From the IMG/VR virus record IMGVR_UViG_3300045988_114939, positions 1 to 43,074 of that record: a DNA stretch of 43,074 nucleotides. One strand, given 5' to 3'. This document shows, in pieces, positions 1-43,074 of this stretch (its first letter is position 1; each line of letters starts with the position of its first letter). Source of the stretch: a virus. A program made the translations under genes and the position numbers. The notes beneath the pieces were generated by a model. That model was not told where the DNA came from. It did not search any database and saw only the letters and a program-made list of their open reading frames with translations.

Positions 1-55
1 CAATATTCTATCAATAAAATATACCTCAACGGCATGACACGCGCGGAGCGTGAAC
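1..55. repeat. 55-bp terminal direct repeat, identical to 43020..43074 (circular-assembly overlap or terminal redundancy)
   Basis: Compared base by base: CAATATTCTATCAATAAAATATACCTCAACGGCATGACACGCGCGGAGCGTGAAC occurs at both ends of the window. Confidence 0.95.
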
Positions 56-3000
56 AGACCGAGGAGGGGCGCAAACTTGTAAAGCAAACGGCCGAGATTT
101 ACGAGGAAATGAAACGCTTACAGGAAGTGACAGGCAAACACCAGCTTAATGTTGGCAATTATGGCGATTTCGGCAAGCAATTCGAGAGCATAAGCGGCGG
201 TGTTTCGGGGTATCAGGAAAAAATTAAATCCGCCCTAGGGCTGAACAATAAGTTTGGCGAAAGCCTTATCGAGGTGGGAAAGAGCGGCGGCGGCGTTAAG
301 ACCGCATTAGCCGCCATTGGTGACGGCGTTAAGGCGTTGGGGGCATCATTATTAACGTTGATGGCCAACCCCGTTTTTTTAGGTATTGCAGGAATAGCGG
401 CAGCCGGCGCGGCCTTTAAGTGGTGGTACGACTATAACGCAGGCTTAGTAGAGGCCACTCGACTAACTAAGGAGTTCACGGGGCTAAGCGGCAAGGAACT
501 AATTAGCGTGCGCAATGAGATACAGGCATGTGCGGATGTTATGGGACACGATTATAAAGATACCCTAGCATCTGTTGACGTGCTTATGTCTAATTTCGGT
601 CTTAATGCAAAGCAAGCCCTAAAAGTTATTGAGGATGGTTATGCCAGTGGCGCGGACTTGTCGGGGGATATGCTCGACAAGATACAGAACTATTCGGCCA
701 CATTTCACGATGCGGGCATAAGTGCTAGCCAAATGGTGGCTATCTTATCGCAAACGCGCAGCGGCATTTTTAGTGATAAGGGCTTAGAGGTTATCACAAT
801 GGCGTCTAAGAAAATCCGTGAAATGAGTACGGCCACGCAGAGCGCAATGAAAGATATTGGCGTGGATGTCAACCAAGTTCAAAAAGACCTAGCCACAGGC
901 GCACGCAATACGTTTGACGTTATACAGGAGGTTAGCACCAAGATGAAGAATTTTGGTGCTAACAGCGCGCAGGTAGGCGCAGTTCTAAAAAACGTATTCG
1001 GAAAGAACGGCGCGGATGCAGGCATAAAGTTAATTGAGCAGTTGGACACGATGACAACCAGTATAGACAAGGCCAAGGAGCAAACAGGCGAGTGGGGCAA
1101 AGCGCAAGAAGAGCAGATAAAGGCCACATCCGAACTTAACGATGCTATGAGCGCATTATTTGACGTTACGGACAAAGGATTTGAGGGCGTTGTCGACCAA
1201 GCCAAGCTAATTGCTACCAAGTGGTTAACGGCTATCGTTAAGGGCTGCATAGACCTTGTAAATTGGATTATCAACATATACAATAAAAGCCTAGCCGTTA
1301 GGTTGGCCGTGGCTAATGTTGTGGCGCAGTTCAAAATATTGTTTGAAGTCGGCCGATTGCTGAATAACCTTGTAATAGATATGTTTAAAGGGTTTGGCCG
1401 TCTGCTTGATGCGTTTGTTACGAGCGTTCAAAGCGCATTCAAGGCCGTAATGGGTGTGCTTGCAGGTTTCGGCGAAACAATGGAGGGTATTGTCAACTTC
1501 GATTTTGACAAGATAAAAAAAGGCGTGGATGGTATTCGTAATAGCATTACGAATGGCTTTAAGAATAGTCTTCTTAGCTTTGGAAAGGCCGTCAAACAAA
1601 CTTCTGATGAAGTCAATAATGATGTTATAAGCGCAGGCAAGAATATTGGTAAGGCATTTATTGATGGTTTCAACTCTGCCACGAGCGGCAATAAATTGAA
1701 TAACATTGCGCTACCACAATCGACAGCCACGAATGTAGAGCCAGAGAAAACAAAGACCATTACAGACTATACGCCGACAGGTAGCAATAAAAAGAAAGTG
1801 GACAAATCCGCCGAAAAGGCGGCCGCGGCGGCCGAAAGGGCGTATCAAGAAACGCTAGCCGCCAAACGTAAAGCGGAGGATGCAGAGTTAGACCTATTGG
1901 AAGAGGGCTATGACAAGCAGCGCAAGCGCACCGAATATTACTACACTCGACAAGTAGAGGACTTGCAGCACTCGTTAACGCTATTGAAGTCTACCGAGGT
2001 GCAGCGGCGCACGGATATTGCCAACACGATTGCGGCTTTGCAAGAAAAGCAAAACCAAGTGTTAAAGGATATGGAGGAAAAGCACGAAACGGATATGTTG
2101 AAAGTGCAGGCCGATGCCATTAAACTCCGCTTAGATGCCGTGAAGAAAGGCAGTGAGCAAGAACAGCAATTGAAGTTAGAGTTAATCGAGAATGAGCGGC
2201 AACAGGCACTAAAAGAAAATGCGGCCAAGCCGACAGACCAAAGACAAGATACTGGCGATATTAATGCGAAATTCGATGCAAAGCGCGGAGGTGTGGCCGA
2301 TGAGTATATAAAGGCGCAATTAGCAATATTTGACCAACAACAAGCACTAGCAGATAGTGAATTTGAACTACTCAAAAATTCAGAGGAGCGCAAAACGCAA
2401 TTTCGCTTACAGGCTGAAAAAGCGCGTTTGCAAAAGATTTTAGAGTTGAACAAAATTGCGGGTACTCAATTGTCAGATATTGAGATAGCCACCATTAATA
2501 ACACAATTGAGAAGATAAACCAAGAGATAGGCGAGAGTAAGAGCAAGGAGCAAAGTGGCTCTATTTATGGCATGTTAGGGCTTAATTTGTCAGACGAACA
2601 AAAAGAAGCTATCGACACATCGCTAAACTATGCGTTGGATGCCCTTAACACATGGATAGCCGCAGAGGTGGCCGCCGCTGATGCAGAGGTAAAGCGCGCA
2701 GACAACAGGGTGAACAATGCCCAAAAGGTGTTAGATACCGAGCGCGAGGCACGTGCCAACGGATATGCCTCTAATGTGGAATATGCACAAAAAGAGTTAG
2801 ATTTGGCGAAACGAAACCAAGAAAAGGCAATTAAAGAACAGCAGAAAGCCCAAAAGGCACAAGCAGCTATTCAAGCATTACAACAGATAGGAAACTTAGT
2901 AACAGCCACGTCAACAATATGGTCGCAATTAGGCTTTCCTTGGGCTATTCCAGCAATAGCCGTTATGTGGGGTTCGTTCGCTTTCGCCAAAATAAAGGCA

Positions 3001-3423
3001 ATGCAAATGACACGTTCACAATCAGAGAGTTACGGCGAGGGTACTGTCGAGTTGTTGGAGGGCGGCTCACATCAGAGTGGAAACGATGTTGATTTAGGCA
3101 CAAAAAAGGATGGAACGAAACGCAGAGCGGAGGGCGGCGAGTTTTTCGCAGTTATTAACAAACGCAATTCCAAACGTTATCGCAGGCTTATTCCTGATGT
3201 GATTAAATCGCTTAACAACGGCACGTTTGAGGAGAACTTTTCAAACGCATTCGCAGGCCGAGGGGTTGAAATAACGATGAAACAGAGCGAGCCGAATTTA
3301 AGCGAACTAAGCGACAACGTTCGGGGCATCCGTGAGCAGAACGAACGCAGGATTTACAACAATACGGACGGCTCAACCATTATTCAGTACAAGAATTTGA
3401 CACGTAAAATTATAAGAAAATGA
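1..3423 (+). CDS. Tape measure protein, main part. The frame is open from position 1 and continues from 42570..43019 across the circular junction, giving about 1290 aa in total.
   Basis: Very long ORF. Hydrophobic segments near the N-terminus (LLTLMANPVFLGIAGIAAAGAAF) and near the C-terminus (FPWAIPAIAVMWGSFAFA). Long Ala/Glu/Lys/Gln coiled-coil middle. Lies upstream of the tail-tip genes. Codon phase at position 1 matches the ORF running off the window end. Confidence 0.85.
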   Translation, partial: QYSINKIYLNGMTRAEREQTEEGRKLVKQTAEIYEEMKRLQEVTGKHQLNVGNYGDFGKQFESISGGVSGYQEKIKSALGLNNKFGESLIEVGKSGGGVKTALAAIGDGVKALGASLLTLMANPVFLGIAGIAAAGAAFKWWYDYNAGLVEATRLTKEFTGLSGKELISVRNEIQACADVMGHDYKDTLASVDVLMSNFGLNAKQALKVIEDGYASGADLSGDMLDKIQNYSATFHDAGISASQMVAILSQTRSGIFSDKGLEVITMASKKIREMSTATQSAMKDIGVDVNQVQKDLATGARNTFDVIQEVSTKMKNFGANSAQVGAVLKNVFGKNGADAGIKLIEQLDTMTTSIDKAKEQTGEWGKAQEEQIKATSELNDAMSALFDVTDKGFEGVVDQAKLIATKWLTAIVKGCIDLVNWIINIYNKSLAVRLAVANVVAQFKILFEVGRLLNNLVIDMFKGFGRLLDAFVTSVQSAFKAVMGVLAGFGETMEGIVNFDFDKIKKGVDGIRNSITNGFKNSLLSFGKAVKQTSDEVNNDVISAGKNIGKAFIDGFNSATSGNKLNNIALPQSTATNVEPEKTKTITDYTPTGSNKKKVDKSAEKAAAAAERAYQETLAAKRKAEDAELDLLEEGYDKQRKRTEYYYTRQVEDLQHSLTLLKSTEVQRRTDIANTIAALQEKQNQVLKDMEEKHETDMLKVQADAIKLRLDAVKKGSEQEQQLKLELIENERQQALKENAAKPTDQRQDTGDINAKFDAKRGGVADEYIKAQLAIFDQQQALADSEFELLKNSEERKTQFRLQAEKARLQKILELNKIAGTQLSDIEIATINNTIEKINQEIGESKSKEQSGSIYGMLGLNLSDEQKEAIDTSLNYALDALNTWIAAEVAAADAEVKRADNRVNNAQKVLDTEREARANGYASNVEYAQKELDLAKRNQEKAIKEQQKAQKAQAAIQALQQIGNLVTATSTIWSQLGFPWAIPAIAVMWGSFAFAKIKAMQMTRSQSESYGEGTVELLEGGSHQSGNDVDLGTKKDGTKRRAEGGEFFAVINKRNSKRYRRLIPDVIKSLNNGTFEENFSNAFAGRGVEITMKQSEPNLSELSDNVRGIREQNERRIYNNTDGSTIIQYKNLTRKIIRK

Positions 3424-5939
3424 TAAATCCAATATATAAGTTTTATCTACGATTGGGGACGGACGCAGTTGAACACGCGACCGCCCCAATTTATAAGGAC
3501 GATTTGAGCATAGATTTCGAGCAAGAAAGCGGACAAAAGTTTTTTCGCAAAAAACTGAATGGCAAACTTACGTTCTTGCGAAAAGATTACGAATTGATAA
3601 TGAATGCGCCATTTGATACAATCTACAACATCGTTATTAAGAAGTCTAACGATTTTGGCAAAACATGGACTAATTATTGGAATGGCAAGTTTATGCGCAC
3701 CGATTGTGTTATAGATGAGTTCGATAAGGTGTTAAGCGTTCAACCCAGTATCATAGACGAGTACACAGACGTATTGGCAGGCTTAGAAAAAGAGTACAAT
3801 CTTATTGAACTTGCCCCACACACTGAACACTTGTTATTAACAAAAAGGCCATTAATCCAAGTCTACAAGAAAGGCGATAAGTACGTTTCTTGTTTCCTTT
3901 CGGGGTCAAATTGGCAGCAGGAAGTAAAGCAGCGTGTGGACAATATCAACGAACTGATAAGGAAGTACAATTTTGCGAAAACTTACGAGAAAATAACGGC
4001 GGCCGTTTTTGGCGTGGGCTATGGGCAAGACACGTCAGAGTATCACGGCACTTATAATCTTACAGACACGCAGAATAACGGCAATAACACAACACACAAG
4101 TTAGTGAGGGTTGACGATGCAACATACACCATAGAGTTAAGCATAAACAGAGCGACAAATTTTAGCTACATCCGCGTTTTAAAAAATGGCGAAGTTAAAT
4201 TTGAGCAACTCATATACTCTAATGTTGAGAATGATGGTGTACATAATGTTGGTAATAAGCCAAAGCCCGACCAATTTGTAACACATTCCGTTAAGGTCGA
4301 GATAAAGAACGTAAGTGTTTTTTCAAGGCTTTTGTTGGACAAAACAAAAATTCTAGATAAAGACACTTACCAAATTGCCGATGATGATTTAGTGGAGAAT
4401 AATCGTAACTATCGTTACGCAATTGGCTACAATATGGGCAATATCGTTACCACGTCAAGGGGGAGCAAAGAGCCGACAGAGTACGGAAAGCGAGAAGATG
4501 GCCTATACTACATGCCGCCATATTATAGCGAAAAGTACTATCCAATTGGTAAAGATACGTGGGATATGCTTTCTTTTTGGTTCAAGTTCAAGTTTGAGGA
4601 CAATCTTGCAGAGGAAGACGGCCGCGCGGATATTGAGTTAAAGGACGCCTATGAGTTGGGCAGTTGCATTGACGTTTTATTGCAAAAAGTTAGTGACGTG
4701 CGATTTGTGAGTGACGAAACATGCTCAAAGTTTCTTTATGGCGAGGTAAATCCGATTACAAGACAAGAACAAAGGTTGTTTATTACGCCAAAAAGTAACG
4801 TAATTGTAAGCGAATACCAAGACCCAGCGCAAAAAGCATTGTGTACATTACAAATGCTATTCAATATGCTGCGTGACACTTGTCGGTGCTATTGGTTTAT
4901 TGAAGATAAAAAACTACACATTGAACACATTAGCTATTTCAATAATGGCGGAACTTACAACGGACAAGCACAGATAGGTTACGACTTAACGCAGTTGAAA
5001 AACGCGCGCAATGGTAAGCCGTGGAGTTTCGCACGTGGCGAATATTCATTTGACAAATTCGATATGGCCGAACGCTATCAATTTAAGTGGATGGATGATT
5101 GCACCGAGCCTTTTGATGGTTTCCCAATCGAAATAAAAAGCAATTACGTTCAAAAGGGTAAGATTGAAGAGGTTAATGTTGGTAATTTTTCGAGCGATGT
5201 GGACTTAATCATGTTAAACCCAAAGAACATAAGCAAGGACGGATTTGTCGTAATGGCAGCCGTACAGGCGACCGCCACGAAAAGCGACTATAACGGCTAT
5301 TTCTTGCAGTATCAGAATAAGAAAGACGGGCGTGCAGATAAGAAATATCATATCAAAAAAGGCATTAGGGGGCATCGCATTAAACTGAAAATGTATGTAA
5401 AAAAACATGTGGAGAACGGAGTCGAGCAAGCTGGTCTTTGGTTGTCCCCTGTGTATTGTCGCGGTGATGATTATGAGGGTACATTAATTCGCTTATTTGC
5501 ATCTAATGAATTGCAAGAAGTGTTAATTGACGTGCCAAAAGATGTAGATAGCATTATGTTCCATTGTTATGGGTGGATGTCCTTTGCCGTGGTCGATGCA
5601 AAAGTAGTCGATGGATTGCGCGAATTGCCTTTTTACGCGAAACAAATTGATAATGTTAAATATGCCTTGCAAAACGGCTATATGTCGTTTGTTTACTTGC
5701 AAGAAAAATTTTACAGATACGATTTACCTGCAAGGTTAATAATTATGAATAAAGAATACACGCACGCGATTAAAGTCGACAGGAAAAAGAAACAAACAAT
5801 CAGTTTCCCAACTGGACTTTACGACCCAAACCCGCAGAAATTGGTAAAAACGTTACTAGGCAATGGGCAATTTGAAAAAATATCCGTAAATTTGTGTAGC
5901 AGGACGATTAAGGCAACTCTGAAATATGATACAGAATAA
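3420..5939 (+). CDS. Tail-tip / baseplate structural protein (called by position, immediately after the tape measure)
   Basis: 839-aa ORF with an ATGA overlap onto the tape-measure stop. No motif recognised. Confidence 0.5.
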   Translation: MINPIYKFYLRLGTDAVEHATAPIYKDDLSIDFEQESGQKFFRKKLNGKLTFLRKDYELIMNAPFDTIYNIVIKKSNDFGKTWTNYWNGKFMRTDCVIDEFDKVLSVQPSIIDEYTDVLAGLEKEYNLIELAPHTEHLLLTKRPLIQVYKKGDKYVSCFLSGSNWQQEVKQRVDNINELIRKYNFAKTYEKITAAVFGVGYGQDTSEYHGTYNLTDTQNNGNNTTHKLVRVDDATYTIELSINRATNFSYIRVLKNGEVKFEQLIYSNVENDGVHNVGNKPKPDQFVTHSVKVEIKNVSVFSRLLLDKTKILDKDTYQIADDDLVENNRNYRYAIGYNMGNIVTTSRGSKEPTEYGKREDGLYYMPPYYSEKYYPIGKDTWDMLSFWFKFKFEDNLAEEDGRADIELKDAYELGSCIDVLLQKVSDVRFVSDETCSKFLYGEVNPITRQEQRLFITPKSNVIVSEYQDPAQKALCTLQMLFNMLRDTCRCYWFIEDKKLHIEHISYFNNGGTYNGQAQIGYDLTQLKNARNGKPWSFARGEYSFDKFDMAERYQFKWMDDCTEPFDGFPIEIKSNYVQKGKIEEVNVGNFSSDVDLIMLNPKNISKDGFVVMAAVQATATKSDYNGYFLQYQNKKDGRADKKYHIKKGIRGHRIKLKMYVKKHVENGVEQAGLWLSPVYCRGDDYEGTLIRLFASNELQEVLIDVPKDVDSIMFHCYGWMSFAVVDAKVVDGLRELPFYAKQIDNVKYALQNGYMSFVYLQEKFYRYDLPARLIIMNKEYTHAIKVDRKKKQTISFPTGLYDPNPQKLVKTLLGNGQFEKISVNLCSRTIKATLKYDTE

Positions 5940-7068
5940 TAATTTTACACCACTCGCTTTCCAAAAAGAAGAAGAGTGGTTGAACCATAACAAAAGCTAT
6001 GCGTTTGGGGCAATATACAATTTGTTCAGCCCTAACAGCATGCTTTTGCCCTTTCAAATCGTAAGGCCACATCGAAACGACAATATAGGAAGTGTAGAAT
6101 TATACACGCGCGATGGCGAGTTAGTAAGCGATATAACCAATGATATTATTTCTTTGGGTCTAGTTGTTAAGCCTTTCGAGTTGTATGGATATGACGTAAT
6201 AGTATATCCAGCGTATCTGCCTTTGAACATCAACGTACCCCTAGGAATATTTTACATTAAAATATCCGATGGTGTGGACACGTGGTGTAGCGAAATGCTT
6301 ACAAACGTGTCTTCTGTGGATGGCTATGTAAAGGTCGAATGGTGGGATAACGAGGATTTCTTATTGGAGGATGGCCGCATAGTTTATTCAGGGCTAAAAT
6401 ATCACAATGTGGTTTATCTTAATTCAAAGATTGGTAAGCCTGAATATAAGTTTGTCGAAGAGGGTGAAACGCGCGATGGCTACTTTTTCCCCGAAAAGCA
6501 ACTATCTGAAAAAGTGTACAAATTCACTTTCATTGCGCCCGAATATCTGTGCGATGCCATGCGTTTCATTAGAATGGCCGATAACGTGCTAATCACTGAT
6601 GAAGTAGGCCGTGAATACGATTGCGATACGTTCTTAATGTCGACCAAATGGCAGACACAAGGAGATTTGGCAAGTGTTGAGGTTGAATTTGAAACGGCCA
6701 CGATTGCAAAAAAAATAGGTAGTTTCCAAACCGTTTTGAAAGGTGGTGATTTTAATGGCGATTTCAACAACGATTTCAGCACGGATAACGGCGTTAGCAT
6801 GGCAAATGTTATATTGGAATTTAGCGTGTACAAGAATGATTTTGCAAGAATTTCCGCAGATACTTCGTTAGTGTACGATGTCAAGGTAACGGCCGATGTT
6901 TACTTAATAAATGGTGAAGTAGTGCCGATTGTCGGAGTTATACCAGCGGGGCAGAGCGTGGCACTGGTGACAAACGACAAGTTAGAAACTATCAATTATT
7001 TCGACAACATGCAGGTCGAGAAGTTGAATAATGTAGACAATACGAATTACATTATAAAACAAAAATAA
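5926..7068 (+). CDS. Tail-tip / baseplate structural protein (by position)
   Basis: 380-aa ORF overlapping the previous gene by 14 nt. Contains a short GDFNGDFNNDF repeat. Function unknown. Confidence 0.45.
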   Translation: MIQNNNFTPLAFQKEEEWLNHNKSYAFGAIYNLFSPNSMLLPFQIVRPHRNDNIGSVELYTRDGELVSDITNDIISLGLVVKPFELYGYDVIVYPAYLPLNINVPLGIFYIKISDGVDTWCSEMLTNVSSVDGYVKVEWWDNEDFLLEDGRIVYSGLKYHNVVYLNSKIGKPEYKFVEEGETRDGYFFPEKQLSEKVYKFTFIAPEYLCDAMRFIRMADNVLITDEVGREYDCDTFLMSTKWQTQGDLASVEVEFETATIAKKIGSFQTVLKGGDFNGDFNNDFSTDNGVSMANVILEFSVYKNDFARISADTSLVYDVKVTADVYLINGEVVPIVGVIPAGQSVALVTNDKLETINYFDNMQVEKLNNVDNTNYIIKQK

Positions 7069-7074
7069 GAAGAT

Positions 7075-8574
7075 ATGAATAAGTACGATGTTTTAAAGAA
7101 TGCCATTAAGAATGTTATCAAGAATAACGGACGGCAGGAAATAACGGGAGATATATTACAAAACATCCTAGTGAGATTTGTTGACACATTCGGCAGTGAC
7201 TACAATATTAAAGGTTTGGCCGATGCTAACCAAATGCCCGACACCTCGGCAAAGTGCATTTATTTCGCAACCGAAAGCGGAAGTTACCGCAATTATGGTG
7301 GGTTAGAATTGCATAAGGGTGAGGTGGCCATGTTAGTCTTTGATGGCGGCGGATGGAACAAAGTATTGCTAGTAGACACAAGCGGCTTTGTTTCCTCTGA
7401 ATACGTTTCAGAAATTAACGTGAGCGCACTTAACGCCGATAGTTCCTTTGAGTTGGCCGCCGCAATTGCGAAAGTGCCGCCAACTTACAGAAAGGGCGGT
7501 TTGACGATAAAATTTATTGAAAAATCGTCTAACGAATATGTGATGTATTACAATAAAAATGGTAGTTGGAGTGCTGATGTTAATGATTGGGTAAATCTCC
7601 AATCTACGAAAAAAACTACAATGACAATCGAGGAGCTTAAAACGTTTCCCTCGTCTGTGGAAGAAGCTGTTAAGTTCTTGAAGAACAACAAAGATGCAAG
7701 TATTGTTGTACTAAGCAAATACGGCCGCGCTGTTGGAACATTAAGCATATACGGCAATTTAAGCAGTTTTACTTTTATTGAAGTCTTTGAAACACAACTA
7801 AAAGTAAAGGGTGGCTACAATAGTAGTGAAATTAATGGTAGTCCGCGCAGGTATTGGCGATATTATGGCTTAGATAACTATGGAGGTGGTGTAGTTAATC
7901 GTGGCGAGTGGTCTGAATGGTCTGAAATGGTAAGTAAGCCATTTGAAATATTACAATCGCGCTTAGGAAGTGTGGTAGACGTATATAATGGCTCACCCAA
8001 TGGTGGTGTAACTACAATTGATAGGGTATTGCGCCAAATTGGCGACAGCTATGAGTTTAGGAACAAGGTAATGCTTATTAGTCTTGTTAATGAAGTTACG
8101 AACAAACGCACATTATATTATTGTAATGCCGACACTTTTTCAAACAACGAAAGCGATTGGGTGGAAGTTGGTAAGGGCGGCAATTTTGACGAACTCGTAA
8201 ATGATGCAAAAAGGAAGATACAGGAGGCCGTTGACCACGCAAAAACTATCCAAAAAGGAGAAAAAGGCGACAAGGGCGACACTGGTTGGCTAAGACTTGT
8301 CAACCACGGCACAGCCGACACAACATTTGCGCTCACGCCTAATGCAATGCACGTTTGGGGGCAAGTGGCTCAACTAAGATTAACGCTAGGCGCGGCAGTT
8401 CCTAACATTGTTAATGAATACGCTTTTGAGTTCCAATCGCCTGCCACGCCTACTAATTTATCATTGCCCGCTACATTGAAGTGGTACAACAATTATGTTA
8501 CGCCAGTTCGCGCGAACAAACGCTACCAAGCTAGCATCGTCAATAACGTTATTATCATGGGGGAGGTTGAGTAA
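7075..8574 (+). CDS. Tail fibre protein with a short collagen-like motif
   Basis: 499 aa. Has a G-X-Y run, KGEKGDKGDTG. Lies in the tail-tip module, downstream of the tape measure. Confidence 0.6.
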   Translation: MNKYDVLKNAIKNVIKNNGRQEITGDILQNILVRFVDTFGSDYNIKGLADANQMPDTSAKCIYFATESGSYRNYGGLELHKGEVAMLVFDGGGWNKVLLVDTSGFVSSEYVSEINVSALNADSSFELAAAIAKVPPTYRKGGLTIKFIEKSSNEYVMYYNKNGSWSADVNDWVNLQSTKKTTMTIEELKTFPSSVEEAVKFLKNNKDASIVVLSKYGRAVGTLSIYGNLSSFTFIEVFETQLKVKGGYNSSEINGSPRRYWRYYGLDNYGGGVVNRGEWSEWSEMVSKPFEILQSRLGSVVDVYNGSPNGGVTTIDRVLRQIGDSYEFRNKVMLISLVNEVTNKRTLYYCNADTFSNNESDWVEVGKGGNFDELVNDAKRKIQEAVDHAKTIQKGEKGDKGDTGWLRLVNHGTADTTFALTPNAMHVWGQVAQLRLTLGAAVPNIVNEYAFEFQSPATPTNLSLPATLKWYNNYVTPVRANKRYQASIVNNVIIMGEVE

Positions 8575-9101
8575 TGCACAGGCGGATAATGATGATGAGG
8601 AACGACCTCGATATGTTGTGTGTTGATGGTGTTAATTATTCGGTACAGCCCGATAACGAGATATGGTACACCACCACCGATAATAACAAGTCGGATAACG
8701 CGGCCATATTGAATAATTACGGAGGTGACAGGGATATTAAGATATTGGCACATGTATTTGAAGATGGTGTTTGGAAAGTAAAGGCAGACAGGCCAATACA
8801 GAGAATACCCGAAAATTACATAAAATATGCGCCAACAATAGTTTCAATATCATTACCTAAATCGGTATTTCATTGTGGTGCATGGTCAATGGGATTAAAT
8901 CGTACTGCGCAATATTCACCTAACTTGCAAACCATTATATTGGCTAGTGTGATAACGTCTTTTAATAGTGGTTTTGCACCATTTGCTTGCGGAGATTTAA
9001 ATATATATGTTCCACGTGGAAAGAAAGCCGAATTTATCGCAACGAAAATCTTAGAAAAAACTCCAACAAACAAAGTCTTTGAATGGGGTAGGGTTAAATA
9101 A
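8574..9101 (+). CDS. BspA-type leucine-rich-repeat (LRR_5-like) protein
   Basis: TAATG overlap with the fibre gene. Has the NEIWYTTTD opening typical of Bacteroidota BspA-like proteins, then SISLPKSVFHCGAWSM and NLQTIILASVITSFNSGFAPFACGDLNIYVP repeat units. Confidence 0.55.
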   Translation: MHRRIMMMRNDLDMLCVDGVNYSVQPDNEIWYTTTDNNKSDNAAILNNYGGDRDIKILAHVFEDGVWKVKADRPIQRIPENYIKYAPTIVSISLPKSVFHCGAWSMGLNRTAQYSPNLQTIILASVITSFNSGFAPFACGDLNIYVPRGKKAEFIATKILEKTPTNKVFEWGRVK

Positions 9102-9117
9102 AAGAAAGGGTAAAAGT

Positions 9118-9180
9118 ATGATAAGAATGTTATTTGTTTTGCTCCTTAGTCTGTTAACGAATGTAAACGGGGGGGGGTAA
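9118..9180 (+). CDS. 20-codon signal-peptide-like mini-ORF (MIRMLFVLLLSLLTNVNGGG) ending in a G9 tract
   Basis: ATG in an A-rich context and a hydrophobic core. Its stop lies immediately after the homopolymer. A one-G deletion would fuse it in frame to the CDS starting at 9185. Confidence 0.3.
   Translation: MIRMLFVLLLSLLTNVNGGG
9169..9177 (+). repeat. G9 homopolymer tract
   Basis: Counted directly: nine consecutive G, 8 nt upstream of the ATG at 9185. Confidence 0.95.
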
Positions 9181-9184
9181 AAAT

Positions 9185-9787
9185 ATGAGTTTGACAAGGC
9201 TAAGATTTATGCGACAAGCATGGGGAGAACAAGAAATGCACTTTGCAGACCCTCACGCACAGATGGTTTTTAAAGATAGGTTAGAAAATCTATCTATTAA
9301 TAATATACGCTCAATAGAGCGGATGCCGAGCGCGAATAAAACATTAACAGGTGGCTTGTTTATCGGTTCAACGGAACTAAGAAGTTTTGAAGAAATAAAA
9401 TACTTTACAGGCTTGAAGTATATTATAAAGGACTTCTATAATTGCCCAAATCTAGGAGGTACAATTACCATTCCAAGTAGTCTAATTGAAATTAGTGGAG
9501 CATCAATTTACAAAACCGGATTAACAGGAATTGAATTTCTTGCACAAAACTTTAAATGGGGGCATGGTGCAATTTGGGAATGTAAAAACTTGAAGTGGGT
9601 AAAAATGCACTCCATTGAAGTTCCACAGAAGAATGCTCCAAACAACCAGTATTTGTTTGATTTTGCATTAGTAAACAACACGTGGAAATTGTATGTACCG
9701 GACGGAAGTGTTGAGAAATATCGTACAGACCATAATTTCCAAAATCTAGGTGACAGAATTAGGCCAATGAGCGAATTTAAAGAATAA
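9185..9787 (+). CDS. BspA-type leucine-rich-repeat (LRR_5-like) protein, second copy
   Basis: 200 aa. Has ITIPSSLIEISGASIYKTGLTGIEF and AIWECKNLKWVKM repeat units, and the family-typical C-terminus LYVPDGSVEKYRTDHNF. Confidence 0.55.
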   Translation: MSLTRLRFMRQAWGEQEMHFADPHAQMVFKDRLENLSINNIRSIERMPSANKTLTGGLFIGSTELRSFEEIKYFTGLKYIIKDFYNCPNLGGTITIPSSLIEISGASIYKTGLTGIEFLAQNFKWGHGAIWECKNLKWVKMHSIEVPQKNAPNNQYLFDFALVNNTWKLYVPDGSVEKYRTDHNFQNLGDRIRPMSEFKE

Positions 9788-9790
9788 GTT

Positions 9791-10312
9791 ATGAGATACG
9801 TAGATGATAAGGGCAGCTTTGCCCCAAAAGCAATTGAGTTAGATGGCATGTTGGTTTTAAACCCAACGGCCGAGCAGTACGAAAAAGCAGGCTACACACA
9901 ATTTGTTGAGCCTATGCAGACCGTAGAAGACGAGTTAAGAAAGGCTATTGCCGCCAAGATTGAAGAGATAAGAGAGTATGACAAATCGACAGAGGTCAAC
10001 TCTTTTTCTCTCGATGGCTTTAACGCGTGGATAAACCGCGAAGACCGCATTGGCACGCGCAAGGCCATAGAGTTGATTAAAGCAAGTGGCAAACAAGATT
10101 GTGAAATATGGTTGCAAGGTGTCCAGCTGAAAGTAAATTGCGACTTGGCTTTGAGGTTGTTGGATGAAGTAGGCCGTTACGCCTATGATGCCTACAATTG
10201 CACACAATCGCACATCCACGCAGTTAGCTTGTTAAAGTCGGTCGAGGAAGTCAACAATTACGACTACAAGAAAGGTTATCCGAAGAAACTCGAACTAAAA
10301 ACAACTTTGTAA
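9791..10312 (+). CDS. DUF4376-like protein (tail-fibre-associated / assembly-like)
   Basis: 173 aa. Has LNPTAEQYEKAGYTQ near the N-terminus, then NSFSLDGFNAWINREDR, RLLDEVGRYAYDAYN and NYDYKKGYP. This pattern is recalled from DUF4376 proteins. Confidence 0.4.
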   Translation: MRYVDDKGSFAPKAIELDGMLVLNPTAEQYEKAGYTQFVEPMQTVEDELRKAIAAKIEEIREYDKSTEVNSFSLDGFNAWINREDRIGTRKAIELIKASGKQDCEIWLQGVQLKVNCDLALRLLDEVGRYAYDAYNCTQSHIHAVSLLKSVEEVNNYDYKKGYPKKLELKTTL

Positions 10313-10313
10313 C

Positions 10314-10754
10314 ATGGCGATAGCGAGTGCGATTATACTAAGTGCATATCTTATCATTATGGCACTTTCTTACGGCGTTAAAAAGTACGTAAGTGACAAT
10401 TATTATATAGGTAAGTGGCCGTGGGCGTTTTCCACGGCCATAGCCGTAAGCGGTGGACTATTATTGCCGCCTATGCTCGACAAGGGTGGAAGTGTTCAAT
10501 TTCTAGCGTTGTTCGCCGTGTTTGGCCTTATGATGGTGGCAATATCGCCACACTACAAGGTAGAGAGGATGCACAGCGTAGGGGCGATTATTGCACTAGT
10601 GTGCGGCATGGGATGGGCGTTATCTTTTCACCCAATTCCAATAATAGGCATTATCGCGCTATGGTGCATATACTACATATTGAAATTGCCTAGGCCGTAT
10701 TACATTGGTGAAGTAACAGCGTTTGCAATAATATACGTAACTACAATACTATAA
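10314..10754 (+). CDS. Multi-pass membrane protein (holin-class candidate)
   Basis: 146 aa with about four hydrophobic helices. Lies directly upstream of the lysis genes. Confidence 0.45.
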   Translation: MAIASAIILSAYLIIMALSYGVKKYVSDNYYIGKWPWAFSTAIAVSGGLLLPPMLDKGGSVQFLALFAVFGLMMVAISPHYKVERMHSVGAIIALVCGMGWALSFHPIPIIGIIALWCIYYILKLPRPYYIGEVTAFAIIYVTTIL

Positions 10755-10756
10755 TT

Positions 10757-11275
10757 ATGTTTGATAAGATTTTCACGTTAGAACAAGTGCGGCTACTGAT
10801 AGTTAGCACCATTGCGCCAATATTGGCGTACTACACAGCCACTAGTACGTACATATACGCGCTAGTGTTGGTTTTTGGGTTCAACATTTGGGCAGGCATG
10901 CGAGCGGACGGCGTGGCCATTAAGCGATGCCGCAATTTCTCGTTTAGCAAGTTCAAGAACGCGCTAGGCGAATTATTGCTATATGTAACAATCATATACG
11001 TAATATATACGGTTATGAGTTTACAGGGTGATAAAAATGTGTCCTTAATTGTCGTTAAAACTCTAAGCTACATATTTGAATATGTGTACATACAGAATGC
11101 GTTCAGAAACTTAGTTATCGCTTATCCGCGCCGAATGGTGTTACACATCATATACCACGTTATCCGCTTTGAGTTTACACGCGCATTGCCGGCACATGTT
11201 AAGGAGATAATTGAGCGGTACGAGCGTGAACACCCCGAAGAAGTAGAATTTGACAAAAAGAATAAAGTAAAATGA
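10757..11275 (+). CDS. Multi-pass membrane protein (holin candidate)
   Basis: 172 aa with several hydrophobic helices. ATGA overlap with the endolysin gene. Confidence 0.5.
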   Translation: MFDKIFTLEQVRLLIVSTIAPILAYYTATSTYIYALVLVFGFNIWAGMRADGVAIKRCRNFSFSKFKNALGELLLYVTIIYVIYTVMSLQGDKNVSLIVVKTLSYIFEYVYIQNAFRNLVIAYPRRMVLHIIYHVIRFEFTRALPAHVKEIIERYEREHPEEVEFDKKNKVK

Positions 11276-11799
11276 GCAGAGAAGAATTAGAAAAATACAT
11301 TAAGACGGCGCAATGCGGCCGCCAAATAAAGTATCTTATCGTGCATTGTACGGCCACGCGCGCAAACGTAGTGGCCAACGTGCGTGTTATTGACGAGTGG
11401 CACAAGGCGCGCGATTTCCACAAGCAGCGAATGAGCGGCCATTATTGCGGCTATCACTTCGTTATAGCGCAGGATGGCTCGATAGAGGTGGGCAGGTATC
11501 TTAACGAGATAGGCGCGCACACGCCTAACTACAATACGCCAAGCATTGGAATATGTTACGCGGGCGGCCTTGATGCGCAAGGCAGGCCAGCCGATACGCG
11601 TACGCCCGAACAAAAGGCCGCCTTAGAGTGGCTTTTAACGCAACTGGTAGCGCGTTTTCCAAATGTTCAGAAAATCGCAGGTCACCGCGATTTCAGCCCC
11701 GACAAGAATGGAAACGGAATTATTGACAAATGGGAGTATTTGAAAGATTGCCCCTGTTTCAACGCAATTCCCGAATACAAGCACCTCCTTAAAAAGTAA
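11272..11799 (+). CDS. N-acetylmuramoyl-L-alanine amidase endolysin (Amidase_2 / PGRP fold)
   Basis: Motifs LIVHCTAT, GYHFVIAQDGSIEVGR, GAHTPNYNTPSIGICYAGG, TPEQKAALEWL and IAGHRDFSP. Confidence 0.85.
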   Translation: MSREELEKYIKTAQCGRQIKYLIVHCTATRANVVANVRVIDEWHKARDFHKQRMSGHYCGYHFVIAQDGSIEVGRYLNEIGAHTPNYNTPSIGICYAGGLDAQGRPADTRTPEQKAALEWLLTQLVARFPNVQKIAGHRDFSPDKNGNGIIDKWEYLKDCPCFNAIPEYKHLLKK

Positions 11800-11803
11800 A
11801 GTT

Positions 11804-12433
11804 ATGGCTAAAATCAAAAAATATATCTATTTAATTGCTGTGGTGGTCTTGATTGGCCTTATCGTGGCAAATTGTATTGGTTGGCGGCTAGCAGGCCGAT
11901 ACAAGCAAAAAGAAAGCATGCAGCGTGCTAATGTCGGTGCGCTTATGCAAAGCGTGGAGCGTTACAAGGTCAATGACAGCCTTAACGCGGTGCGTGTGCA
12001 TGGCTTAACGCTTACGATTGAGGACTTGAAAAAGTATCGCCCCGATGATGTCGAGTTAGCCAAAGAAATGGACGTTAAAAACAAACATCTAGGAAGTGTT
12101 ACGCACATGAATACGCGCACTACTACTAGAATAGTCACACGCGTGCGTGACAGTATAGTGTATATTCATGGTGATACGATTTACAAGGTAGACACTTTGC
12201 GATGTTTTTCGGCCGCCAATAAGTGGTTTTTGCTAGATGGTTGTATTAATAATAAAGGCCAGTTTGTCGGCGCGCTCCAAACGTACGATAAGTTACGGAT
12301 AATCGAAGAAGTGCGATACAAGCGATTTCTATTTTGGCGGACGAATAAAATCAAAAGTCGAAAGGTGAACGCGGTTAGTGACAATCCAAATACAACAATT
12401 ACCGATATAGAGTTCATACAATTGATTAAGTAA
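11804..12433 (+). CDS. N-terminally membrane-anchored protein (spanin-like, by position)
   Basis: 209 aa with a single N-terminal TM segment (YIYLIAVVVLIGLIVANCIGW). It is the last gene before a strong terminator. Confidence 0.35.
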   Translation: MAKIKKYIYLIAVVVLIGLIVANCIGWRLAGRYKQKESMQRANVGALMQSVERYKVNDSLNAVRVHGLTLTIEDLKKYRPDDVELAKEMDVKNKHLGSVTHMNTRTTTRIVTRVRDSIVYIHGDTIYKVDTLRCFSAANKWFLLDGCINNKGQFVGALQTYDKLRIIEEVRYKRFLFWRTNKIKSRKVNAVSDNPNTTITDIEFIQLIK

Positions 12434-12485
12434 TTTCATATTATTTGTTTTTTGAGGTTAGTAAGTACCATACAATTGGTTTAGG

Positions 12486-12519
12486 TGGCAGGGTGTCGAG
12501 AGATACTCTGCCATTTTTT
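12486..12519 (+). terminator. Rho-independent terminator ending the late/lysis operon
   Basis: Stem TGGCAG (12486-91) pairs with CTGCCA (12508-13), followed by TTTTTT. Confidence 0.7.
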
Positions 12520-12622
12520 GCATTAATACGTGGCCAGTTTTTAAAAGTGTAGTAGTAAGCTTTATTGTTTTGGTTAAACGAAGTTAAAAACACTGCAAAT
12601 CTAAAATATTATGCCCGAAAGT

Positions 12623-12653
12623 TTTGGTAATTCAGTTTTTCTTTGTACCTTTG
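12623..12653 (+). promoter_or_regulatory. Bacteroidota sigma-A type promoter (P1)
   Basis: TTTG at 12623-26, a 19-nt spacer, then TACCTTTG at 12646-53 (TAnnTTTG). Confidence 0.7.
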
Positions 12654-12681
12654 CAATGTGATTAATAAACAACACAACTGA

Positions 12682-12697
12682 TACGGCAGTTTCCGTA
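12682..12697 (+). promoter_or_regulatory. Conserved leader hairpin (P1 copy)
   Basis: TACGG-CAGTTT-CCGTA, 36 nt after the -7 box. Positional equivalents lie at 19546-61 and 13424-39, and their stems covary. Confidence 0.55.
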
Positions 12698-12740
12698 AAA
12701 ATAAAAAAGGTGGGTTCACACCAAAACAACGATTAAAAAG

Positions 12741-13268
12741 ATGAAAAGTTTTGATTTCGTAAAATTGGCAGAAGAGAACAATTTGCAACTAGTAGAGGTA
12801 ACACAGGGTTCAAACGGCTATCCTAGGGGAATATACAAAGCCATTGTAGGCTTTGAAAATTTCAAAGATGCCGAGGAAATGGCCGAAAAGAATGGCCTAG
12901 AAATAGTAACATTGCGCAGCCGTGATGGCTGGCAGTTCTTTGAGAACCTAGGCCGCACATATTCGCCATTTGACGAATATGACGTTTACCCAACGGACGA
13001 ATACGACCACTATACAAGCATATCCTTTGATGATTTTTGCGCGCAAGAAGACGTACAAGGCACATTAGCCACGGCAGGCGACTTCGATGAAATGCTTGCC
13101 ATGCTCGAAAACTACAAAGATATTTTCGAGCAAATAGAGGGCTTGGAAGATGGCGAAGTAGTCGTTATCCACCGCGAAAGCGGAGAGGGTGAAATAGTCA
13201 AAAAGGAGTATTGCCACTATCATTACGATGTTTGGCAGTACGGGATAGCTCTCGTAGAAAAGGCATAA
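12741..13268 (+). CDS. Highly acidic early protein, function unknown
   Basis: 175 aa, rich in D and E. It is the only gene between promoter P1 and the terminator at 13274. Confidence 0.7.
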   Translation: MKSFDFVKLAEENNLQLVEVTQGSNGYPRGIYKAIVGFENFKDAEEMAEKNGLEIVTLRSRDGWQFFENLGRTYSPFDEYDVYPTDEYDHYTSISFDDFCAQEDVQGTLATAGDFDEMLAMLENYKDIFEQIEGLEDGEVVVIHRESGEGEIVKKEYCHYHYDVWQYGIALVEKA

Positions 13269-13273
13269 TAACA

Positions 13274-13316
13274 AAAGCCCCTATATTGGTAAAACGATAT
13301 GGGGGCTTTATTTTGT
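13274..13316 (+). terminator. Rho-independent terminator
   Basis: AAAGCCCCTATAT pairs with ATATGGGGGCTTT, followed by a T-rich tract. Confidence 0.7.
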
Positions 13317-13365
13317 TGTGTAATAAGAAAAATATAACAACAAGGCTAAAAATAATGCGCAAAAG

Positions 13366-13397
13366 TTCTGGTAATTCAAATAAAAGTAGTACCTTTG
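13366..13397 (+). promoter_or_regulatory. Bacteroidota-type promoter (P2)
   Basis: TACCTTTG at 13390-97. The upstream element GTTCTGGTAATTC parallels GTTTTGGTAATTC of P1. Confidence 0.6.
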
Positions 13398-13423
13398 CAT
13401 TGTGTTAAGGTTGACACGACTGG

Positions 13424-13439
13424 CTAAGCAGTTACTTAG
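13424..13439 (+). promoter_or_regulatory. Leader hairpin (P2 copy)
   Basis: CTAAG-CAGTTA-CTTAG, 34 nt after the -7 box. The stem sequence differs from P1 and P3 but the loop is similar. Confidence 0.45.
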
Positions 13440-13459
13440 AAATTTAAAAATAAAAAATT

Positions 13460-13732
13460 ATGAATACTTACCACATAACATACAGCTATAAGCACAATAA
13501 TAGAGTATTTGTTGTTGATTGTGATGTTGAAGAGGTACACAAAGCAGATATTAAGCGCGGCGATACCATTCTATCAGATAATGGCGACACAAAAACGATA
13601 GGCAGGCAAGATATATCGTTTGATAGTTTTGTAGGCCGCTGTATATGTGGTGATAGCTACAAGCTAGGCAAAAAGTTAATAAGGCGCGTGACAAATCTTA
13701 AAATGGGGACACCATCACAATTTGGATATTAG
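13460..13732 (+). CDS. Hypothetical early protein
   Basis: 90-aa ORF, the first gene after P2. Confidence 0.55.
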   Translation: MNTYHITYSYKHNNRVFVVDCDVEEVHKADIKRGDTILSDNGDTKTIGRQDISFDSFVGRCICGDSYKLGKKLIRRVTNLKMGTPSQFGY

Positions 13733-13814
13733 CCCCAAAAACATTACAATCCGCCCGTTGTCAACAATGGCAGGGCGGATTTTGGCCACAAAAACTAAAA
13801 TTAATATACACAAG

Positions 13815-14225
13815 ATGAGAATATATAAAGATAGATTTTTAAGGGCGTTAGCCAATCGAGCAAAATGCCCTTATTATGTAGTCGATGAAAGAATATGCGA
13901 CTACTTATTACACACTGGCGCAATTTGCGATGAGTATTCCAAAGGGCAAAAAATTAAGAACAACATCGCCGAAAACACCCCTTTTCTTTTGGTTTGTGGA
14001 GTGTTCAAAGAAATAGGCATAAGTAAGCCTACTTGTGAAGATTTCGCAAATTTGATGCGCTGCACCATTATGGGCGATGGTATATGCCCCGAATGTGGCG
14101 GCGATTGCGATGTGATTGATGGCGAGTACACCTCGCACCAAATCGACCGCGATATAGAACCCGAAATTACCACAAAATGGGAGTTGTACGAGTGTCGTGA
14201 TTGTGGTTGTAAATTTTATAAATAA
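13815..14225 (+). CDS. Cys-rich (zinc-ribbon-like) hypothetical protein. Start uncertain.
   Basis: Has CPECGGDCD and CRDCGC pairs. The frame is open from 13722. An ATG at 13767 lies inside a hairpin (CCGCCC 13751-56 pairing with GGGCGG 13772-77), so the ATG at 13815 is preferred. Confidence 0.5.
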   Translation: MRIYKDRFLRALANRAKCPYYVVDERICDYLLHTGAICDEYSKGQKIKNNIAENTPFLLVCGVFKEIGISKPTCEDFANLMRCTIMGDGICPECGGDCDVIDGEYTSHQIDRDIEPEITTKWELYECRDCGCKFYK

Positions 14226-14230
14226 AGAAT

Positions 14231-14473
14231 ATGGAAAGGAAAGATTTTTATTTAAAAAAAGCCTTTGTAAAGGCTGAAATGAATGGAAAAAAGGTTTTCA
14301 AAAAAGACCTTGCTGCCAAGCTGTGGCCAAAGGGTACGCCCTCTTCTCAACAAGTCAATATGACCAAGTTACTAAGCGGCCGTATATGTTACATCGCTCC
14401 CGAATGGGTGCAGATTATCTGCAAGGAACTAGAATGCTCTGCGGATTTCTTGTTTGGTTTGAGCGATGAATAA
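14231..14473 (+). CDS. XRE/Cro-like helix-turn-helix protein
   Basis: 80 aa. KKDLAAKLWPKGTPSSQQVNMTKLLSG, and a C-terminal ADFLFGLSDE typical of XRE-family HTH proteins. Confidence 0.5.
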   Translation: MERKDFYLKKAFVKAEMNGKKVFKKDLAAKLWPKGTPSSQQVNMTKLLSGRICYIAPEWVQIICKELECSADFLFGLSDE

Positions 14474-14666
14474 ACTATTTAAGAAAGTGTGCGATGTGGT
14501 GTGCGGTGCGCACCAATTGCAGATAATTAAACGTACATTGTATATACTTATCACATTGTGCGTATTGTTATCGCCGCTTAATGGTGGGCTGCTCATATTG
14601 GCCGTAATTGGCTGTGTGGGTATGGCCTTTGTAAATTCAGAAATTGAGGAACAAAACGACAAATAA
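14466..14666 (+). CDS. Small membrane protein
   Basis: 66 aa with a hydrophobic core (LYILITLCVLLSPLNGGLLILAVIGCVGMAF). Overlaps the previous gene by 8 nt. Confidence 0.45.
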   Translation: MNKLFKKVCDVVCGAHQLQIIKRTLYILITLCVLLSPLNGGLLILAVIGCVGMAFVNSEIEEQNDK

Positions 14667-14668
14667 AG

Positions 14669-15868
14669 ATGGAACAAAAAGAAAACATGCCCAACATGAT
14701 GGGCGCAATTAGTGGACAGGGCGAGCAATTGCCGCCATTTGTGGAGGTGGAGCAAGAAAAAAGCCAAGTGGTTGAGTTGCTCCAAGGCGTGACAAGTGAG
14801 GAAATAAAAAGTATTTTCTTTGACAAGGACGCCCTTGTCGAGCCGCCTTACAGAGTATTCCAGTTGAATAGTAGTGGGCATCGTTACTATTATCGTTTTA
14901 ACGAGGATGGCGAACCACAATTTTATCCGAGCGTTACCACCATTCTAAGCCAAACGATGCCGAATAACCCTTACTTAACGAAGTGGATAGCGGACAAAGG
15001 TTTTGACGAGGCCGAGCGGTACAAGATGGAGCGCGCCAATTACGGCACATTCATGCACGCACAATTTGAAAGGCTGCTTATTCAACGCACATACGATTTG
15101 GATGGCCTTAAAGACGAATTGCGCGAGTACATTGAGTATAATCGTTTGCCCGATGATTTTATACATTATGCAGACGAGTTGAAAAAAGACGTGTTGGCAT
15201 TCGCTCAATTCGTATTAGATTACGATGTTAGGCCGCTGGCGGTTGAGATTGCGCTCGTACATCCTGTATATAACTATGCTGGGATGATTGACCTCCCTTG
15301 TACTATGGCCGCGGCAAAAGGCAGTGACAAGCGAATAACGGCAATAGTTGACTTCAAAAGCGGCCGCAAAGGATTTTACCCCGACTATGAAGTACAACTA
15401 CACTTGTATAAGATGATGTGGGAGGTTAATTTTGAAAATCACCCAATCGACAAGGTATTTAATTTTGCGCCGAAAGATTGGCGTAAATTTCCCACATATC
15501 ATTTGAAAGACCAAACCGACAGCGTTGAGAAATTGAAGATACCGCATTTGTTGGGGCTGGCCGAAATTGAGGACAAGAAACGCGATAACACATTTGTAGC
15601 GTGTAGTGGTGTCGTATCGCTCGATACTAACGACTTGACAAGCAATGTTATAAGTTTGTCGCTTTCAGAGTTGATTAAAACGAAAGCCAACAATGACGAT
15701 AAACCAAATGATGATAAGGCAATTTCAGAAAGTGACGTTATTGCAGAGAATGAACGAAAAGTGTTAAATTCAGAACGCCAAACGTTAAATCCGGCACAAA
15801 AACAAGCCGAAAAGAACGAAAGTGAGAGAATAAGCACAAGTTTGAAACTTGATTTAAGCGATATGTAG
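14669..15868 (+). CDS. PD-(D/E)XK (RecB/Cas4-like) exonuclease
   Basis: YPSVTTILS, GTFMHAQFE, GMIDLP, VDFKSG (the D/E-x-K motif) and QLHLY (QxxxY). Confidence 0.6.
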   Translation: MEQKENMPNMMGAISGQGEQLPPFVEVEQEKSQVVELLQGVTSEEIKSIFFDKDALVEPPYRVFQLNSSGHRYYYRFNEDGEPQFYPSVTTILSQTMPNNPYLTKWIADKGFDEAERYKMERANYGTFMHAQFERLLIQRTYDLDGLKDELREYIEYNRLPDDFIHYADELKKDVLAFAQFVLDYDVRPLAVEIALVHPVYNYAGMIDLPCTMAAAKGSDKRITAIVDFKSGRKGFYPDYEVQLHLYKMMWEVNFENHPIDKVFNFAPKDWRKFPTYHLKDQTDSVEKLKIPHLLGLAEIEDKKRDNTFVACSGVVSLDTNDLTSNVISLSLSELIKTKANNDDKPNDDKAISESDVIAENERKVLNSERQTLNPAQKQAEKNESERISTSLKLDLSDM

Positions 15869-15870
15869 AT

Positions 15871-16596
15871 ATGGACGGACGAATAAAAAGACCTAGCCCC
15901 GATAAGGGGTTAGCCTTGCCAAGAATAGGAAGTTTGCACGTTGGCAAAAAAGTTGTCGGCCGAAATGGCAAGGAATACCCTACAAGTACCGACTACTTTA
16001 TACCAAGCGGCAAATATGCTGCTTTGTTTACAAAAGCGTTTGGCGAAAAGCCCTCAACAATTCAAATTGTATTCCCAGACAATTCGCCCGAAAAGGTGTG
16101 CGCCGAGCGTTATGAGTATAGGGACGATGCAGGCGGCTTGGTGGCCTATGGTGACGGCCAAGCATTTAACGTTTGGAATGGGCAAAAATACGTGACCTAC
16201 CAAATAGCAGACTATCCCGACTTGATGGCAGGTATTGCAAGAAAGTACCCCAATCGAGCCGCACGCGCTGGGTTTGATGGTTGGAATGTGATTTTAACAC
16301 TAACATTCGTTATTCCATCCGTGCGTGGCGTGGCTGGCGTGTGGACTTTCACGACAAAGGGAGCGGCAAGCAGCATTCCACAAGTACGTAATACTTTCGA
16401 TGCCATTCTGCAAGAAAAAGGCTTTGTGCGTGGAATAATCTTTGATTTGAACGTGAAATTTGCAACATCGCAAAAGCCTAACAACAATAGCCGTTATCCA
16501 GTAGTTTCGCTCGTGCCGAATGAGAGCGAGGACAATGTAGCGTTAGTTAAACAGGCTTTTTTACCAATAAATGCACCAATTTTAAAGACAGAATGA
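15871..16596 (+). CDS. Hypothetical protein, possibly a recombination partner of the nuclease (by position only)
   Basis: 241-aa ORF starting 3 nt after the nuclease gene. No motif recognised. Confidence 0.5.
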   Translation: MDGRIKRPSPDKGLALPRIGSLHVGKKVVGRNGKEYPTSTDYFIPSGKYAALFTKAFGEKPSTIQIVFPDNSPEKVCAERYEYRDDAGGLVAYGDGQAFNVWNGQKYVTYQIADYPDLMAGIARKYPNRAARAGFDGWNVILTLTFVIPSVRGVAGVWTFTTKGAASSIPQVRNTFDAILQEKGFVRGIIFDLNVKFATSQKPNNNSRYPVVSLVPNESEDNVALVKQAFLPINAPILKTE

Positions 16597-16614
16597 AAAA
16601 TATTTATAGAAATG

Positions 16615-16646
16615 CTTGTAAGGTAGGATATTATTTGCTATCTTTG
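16615..16646 (+). promoter_or_regulatory. Bacteroidota-type promoter (P5) upstream of the replication module
   Basis: CTTG at 16615-18, a 20-nt spacer, then TATCTTTG at 16639-46. Confidence 0.55.
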
Positions 16647-16676
16647 CACACATAAAGAGATAAACTTCCTTCATGT

Positions 16677-16726
16677 GGCCACTCCACTTAGTTTTGTTTC
16701 ATCTTTTCTGGGTGGGTGGCCTTTTT
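16677..16726 (+). terminator. Terminator-like hairpin inside the P5 leader (attenuator, or the 3' end of a short RNA)
   Basis: GGCCAC(T)CCAC (16677-87) pairs with GTGGGTGGCC (16712-21): 10 bp with one bulge, followed by TTTTT (16722-26). Confidence 0.5.
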
Positions 16727-16729
16727 AAA

Positions 16730-16822
16730 ATGAAAGAATTAGCTTATACCATCACGATAAGCAAAAATATATTGCAATGCAACTCGACCCCTATCTTCAA
16801 AGTGTGTGATGGCCTTTGTTGA
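16730..16822 (+). CDS. 30-codon upstream ORF (MKELAYTITISKNILQCNSTPIFKVCDGLC)
   Basis: Its ATG follows the leader hairpin directly. Its stop overlaps the ATG at 16822 (TGATG). Confidence 0.3.
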   Translation: MKELAYTITISKNILQCNSTPIFKVCDGLC

Positions 16823-17625
16823 TGGGGGTCTTTTCTTTTAAAGTTATGGAACAAAATAACTTAATTATCCGCCATAATAGCGGAGGTAACTTTACCATCC
16901 TCAACAACGATATTCTGCAAGATACGAATATGACGTTTTTTGCAAAAGGTATTTTGTGCTATCTTTTGAGTTTGCCAAAAGATTGGGAGGTGAATGTGGC
17001 ACAGGTGGCCGACAAGTTCGGTGAAAAAGAGTGTCGTATTTTGAGGGCATTTCGCGAGTTAATTGACCTAGGTTATTGTATGCGTAAAGCGTACCATGAG
17101 AATGGCCGCTTAAAGGGTCAAAGGTACTATGTTAGCGATGTAGCTGGCGTGTTTGGCGAGATTGAAAGAAAGCCAAAAGAGCCAAGTCTTTTTGACGAAA
17201 ATACAGCCCCCCAAAAAAATGGGGGTACTGAATGCACAGCCCCCCAAAAAAACTCGCCCACTGAAAAAACAGCCCCCACAAAAAACGGGGGGGCATATAC
17301 AAAAGACGATAATCAAGAAACAAAAGAATATTATAATAAGAACAAAAAAACGCTTTTTTCCGAAAATTCGGTTTTGGCGGATATTGATTTTGTTTTGGAC
17401 AAATTCGCAGGTGCCGAGTACGAGGAAGTTGATATAGTATATTACTATCACGCTGTGCGCGATTGGAGCGATAGTAGCAATACTAAACGAACTGAAAACG
17501 GATGGTTAGCCACTATTCGGAGTTTTATTCGCACAGATATAGAGCGCAATAAGCTGCACAAGAAAGTGCAATATAGGGCGGATGCCGTTATAGCCGATGA
17601 GGCTCTACAATTTCTAAAAATGTAG
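16822..17625 (+). CDS. Replication initiator-like protein with an N-terminal winged-helix domain (DnaD / phage O-like class)
   Basis: FTILNNDILQDTNMTFFAKGILCYLLSLPKDWEVNVAQVADKFGEKECRILRAFRELIDLGY. Carries 11-aa repeats encoded by 33-bp iterons. An alternative start lies at 16846. Confidence 0.6.
   Translation: MGVFSFKVMEQNNLIIRHNSGGNFTILNNDILQDTNMTFFAKGILCYLLSLPKDWEVNVAQVADKFGEKECRILRAFRELIDLGYCMRKAYHENGRLKGQRYYVSDVAGVFGEIERKPKEPSLFDENTAPQKNGGTECTAPQKNSPTEKTAPTKNGGAYTKDDNQETKEYYNKNKKTLFSENSVLADIDFVLDKFAGAEYEEVDIVYYYHAVRDWSDSSNTKRTENGWLATIRSFIRTDIERNKLHKKVQYRADAVIADEALQFLKM
17203..17293 (+). repeat. Three direct repeats with exact 33-bp spacing (iteron-like)
   Basis: ACAGCCCCCCAAAAAAA at 17203 and at 17236, and ACAGCCCCCACAAAAAA at 17269. 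Copies 1 and 3 are followed by G runs (C-run/G-run inverted symmetry). An AT-rich stretch follows at about 17295-17400. Confidence 0.8.
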
Positions 17626-17630
17626 TGCGT

Positions 17631-18566
17631 ATGAATGAGATAATTATAAGCAAGAATTTGCCCGAAATGCGCAAAAACGCCGCCTTGATGGTTCAAAAGC
17701 CAAAGGCAGGCCAAAAGGCTATCGAGGTGCGCAGGGCATTGGCAGAATTGCCCGAAACCCTTTCGGGGCTTTCGGAACAAGAACGTGAGATTTTTTCGGC
17801 AAGCGTAAAAAAGCAGATTGGCGAGTATGACAATGCGCTCGAATTGGCGGCCTATATTAAGCCTTTGTTTAAGTACATTGCTAAGGATGTAGGATATAAT
17901 ATACCAAGTAGAGAAGAGGAATGGCAATACATTCAAACGCGCATTTTGGACGTTTTGCGAAAATACTTTGCCAAATTCACATTGAACGATATTAAGCTAG
18001 CATTTGAGTTGACCGCACTGGGCGAGTTAGATGTTTTTTTGCCGAAAAACAAAGACGGCAAAGCAGATAGGGGGCATTATCAGAATTTCAATGCGGAGTA
18101 TTTCGCAAAGATTTTGCACGCCTATCAAGAAAAGCAAGGATGCGTTTTTGAAAAAGTGTTTAAAAACACTTCTACAATTGCCATTGCCGATAACTCTGCC
18201 AAAGTGGCACAAAAAAAGTTCCAAAAGCTGCTTGTGTATGCCTTTTATCATTACAAATATCGTGGCTACATGCTGGATTTGAGCGCACCACAGCAAATAA
18301 TGCTATATAACATATTGCACAATCTAGGATTTATCACGGCTGTTTTGTCAGATGATGATTTAAAGCGGTCAATGGCAGAAGTACGCAAGCAAATTGCAAT
18401 GAACATAATAAAGCCATTTCAGGCAGGAATTATAAAGGCTAGGGGCGTGGAGCATGATGCTGTTAAGGCTGGTGCGGTTAAATTCTCGCAATACAGGGCA
18501 ATAATAGAGTGCTTTGATTGGATGGTAAAAGAAGAAATCCAAATAACCGATTATATACTTGTGTAG
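17631..18566 (+). CDS. Hypothetical replication-module protein
   Basis: 311-aa ORF directly after the initiator. No NTPase motif seen. Confidence 0.55.
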   Translation: MNEIIISKNLPEMRKNAALMVQKPKAGQKAIEVRRALAELPETLSGLSEQEREIFSASVKKQIGEYDNALELAAYIKPLFKYIAKDVGYNIPSREEEWQYIQTRILDVLRKYFAKFTLNDIKLAFELTALGELDVFLPKNKDGKADRGHYQNFNAEYFAKILHAYQEKQGCVFEKVFKNTSTIAIADNSAKVAQKKFQKLLVYAFYHYKYRGYMLDLSAPQQIMLYNILHNLGFITAVLSDDDLKRSMAEVRKQIAMNIIKPFQAGIIKARGVEHDAVKAGAVKFSQYRAIIECFDWMVKEEIQITDYILV

Positions 18567-18619
18567 AATGAAGACAAATTTGAGATTACAAGATACTACA
18601 TTTACCGAATTATAGAATT

Positions 18620-19171
18620 ATGGAGAAAAATAATTTATCAATTAATTGTATCATTGCAATTGACCCCGGTGCAAGTAATGGGGGCATTTGCGTTTTTCGA
18701 CCCAAAGAAACACCTAAATGCGTGCGGATGCCAAAGGACTTGCGCGACTTGCGCGACTTCATTGCCTATTACAAGGGGTTTACCAACCCAATTGTATTTG
18801 TTGAAAAACTTAACGTGCGTGTTGACGATGCAGAGGAGAATAAGGGCAAATTGTTCCGTATTCAAACGATGCTCGCAAACTTCGAGCAGATAAAGGCCGT
18901 GTTAACTCTGCTCGATGTGCCTTACTGCCTTGTGCATCCTATGAAGTGGCAAAGTAGGCTTAATCTTCGTAAGGTAGGCCGTTACGAGGAAAAAAGCGAG
19001 CGGAAAAAACGCTACAAGGAGGTCGCGCAAGACCTTTACAAAGGTGTTAAAGTTACTCTTTGGAATGCCGATGCGCTGTTAATTATGCACTTTGGCAGGG
19101 TCGTTTTAAGCAACGATTTGAGTTGGCTGTTAGAGAATATACCACGTAATACACATAATAAGTTATTCTAG
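18620..19171 (+). CDS. RuvC-like Holliday junction resolvase
   Basis: IIAIDPGASNGGICVF at the N-terminus (first catalytic Asp), VFVEKL, and ADALLIMHFG near the C-terminus. Confidence 0.6.
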   Translation: MEKNNLSINCIIAIDPGASNGGICVFRPKETPKCVRMPKDLRDLRDFIAYYKGFTNPIVFVEKLNVRVDDAEENKGKLFRIQTMLANFEQIKAVLTLLDVPYCLVHPMKWQSRLNLRKVGRYEEKSERKKRYKEVAQDLYKGVKVTLWNADALLIMHFGRVVLSNDLSWLLENIPRNTHNKLF

Positions 19172-19172
19172 T

Positions 19173-19475
19173 ATGGACAATAGGAAGTTAACCCGTGATG
19201 TAAGTCACTTCGACACGTTAACGCGCGAAATGCTGTGTCACATGTGCCGCAATATCATTGATAATAATGCGATGTACGATAATAGTATAATTTCATTCGC
19301 CGAATTTTTGAACAAGGTGCGCCAATTACGACACACACAGCGGCGCGCGGCTAGAAATGCGGAGTTGGAGAAGAAAAAAGAGTGTCAAGAAATGGAGTTG
19401 GATGCCATTTTAAACCGCTTTTTCAACGCGCAACTAACTATTTTTAATGCAAAATGCGATTTTCTCGAAAAATAA
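19173..19475 (+). CDS. Hypothetical protein
   Basis: 100-aa ORF starting 2 nt after the previous stop. Confidence 0.5.
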   Translation: MDNRKLTRDVSHFDTLTREMLCHMCRNIIDNNAMYDNSIISFAEFLNKVRQLRHTQRRAARNAELEKKKECQEMELDAILNRFFNAQLTIFNAKCDFLEK

Positions 19476-19486
19476 TGCTTAAAATT

Positions 19487-19517
19487 TTTGGCGGTTTGAA
19501 AATTATTAGTAACTTTG
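19487..19517 (+). promoter_or_regulatory. Bacteroidota-type promoter (P3)
   Basis: TTTG at 19487-90, a 19-nt spacer, then TAACTTTG at 19510-17. The downstream leader is near-identical to that of P1. Confidence 0.7.
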
Positions 19518-19545
19518 CAATGTGATTAATAAACAACACGACCGG

Positions 19546-19561
19546 CACGGCGGTTTCCGTG
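19546..19561 (+). promoter_or_regulatory. Conserved leader hairpin (P3 copy)
   Basis: CACGG-CGGTTT-CCGTG, 36 nt after the -7 box. The closing pair changes from T:A in P1 to C:G here. Confidence 0.55.
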
Positions 19562-19585
19562 AAACATTTTAAAACTAAAAAAAAG

Positions 19586-19885
19586 ATGAAGAATTTAGTT
19601 ATTACCAAGAGAATTAACGCTACCAACTCAAAAGAAGTTAAAGAGCAGGTTGTAGACCAACTAAAAAGTTGGGGTTACAATGTGGTAGCCGATGAGGAAC
19701 AAGCACAAAGTTTTTTCCTTGCTGAATTTGGCAAGGAAATGAATACAGAAGTTGCTCAAGAATTTGCCATTGACGGCGAAATTAACTATGGCTATCAAAC
19801 AACAATAAATGTGACGATTAAGGCACATTATTGTGATAGCGGTTCGGTTGATTACCTCTACACGGTAGAAGTTACCGAGGACTAA
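19586..19885 (+). CDS. Acidic early protein, function unknown
   Basis: 99 aa counted from the ATG in the AAAAAAGATG context. The GTG at 19559 in the ORF track falls inside the leader hairpin. Confidence 0.6.
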   Translation: MKNLVITKRINATNSKEVKEQVVDQLKSWGYNVVADEEQAQSFFLAEFGKEMNTEVAQEFAIDGEINYGYQTTINVTIKAHYCDSGSVDYLYTVEVTED

Positions 19886-19894
19886 GACAATAAT

Positions 19895-19926
19895 TATACC
19901 TCATGGCAAAAAAGCCGTGGGGTATA
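19895..19926 (+). terminator. Strong hairpin (terminator candidate)
   Basis: TATACCTCATGGC pairs with GCCGTGGGGTATA: 13 bp including two G-U pairs, with an AAAAAA loop. The T-tract is weak. Confidence 0.5.
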
Positions 19927-19978
19927 AACCTTTATATTAACTTTGAGCGTAACTCGCTCACAAAAAGATGATAAAAAT

Positions 19979-21379
19979 ATGTACATCAAAAAACTAGAAT
20001 TGTTGAATTTTCAAGTAATAAAGGGGTTCAACGCAGATTTTGAGGGTAATGTATATTTCATTACCGGAGATAACGAGTTAGGAAAGTCGACCCTTTTGAA
20101 AGCGATTGGCGCGCTACTTACAGGTGAGCGCGATGCCGTTTTGCGCAAGGGTGAAGAAAAAGGATTTGCGAAAATGGTTGTTGGCGATAGCGGTAAAGAG
20201 TACGAAGTAAGCTTAAAGTTTACAAAGGCCAACCCACGCGGCGTGCTGTCAATCAAAGGCGACAAATTACAAAGCAGTAACGTGTCTATGCTGCAAGAAT
20301 TGTTCGGCTATCAAAATTTTGATGCCGTTGAGTTCTGCTCGTGGAGCGAAACGGCCGATGGGCGGCGTAAGCAAATCGAGGTCGTTAAAGGTCTTTTGCC
20401 GCAAAAGGTACAAGACCGCATTAACGAAATAGATGCGGATGTTAAGGCCAAAAAGGCAGAACGTACCGATTTGAACCGCGATATTAAGCTGCTTTCGGCG
20501 CAAGTTAAGGCGAGCAAACAAGGGCTTGAGGTCGGTGACGAAAAGAAATACACCACACGTTTAGACGTTTCGGACTTGTTAAAAGTTCAGCAAGAACAGG
20601 CTCAAAATGATGCAAAAGCAACACTCGTGCGCAGTAAGTTGCAGGAGAGAGTTGACCAATTAGCCGCCATTCCTCAAAAAATCGAGGGTGCAAAAGCCAA
20701 GTATGAGCAAACAAAAGCGGCTATCGAAGATGAGTTGAGAATAGCGCAAGAACGCTTTAACCAACTAAAACAAGAATTGGACAAGCGCAATAGCATGGCG
20801 TTTGAAGAATTTGAAAACGCTCAAAAGGAAATTGCCGCCGAGAAAGCAGATGCCGAGGAGCGCAAGGCCAATTGTGAAAGTTGGCTTAAAGACTATGAAA
20901 GCACCATCAGAACGGCGGCCGACACTGATGCAATTGCACAGGCGCAAGCACACAATGAAAAGGTAGCCATTGTAGAGGGCTATCTAGCAAGAAAGAGCGA
21001 ACTAGACAAGGTGCAGGCCACATTTGATAATTTGGGCGGAGAAGTAGAGAAGTTACAGGCAGAGCGCGCCGAGATAATCGAAAACGCGAACTTGCCAATT
21101 AGCGGCCTATCATTCACAGAAGACGGCCTAACGCTAAACAATATGCCATTTATGGACGGCGTTGTGAGTGATAGCCAAAAGATGGAAGTTGCCGCCAAAT
21201 TGATTATTGCGGCAAACCCAACGGTTAAGGTGTTCAGAATTGCGCGCGGCGAGAGTTTGGGCGCAAAGCGTTTAAAGACTATCCTAGACGTCGCAAAAGC
21301 AAATGGTTTCCAAGGTTTTATCGAAAACGTAAAGCGCGGACAGGAAACAATGCAGGTGGAAGAATACACAGAAAATTAG
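19979..21379 (+). CDS. SMC/RecF/SbcC-like AAA ATPase with a coiled-coil insert
   Basis: MYIKKLELLNFQ opening, Walker A GDNELGKST, and a long coiled-coil middle section rich in Glu, Lys, Gln and Ala. Confidence 0.65.
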   Translation: MYIKKLELLNFQVIKGFNADFEGNVYFITGDNELGKSTLLKAIGALLTGERDAVLRKGEEKGFAKMVVGDSGKEYEVSLKFTKANPRGVLSIKGDKLQSSNVSMLQELFGYQNFDAVEFCSWSETADGRRKQIEVVKGLLPQKVQDRINEIDADVKAKKAERTDLNRDIKLLSAQVKASKQGLEVGDEKKYTTRLDVSDLLKVQQEQAQNDAKATLVRSKLQERVDQLAAIPQKIEGAKAKYEQTKAAIEDELRIAQERFNQLKQELDKRNSMAFEEFENAQKEIAAEKADAEERKANCESWLKDYESTIRTAADTDAIAQAQAHNEKVAIVEGYLARKSELDKVQATFDNLGGEVEKLQAERAEIIENANLPISGLSFTEDGLTLNNMPFMDGVVSDSQKMEVAAKLIIAANPTVKVFRIARGESLGAKRLKTILDVAKANGFQGFIENVKRGQETMQVEEYTEN

Positions 21380-21386
21380 TTATTTC

Positions 21387-21409
21387 GGGTGGGGTGAAAT
21401 TCCCCACCC
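21387..21409 (+). terminator. Perfect 8-bp GC hairpin after the ATPase gene
   Basis: GGGTGGGG-TGAAATT-CCCCACCC. No T-tract follows, so a terminator function is uncertain. Confidence 0.4.
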
Positions 21410-21430
21410 ACATAAAAAAGATGAAACAAA

Positions 21431-22099
21431 ATGGAAATTCAGAAAACGACAGATTACAAGCTGTTTAAGAAATTGGACGGCAACCGCGATGTTAAGAGAA
21501 CAAATGCGCTTGTAAAGTCAATACTGGAATTTGACTTAACAATGTATTCGCCAATCATTGTAAGTGAAGATTTCAGAATTATTGACGGACAACATAGGTT
21601 TGTGGCATGCCGAGAATTGGGGCTACCAATTTATTTTGTTGTGATGCGAAACGAAAATGTTGAAAAGGCAATGATTGTCTTAAACAAATGTCAATCGCAG
21701 TGGCGTAATGGCGAGTTCTTTCAATACAATGTACAGAAAAAAGGCGGTGTTTATAGAGAATTGAAAGAATATATTAACAAATACAAAATACAATTATCTT
21801 ACGCAGTTATTTTGTTTCCGCAAAAGCCATTTGAAACGAAAAAAGTACGTGATGCAAAATTTGTATTTGAGAAGTATTCAAAGTGTGACGAATTGACAGA
21901 ATATTATCTAAGCCCCGAATTTAAGATTTTGCCGTTTTGGAGGTCAAAGCCATTTGTTAGGGCTATACGCGCGTTCTTTGAGAAATCAGACAAAAAGCAA
22001 CTGGATAAGTTGAAACGCAAGGCTTTGGCGATACCTCAATGTGCGAACAATGTACAATATATCACAGCATTTGACAACCTTGTTAGGATGAGAAGATAA
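21431..22099 (+). CDS. ParB-like nuclease-domain (ParB/Srx fold) protein
   Basis: PIIVSEDFRIIDGQHRFVACRELGLP matches the ParB N-terminal domain signature. Confidence 0.6.
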   Translation: MEIQKTTDYKLFKKLDGNRDVKRTNALVKSILEFDLTMYSPIIVSEDFRIIDGQHRFVACRELGLPIYFVVMRNENVEKAMIVLNKCQSQWRNGEFFQYNVQKKGGVYRELKEYINKYKIQLSYAVILFPQKPFETKKVRDAKFVFEKYSKCDELTEYYLSPEFKILPFWRSKPFVRAIRAFFEKSDKKQLDKLKRKALAIPQCANNVQYITAFDNLVRMRR

Positions 22100-22119
22100 T
22101 AATTTAATAATGCAAATAT

Positions 22120-22509
22120 ATGGTGAGCAAAAGGAAGTCCAAGAAGATGGCAGTTAATACAATTGTTGTCAAAAAGCAAAAATCAGTAAAAGAAATGTCC
22201 GTTAAGGAATTGCTTTTAAGCCCCGAATTTAAAACGAATTTACAGAAAATAGTATTGGAATTGCAGGGCGAACGAAAGGCAAAAAACGGACTTGTAGGCC
22301 AAAATTTAAAAAGGCATCCAATTGATTATTTGAATTTGGATGTAAACTATCTGATTGCAGAGTACGCCGCAATTCTTAACAAGAATAGCCAGTTATCTAG
22401 CAATTCGCGTGAGTTTATCAAGGCCGTTTGCGAGGATGCCGCAATAAAAACAATTAAGCAATTACAAGACAATGAAACCGCGAGAGAAGTCCGCCACGGG
22501 GATAATTAA
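22120..22509 (+). CDS. Hypothetical protein
   Basis: 129-aa ORF. Confidence 0.5.
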   Translation: MVSKRKSKKMAVNTIVVKKQKSVKEMSVKELLLSPEFKTNLQKIVLELQGERKAKNGLVGQNLKRHPIDYLNLDVNYLIAEYAAILNKNSQLSSNSREFIKAVCEDAAIKTIKQLQDNETAREVRHGDN

Positions 22510-22903
22510 CGATGTTGGCAAACTCTCCATGTACATGGGAGAGTTAAACGAGTTTTTCAAACAGCACAAGGGCGAACGAGTTATAGCACGTTTTTTTGTC
22601 GCACCTAAACAGAGTAGTGCCGCATTGGTTGGGTATTATTATAATTATGTAGTACCTACAATTAGGCAGGGTATGGCAGAACTTGGCGAGCGAAAGACAG
22701 ACGAGCAAACAGAATTGTTTTTGCGCGAAATTAGCCCAATAATGCAAATAGAAAATGTTGATTTGTCTGCGTGTACATATAACACGACACTGAAAGAAAT
22801 CCGGGGGTGTTCAAACGCTGAATTGGTAGAGCATATTGAATTTTTAAAGCAATTTGCTGCCGAGAACTTAAACGTATTTATTGAAGAACCTAATTTGTTA
22901 TAA
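22472..22903 (+). CDS. Hypothetical protein (start uncertain; alternative ATG near 22529)
   Basis: 143-aa ORF that overlaps the previous gene by 38 nt if the start is 22472. Confidence 0.5.
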   Translation: MKPREKSATGIINDVGKLSMYMGELNEFFKQHKGERVIARFFVAPKQSSAALVGYYYNYVVPTIRQGMAELGERKTDEQTELFLREISPIMQIENVDLSACTYNTTLKEIRGCSNAELVEHIEFLKQFAAENLNVFIEEPNLL

Positions 22904-22905
22904 TT

Positions 22906-23127
22906 ATGAATATAGAAAATGTACATTATGCAAAAAACTTTATAGATGAATTTATAAGGGTGGAGCGAATTGAATATTGTTTGCGTGAGAATTTTAAAAT
23001 AACAATACAAATAGATGGTCAAGAAATTAAACTTTTCGACCATCAAATGGAGTCAGTTCGCAGAGCATTACTTAAAGAACATCGTATTATGAAAAAATCG
23101 TTGTGCGAGGAACTAAAAGATATGTAA
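22906..23127 (+). CDS. Hypothetical protein
   Basis: 73-aa ORF, tightly packed against its neighbours. Confidence 0.45.
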   Translation: MNIENVHYAKNFIDEFIRVERIEYCLRENFKITIQIDGQEIKLFDHQMESVRRALLKEHRIMKKSLCEELKDM

Positions 23128-23128
23128 C

Positions 23129-23311
23129 ATGTTTTGCAAGTGTGGCCAAAAACCTAGATTTTACCCCTTAAATAGTTGGCGCATAAACCACTATCGTTAT
23201 ACGCCAAAGGGTTTCAGTCGTGTGAAGTGCCTAAAATGTGGGTGCGAATGGCTCACAAGAAAAGGCTACACAAAATATATTAAGAACTTAGATTTAACTT
23301 TCAAATTTTAA
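23129..23311 (+). CDS. Small zinc-ribbon-like protein
   Basis: 60 aa with CKCG and CLKCGC pairs. Confidence 0.4.
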   Translation: MFCKCGQKPRFYPLNSWRINHYRYTPKGFSRVKCLKCGCEWLTRKGYTKYIKNLDLTFKF

Positions 23312-23315
23312 AAAG

Positions 23316-24152
23316 ATGATTTACGAAATTAAAGATGTGTTGTTTTTTGACGTAGAAACAACGGGAGTGCCTGAAAAAGGGTTGAAATGGGATGTCGATT
23401 TTGACAAATTCCCATTTGTCGTGCAATTCGCATGGCTGAAAGATGGTGTGTTGAAAAAGCACTTAATCAAGCCAATTACGCCCAAAGGAATTGCGTTTGA
23501 AATACCAAAGGAAACAACGGAAATACATGGTGTATCGACAGAATTGGCAATGCGCGAGGGGCGTTTGTTCGAGGATGTTGTGCAGGAATTTGTACAAGAT
23601 TGTACGGCATCGCCGCTTATCTGCGCGCACAATATCTATTTTGACACCTCAATAATAAAGGCCAACATTATGCGCTATCTAGGTAAGGAGTACTATGATA
23701 GCAAGGTGGATGGGGCTTTGTTCAAAGGCAAGCGAATTGATACCATGATGAAAACAATGAAGTTCGTGGGGGCTACTTTCCCCAATAGTAGCCGCATAAA
23801 ATTCCCCACATTGGAGGAACTTTACGCGCGTTGTTTTGACGGCAAAAAATTTGGCGCACACGATGCGGGCGAGGACGTCAAGGCACTCGCAGAGTGTTTG
23901 CCGATAATTGTAGAATTGGGCTTTGTTAAGTTGGAGCAAAAGGAGTACAATGAGGATGGCACGCAGAAAAAGAGTACTACAAAAAAGTCTTCGAGCATCT
24001 CAAAAACAAAAATCGTAAAGGCAAAAGGGCTTTTTGATGATGCGGACAAGAATGCAAAAAAGGTCGTTTCGAGTTCTGAAAATGTGACAGAAGAAAAGCC
24101 AAACAATCCGCTTTTGCAGGGTGAAAGTTTGTGGGGGGAGGACAAATTTTAA
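23316..24152 (+). CDS. DnaQ-like DEDDh 3'-5' exonuclease
   Basis: ExoI FFDVETTG, ExoII AHNIYFDTSII, ExoIII HDAGEDVKALAE. Confidence 0.75.
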   Translation: MIYEIKDVLFFDVETTGVPEKGLKWDVDFDKFPFVVQFAWLKDGVLKKHLIKPITPKGIAFEIPKETTEIHGVSTELAMREGRLFEDVVQEFVQDCTASPLICAHNIYFDTSIIKANIMRYLGKEYYDSKVDGALFKGKRIDTMMKTMKFVGATFPNSSRIKFPTLEELYARCFDGKKFGAHDAGEDVKALAECLPIIVELGFVKLEQKEYNEDGTQKKSTTKKSSSISKTKIVKAKGLFDDADKNAKKVVSSSENVTEEKPNNPLLQGESLWGEDKF

Positions 24153-24487
24153 TGGAGTTCATTGTTCATGCCGCTTTTGTGTTCATTCTCCTTGTAATGG
24201 CTATTATCGCTTGTGCATTATTCTGCATTATGGTTGATATGGTCAGAGAGGGAAAGGCAAAAGGAGTTTCAGAAAGAAAATTATCTGATGAATTGCTAAT
24301 GCAATACTTAGATATTCGCTTTTCAGACGAAACAGAAGAGCAAAGTGTAAGGCGAAAAATTGACACATTAGAGTGTTTGGCCATTGAATTGCGAATGAAA
24401 TATAATGCGTGTGAGGTGGCCAGTGATTTTAAATACATTAAAAACAAAAAACATGGAAAAAGAAAACAAAAAGCCAATTCCGAGTAA
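24152..24487 (+). CDS. Small membrane-anchored protein
   Basis: The ATG overlaps the exonuclease stop (TAATG). N-terminal TM segment FIVHAAFVFILLVMAIIACALFCIMV. Confidence 0.45.
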   Translation: MEFIVHAAFVFILLVMAIIACALFCIMVDMVREGKAKGVSERKLSDELLMQYLDIRFSDETEEQSVRRKIDTLECLAIELRMKYNACEVASDFKYIKNKKHGKRKQKANSE

Positions 24488-25055
24488 AAAGGCGTTTACC
24501 TTGTCAAAGGCTAAGTTAGCAAGTGGTGGCGGCCTAGACGTGCATTATGAAGTCAGTGAGCAAGACGGCAATGCCAATTATCTAAACAAGCATCATGACG
24601 AGTGCGCGCAGGACGTTCAAAAAGAACTTAGAGAACTATTCCAAGAATTGCGGCCAATCGTAGGCAGGATATTTAACATCACAAGCTTTAAAACTCTGAT
24701 GGAAACAGACGAGTTTAAAGCGACCGAGCAACAAAAAGCATTGGGCGATGATTTTGCGCAAGAATGTTTGAACAAAATTGAGGTGCGCGGCATTTCGTTG
24801 AGCGGCAAAGACGATAAAGTAGGCGTTGTTATCACATCCGTTTACGAGGTGGCCAACGGTCAGAAAGTGGTAATCAATACGCCGCGCATTCGCTTTGATA
24901 GTGAAACATGGGGATTTGAGGAGGAACTTGAAAACATTGTTTATAAAATCGAAAACGAGGTTTACGAGTTTCTTTTTATGGGCAAAAAAGCCGAATTGTC
25001 CCTATTTGGCGAGGATGATGGCAGTCAAGCAGAGGAAACAGAAGAAGACAATTAA
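24453..25055 (+). CDS. Acidic hypothetical protein
   Basis: 200 aa counted from the ATG in an A-rich context. Strongly acidic C-terminus (GEDDGSQAEETEEDN). Confidence 0.55.
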   Translation: MEKENKKPIPSKKAFTLSKAKLASGGGLDVHYEVSEQDGNANYLNKHHDECAQDVQKELRELFQELRPIVGRIFNITSFKTLMETDEFKATEQQKALGDDFAQECLNKIEVRGISLSGKDDKVGVVITSVYEVANGQKVVINTPRIRFDSETWGFEEELENIVYKIENEVYEFLFMGKKAELSLFGEDDGSQAEETEEDN

Positions 25056-25062
25056 CCACATT

Positions 25063-25091
25063 GGCGGAGCATTGCGCTCCGCCTTTATCTT
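25063..25091 (+). terminator. Rho-independent terminator
   Basis: GGCGGAGC-ATTGC-GCTCCGCC followed by TTTATCTT. Confidence 0.7.
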
Positions 25092-25526
25092 ATGAATATG
25101 GCCATATTAATAGAAGATGTAGCGTGTTATCTGTATGCGCGCGATAGAGGGTTTGAGCCGCTTGTTGATAAACGATTTGAAATACCTATAAGTGTGCGTG
25201 TGGATGTGCAGCGGCATTTATTCGGCCGTGGCCACTCAATGGCCGAGAACGAAAGGTTTTATCGGTATTGTTGGCGAATATATCCGCACATCTGCCAAGA
25301 ATGCTTGCGGCCGCTTGGCAATTATTCGGCCGTATATATATCGCACATACGCACGCGCGGAGCATTCCCCGAAATGGCGCACGATGTTAGGAATGTGAAT
25401 GTACTCTGTTTCAAGCATCACAACCAGTGGGAAACTGGTAATAGAAAGGCAATGCGGATATATCCGCGCAATGCCATGACAATAGAGCAGCTTACAAAAG
25501 AGTATAACGAGTTTTGGCGGCCTTAA
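25092..25526 (+). CDS. HNH endonuclease
   Basis: CQEC, then SHIRTRGAFPEMAHDVRNVNVLCFKHHNQWE: the His, Asn and His/Cys arrangement of the HNH fold. Confidence 0.6.
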   Translation: MNMAILIEDVACYLYARDRGFEPLVDKRFEIPISVRVDVQRHLFGRGHSMAENERFYRYCWRIYPHICQECLRPLGNYSAVYISHIRTRGAFPEMAHDVRNVNVLCFKHHNQWETGNRKAMRIYPRNAMTIEQLTKEYNEFWRP

Positions 25527-25616
25527 AATATGCTTAATTGTTATAGAATGTAAACAAGGCGCGTTTTGATGGGTATTTGTGTTAATGAAATTCAAAATAA
25601 CGATATTTATTTGTTT

Positions 25617-25652
25617 TTTGCTTGCAGGTTTCAAAAATACTTCTTACCTTTG
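25617..25652 (+). promoter_or_regulatory. Bacteroidota-type promoter (P4) driving the non-coding region
   Basis: TACCTTTG at 25645-52. CTTG at 25621-24 with a 20-nt spacer, plus TTTG at 25617-20. The downstream GCATTGTGATTAAGAAACACAC resembles the P1 and P3 leaders. Confidence 0.65.
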
Positions 25653-25658
25653 CATTGT

Positions 25659-26340
25659 GATTAAGAAACACACATACAAAACTTGTTTCAAGGTCACGCA
25701 ACAAACTTGCCAAAGTATAAATGGTTTCGGAATGTCGATGTAGGGACGGACGAGTAAAAACGCAAAGAAGCCTAAGCCCTTGGTGGTATGGCGAGCGGTC
25801 TACATAACGCCTACCAACGCAAAACATCGTATGCGCGTTGATGTTAGCCCGAAAGGGCGCGGTTGAAAGCCTGAAAAGATAACCGCTTAAAATGGCTGAT
25901 GCCCTTGGCGTTGGGGCGTGGAACTCACCACGCGCTAAAAAAGAGGAACTTCGCACATGCGGACAATAGCCTGTAAAGTTGGGGTGTTCAAAAAATCCGT
26001 AGAGTACGCATTTAATGCGTAAGTACCCACTTAATCTAGGCATGGCACTTGTAACCTTTGGGTATGCAAGAGTGGTTGGGCAATAATGTGAGTGAACCCC
26101 CGTAGAACTCTACTCAATAAGCGTTGAATGCGCGCGATTTAGCACTTATCATAGTGCAGCATCAAGGAGGACGCTCCTTGCGCAGGTCAGCAATGCGCTG
26201 AAAGCTGAAATCCGCAACGGTGGCCAACCATGAAAGCTAGTGGTTTGGTGCTAAGCAAGCGGCAAAGGGCAAGCCCACGGCTTGGGCTAAGCGAATGCCC
26301 CGCGCGGTGTTTTTAGTGTTTTTGACACCGCATTTTATTT
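25659..26340 (+). ncRNA. Candidate large structured non-coding RNA (about 680 nt), family not recognised
   Basis: No + strand ORF of 60 aa or more between 25527 and 26347, in an otherwise densely coding genome. Has its own promoter and a terminator. Contains many local hairpins, including a GNRA loop (GCCC-GAAA-GGGC at 25847-58) and CAAGGAG-GACG-CTCCTTG at 26163-80. The ends are estimated, not mapped. Confidence 0.6.
26304..26340 (+). terminator. Terminator at the end of the candidate ncRNA
   Basis: GCGGTGT (26304-10) pairs with ACACCGC (26325-31), followed by ATTTTATTT. Confidence 0.55.
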
Positions 26341-26347
26341 AAAAAAG

Positions 26348-26578
26348 ATGGAGGAACTAACTATGACGAACTTTTTGAACTTTAAGGCGGCAAAAAATTC
26401 CGACCTTTGGTGGCTTTGCATAGCCGATGCCGCAGGCGGCATTCTCGATGAGGAGGATAGTTTTTTAGCAGTTGTTGATGTAAGGGTGGGGCGTAATCTT
26501 ACGGCATGTGGCCATAAGTTCCGTATGCCTAGTTTTGATAATTTAAGTCGTGGATGGGTACGTAGAAATGTACCATAA
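26348..26578 (+). CDS. Hypothetical small protein
   Basis: 76-aa ORF with its ATG in the AAAAAAGATG context. Confidence 0.5.
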   Translation: MEELTMTNFLNFKAAKNSDLWWLCIADAAGGILDEEDSFLAVVDVRVGRNLTACGHKFRMPSFDNLSRGWVRRNVP

Positions 26579-26598
26579 AATATTTTACAAAAAGGCCA

Positions 26599-26632
26599 AT
26601 GGCGCGAGCCTTACCAAATCCGCGCCATAATT
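26599..26632 (+). terminator. Hairpin (terminator candidate)
   Basis: ATGGCGCG (26599-606) pairs with CGCGCCAT (26621-28), followed by AATTTT. Confidence 0.5.
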
Positions 26633-26648
26633 TTAAATTCAAAAAAAG

Positions 26649-26951
26649 ATGAAGAAGTATATTAGCAACGCTTTTTCCTTGCAGATGCTAGACACAAGCA
26701 AGGAGCAGAAAGTAATTATTACCCCTGTTAGTGAGGTGGAGTTTAATGGTGCAAAAACCACGGCTGTGTCTGCCGTTGGTCACCAAGATACCGCGGCCGT
26801 TTTGGGCGTTCCTTTCAATAGGATGAGCCTTAAATTAGAGCAAGGTGACGAGTTATTTGTTGCCCAACTCGTTGGCGGCCGTCTGCCAGAGGGATGCACC
26901 GAACTGCCGCAAGGATTTAAGTTCACCTACTTAAAGGTGACACTAGTCTAA
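26649..26951 (+). CDS. acrIII-1: DUF1874 family protein, AcrIII-1-like viral ring nuclease (degrades cyclic tetra-adenylate)
   Basis: 100 aa. N-terminal SNAFSLQML, VGHQDTA (conserved catalytic His region) and VAQLVGGRLPEGCTEL. These match the motif pattern recalled for SIRV1 gp29 and STIV B116. Confidence 0.6.
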   Translation: MKKYISNAFSLQMLDTSKEQKVIITPVSEVEFNGAKTTAVSAVGHQDTAAVLGVPFNRMSLKLEQGDELFVAQLVGGRLPEGCTELPQGFKFTYLKVTLV

Positions 26952-26957
26952 CATATA

Positions 26958-26983
26958 CCACTAGCTTAGCGGCTAGTGGTTTT
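26958..26983 (+). terminator. Rho-independent terminator
   Basis: CCACTAGC-TTAGCG-GCTAGTGG followed by TTTT. Confidence 0.7.
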
Positions 26984-27000
26984 GTAGTATCTAAAAAAAA

Positions 27001-27201
27001 ATGAATATGGAAAATAAAAGAGGTGGTGCGCGTAAGCGCGCAGGTAGAAAAAAGTTGGGCAAAACCTCAATTATGGTTTATCTTTCGCCAGAAAATGCCA
27101 ACTTTGTGCGAGAAATGGCAGAAAAATATTACAAAACGCTGTCTAGTACGGTGGAAGAGTTCATTGTTCAAGCGAGAGAAAGGGCGGAAAATGAGGGTTA
27201 A
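27001..27201 (+). CDS. Ribbon-helix-helix (CopG/Arc-like) DNA-binding protein
   Basis: 66 aa. Basic N-terminus (GGARKRAGRKKLGK), then a beta strand (TSIMVYLSPE) and two helices. Confidence 0.45.
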   Translation: MNMENKRGGARKRAGRKKLGKTSIMVYLSPENANFVREMAEKYYKTLSSTVEEFIVQARERAENEG

Positions 27202-27520
27202 CAAACCTAACTATGCAGAAATATCAAGGCGCAGCGTTCGCGCGGATTTTGCGCCTAGGAAATTTCAGCAGCGAGAAAAAAGAAACGAAAGGCCGCAAAG
27301 CGATGATGTACGCAGAATTGTGTTTGTGAACCCCAATAGCGGCTATTTCAAGTACAAAAACTTACTTCTAGGCAAACAAGTGCGCTTACTTCGCGAGGCC
27401 ATTCTTGGCGGTTGGTTCTGCGAGTTTTTGAACGACCACGACCGCAAGGCCGTCAATGATGCAGCAGGGTGGAGCAATGAAAAAAAAGAATACTTGTTTG
27501 ATGGGGTGAAATTCAAATAA
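27191..27520 (+). CDS. Basic hypothetical protein
   Basis: Internal ATG of the 27023..27520 ORF. The upstream part of that frame overlaps the RHH gene and is discounted. Confidence 0.45.
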   Translation: MRVNKPNYAEISRRSVRADFAPRKFQQREKRNERPQSDDVRRIVFVNPNSGYFKYKNLLLGKQVRLLREAILGGWFCEFLNDHDRKAVNDAAGWSNEKKEYLFDGVKFK

Positions 27521-27525
27521 AAAAA

Positions 27526-27615
27526 ATGAGTGACAAGTTAATAGAAAATATCTTTGGGCTTATAGCCTTTATAGTTGTTTTCGTTGTGTATTACCTAACA
27601 ATCAAAGAAAAATGA
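27526..27615 (+). CDS. 29-aa single-pass membrane peptide (MSDKLIENIFGLIAFIVVFVVYYLTIKEK)
   Basis: Translated by hand; it falls below the ORF-track size cutoff. Fills an otherwise empty gap and has an ATGA overlap with the next mini-ORF. Confidence 0.4.
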   Translation: MSDKLIENIFGLIAFIVVFVVYYLTIKEK

Positions 27616-27725
27616 AAGCTGAAAAAGGTTATAAATTGGTGTTTTGGGGGTTCGTTTTATTGACCCTTTTTTGTTACATCTACACGCTTGTAGACGTTGT
27701 TCGTTCAATCTTTAAACTTTTCTGA
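27612..27725 (+). CDS. 37-aa single-pass membrane peptide (MKAEKGYKLVFWGFVLLTLFCYIYTLVDVVRSIFKLF)
   Basis: Translated by hand. Ends 2 nt before the ssb start. Confidence 0.4.
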   Translation: MKAEKGYKLVFWGFVLLTLFCYIYTLVDVVRSIFKLF

Positions 27726-27727
27726 TT

Positions 27728-28189
27728 ATGGCAATCAACAAAGTTATATTACTAGGTAATGTAGGCAATGCGCCGAAAATGTACACTTTTGACGATGGTC
27801 GAAAAGCCGCGCAAATATCGTTGGCCACGTCAACGCCCGAATACACAAAAAAAGACGGCACAAAGGTGAATGGCGTGACAGAATGGCACAACGTGGTATT
27901 ATACACACCATTAGCCGAAATTGTAGAGAAGTACGTCCATAAGGGCGATAAACTCTATATCGAGGGGCGCAACCATTATCGAGAGTACGAGGCGAATGGC
28001 GTTAAGCAATACTTTACGGAGATTATTGCCAATAGTTTGGAGTTGTTAACGCCGAAACCAAAACAACCATCGCCAGAGCCATTCACAGCGGCCGCACCAC
28101 AACAACAGCCGGCGCAAATGGCACAAGCGCAACAAACGGCACAACCCACGCAAGCGGCGCAAGGAAATTCAGATGATTTACCATTTTAA
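27728..28189 (+). CDS. ssb: Single-stranded DNA-binding protein
   Basis: MAINKVILLGNVGNAP OB-fold opening, a Pro/Gln/Ala-rich linker, and the C-terminal acidic tip DDLPF. Confidence 0.9.
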   Translation: MAINKVILLGNVGNAPKMYTFDDGRKAAQISLATSTPEYTKKDGTKVNGVTEWHNVVLYTPLAEIVEKYVHKGDKLYIEGRNHYREYEANGVKQYFTEIIANSLELLTPKPKQPSPEPFTAAAPQQQPAQMAQAQQTAQPTQAAQGNSDDLPF

Positions 28190-28198
28190 ACAAAGGCT

Positions 28199-28705
28199 AT
28201 GCAGATAAAAATAACGGAATATGACGCACTAAAACATGATGTGTTTAGAGCGTTAAGCGTTAAGCAGCCGTTTGCCAATGATTTGGTTAATATCGCCTAT
28301 GAAGACGATGATGGCAACTCGTATGGTTTCAAAAGCATAGAAGTACGCAGCAGATGCACATCTTACAGGGGCAAATTACTGATTTGTAGTAGCCAGTCGC
28401 CAAAAATTCCAAACATGCAAAGTGGCTGTGCGCTTGGATTTGTTGAGGTGTACGGCGTTAAGCGTGTGAAAGACTTTACAGACGAAGATTGGGACAATAC
28501 GCGAATACCGCGCGCGCGCCGTTCCGAGATAAAAAGTGGCTGGGGGTGGCTTATGCGAAATCCCAAACGAGTTGTAGAACTGCCAATTAAAGGGCAATTG
28601 GGTATTTTCAATATTGCATTTGAAAAGGGCGATATAGTCGAATATCCTCGTATAGTCAAGGTTGGCCGTGATGATTTTAACTTACTTAATAAAGAAAAAA
28701 GATGA
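28199..28705 (+). CDS. ASCH/PUA-like domain protein
   Basis: ALSVKQPFANDLV, IEVRS and YRGKLLICSS pattern. Confidence 0.45.
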   Translation: MQIKITEYDALKHDVFRALSVKQPFANDLVNIAYEDDDGNSYGFKSIEVRSRCTSYRGKLLICSSQSPKIPNMQSGCALGFVEVYGVKRVKDFTDEDWDNTRIPRARRSEIKSGWGWLMRNPKRVVELPIKGQLGIFNIAFEKGDIVEYPRIVKVGRDDFNLLNKEKR

Positions 28706-28923
28706 AAGAAGAATTAGACAAAATCGACAAAGGAATTGCGGAGTTAATGGCGGCAGTAGAGTGCCAGCGCAATGCACTTAACAAGGCCGCGAGCAAAAGA
28801 AGACAAAAGATGCCGCGCAACGAAAAAGAGTTAAGCGAAAAGTTATTTGCTTGTAAAACTTATCTTCGGTTTGCGCGCACTAGTATAAATAAAGCCCTAA
28901 CAGCATCACGACAAAACAAATGA
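28702..28923 (+). CDS. Hypothetical protein
   Basis: 73-aa helical ORF with an ATGA overlap. Confidence 0.45.
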   Translation: MKEELDKIDKGIAELMAAVECQRNALNKAASKRRQKMPRNEKELSEKLFACKTYLRFARTSINKALTASRQNK

Positions 28924-28926
28924 GTT

Positions 28927-29181
28927 ATGGAATTTGAAAAAATATATTACGGGCAAATAAGGGAGTGGTTGGCAAAGAACGAAAATAACAGCATTATTGT
29001 TATAGTCAACGAATGCAAAGAAGATGGGAAAAGTGATATTTTTTCATCAATTGAGGGAAATTCACACCCTCTAATCACATCACTTGCCCAACACATAGAC
29101 AAAAGCCAATCATTCAGGAAAATTCTAAGTGATGCGCAGTATCTGTGCGCCGAGGTGAAAAAGAAGAGTAAAGAAAACTAA
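28927..29181 (+). CDS. Hypothetical protein
   Basis: 84-aa ORF. Confidence 0.45.
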   Translation: MEFEKIYYGQIREWLAKNENNSIIVIVNECKEDGKSDIFSSIEGNSHPLITSLAQHIDKSQSFRKILSDAQYLCAEVKKKSKEN

Positions 29182-29193
29182 ACAATTACGACA

Positions 29194-29550
29194 ATGATAG
29201 AACAAGAATTAGAACAAGAATACTTGCAAAAGTCGCGAGAAATTGAAAATCAAATAAAGGCTTTGTATTCAAAGCAAAAAGACTTGGATGCAGCATATAT
29301 AGAGCGTTGCGCCCCTTTTGACGTTGGCACAAAACTCGTTGCCCGTAACAAGTTCAGCAATAAAACGTTTGTCTGTTGGGTCGTTGGCTATTGTGTCCAA
29401 TTCAACAAGATTGTAATGATTTACAACGATGCTAAAAATAATGGTGAACGCTCAATGCGCCAATATAAGGCCAATACTTCAAGTTTAGAAATGCGAATTT
29501 GCGTTGATGATAAAGATAATAAAGATAGGGCGAACGGCCTTTTGTTTTAA
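29194..29550 (+). CDS. Hypothetical protein
   Basis: 118-aa ORF. A hairpin, GCCTTTTG (29537-44) pairing with CAAAAGGC (29554-61), spans its stop codon. Confidence 0.5.
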   Translation: MIEQELEQEYLQKSREIENQIKALYSKQKDLDAAYIERCAPFDVGTKLVARNKFSNKTFVCWVVGYCVQFNKIVMIYNDAKNNGERSMRQYKANTSSLEMRICVDDKDNKDRANGLLF

Positions 29551-29689
29551 CATCAAAAGGCTAGACAAAAACAAGATTGTAACGCCTTACATTTCCATTT
29601 CGGTTATTAACGGAATAGATATTTGTGTGGATATAGGGTTAGGGGCATTATTTTGGCAAGTTTGCTTGCGTTTTATATACCTCAAAAAC

Positions 29690-29720
29690 TTTGCTAAGTG
29701 AAAGAAAATCACTATATTTG
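29690..29720 (+). promoter_or_regulatory. Bacteroidota-type promoter (P6)
   Basis: TTTG at 29690-93, a 19-nt spacer, then TATATTTG at 29713-20. Confidence 0.6.
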
Positions 29721-29751
29721 CATGTAAATAAACAAGTAAAAAATAAAAAAG

Positions 29752-30333
29752 ATGATAGAAAAGAATTGGTTAACTCTAAACGAGGAGAAAAATAAAGAAA
29801 TTGCCACATTGCTCAGTAAGGTCTTTGGCGAGGATATTGAAGAGTGTATGTGTGATTTTCAGTTAACCTTTGAGAAATTCAGAGGAATGAAACTCACTAA
29901 TAGTTCTCATATCCGTCCCAATGGCGAGCCGCCTTATAGTCACAAGGATATAGAATGGGTGGCCGCAAGGGCTGTTGGCGTATTCTATCATATTGTTACT
30001 TTATGTGGGTTTGATTTTGCAAACTTGTTGTTAAACGGCATCGAACGCATAGAAAACAATATGTACAAACCAGAGAACAGGCCAAGTAATAATATACTTA
30101 ATTCCCAAAGCTATTGTTTGGAGTACGCCCAAAATGGGGTAATAGTCAAAGACGAACAAACGAGAGAAGTTAACGTTTTCGAGTTTGAAGAAAGCATTTC
30201 AAAAGCCTTGTCTATTCGCAGTGTAAGAGAGAAGTTGGGCGCGCTAATTATGTCAGATATTGAATACATCGTTAACGAGGACGATGGGAACAAATATAAA
30301 GTTGAAGTTGTTATCAAGAAAGAAGATTGCTAG
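29752..30333 (+). CDS. Hypothetical protein
   Basis: 193-aa ORF with its ATG in the AAAAAAGATG context. Confidence 0.55.
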   Translation: MIEKNWLTLNEEKNKEIATLLSKVFGEDIEECMCDFQLTFEKFRGMKLTNSSHIRPNGEPPYSHKDIEWVAARAVGVFYHIVTLCGFDFANLLLNGIERIENNMYKPENRPSNNILNSQSYCLEYAQNGVIVKDEQTREVNVFEFEESISKALSIRSVREKLGALIMSDIEYIVNEDDGNKYKVEVVIKKEDC

Positions 30334-30355
30334 TTTATTAATTATTGTTTGTAGG

Positions 30356-30386
30356 ATGGTGGAGCGCGTGAGCGTTCTGCCATTTT
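30356..30386 (+). terminator. Terminator-like hairpin
   Basis: ATGGTGGAGCG pairs with CGTTCTGCCAT: 11 bp including three G-U pairs, followed by TTTT. Confidence 0.45.
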
Positions 30387-30409
30387 CGACAAAATAAAAA
30401 ACGTACAAA

Positions 30410-31321
30410 ATGGAGCAAAAAGACAACATACAGCCAACCAATACGGAATATAGCCGCGTAAACGATGAGTTACGCGACAAGCTAGCGCATGGTGAAGACA
30501 ATGCGGAATATAACGAGTTTGTAGACAAGTTCAAGAAAAAAAGAACATCAGACGATTGTTATACGCCTACTAACGTATTTGAGGCCGTTGTCGATTGGTG
30601 TGAGAAAGAATACAATATTGACCGAAACAAGATTGTGCGGCCATTCTATCCAAATGGTGATTATAAAACATTCCAATATGGAAAGGATTGTATAGTTTTG
30701 GACAATCCGCCATTCTCTATTTTGGCGGAAATTGTGCATTTTTACGTTGAAAACAACATAAAGTTCTTTTTATTCGCTCCATCATTGACTTTGTTCAACT
30801 CGTGTACGACTTGCACGGCCGTATGTGTAGGGGCTGAAATAATCTACGAGAACAAAGCCAATATCAACACATCATTTGTGACAAACATGAATGGTAACAC
30901 GCGGTTGAGGTCTGCTCCTAGCCTTTACCAAGCGATAAAGGCGGCTAACGAGGAAAACCAAGGCAAGAAAAGGCCAATACCAAAATACAAATATCCCGCA
31001 CATGTTGTTACGGCCGCTAGCATATCATACTTATCCAAGTATGGAATAGAGTTCAGTGTTGACGAATTGGAAACGCAGAGGATAGCCGCACTAGACGAGC
31101 AACGAAAGGTTAAGAAGACGATATTTGGAAGTGGCTATTTGCTTTGCAACGAAAAGGCGCGAGAAAACGAAATATCAAGACGTTTAGCCGAGATAAATTC
31201 AGATATGAGGATATGGTATTTATCAGAGAGCGAATTAAAGAAGATAGAGGAACTAGACAGAGGACACGCAGAGTTGTTAAGAATTAGGCGTGAAGAGTTC
31301 AGGCAGATGGGGCAAGAATAG
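30410..31321 (+). CDS. N6-adenine DNA methyltransferase (orphan)
   Basis: DDCYTPTNVFEAV and VLDNPPFS (motif IV, D/N-PP-F/Y). No adjacent restriction endonuclease. Confidence 0.6.
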   Translation: MEQKDNIQPTNTEYSRVNDELRDKLAHGEDNAEYNEFVDKFKKKRTSDDCYTPTNVFEAVVDWCEKEYNIDRNKIVRPFYPNGDYKTFQYGKDCIVLDNPPFSILAEIVHFYVENNIKFFLFAPSLTLFNSCTTCTAVCVGAEIIYENKANINTSFVTNMNGNTRLRSAPSLYQAIKAANEENQGKKRPIPKYKYPAHVVTAASISYLSKYGIEFSVDELETQRIAALDEQRKVKKTIFGSGYLLCNEKARENEISRRLAEINSDMRIWYLSESELKKIEELDRGHAELLRIRREEFRQMGQE

Positions 31322-31373
31322 TCTAACATAGGTCTGAATTATACATAAACAATTAAGTAACAAGGGGTTAGTT

Positions 31374-31898
31374 ATGAAATATACGAAAGAGGTTAAGAAA
31401 ATTATCTTTGATGCAATAGCCGCAGGCGACTCGCACATACAGGCATGTGTAAAGGCAGGCATTAAAGAGCAAACGTTTTATCAGTGGCGGACACAAAAAA
31501 ATGAGTTTGCAGAGCTTGTAAAGAAAGCCCACGAAAAGCATAAAGAAAGTTTGGAGTACAAACTAGAAAATGCTTTGTGGAAAAAAGCAACTGGTTACGT
31601 TGAAACAGAAACAGAAACAGAATATGCACAAGATAAAAACGGCAATATCATTGTTAAGCGTAGGAAAGTGCGCGAAAAGCATTACTCGCCCGATACGGCC
31701 GCGCTTATATTTGCCTTATGTAACATTGCGCCGCACAAATGGAAGAACATGAGGAGCATACAAAATGAGGATATTACGGACAGGCCGAAAGAGGAAATGA
31801 ACGAATACCACTTTGAGGGCATTTCAGACGATATTTTGTGTAACATTGCCGATGCCTTGCAGGATGCTAGGGCGGAGGAAGACAATAACAAGAAATAA
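31374..31898 (+). CDS. terS: Terminase small subunit
   Basis: N-terminal HTH-like segment (IFDAIAAGDSHIQACVKAGIKEQTFYQWR). Lies upstream of terL. Confidence 0.55.
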   Translation: MKYTKEVKKIIFDAIAAGDSHIQACVKAGIKEQTFYQWRTQKNEFAELVKKAHEKHKESLEYKLENALWKKATGYVETETETEYAQDKNGNIIVKRRKVREKHYSPDTAALIFALCNIAPHKWKNMRSIQNEDITDRPKEEMNEYHFEGISDDILCNIADALQDARAEEDNNKK

Positions 31899-31910
31899 GG
31901 GGCTTTTTCA

Positions 31911-32150
31911 ATGGTAAAAGGATTTCGGATAACGCCAAAGGGGAGAAAGAAAGCCGAAAAGGCGGTGCAGCTGTGCAGAGAGTGCGCGAACGCTACATGG
32001 GTAATGAAGTGGGCGCATATCGACTTAGAGGGCAACCCAATTTGCCTAACTTGTCCATACTCAAAGGCTTACATTTTGCGCAGAACAAACGCACATGATT
32101 GTGAGCACTATGTCAAAGGCACGCCGAAAGTAGGCGAAAAAAGTTTTTAA
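31911..32150 (+). CDS. Small Cys-rich protein between terS and terL
   Basis: 79 aa with CRECANATW and CLTCPYS. Confidence 0.4.
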   Translation: MVKGFRITPKGRKKAEKAVQLCRECANATWVMKWAHIDLEGNPICLTCPYSKAYILRRTNAHDCEHYVKGTPKVGEKSF

Positions 32151-32181
32151 TTATTTTACAAACTCCCTTTATCTCCCCTTG

Positions 32182-32238
32182 GGGGCGACTGATACTAACT
32201 TGTTGATAATCAACAATAAGTATTTTTCGCCCCTTTTT
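32182..32238 (+). other. Long imperfect hairpin plus T-tract immediately upstream of terL
   Basis: The outer stem GGGGCGA (32182-88) pairs with TCGCCCC (32227-33). It encloses the 17-nt palindrome TTGTTGATAATCAACAA. TTTTT follows. Confidence 0.55.
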
Positions 32239-32255
32239 GCTTTAAATTTTACAAA

Positions 32256-33800
32256 ATGGATAAGAATAAGCTTATAAAGTCACTGTACGATAATCCTGAA
32301 TTGTTCGTGATAGCCGCGGCGCGTAAACGTCTGCTTAATTTTGCGCGCTATATACAGCCCGAATTTAGCGCAAGCGAGTTCCACAAGAATTATTATAAAG
32401 TGCTAGACTTGTTTGCGCATGGTAAGATAAAGAAACTAATAGTACAAGCACCGCCACAACATGGTAAGTCGCAAGGAAGTAGCCGTTTTTTGCCTGCCTT
32501 TATTTTAGGAATTGACCCCGAAAAACGTATTTGTATAGGCTCTTACGCGGCAACCGTGGCGCAAGACTTCAACCGCGATGTACAAAGAATAATTGATAAC
32601 GAGCGTTACGCCAAAGTCTTTCCTAATACGTGCCTTAACGGCTCGAATGTGGTTACAATCGCAAACAATAGCTTACGGAATAGCAATGTATTTGAAATAG
32701 TCGGGCATAAAGGTTCACTTCGTGTAGTAGGCCGTGGTGGAGCATTGACGAGTAAAACGGTTGATATTGCGATACTCGATGATGTGTACAAGGATTATGC
32801 AGAGGGCAATAGCCCAATAGTTCGCGATGCGGCGTGGAAGTGGTACACAACCGTTGTTCGCACACGTCTACACAACGATAGCCAAGAACTTATTGTGTTC
32901 ACTAGGTGGAATAAGGACGATATTATAGGCCGCTTAGAGAAAACAAATGAAAAAATAATTGATGTCAAAAATTGGTCAGACTTGGACAATATCCCAAACG
33001 GCGCATGGGTAAGAATAAACTATGAGGCTATTAAGACTAGTCCGCCCACCGAGATAGACCAACGTCAAGAAGATACGCCGTTATGGCCAATGCGGCACAG
33101 CCTTGCGCGCTTGAAAGAACAACAAGCGTTAGACCCAGTTCAATTCCAATGCCTACACCAAGGCAATCCAAGCAGTGCGGAGGGGCTATTATATCAGCCT
33201 TTTAAAACATGGGTTGAAAAGTCAGACTATGGCACATACATACGCAGCGGCAATTACACGGATGTGGCAGACGAGGGCAGCGACTTGTTATTTTCTGTGT
33301 GTTACGATATTTATTTATCGCCCAACAAGGCATACAACGAGCGGACGGGCAATTTTGAGCCTATTCTGTTTGCACTTGTAACGGATATGGTAGCCACGGA
33401 CGAGCCAACAGACGTCACAACAATAACTATCCCCGAAATGATTAACCGAAATGGCACGCAAAAGGCATGGATAGAGAGTAATAACGGCGGTTCGCAGTTT
33501 GAAAAGGTGGTGAAGACGAAAGTTAAGGCGTTAACAATCCCATTCCATCAGAGCAATAACAAGGAAAGCCGCATTATCACAAGTTCGGCAATGGTCAATC
33601 AAAGTATTATCATGCCGTTTGGATGGGAAAAACGTTATCCGACAATACACGAGCATTTGACGAGTTTCTTGCGTAATTTCAGAGCCAACAAACACGATGA
33701 TATAGAAGACGGCCTAACGGGAGTGTACGAAAAAGAAATCGCAACAAAAAACATACATCCGTACGGCAAGCAAACGCGTGGGGTGGTGCGGAGGAACTAG
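32256..33800 (+). CDS. terL: Terminase large subunit
   Basis: 514 aa. Walker A-like QAPPQHGKSQ, Walker B-like VDIAILDDV, and a C-terminal nuclease-like acidic motif (KHDDIEDG). Confidence 0.8.
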   Translation: MDKNKLIKSLYDNPELFVIAAARKRLLNFARYIQPEFSASEFHKNYYKVLDLFAHGKIKKLIVQAPPQHGKSQGSSRFLPAFILGIDPEKRICIGSYAATVAQDFNRDVQRIIDNERYAKVFPNTCLNGSNVVTIANNSLRNSNVFEIVGHKGSLRVVGRGGALTSKTVDIAILDDVYKDYAEGNSPIVRDAAWKWYTTVVRTRLHNDSQELIVFTRWNKDDIIGRLEKTNEKIIDVKNWSDLDNIPNGAWVRINYEAIKTSPPTEIDQRQEDTPLWPMRHSLARLKEQQALDPVQFQCLHQGNPSSAEGLLYQPFKTWVEKSDYGTYIRSGNYTDVADEGSDLLFSVCYDIYLSPNKAYNERTGNFEPILFALVTDMVATDEPTDVTTITIPEMINRNGTQKAWIESNNGGSQFEKVVKTKVKALTIPFHQSNNKESRIITSSAMVNQSIIMPFGWEKRYPTIHEHLTSFLRNFRANKHDDIEDGLTGVYEKEIATKNIHPYGKQTRGVVRRN

Positions 33801-33860
33801 CCACAGGCGCAAGAATGGCAATTTGTTTGGCATTTACTTTCATGTATGAGAAAAAAAACG

Positions 33861-33868
33861 TATATTTG
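33861..33868 (+). promoter_or_regulatory. Possible -7 box (TATATTTG) downstream of terL
   Basis: Matches TAnnTTTG, but there is no well-spaced -33 TTTG. Confidence 0.35.
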
Positions 33869-33942
33869 TCGAGTGAAACTCAATGGGTTAGAGTTTATCA
33901 GTTACAAGTTTCATAATTATTAATAATTAAACAAAAACGAAT

Positions 33943-34584
33943 ATGGCACGATTTTGTCAATGTCCGGGGCTAGCCGCTCTTAAATCAATCCCAAACGCGA
34001 CTTGTTCGGAGGGTTTCGGGCAAATCCAAAAAGTAATTTTTCAACGCTTGCGCCAAGATAACGGCAAGCCCAACGCGTTCGCAACTGAAAAGCCTATCAC
34101 GAAGTTAGCCAACTTAACGCCACTTCTTGCAGCCAATGACAGCACGAAAATAGTAGTTTCTCCCTATCTGCAAGCCCCAAGTGCAGAACCGGGAGCGGCA
34201 CGCAAGTTCGGCGGTGGCAACGACACTTTGGGCGGAATTGAAATCACCATTGGCCGAGAGCCTACCGCGTTCACGTGCGTTATCCGCAATGCCCCTCAAT
34301 CGCAGATTAAGGCAATGAAGTACCTCAGTTGCGAGACGGATGTTCAGAACCTAGGCGTATTCCTTGTAAACGAGGACGGCGCAATAGGTGCGATTAAGGA
34401 TGCCAAAGGCGTGGTTACGCCAATCCCCATTTTTAACCTGTTTATCAGTGACAAGGGATTTGGCGGATTTGAAAACCCCGACAGCAACAACGTGAGTTGG
34501 AGTTTCCTCCCCAATTGGAGCGATGATTTTGCAATAATCACGCCCGAAGACTACAACCCACTTACAGACTTGAAAAACGCGTAA
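33943..34584 (+). CDS. Hypothetical (possibly structural) protein between terL and portal
   Basis: 213-aa ORF. No motif recognised. Confidence 0.5.
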   Translation: MARFCQCPGLAALKSIPNATCSEGFGQIQKVIFQRLRQDNGKPNAFATEKPITKLANLTPLLAANDSTKIVVSPYLQAPSAEPGAARKFGGGNDTLGGIEITIGREPTAFTCVIRNAPQSQIKAMKYLSCETDVQNLGVFLVNEDGAIGAIKDAKGVVTPIPIFNLFISDKGFGGFENPDSNNVSWSFLPNWSDDFAIITPEDYNPLTDLKNA

Positions 34585-34586
34585 GT

Positions 34587-34790
34587 ATGGGATGCAAGGT
34601 TACGTTAATCGAGTTGTTCAACGACACTTTGGGCGTAACGCGAGAGTTTGAAGTAACGCACGCCGCTCGCCTGTTGGCAATGCCCAACAATGGCGGGTGG
34701 CGTTTGCCCGAAAAAAGTAATTACACATTCAACGGCCATGATATTGAGTTTAGACGAGATAAGGCAGATAATCGAGCAGCCCAAGAATAG
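34587..34790 (+). CDS. Hypothetical small protein
   Basis: 67-aa ORF starting 3 nt after the previous stop. Overlaps the probable portal start. Confidence 0.35.
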   Translation: MGCKVTLIELFNDTLGVTREFEVTHAARLLAMPNNGGWRLPEKSNYTFNGHDIEFRRDKADNRAAQE

Positions 34791-36471
34791 GGACGCCATT
34801 GACAAGGCGCGCGCGCAGCAGGAGCGGATTAAGTTCCACACTTGCACGAATGTCACGCCTAACCTTAATAGGCCGCTTTCCGATTTTTTGGGCATGGTTG
34901 GTAACTTGCTACCAAAGGACAAGTTCCGCCAATTCAAACTAATGTTTCGCTTTCCAGTCAGAACGAACAGGACGGCAGGAACTATTTTTGACAAGTTAAG
35001 CCGTGTGTTCGATGGGCGAAATCCTGCGTTTAACTACCAATTCACTGACACAAGTCTTCGAGAAGATTGGGAGAAGTACCGCACAGAGGTACTGAATGAG
35101 CCGAAAATTTGGGCAACGCGTGGATGGGATTATTTCAAAACCGAAATAAACTCTATTCTTGTAGTCGATATGCCGCACGAGCCTAACAAGTCGGACGAGT
35201 TCGAGCAGCCTTATTTTTATTGGTTGACCATCGACAACGTTATAAGCTATGTCGCCCAACCATGTGGACAAATGGAGTTTATTGCGTTCAAACAGCCAAA
35301 CGACAGAATAGCAGTTATAGACGATGCTTATTATCGTGTGTATTCATACAAGGATGGTGTGTTGTCTATAAGTCCTATTGTTGAGAAGTCGCACGGCCTA
35401 GGCTACACGCCAGCAAGGTTTTTTTGGGGCGAGCCGTTGAACATTTCAAACCCCGATATTAAGAAAAGCCCCTTATCGCTTGAATTAGAGTCGCTTGAAT
35501 GGTTTTTGTTTTTCCACCTATCTAAGCGAAACTTAGACTTGTACGGCGCATATCCAATATACAGCGGTTACGAAATGGAGTGCGATTTTCACAATGACGA
35601 GAGCGGGGAGCATTGTAGCGGCGGTTTTCTGAAAGACAAAAAAGACAATTATCTGTATGATGCTAGCGGCCTGTTAATGCGATGCCCCAAATGTGGCGAT
35701 AAGCGGATTGCGGGCGTTGGCTCGTTTATCGAAATTCCAATACCACAGACAGGCGCAGCAGGGGAGGAACAACCCGATTTGCGCAATCCAATTCAGATGC
35801 TCACCGTTGACCGCAGTTCTTTGGACTACAACACAGAGGAAAGCGTAAGGCTTGAAACGGATATTGTTAAGGCATGTGTAGGCACGGACACCGAGGGACT
35901 TGTTAACACGCAAGCTATCAACGAAAAGCAAGTTAACGCCAACTTTGAAAGTCAAACAACCATTCTGAACAACATTAAGAAAGGCTTTGAGGATGCGCAA
36001 AAATGGGTTGACACAACAATTTGCCTACTTCGTTACAAAAAGGGCTTTTTGGGCGCAACGATAAGTTACGGCACAGAGTTCTACAATTTGAGCGCAAACG
36101 ACTTGCGAAAGCAATACAAGGATGCCAAGGATAGCGGCGCGAGTGATGCCGAACTAGATGCCTTGCAAACTCAAATTTTGGAAACAGAATACCGCAATAA
36201 CCCAGCAGAGTTAAAGCGAATGCTAATCTTACGAGAATTAGAGCCATACCCACACTTGACACTTTCAGAAGTGGCAGAATATCATGGTAAGGGCATTATT
36301 TCCAATGAAGATTTGGCAGTTAAACTGAATTTCTCTAACTTTGTTAGAAAATTTGAACGAGAGAACGCCAATATATTAGATTTTGGCAGTGAAATAGACT
36401 TTTACAAGAAAATAGATATTATTAAACAAACATTTAACGATTATGCAGGACAACAACAAAACCCCGCTTGA
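34738..36471 (+). CDS. Portal protein (by position and size)
   Basis: About 577 aa, in the first large ORF after terL and upstream of the scaffold and capsid genes. The frame is open from 34690. Confidence 0.55.
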   Translation: MILSLDEIRQIIEQPKNRDAIDKARAQQERIKFHTCTNVTPNLNRPLSDFLGMVGNLLPKDKFRQFKLMFRFPVRTNRTAGTIFDKLSRVFDGRNPAFNYQFTDTSLREDWEKYRTEVLNEPKIWATRGWDYFKTEINSILVVDMPHEPNKSDEFEQPYFYWLTIDNVISYVAQPCGQMEFIAFKQPNDRIAVIDDAYYRVYSYKDGVLSISPIVEKSHGLGYTPARFFWGEPLNISNPDIKKSPLSLELESLEWFLFFHLSKRNLDLYGAYPIYSGYEMECDFHNDESGEHCSGGFLKDKKDNYLYDASGLLMRCPKCGDKRIAGVGSFIEIPIPQTGAAGEEQPDLRNPIQMLTVDRSSLDYNTEESVRLETDIVKACVGTDTEGLVNTQAINEKQVNANFESQTTILNNIKKGFEDAQKWVDTTICLLRYKKGFLGATISYGTEFYNLSANDLRKQYKDAKDSGASDAELDALQTQILETEYRNNPAELKRMLILRELEPYPHLTLSEVAEYHGKGIISNEDLAVKLNFSNFVRKFERENANILDFGSEIDFYKKIDIIKQTFNDYAGQQQNPA

Positions 36472-36877
36472 CCAAATAGCGGAAAACTACCAAGTACAGG
36501 AGGGTACAGAACATCTGTACCATGTGGCTCTTTGGATGGAGGAGTACGACCCGAAAACAGGTAAGCCAGTCCACACGCCAACAACCGATGTGTTTGGCGT
36601 TCAAACTTTCGAGAGAAACGTAAGTAACTTTAAGAAGTTGGGCTACACGCTGAAAGTATTGCACGACCCGCGCGAGTTCTTGAAGAACCAAGCCGAGCAG
36701 GCAGCCGCACGCGCTGAACAAGAAGAGCAAGACAAGATTAAACGAGCATTGCAAAAGCAGCGCGAGGAGTTCGAGAAAACGCGCCAAGCGGATATTGAAC
36801 AGGCTGTTAACAAGGCATTAGCCGAGCGCGACAAGCAGGCCGAGCAGTCTGAAAAGCCAAAAAAACAAGAAAAGTAA
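36443..36877 (+). CDS. Head-module protein with a charged coiled-coil C-terminus
   Basis: 144 aa. Overlaps the portal 3' end by 29 nt. Confidence 0.45.
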   Translation: MQDNNKTPLDQIAENYQVQEGTEHLYHVALWMEEYDPKTGKPVHTPTTDVFGVQTFERNVSNFKKLGYTLKVLHDPREFLKNQAEQAAARAEQEEQDKIKRALQKQREEFEKTRQADIEQAVNKALAERDKQAEQSEKPKKQEK

Positions 36878-36912
36878 AAAGTTTACAAATCAATAACAAA
36901 GGGTAAGTTATT

Positions 36913-37854
36913 ATGGCATTAACGCAAGAAACGATTAAAGCTAACACAGAATTAGCAGGCTTAACAGACCAGCAAGTTAGCGCATTGGTTCAGATGAGCC
37001 AAAACGATGAAAACGATGTTATCGGCCGCCGCATTGGTGAGTTGTACCGAGGTATGGACGAAAGCATTGCAAGCGCAACGGGTATAGCGCGCAATGGCGA
37101 TGAGAAAACTTACAACTACCTCAAGCGCGCCGCTTTGGAGTTGAAAGCGAAAGCAGACGGAGCAGCAGCGCACCAAACTGAAATTGAAAACCTCAAAGCA
37201 GAGAAGACACGCTTAGAGGAAATTGTCGCAAAGGGTGGCGACAACAAGGAGGTTACGGCACAGCTTGAAAGAGCAAAGGCGGATTTGGCCAATGTGCAAA
37301 AAGAGTTTACCGAACTTAAAAAAACGAACGAAAGGCAAAAAGGCGATTTTGAAAAGCAGTTGCTAAACAACAAGATTGAGAACGAGTTGCGCAATGCTAC
37401 TGCTAACTTGAAGTTTAAAGCCGAATTGCCCGAAAGCGTTATAAAAATGATTGTTGCACAAACCCTCGAAAAGGTTAAAGGGTTCAAACCTCAATTCGAG
37501 GACGATGGCAAGGGCGGCAAAGTCCTTACATTCCACAATGAAGACGGCAGTGTGATGCGCAATGCGGCTACCAACTTAATGCCTTATTCAGCCGCCGAAC
37601 TGATAACGCGTGAATTGAACGAAATGAAAGTTTTGGACACGCAAACACAAGGCGGTAGCGGCACTAAGCCGACAGGGCAGGGCGGTGGCGCGCCTATCAG
37701 CGTTTCGGGCGCAAAGACCCGTTCGGAGTTCATCGACCTAGCAGCACAGACACTAGCAGCGCAGGGCGTTGTACGTGGTTCAAAAGACTATTACGTACAG
37801 ATGGACAAGATTTGCGGAGAAAGCGAGGAATATCAAGCTTTACCAGTTATTTAG
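36913..37854 (+). CDS. Scaffolding-like protein
   Basis: 313 aa. Coiled coil rich in Ala, Glu and Lys, with a Gly-rich segment. Lies immediately upstream of the capsid candidate. Confidence 0.5.
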   Translation: MALTQETIKANTELAGLTDQQVSALVQMSQNDENDVIGRRIGELYRGMDESIASATGIARNGDEKTYNYLKRAALELKAKADGAAAHQTEIENLKAEKTRLEEIVAKGGDNKEVTAQLERAKADLANVQKEFTELKKTNERQKGDFEKQLLNNKIENELRNATANLKFKAELPESVIKMIVAQTLEKVKGFKPQFEDDGKGGKVLTFHNEDGSVMRNAATNLMPYSAAELITRELNEMKVLDTQTQGGSGTKPTGQGGGAPISVSGAKTRSEFIDLAAQTLAAQGVVRGSKDYYVQMDKICGESEEYQALPVI

Positions 37855-37912
37855 TATTATTATTCGGGCAGTGGGTTAGCCTATTTTTCGTAACACATAA
37901 AATTTTAGAATT

Positions 37913-39025
37913 ATGTCCCTATTAGCAACCGTAGTCCAAGACTTACGACTACAAGCAAACGAACTAGACCGCAATATGGTTCAGATGGGCGAATACGGCG
38001 CGTTTGACTTCTTTATGCAGCAAACGAACTCGCCCACGTCAATCGTTCCCGAAGATGTGCGCCAAGCCGCATTTAACAGCATGGGAATGGACGTTTCAAT
38101 ACCAGTTATAGACTATAACGGCGGCGTAACGGTTACGAACTCACGTTCGTGTACCATCCCAGACAATGACAATACTTCCAAGCTGTACAAACTTGTTTGG
38201 ACAACTTTGAGTACAGGTTTCTCAATTGTTCCGTCTGCCTACTCTAACAACAGCATTGGTTTGCAGCGCGATATGTTACGCAAGTATCAGAATTGCGCGC
38301 GCGCTCTGCTTGAGAAGATTGACAGCCTAGCAGTAGCGGCCTTGGAATTGAACAAAACGCAGGTATTCAACAACCCAGCTTATTACGACAAGACTGGCAA
38401 TGTTATTAACGTGCCTTGGCTCATGCGTGAGAGCATTCTAGGCGATAGCGGCGCAATGATGCGTGCCAACAAGTACGGCGGACAATTGCACGTTATCGGT
38501 AATTCGGGCATTGATATTAACGTTAGGCAGCTAGCGCAGAGCGGTGTCTACAACGAGAAGAACAAGCGTTTGGAGTTCACAGACAAAATTCTACACTATA
38601 CCAACTCGATTGCTAACGAGAGTGGCAAGTTTGGTACTGGTTATGTCGTTGAGGATGGTAATTGCGCCATTCTTACGCGTGTAGACCGCGATGCCGCGCG
38701 TAACGCGAAATCAACTGGCCACGAGTGGGGAACGGTGATGCTACCTTGGTTTGACCTTGTTCTAGGTTATCACAAGACAGACACCACGGGCGACCAAAGC
38801 GCAACCAATGGAAAAGGCACGGCCGACCTAACTTGTAGCCCCAAGGAATATTACGGATTTAGCATTGACGTTTGTTTTGTTGTAGCATACAACAGCGCAC
38901 CGGCTACAATCGCTAACCCCGTGATGAAGTTCCAAATCGAAAGGCCAGTTGGTGGCGTGCCGTCGGCTAATCCTGTATTCATTACCAATGATGCCACTAA
39001 TCCAGTTAAGACCAAAGCGGTTTAA
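37913..39025 (+). CDS. Major capsid protein candidate
   Basis: 370 aa. Follows the scaffold-like gene and is followed by a GC-rich hairpin. Confidence 0.55.
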   Translation: MSLLATVVQDLRLQANELDRNMVQMGEYGAFDFFMQQTNSPTSIVPEDVRQAAFNSMGMDVSIPVIDYNGGVTVTNSRSCTIPDNDNTSKLYKLVWTTLSTGFSIVPSAYSNNSIGLQRDMLRKYQNCARALLEKIDSLAVAALELNKTQVFNNPAYYDKTGNVINVPWLMRESILGDSGAMMRANKYGGQLHVIGNSGIDINVRQLAQSGVYNEKNKRLEFTDKILHYTNSIANESGKFGTGYVVEDGNCAILTRVDRDAARNAKSTGHEWGTVMLPWFDLVLGYHKTDTTGDQSATNGKGTADLTCSPKEYYGFSIDVCFVVAYNSAPATIANPVMKFQIERPVGGVPSANPVFITNDATNPVKTKAV

Positions 39026-39050
39026 CTTTGTTGTTTTCATAATGTGTACC

Positions 39051-39079
39051 GAGGGGGTGGGGCTAGACCCTATCCCCTC
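39051..39079 (+). terminator. Hairpin after the capsid gene
   Basis: GAGGGG (39051-56) pairs with CCCCTC (39074-79). Confidence 0.45.
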
Positions 39080-39094
39080 ACTTTGCTTTAAAAT

Positions 39095-40447
39095 ATGTAT
39101 AGACTAGGTTACATCGAAGATAAGTTGTTGAATTTGGTTGGGTGGCGGCAAGACTACAATCCAGCCAAGGCAATTAACGAGGATTTGACAAAGAGCGAAA
39201 GCGGTTTGTTGTTCCAAGATGCGCACCCACTTGTTACGCTTAACAATATACGCTCGATTATCCCCGAAGACTTTATATTTCATTACCCCGAATGGAATGA
39301 GTTTAGGACGTACCACCGAGGGCAAAAAGTGAGATATAGGGATAGAGTTTATATTGCGCTCAAAGAGAGCATAAACGAAACGCCCGACACACATGTAAGC
39401 GATTTCAACGATGATTACGCGCGACAAGATTTCGGCGCAGGTGATAAGCCGTGGGCAGGATATTACCTATTGAACGAGTATCTACAAGACCTTACACGCG
39501 CTGGTATTCGGAAGATGGTACAAACGTTTATCCAAACAAAAGAGTTGGCCGAGGAAACAAAGACGTTACTCGACCGCGTTTCTTTTTTTGATGGTGCAGG
39601 CCGAATTAGCAATGTTATTGAGAATACCAACTCATTCGTAGGAATGGAACTAACGCCCATTCGCAGCATGGGGGTAACGGCCAAGATAGAGCGTATAGGG
39701 CTGCAAGTGTCTGGCGCAACTGGTACGATTAGGCTATACTTGTTCCATTCGTCACGCGTTGAGCCTATTTCGTTTGTTGACGTGGAAATAACAAAGGCAA
39801 ACGGCATGTTTGTTTGGGTGTCGCCCAAAGATTGGTATCTGCCATATATGGGTAACAGCACCAATTCGGGCGGCTCATGGTACATCGGTTACGACCAAAA
39901 CGCCTTGCCTATTGGTATGGAAAGTATCAATGTATCGAAAGATTGGAGTAGAGAGCCGTGCGGTACGTGCAATATGGGTGACGTTAATGTTTGGCGCGAA
40001 CTTACGAAATACTTACAAATTAGCCCCTTTAAGAAAGGCGTTGACAGCAATTGGAGCAGCCGCCCCGAATTGTTCGATAACGGCGATATAATTTATCAAA
40101 GCACATTCAATTTTGGGCTAAACGTGGAAGTGTCCGTATCGTGTGACTTGTCGGAGTTTATTGTAGAGCAACGCAGCATTTTTGCAACGGCATTGCAGCA
40201 GCAAGTAGCGGCCATAGTATTGCGCACAATGGCGTTAAACCCCGAAACGAGAGTTAACCGAAACCAAGTCAACGCCAGCCGTATGGACTTGCTTTATGAA
40301 CTAGACGGCAACACCAGCGGAACAAGACCGAGCGGCCTAGGCCACGAGTTAAAAAAGACCTATGCGGCCTTACGATTGAACACGCAAGGGATAGACCGCA
40401 TTTGCTTGAAGTGCAACAATCATGGCGTTAAATACAGGGTGGTGTAA
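39095..40447 (+). CDS. Virion-module protein, function unknown
   Basis: 450-aa ORF. Confidence 0.5.
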   Translation: MYRLGYIEDKLLNLVGWRQDYNPAKAINEDLTKSESGLLFQDAHPLVTLNNIRSIIPEDFIFHYPEWNEFRTYHRGQKVRYRDRVYIALKESINETPDTHVSDFNDDYARQDFGAGDKPWAGYYLLNEYLQDLTRAGIRKMVQTFIQTKELAEETKTLLDRVSFFDGAGRISNVIENTNSFVGMELTPIRSMGVTAKIERIGLQVSGATGTIRLYLFHSSRVEPISFVDVEITKANGMFVWVSPKDWYLPYMGNSTNSGGSWYIGYDQNALPIGMESINVSKDWSREPCGTCNMGDVNVWRELTKYLQISPFKKGVDSNWSSRPELFDNGDIIYQSTFNFGLNVEVSVSCDLSEFIVEQRSIFATALQQQVAAIVLRTMALNPETRVNRNQVNASRMDLLYELDGNTSGTRPSGLGHELKKTYAALRLNTQGIDRICLKCNNHGVKYRVV

Positions 40448-40896
40448 TGGTTTTTAAGCAACTCGCAGACAACTTGCGCGATTTCAACGAAAAGCTAACA
40501 AATGGTGAGTATATTGCGCAAATCATAATCGACAATGAACCATATATTGTCGATATGAACGCAGAAGTACAGCTATATGAGCAAGGCGAGAATGCGCTCG
40601 GAATGTCAATTGCAGATTACCAGCCTTACAGGCCACTAACGATAAAGATTAAAGAGGAAAAGGGACAGCCAACAAACCGCGTGACACTTCGCGATGAGGG
40701 AGAGTTTGAAAGTTCTTTTTTCATTGAGGTCGGAAACGAAAGCTTTACAATCAAAGCGAGCGACTTTAAGACAGAAGAATTGGTAAAAAAGTATGGAGAG
40801 ATAATGGGCTTAAACGCAGAGCATCGCGCGGAGTTGATTTGGGAGTACATTTACCCCGAAATTATGGATAAGTTAAAAGAGATATTAGCAAAATGA
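40447..40896 (+). CDS. Head-tail joining module protein (by position)
   Basis: 149 aa with a TAATG overlap. Confidence 0.45.
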   Translation: MVFKQLADNLRDFNEKLTNGEYIAQIIIDNEPYIVDMNAEVQLYEQGENALGMSIADYQPYRPLTIKIKEEKGQPTNRVTLRDEGEFESSFFIEVGNESFTIKASDFKTEELVKKYGEIMGLNAEHRAELIWEYIYPEIMDKLKEILAK

Positions 40897-41510
40897 GGTC
40901 AATGACAAACAAAAAAGCAATAACGCCGATAATGGATAACGCCGTTATGCTAGATAAGGCAATATCAGATTTGCAGCTAGGTTTAGCAAGCACAATAGGT
41001 TGGCTAGATGCCATTTTTGGCCGCGCACAGCGTATAACGCGAGTTGTTAACGGAAAGACTTACAAAGAGCCATTTGTCTATGCAGGCGGCACGAATTACA
41101 CCAAGGGTAACTATGATAATGACTATCTAGGCGTTAGCCCCGATGGCAATATAGGCAATTTCGCTTTTTTCGATGTGAATGAGCCGCACAGAATAGAGCC
41201 ATATAACCGAGGTGTGCAGAATACAATCAAAACGCCATTCGCGTTAATTGTGTGGGTTGACTTGCGCCACGTGTTCAACAGCACCAAAGACCGCAATACG
41301 GAGCAGTTGAAAGCACAGCTTTTGCGCGAACTTAACGGAGGGTTTAAGCACCCAAATTGCGGCTATGAGTTCAACAAGATATACGAATTATCAGAGAACA
41401 TTTATAAGGGCTATACACTTGACGAAACGACAAATCAATATTTGATGCACCCTTATTGGGCGTGTCGGATAGAGGGAGAAATAAAATACAACGAACCTTG
41501 TTACAAATAA
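40893..41510 (+). CDS. Tail-module protein, possibly major tail (by position)
   Basis: 205 aa with an ATGA overlap. Confidence 0.4.
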   Translation: MRSMTNKKAITPIMDNAVMLDKAISDLQLGLASTIGWLDAIFGRAQRITRVVNGKTYKEPFVYAGGTNYTKGNYDNDYLGVSPDGNIGNFAFFDVNEPHRIEPYNRGVQNTIKTPFALIVWVDLRHVFNSTKDRNTEQLKAQLLRELNGGFKHPNCGYEFNKIYELSENIYKGYTLDETTNQYLMHPYWACRIEGEIKYNEPCYK

Positions 41511-41522
41511 AATAAAGAAAAT

Positions 41523-41783
41523 ATGGAAGTTAAATTTTTGAATGCAGTTATATTAGTGTCCTTTTTGGCCGCTTTTGTGCTTTTGTTCTTGCGAAAGATT
41601 GGAATTATCGAGCATTTGCAAGTTAAAGGCAATGAGTTTTTCTCAAAGATGGCGCATTGCGAATTTTGTCTAAGTTGGTGGATGTGCTGTTTACTCGCCT
41701 TTATCCTAATAGTGTTATCGCACGATGCAAGTTACATCGCATTGCCGCTTTTCGCCACGCCCCTAACACGTTATCTGCTATGA
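41523..41783 (+). CDS. Small two-pass membrane protein (DUF1360-like CxxC-W motif)
   Basis: 86 aa. Hydrophobic helices and CEFCLSWW. Confidence 0.45.
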   Translation: MEVKFLNAVILVSFLAAFVLLFLRKIGIIEHLQVKGNEFFSKMAHCEFCLSWWMCCLLAFILIVLSHDASYIALPLFATPLTRYLL

Positions 41784-42550
41784 AACAAATAAAGCTAGGT
41801 AAGCATTTGGTGAAGTTGTATGATGATATTTCGGAATTGCCGATAAAGAGATTTCACAAGTACAACAAACTGCTACTAGTCGATGCAGGAATAGGGTCAG
41901 ACCTAGCCGACTTCGATGCACACATAGAACGAGTTGTGCGGTACATCCAAAATGGCAACAAGGATGCAGCGGGGCAAGAATTGTTGAACATGCGACAAAA
42001 CTTGTATGCGGTACAGGCGGAGTTAAGCCCGAAACACAGCGCATTCGCCTGCCTTGTGTCAGAAGTTGACGGAGTGCCACGTAATGATATATCCGATGAT
42101 GCTTTGCGCGAAACGCTAGGCATGCTTAGTAGTGTTAGTGTTAGCGAGTTGGCCGCCCAGTTTGGAGCGGTCAAAAAAAAAATAGAAGATGACTTGCGCG
42201 TTTATTTTCCAAACTCATTTGACGATGTTTCAACAAAAGAATATTACGACCAGTTAAAGCGGCACACAATGCTAGTTTTGCAGGATATTGCCGAGGGAGG
42301 GAATAACGAACAAACAAAGCAGCAGATAGAGCAGATTACGAACGTACTGATAACGTATGCTAAGCCCAAATCGTACGAGGGCAAGGAGAGCGTTGAAATT
42401 AAGTACGACAAGCAATTTGAAAACATGTGTCTAGTTTTAAGCAAGCATTTGCACGTCAACCCGAAAGAATTTACCGTACTAGAATTTTTCAACTCATACG
42501 AATACATGGAAGATGAAGTTAAGCGACAGAGTAAGGCAGCTAAGCATTGA
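41780..42550 (+). CDS. Protein at the tail-assembly-chaperone position (immediately upstream of the tape measure)
   Basis: 256 aa counted from the ATG that overlaps the previous stop (ATGA). The same frame is open upstream from 41636. Confidence 0.45.
   Translation: MKQIKLGKHLVKLYDDISELPIKRFHKYNKLLLVDAGIGSDLADFDAHIERVVRYIQNGNKDAAGQELLNMRQNLYAVQAELSPKHSAFACLVSEVDGVPRNDISDDALRETLGMLSSVSVSELAAQFGAVKKKIEDDLRVYFPNSFDDVSTKEYYDQLKRHTMLVLQDIAEGGNNEQTKQQIEQITNVLITYAKPKSYEGKESVEIKYDKQFENMCLVLSKHLHVNPKEFTVLEFFNSYEYMEDEVKRQSKAAKH
42173..42182 (+). repeat. A10 homopolymer inside the pre-tape-measure gene
   Basis: Counted directly. It encodes KKK-I in frame 0. Both alternative frames reach a stop within four codons. 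Confidence 0.9.
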
Positions 42551-42569
42551 TTTGCGTTAGCGGCCTTAT

Positions 42570-43074
42570 ATGGCATTAAGTGAGTATATACGCGACAGAA
42601 CAAGAATAAAGCCGACAGGCGCAAAAGAACAGCTAAATATGGCAACAGAAGTAAACCCCATACATTACAAAGATTTAGTTTCGCCCGATAACTCGATAAC
42701 GGACTTAATTAAGCAGCTAGACGAACTTTCGGACACGTACACCAATACGCTCAAGAACATAAAGGGCGAGGCCATTCAATTAACGGCTAGTTTAAAGGGC
42801 GTAAGTGGCGCGACCGAGGAGGGGCGGCAAGCCACGCGCAAGGCATCGAGCGATGCCGAGAAGTTGGCAAGGGCGTACCGCGAAACAGCCTTTGCGGAGA
42901 GCGAAACCGCCAAGAAGATAGCCGAGTTAAAGCAGGCCACGCGCGAGGCTAATGAACTGAACAAACTTAACGTTAAACTAGCGCAGTCGGCCGAGGGGAG
43001 TTACAATAAACTATCCGCGCAATATTCTATCAATAAAATATACCTCAACGGCATGACACGCGCGGAGCGTGAAC
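42570..43074 (+). CDS. Tape measure protein, 5' portion (runs off the window end and continues at position 56 of the circle)
   Basis: Translated by hand: MALSEYIRDRTRIKPTGAKEQ ... NKLSAQYSINKIYLNGMTRAERE, with no stop. It is in phase with the ORF at 34..3423. Confidence 0.8.
   Translation, partial: MALSEYIRDRTRIKPTGAKEQLNMATEVNPIHYKDLVSPDNSITDLIKQLDELSDTYTNTLKNIKGEAIQLTASLKGVSGATEEGRQATRKASSDAEKLARAYRETAFAESETAKKIAELKQATREANELNKLNVKLAQSAEGSYNKLSAQYSINKIYLNGMTRAERE
43020..43074. repeat. 55-bp terminal direct repeat, identical to 1..55
   Basis: Compared base by base. Confidence 0.95.

Follow-up and report, generated by a model that had tools for sequence, protein, structure and literature searches.

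What does a phage make from 821 nt of DNA that hold no recognisable gene? This question is raised by positions 25527-26347 of the window, by which we mean the whole stretch of 43,074 nucleotides analysed here; it is the longest ORF-free stretch of the window, the runner-up measuring 307 nt. Large, intricately folded RNAs of bacteria and phages are rare, and those that are understood are ribozymes or the cores of ribonucleoproteins. To our knowledge no clear function has been assigned to GOLLD, ROOL or OLE. An earlier note on the window had read the stretch as a promoter-to-terminator unit for a large structured noncoding RNA.

Here we follow this stretch through related phages. Comparison of the copies gives good support to a functional, folded, noncoding RNA of about 680 nt encoded on the + strand at 25657-26340, with a 5′ end predicted from the promoter and a 3′ end predicted from the terminator. 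By the comparisons made here it is a new large phage RNA, unrelated to GOLLD, ROOL or OLE and from a different phylum.

The stretch lacks the marks of a protein coding region

On the + strand, 25527-26347 holds no ORF that reaches 60 aa, as the earlier note had said. That note had put the + strand ORFs past the promoter at only 11-15 codons; their actual maximum is 25-28 codons, and a 54-codon GTG ORF (+) runs across the promoter. Codon-phase bias is absent from the RNA region, both in the + phases (p = 0.44) and in the phase of the 153-aa ORF on the antisense strand at 25582..26043 (-; p = 0.7); third-position bias (p = 1e-5 to 1e-34) is seen in all flanking genes (8/8). The conserved frame with third-position bias that the earlier note had raised as an objection is therefore found in neither orientation. 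Single-nucleotide indels at 25777, at 25733/34 and after 26249, together with a 100-nt indel, break each small ORF in some copies, and the indels of the short variants cut the antisense ORF. A search of 5.8 billion proteins gave just three near-identical clusters for this ORF, and Pfam and PHROG gave no match, which, with the missing phase bias, supports its earlier dismissal as spurious.

The GC content of the ORF-free stretch is 0.49. The interior had been described as GC-richer than its surroundings; this holds against most flanks (0.36-0.44) but not against the HNH gene directly upstream, and because that gene is already at 0.46-0.48 the rise is modest. The heptamers TGAAAGC (25864, 26199, 26231) and GCTAAGC (26250, 26286) recur as previously listed. 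No tandem or multi-copy repeats or iterons were found in the RNA region. A possible origin of the two RNA halves by internal duplication was not significant, 72 of 300 shuffles scoring as high.

A putative promoter and a candidate terminator bound the RNA

An exact match to the Bacteroidota -7 consensus TAnnTTTG, TACCTTTG, lies at 25645-52 (+), where the earlier note had placed it, and is predicted to serve as the promoter. The box is unchanged in all copies and the 118-nt spacer upstream varies; the + strand of the window has only five such full promoter-like sites in intergenic DNA, this one included. The nearest upstream TTTG (-33-like) lies 24 nt from the box, compared with 19 nt at two sister promoters. 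Overlapping the box is a promoter-proximal element, TTTGCATTGTGATTAAGAAACA (25649-25670, +), which may be an operator or a common 5′ leader. Its consensus, TTTGCAwTGTGATTAAkAAACA, has three occurrences in the window when up to 2 mismatches are allowed (at the promoters near 12650 and 19514 and at 25649) and none in 100 shuffles, so the element shared with other promoters that had been described earlier is real.

At the other end, a hairpin of 8 bp with a 12-nt loop followed by a U-tract (26304-26340, +) resembles an intrinsic terminator. Its arms GCGGTGTT and GACACCGC at 26304-31 (-11.1 kcal/mol) precede ATTTTATTT, and one-sided changes among the copies leave the pairing intact. A simple terminator scan missed this hairpin because its loop exceeds 8 nt. 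The intergenic DNA carries no + strand promoter motif from 25652 to 29713, about 3.4 kb past the terminator, and downstream genes including SSB would therefore be reached by read-through. The hairpin and T-tract given as the end of the unit are thus present, but the terminator must be leaky or regulated, since no promoter follows before 29.7 kb. From its end to the first ORF (start 26348 or 26363) there are 8-23 nt. A structured 5′ leader, a terminator directly before an ORF and no promoter until 29713 is the layout of a riboswitch or attenuator.

The RNA is the first product of a small cassette

The RNA belongs to a 1.66-kb cassette of a PDS1-like Bacteroidales siphophage, which lies as an insertion between the HNH (PDS1 gp31-like) gene and the gp32-like gene. 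In order, the cassette has the promoter, the RNA as first product, a 76-aa ORF, an AcrIII-1-like ring nuclease and an RHH regulator. The 76-aa ORF (26348..26578, +; likely start ATG 26363) shows third-position bias (p = 2.6e-5). It always follows the RNA and is restricted to the lineage at 74% identity or more; it has no Pfam or PHROG match, and its AlphaFold2 model is unusable (pLDDT 47). The next ORF, STIV_B116-like (DUF1874, AcrIII-1 family; 26649..26951, +), matches Pfam PF08960 (E = 1.8e-6, 28.5 bits against a cut-off of 26), and its product would by family be a ring nuclease. An Arc-like ribbon-helix-helix ORF (27001..27201, +), the candidate regulator of the cassette, matches PHROG 3431 (Arc-like repressor, E = 8.7e-5). 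Pfam and PHROG thus bear out the context given in the earlier note, with HNH (PHROG) upstream and the STIV_B116/DUF1874 and Arc-like RHH genes downstream. Going by gene neighbourhood alone, the cassette is probably an anti-defence one; ring-nuclease anti-defence operons under RHH control are documented, as for Aca14 with csx20 (PMC13551039).

The orthologues of the HNH and gp32 genes abut in 64 of 75 sister-clade loci and the others hold different inserts at that junction, which on this gene order is an insertion hotspot. The HNH gene itself is a conserved core gene, the orthologue of PDS1 gp31 (54% identity), and all 75 sister loci have it without the RNA. Its ORF is intact in every locus, suspected pseudogenes having proved to be missed gene calls.

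Copies are confined to one phage lineage

Distinct copies number 17; they are 88-99% identical and come without exception from one subclade of PDS1-like phages, whose host is probably Hoylesella/Prevotella (oral/gut Bacteroidales). The RNA is absent from the 75 sister-clade loci, a search with nhmmer and a covariance model of the 5′ domain matching the window's own copy alone, and blastn in distant mode gave no match among 50,697 cultured phage records. Exact-pattern scans of IMG/VR returned the same 7 contigs only, among the matches listed. A pattern scan of metagenomes gave 39 stretches, of which 4, including 2 new ones, were real and the remainder chance; a scan of 185,579 species genomes gave one chance 21-mer in an actinobacterial MAG and no copy. 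The 5′ end of one copy (L051) was discarded as a chimeric join to a bacterial helicase-like gene. No description of the RNA was found in the literature, the supplementary tables of a viral structured-RNA screen (PMC10690425) lying outside that comparison.

Two natural variants are informative. L146 is without 25988-26331 and L162 without 25727-26119, and both are otherwise normal phage contigs. Because each misses one half, the RNA is modular and not essential. The loss of either half also argues against the need for a single integrated fold.

Conservation and compensatory changes indicate a folded RNA

The RNA segment is the least variable part of its 6-kb neighbourhood, with the neighbourhood minimum of diversity (0.015-0.03) at 26179-26327. 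Copies of the RNA are 94-100% identical compared with 73-96% for the adjacent genes; in L060 the 3′ domain is 100% identical and the following two genes 78% and 73%. The true spacer at 25527-25644 is about twice as variable as the RNA.

Substitutions within the RNA largely preserve pairing. In an alignment of 12 copies, 99.6% of cells in 100 modelled pairs are canonical and 12 pairs change on both sides, compared with 4.2 +/- 1.3 in shuffles (0/500 reach 12) and 0-1 in slid controls. In an alignment of 18 rows, 17 of 118 modelled pairs covary, changing on both sides with pairing kept, and 98% of cells are canonical; all these copies are at least 88% identical and of one lineage, the events are few and phylogenetically linked, and some helices were picked from the alignment later used to test them. 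Roughly 70% of the pairs in the model show no variation, and the 90 nt with the strongest conservation are invariant. A lack of covariation among homologues had been named earlier as a reason to give up the RNA; compensatory changes are instead found in many helices. Since the G-U cells, which make up 11.7% of paired cells, make sense for one strand only, they place the RNA on the + strand. The folding energy of the single sequence against shuffles is unremarkable (z = -1.15; MFE z-scores are not significant on either strand), and because it is not better than that of shuffles the case rests on the comparative data.

Several pairings proposed by folding programs were discarded. Unconstrained RNAalifold paired 25769-78 with 26279-88, a helix that clashes with the covariation-supported receptor hairpin described below and breaks in L004, and 25833-45 with 26120-33, which clashes with H3 and its double compensatory change. 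Pairings of the leader with the 3′ domain from constrained folding were dropped because 25729 varies without compensation.

The fold comprises a leader hairpin and separable domains

All helices are given on the + strand. The 5′ leader hairpin (25656-25698; 25656-62/25692-98 and 25665-70/25684-89) shows one-sided changes that keep pairing (U-G to U-A, A-U to G-U), and it is kept in both deletion variants. Arm H1 follows (25738-25805, helix 25738-44/25799-805), with pair 25741-25802 appearing as U-A, U-G or C-G. It carries a hairpin at 25770-25792 with the 11-nt GAAA-tetraloop receptor CCUAAG...UAUGG (motif at 25771-91), the sole occurrence of this motif on either strand of the 43-kb window, where 0.28 would be expected per window and about 0.002 for this stretch. 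In L004 the receptor hairpin has two compensatory pairs, 25771-91 from C-G to A-U and 25777-86 from C-G to G-C. A candidate partner lies in the adjacent multi-branch domain (25806-25912), where GCCC-GAAA-GGGY at 25847-58 presents a GAAA tetraloop at 25851-54; by sequence the two form a tetraloop/receptor module, and docking is predicted. This domain is closed by H2 (25806-11/25907-12) and holds H3 (25815-20/25835-40), the tetraloop hairpin and two further hairpins, 25859-86 with loop GAAAGCCUGAAAAGAU and 25894-903. In L039 and L159, H3 carries a double compensatory change. Pairing in H2 survives substitution at 25809-909 (G-C, U-A or A-U) and at 25806-912 (A-U or G-C), and two variants have lost one whole base pair of this helix in a coordinated deletion.

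The central hairpins (25917-25987) are D1 (25917-21/28-32) and D2 (25950-54/59-63), which are invariant among copies, and P-h (25967-72/25982-87), in which 25968-86 changes from A-U to U-A and 25969-85 from G-U to G-C; P-h is longer in the short variants. An optional domain of about 100 nt (25988-26087) forms a long hairpin that includes ACGCAU/AUGCGU at 26006-20; in L060 and L062 its loop reads GAAA instead of UUUAA. The domain is missing in L004, L148-150 and L064, where P-x directly follows P-h. P-x (26088-26117; 26088-94/26111-17) is found in long and short variants and has moderate support: 26088 G to U gives a U-A pair in the short variants, and one cell is an unpaired A-A in two variants.

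The 3′ domain (26121-26303) contains H4 (26121-24/32-35), H5 (26142-46/53-57), H6 (26163-69/74-80), Hq (26187-91/97-201), H7 (26223-31/26240-49) and a block at 26250-26303 without variation among copies. H4 has a C-G pair in 9 copies and U-A in 8, H5 a change from U-A to A-U, and H7 a pair seen as C-G, U-G and U-A. Four pairs of H6 covary, giving the versions CAAGGAG, CCAAGGG and CCCAGAG, so the CAAGGAG/CTCCTTG hairpin picked out from one sequence in the earlier note is sustained by three differently compensated forms. The six hairpins listed there are all present as written; the outer pair of GCGTGG/CCACGC is not conserved among the copies.

Proposed mechanism

We give about an even chance to the following reading: a lineage-restricted noncoding RNA of some 680 nt, first product of the cassette and free after the terminator, that is probably a trans-acting accessory (counter-defence) RNA. 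Transcription would begin about 5-8 nt past the -7 box at 25645-52. The RNA would fold into the 5′ leader hairpin, a 5′/central domain (25738-25987), the optional hairpin domain of about 100 nt and the 3′ domain (26121-26303, its final 90 nt invariant), and the GAAA tetraloop (25851-54) could dock into the 11-nt receptor (25770-92). The hairpin and U-tract at 26304-40 would stop most transcripts, releasing a free compact RNA, and transcripts that pass the hairpin would serve as mRNA for the proteins of the cassette (76-aa protein, AcrIII-1-like ring nuclease and RHH regulator) and for later genes. As the weakest step, the folded RNA may act in trans by binding a factor of the host or the phage, as scaffold or decoy, in keeping with a counter-defence role of the cassette. 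Its role would be accessory, not essential, with two separable modules. A search for antisense targets of the RNA within the phage gave nothing above chance.

A bolder version, which we consider unlikely, makes the RNA itself a new kind of counter-defence effector or sensor. It would be a decoy or sponge for an immune protein or nucleotide signal, or else a large riboregulator: its invariant 3′ domain would detect a defence signal (such as cyclic oligoadenylate) and release the terminator so that the ring nuclease is turned on. If true, an anti-defence role would for the first time be assigned to a large structured RNA.

Alternative explanations

The same data can be read as a cis-acting leader or attenuator, the 680 nt being the 5′ UTR of the cassette and the invariant 3′ domain sensing a signal that sets how much transcription continues into the three protein genes of the cassette. 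Either a small molecule or a protein, such as the RHH or the 76-aa product, could supply this signal, and such control can coexist with a role in trans. We regard this as possible, if somewhat doubtful. The position of the terminator just before the first ORF, with no promoter motif for 3.4 kb, and the constant linkage of the RNA to the 76-aa ORF point this way, and supply of downstream genes including SSB by read-through fits a leader equally well. Against this, no conserved pairing of an antiterminator with the 5′ arm of the terminator was seen when the alignments were inspected by eye only. Conservation is indeed strongest right beside the terminator, but the 5′/central domain, 400 nt away, is conserved as much as the 3′ domain. 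L146 has acquired a new hairpin and U-tract, again directly before the ORF, yet without the whole 3′ domain it still keeps the cassette. Regulators of anti-defence operons can bind RNA motifs in their own 5′ UTRs (PMC13551039); however, 680 nt with a tetraloop-receptor pair far exceeds known leaders and riboswitches, and no known aptamer class in Rfam matches.

The remaining explanations fare worse. Recent ancestry or hitch-hiking could keep a non-functional spacer or decayed gene uniform, since the copies are all close relatives; either half is deleted in nature and the folding energy is unremarkable. We rate this as very unlikely: the RNA varies less than every flanking protein gene, even at their constrained codon positions, a neutral spacer should vary most, as the true spacer at 25527-25644 does relative to the RNA, and helix substitutions are compensated. 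Less likely still is an unusual or relic group I or II self-splicing intron, or a ribozyme of another known class, with the HNH protein as homing endonuclease. The HNH ORF does lie directly upstream, the same junction holds a NUMOD4/HNH-like endonuclease insert in other lineages, and tetraloop-receptor pairs are typical of group I/II introns and RNase P; yet intron, RNase P and small-ribozyme models all lack a match at E<=10, the HNH gene is a core gene that occurs without the RNA, the flanking ORFs are complete orthologues and so leave no exons to join, and the RNA has its own promoter. A manual look for group I P/Q/R/S-like elements gave only a short Q-like string (AAUCCGCAAC), judged chance. 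Lower again we place a function at the DNA level, for example as a replication origin or packaging site. The locus sits in a replication/recombination module near SSB and origins are often ORF-free, but the region is GC-richer than its surroundings, not AT-rich, and free of iterons, its covarying pairs pass through G-U intermediates that suit one RNA strand only, the tetraloop-receptor is an RNA motif, and the sister clade replicates without the element. Least credible of all is a protein-coding region. Short + strand ORFs and the antisense ORF do exist, and some records carry gene-caller annotations of the latter and of fused 116-117-aa products; even so, no frame has phase bias, indels disrupt each ORF in some copies, and homologues beyond the lineage and family matches are lacking.

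Significance

The setting of the RNA is informative, with its own promoter, a cassette with genes for an AcrIII-1-family ring nuclease and an RHH protein, and an insertion hotspot. Natural deletions of the optional domain, the 5′ half and the 3′ half, together with a probable cultivable host genus (Hoylesella/Prevotella), make its function testable by phage genetics and structure work. Because it is so narrowly distributed, comparison has less power and its general importance is limited. Should its function be counter-defence or signal sensing, the RNA would represent a new class of RNA-based interplay between phage and host.

Comparison with known systems

Rfam 15 gave nothing in the window at gathering score, and 25500-26450 at E<=10 gave two chance matches to unrelated sRNAs; the earlier note's failure to place the RNA in any family thus stands after a cmscan-type check. 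Features of other phage RNA systems were also sought. For RNA anti-CRISPRs, a repeat-like unit was sought with the CRISPR-DR models of Rfam, none of which matched in 25500-26450. For type III antitoxin RNAs and retrons, there are no tandem repeats, and no RT or toxin family occurs among the neighbours in Pfam or PHROG.

GOLLD and ROOL frequently adjoin tRNA genes in phage and prophage DNA. The likeness to them drawn in the earlier note holds for size and setting, namely several hundred nt in phage DNA with many helices and no coding capacity, and goes no further: none of the Rfam covariance models of GOLLD, ROOL, OLE, HEARO and raiA matched. Unlike them, the RNA is restricted to one phage lineage, has no tRNA or tmRNA gene in the 43-kb window (ARAGORN), and occurs in a Bacteroidota host rather than in Lactobacillales or rumen and lake samples. 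GOLLD and ROOL are large 'ornate' phage and prophage RNAs that form RNA-only multimers by cryo-EM (PMC12286853).

With riboswitch and attenuator leaders the RNA shares a promoter, a structured RNA and a terminator directly before the first ORF, with conservation peaking beside the terminator; it is 3-5 times longer, has no aptamer match and no alternative pairing found, and its 5′ domain is far from the terminator. From group I/II introns and RNase P it differs in having its own promoter and terminator, no model match, no exons and no recognised catalytic core. It resembles their domains (such as P4-P6) in carrying a GAAA tetraloop and a CCUAAG/UAUGG receptor in neighbouring arms of one domain, an arrangement that implies side-by-side packing of helices. 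Known acr operons have short leaders, and here a 680-nt structured RNA stands between the promoter and the first ORF, with RHH binding and ring-nuclease activity being predicted. Common to this cassette and acr-aca operons such as Aca14 with csx20 (PMC13551039) are an early-type promoter with an operator-like element, DUF1874-family and RHH genes, and a short cassette at a hotspot.

A noncoding stretch with promoter-like and terminator-like ends

The window phage, about 43 kb long, belongs to the PDS1-like siphophages of Bacteroidales and has all its long ORFs on the + strand. Its longest ORF-free stretch is 25527-26347, 821 nt versus 307 nt for the runner-up. As claimed in the earlier note, which proposed a large structured phage RNA from this one sequence, no + strand ORF of at least 60 codons lies within it; the small + strand ORFs, at up to 25-28 codons, exceed the size given there, and the rise in GC content is present but modest. 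The -7 box TACCTTTG was matched at 25645-52 (+ strand), and the terminal hairpin with its U-tract at 26304-40, all six local hairpins, the TGAAAGC and GCTAAGC repeats and an antisense 153-aa ORF were likewise recovered. The downstream element held to be common to the promoters at 12650 and 19514 has three matches in the window and none in shuffles: TTTGCAwTGTGATTAAkAAACA stands identically beside the -7 box at three + strand promoters (12623-12671, 19487-19535 and 25617-25670). At the first two, the hairpin ACGGCnGTTTCCGT comes next. The shared element could be a common operator, perhaps bound by the RHH protein encoded downstream, or a 5′ leader marking one temporal transcript class. The ends of the transcript would lie at the promoter and the terminator, with termination at the hairpin probably partial.

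Sequence variation is neither that of a gene nor that of a spacer

Seven 6-kb loci were aligned, and each of the eight flanking genes displays a strong third-codon-position excess of variation (p 2.6e-5 to 1e-34). The RNA stretch on the + strand has no such excess (p = 0.44), nor does the antisense ORF in its own phase (p = 0.7), and the density of variable sites in the stretch is about half that of genes. Each small ORF, and the antisense ORF too, is interrupted in some copies by indels of 1 nt or by one of 100 nt. The antisense ORF, rightly suspected to be spurious, matches nothing in Pfam or PHROG, and a set of 5.8 billion proteins contains just three clusters of it, all near-identical. Given the lack of phase bias, the ORF-breaking indels and the absence of a family match, we therefore reject the coding reading on either strand; a coding region is unlikely. 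Annotated 116-117-aa proteins in two variants (P0007, L062 3001-3351; P0023, L162 1501-1854) fuse the 3′ end of the RNA, via the terminator, to the following 76-aa ORF; made by gene callers owing to 1-nt indels, they are an annotation artefact masking the RNA.

The stretch is also conserved above its neighbours. In the related locus L060, its 3′ part is 100% identical, versus 78% and 73% for the next two genes. The lowest sliding-window diversity of the 6-kb region falls at 26179-26327 (0.015-0.03), diversity is also low at 25789-25937 (0.04-0.06), and the true spacer (25527-25644) shows roughly double the variability of the RNA body. A neutral spacer or pseudogene would show the opposite pattern, and this explanation, contradicted by the low diversity of the body, is unlikely.

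Compensated helices and a tetraloop-receptor pair

Taken by itself, the folding energy does not reach significance (z = -1.15 and -1.81). Substitutions among copies are located in helices and compensated. In H1 (25738-44/25799-805) the pair 25741-802 occurs as U-A, U-G and C-G; the receptor hairpin (25770-72/90-92 and 25776-78/85-87) carries two compensatory pairs in locus L004; H2 (25806-11/25907-12) has one pair as G-C, U-A or A-U, another as A-U or G-C, and a coordinated loss of one whole base pair in two copies; H3 (25815-20/35-40) has a double compensatory change; and H4 (26121-24/32-35) has C-G in 9 copies and U-A in 8. P-h (25967-72/82-87), H5 (26142-46/53-57) and H7 (26223-31/40-49) are supported helices. 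The best-supported, with three different compensated versions, is H6 (26163-69/74-80), foretold from one sequence in the earlier note.

A 100-pair model over 12 copies is 99.6% canonical, and 12 pairs have changed on both sides, versus 4.2 +/- 1.3 in column shuffles (0/500 reach 12) and 0-1 in slid-partner controls, several helices having been picked from the same alignment used to test them. Extended to 118 pairs and 18 rows, 98.1% of cells are canonical; 17 pairs covary, 81 never change and 20 show one-sided or other changes, the sequences being closely related and most pairs invariant. G-U accounts for 11.7% of paired cells and also appears as an intermediate state of pairs that covary, so what folds is + strand RNA, not DNA, and a DNA element is unlikely.

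A GAAA tetraloop hairpin, GCCC-GAAA-GGGY (25847-58, +), and a canonical 11-nt GAAA receptor, CCUAAG...UAUGG (25771-91, +), the latter found only this once in the window, both strands considered, occupy adjacent arms. Together these motifs are typical of compactly folded large RNAs, and the tetraloop presumably docks into the receptor. At 25728-25734 lies a tiny motif, C-N-GAA-N'-G, in which 25729 and 25733 covary (G/U, U/A, A/U); in the U/A variants the sequence becomes CUGAAAG and adds a fourth UGAAAG loop motif to those at 25864, 26199 and 26231.

A narrowly distributed, modular RNA

Across the whole window no Rfam 15 family reached its gathering score, and none was matched at E<=10 over 25500-26450, in keeping with the earlier note, which could assign the RNA to no family; the cultured phages searched have no match either. 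Copies were gathered from IMG/VR, by way of DNA patterns and of the 76-aa ORF that lies downstream, from one metagenome scan and from contigs encoding neighbouring proteins. The 17 distinct copies, plus partial ones, are 88-99% identical, and all come from ~43 kb phage contigs of human gut and oral samples. In L157, from an oral metagenome, the whole RNA is identical to the window copy, and its 76-aa ORF (P0010) is RefSeq WP_281724463.1, filed under Hoylesella shahii (oral Prevotellaceae). Because of this entry and the oral-metagenome labels of several contigs, the evidence points to a Prevotellaceae host, unlike the Parabacteroides, Bacteroides and Alistipes infected by the nearest cultured phages. 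Neither nhmmer nor a covariance model of the 5′ domain detects the RNA in 75 loci of a sister clade whose 216-aa protein is ~60% identical. One 20-nt block of the 3′ domain, scanned against 185,579 species (one genome each), hit nothing but a 21-mer attributable to chance. We excluded L051 1-248, a bacterial helicase-like coding sequence joined to the RNA mid-hairpin (D1, 25917-21/28-32) in a low-coverage metagenome contig, most likely an assembly chimera.

Three sub-lineages do without a ~100-nt domain (25988-26087), and in them P-h runs straight on to hairpin P-x (26088-94/26111-17). L146 lacks 25988-26331 and proceeds from P-h to a U-tract and a 76/77-aa ORF, so that a hairpin and U-tract are re-created ahead of the ORF (L146 1440-1520). 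L162, a 43.5-kb contig whose variant is carried by two contigs, lacks 25727-26119 and retains the leader and 3′ domain alone. Both deletion junctions (the second at L162 1370-1400) have 2-3 nt of microhomology. Thus the RNA consists of a 5′ and a 3′ module that can be separated, neither of them essential for the phage; no duplication is detectable between its halves.

The RNA heads an inserted cassette

The upstream HNH gene and the 109-aa ORF at 27191 are orthologues of PDS1 gp31 (54% identity) and gp32 (46%), respectively; these two genes abut in PDS1, PD491P1, AS73P1 and 64/75 sister loci. Nine other sister loci carry protein-coding inserts of 394-611 nt at this junction, and such varied inserts therefore mark it as an insertion hotspot. 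Examples are a 171-aa NUMOD4/HNH-like homing-endonuclease-type ORF (L094 6105-6620) and a 204-aa Cys-rich ORF (L098 6127-6741). The RNA-bearing lineage has a 1.66-kb cassette there: spacer and promoter, RNA, the lineage-specific 76-aa ORF, an ORF matching STIV_B116/DUF1874 (AcrIII-1 family) and an Arc-like RHH ORF, the neighbourhood being as first described.

Intergenic DNA of 25652-29713 contains no + strand TAnnTTTG, and the downstream genes including SSB therefore depend on read-through of the 26304-40 hairpin, which would be either leaky or regulated. Other hairpin and T-run sites within the apparent single transcription unit (19510 to ~29600) follow the 216-aa gene (25063-25092), the 76-aa ORF (26589-26640) and the B116-like ORF (26957-26990); transcription in this phage may depend on terminators that leak or on antitermination. 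Two tiny hydrophobic ORFs without family match lie between the gp32-like gene and SSB (27526-27725), one of 37 aa called in nearly all related contigs and one of 29 aa called only in L157. Sister-clade loci (L136 474-1182, L144 1275-1891, L116 2104-2672 and ~15 others) have 480-710 nt without a + strand ORF ~3-4.5 kb upstream of the 216-aa gene.

Discussion

The element is conserved, noncoding and base-paired on the + strand; its start resembles a promoter and its end a terminator. It is lineage-specific, modular and dispensable, and it heads an inserted accessory cassette. That it is a functional structured RNA is very probable, although any function is conjectural. The favoured reading, a free, compact, trans-acting RNA serving the cassette's probable counter-defence role, is, taken as a whole, an even call. 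The main rival, a cis-acting leader or attenuator of the cassette, is possible but doubtful as the explanation and is compatible with a trans role.

The layout is analogous to that of Aca14-type operons, recently described as anti-defence units, which combine a ring nuclease with an RHH regulator whose site is common to several promoters (PMC13551039); here, however, the promoter is separated from the first ORF by a 680-nt RNA. The element has a tertiary motif in common with group I/II introns and RNase P RNA but none of their defining features, and an intron relic is unlikely. The interest of the RNA is real, but tempered by its very narrow distribution. With GOLLD and ROOL it has its size, its residence in phage DNA and the lack of an assigned function in common, yet their models do not recognise it and it has no tRNA genes nearby as they do. 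Among the large ornate phage RNAs, a loose category, it is best regarded as a new and unrelated family.
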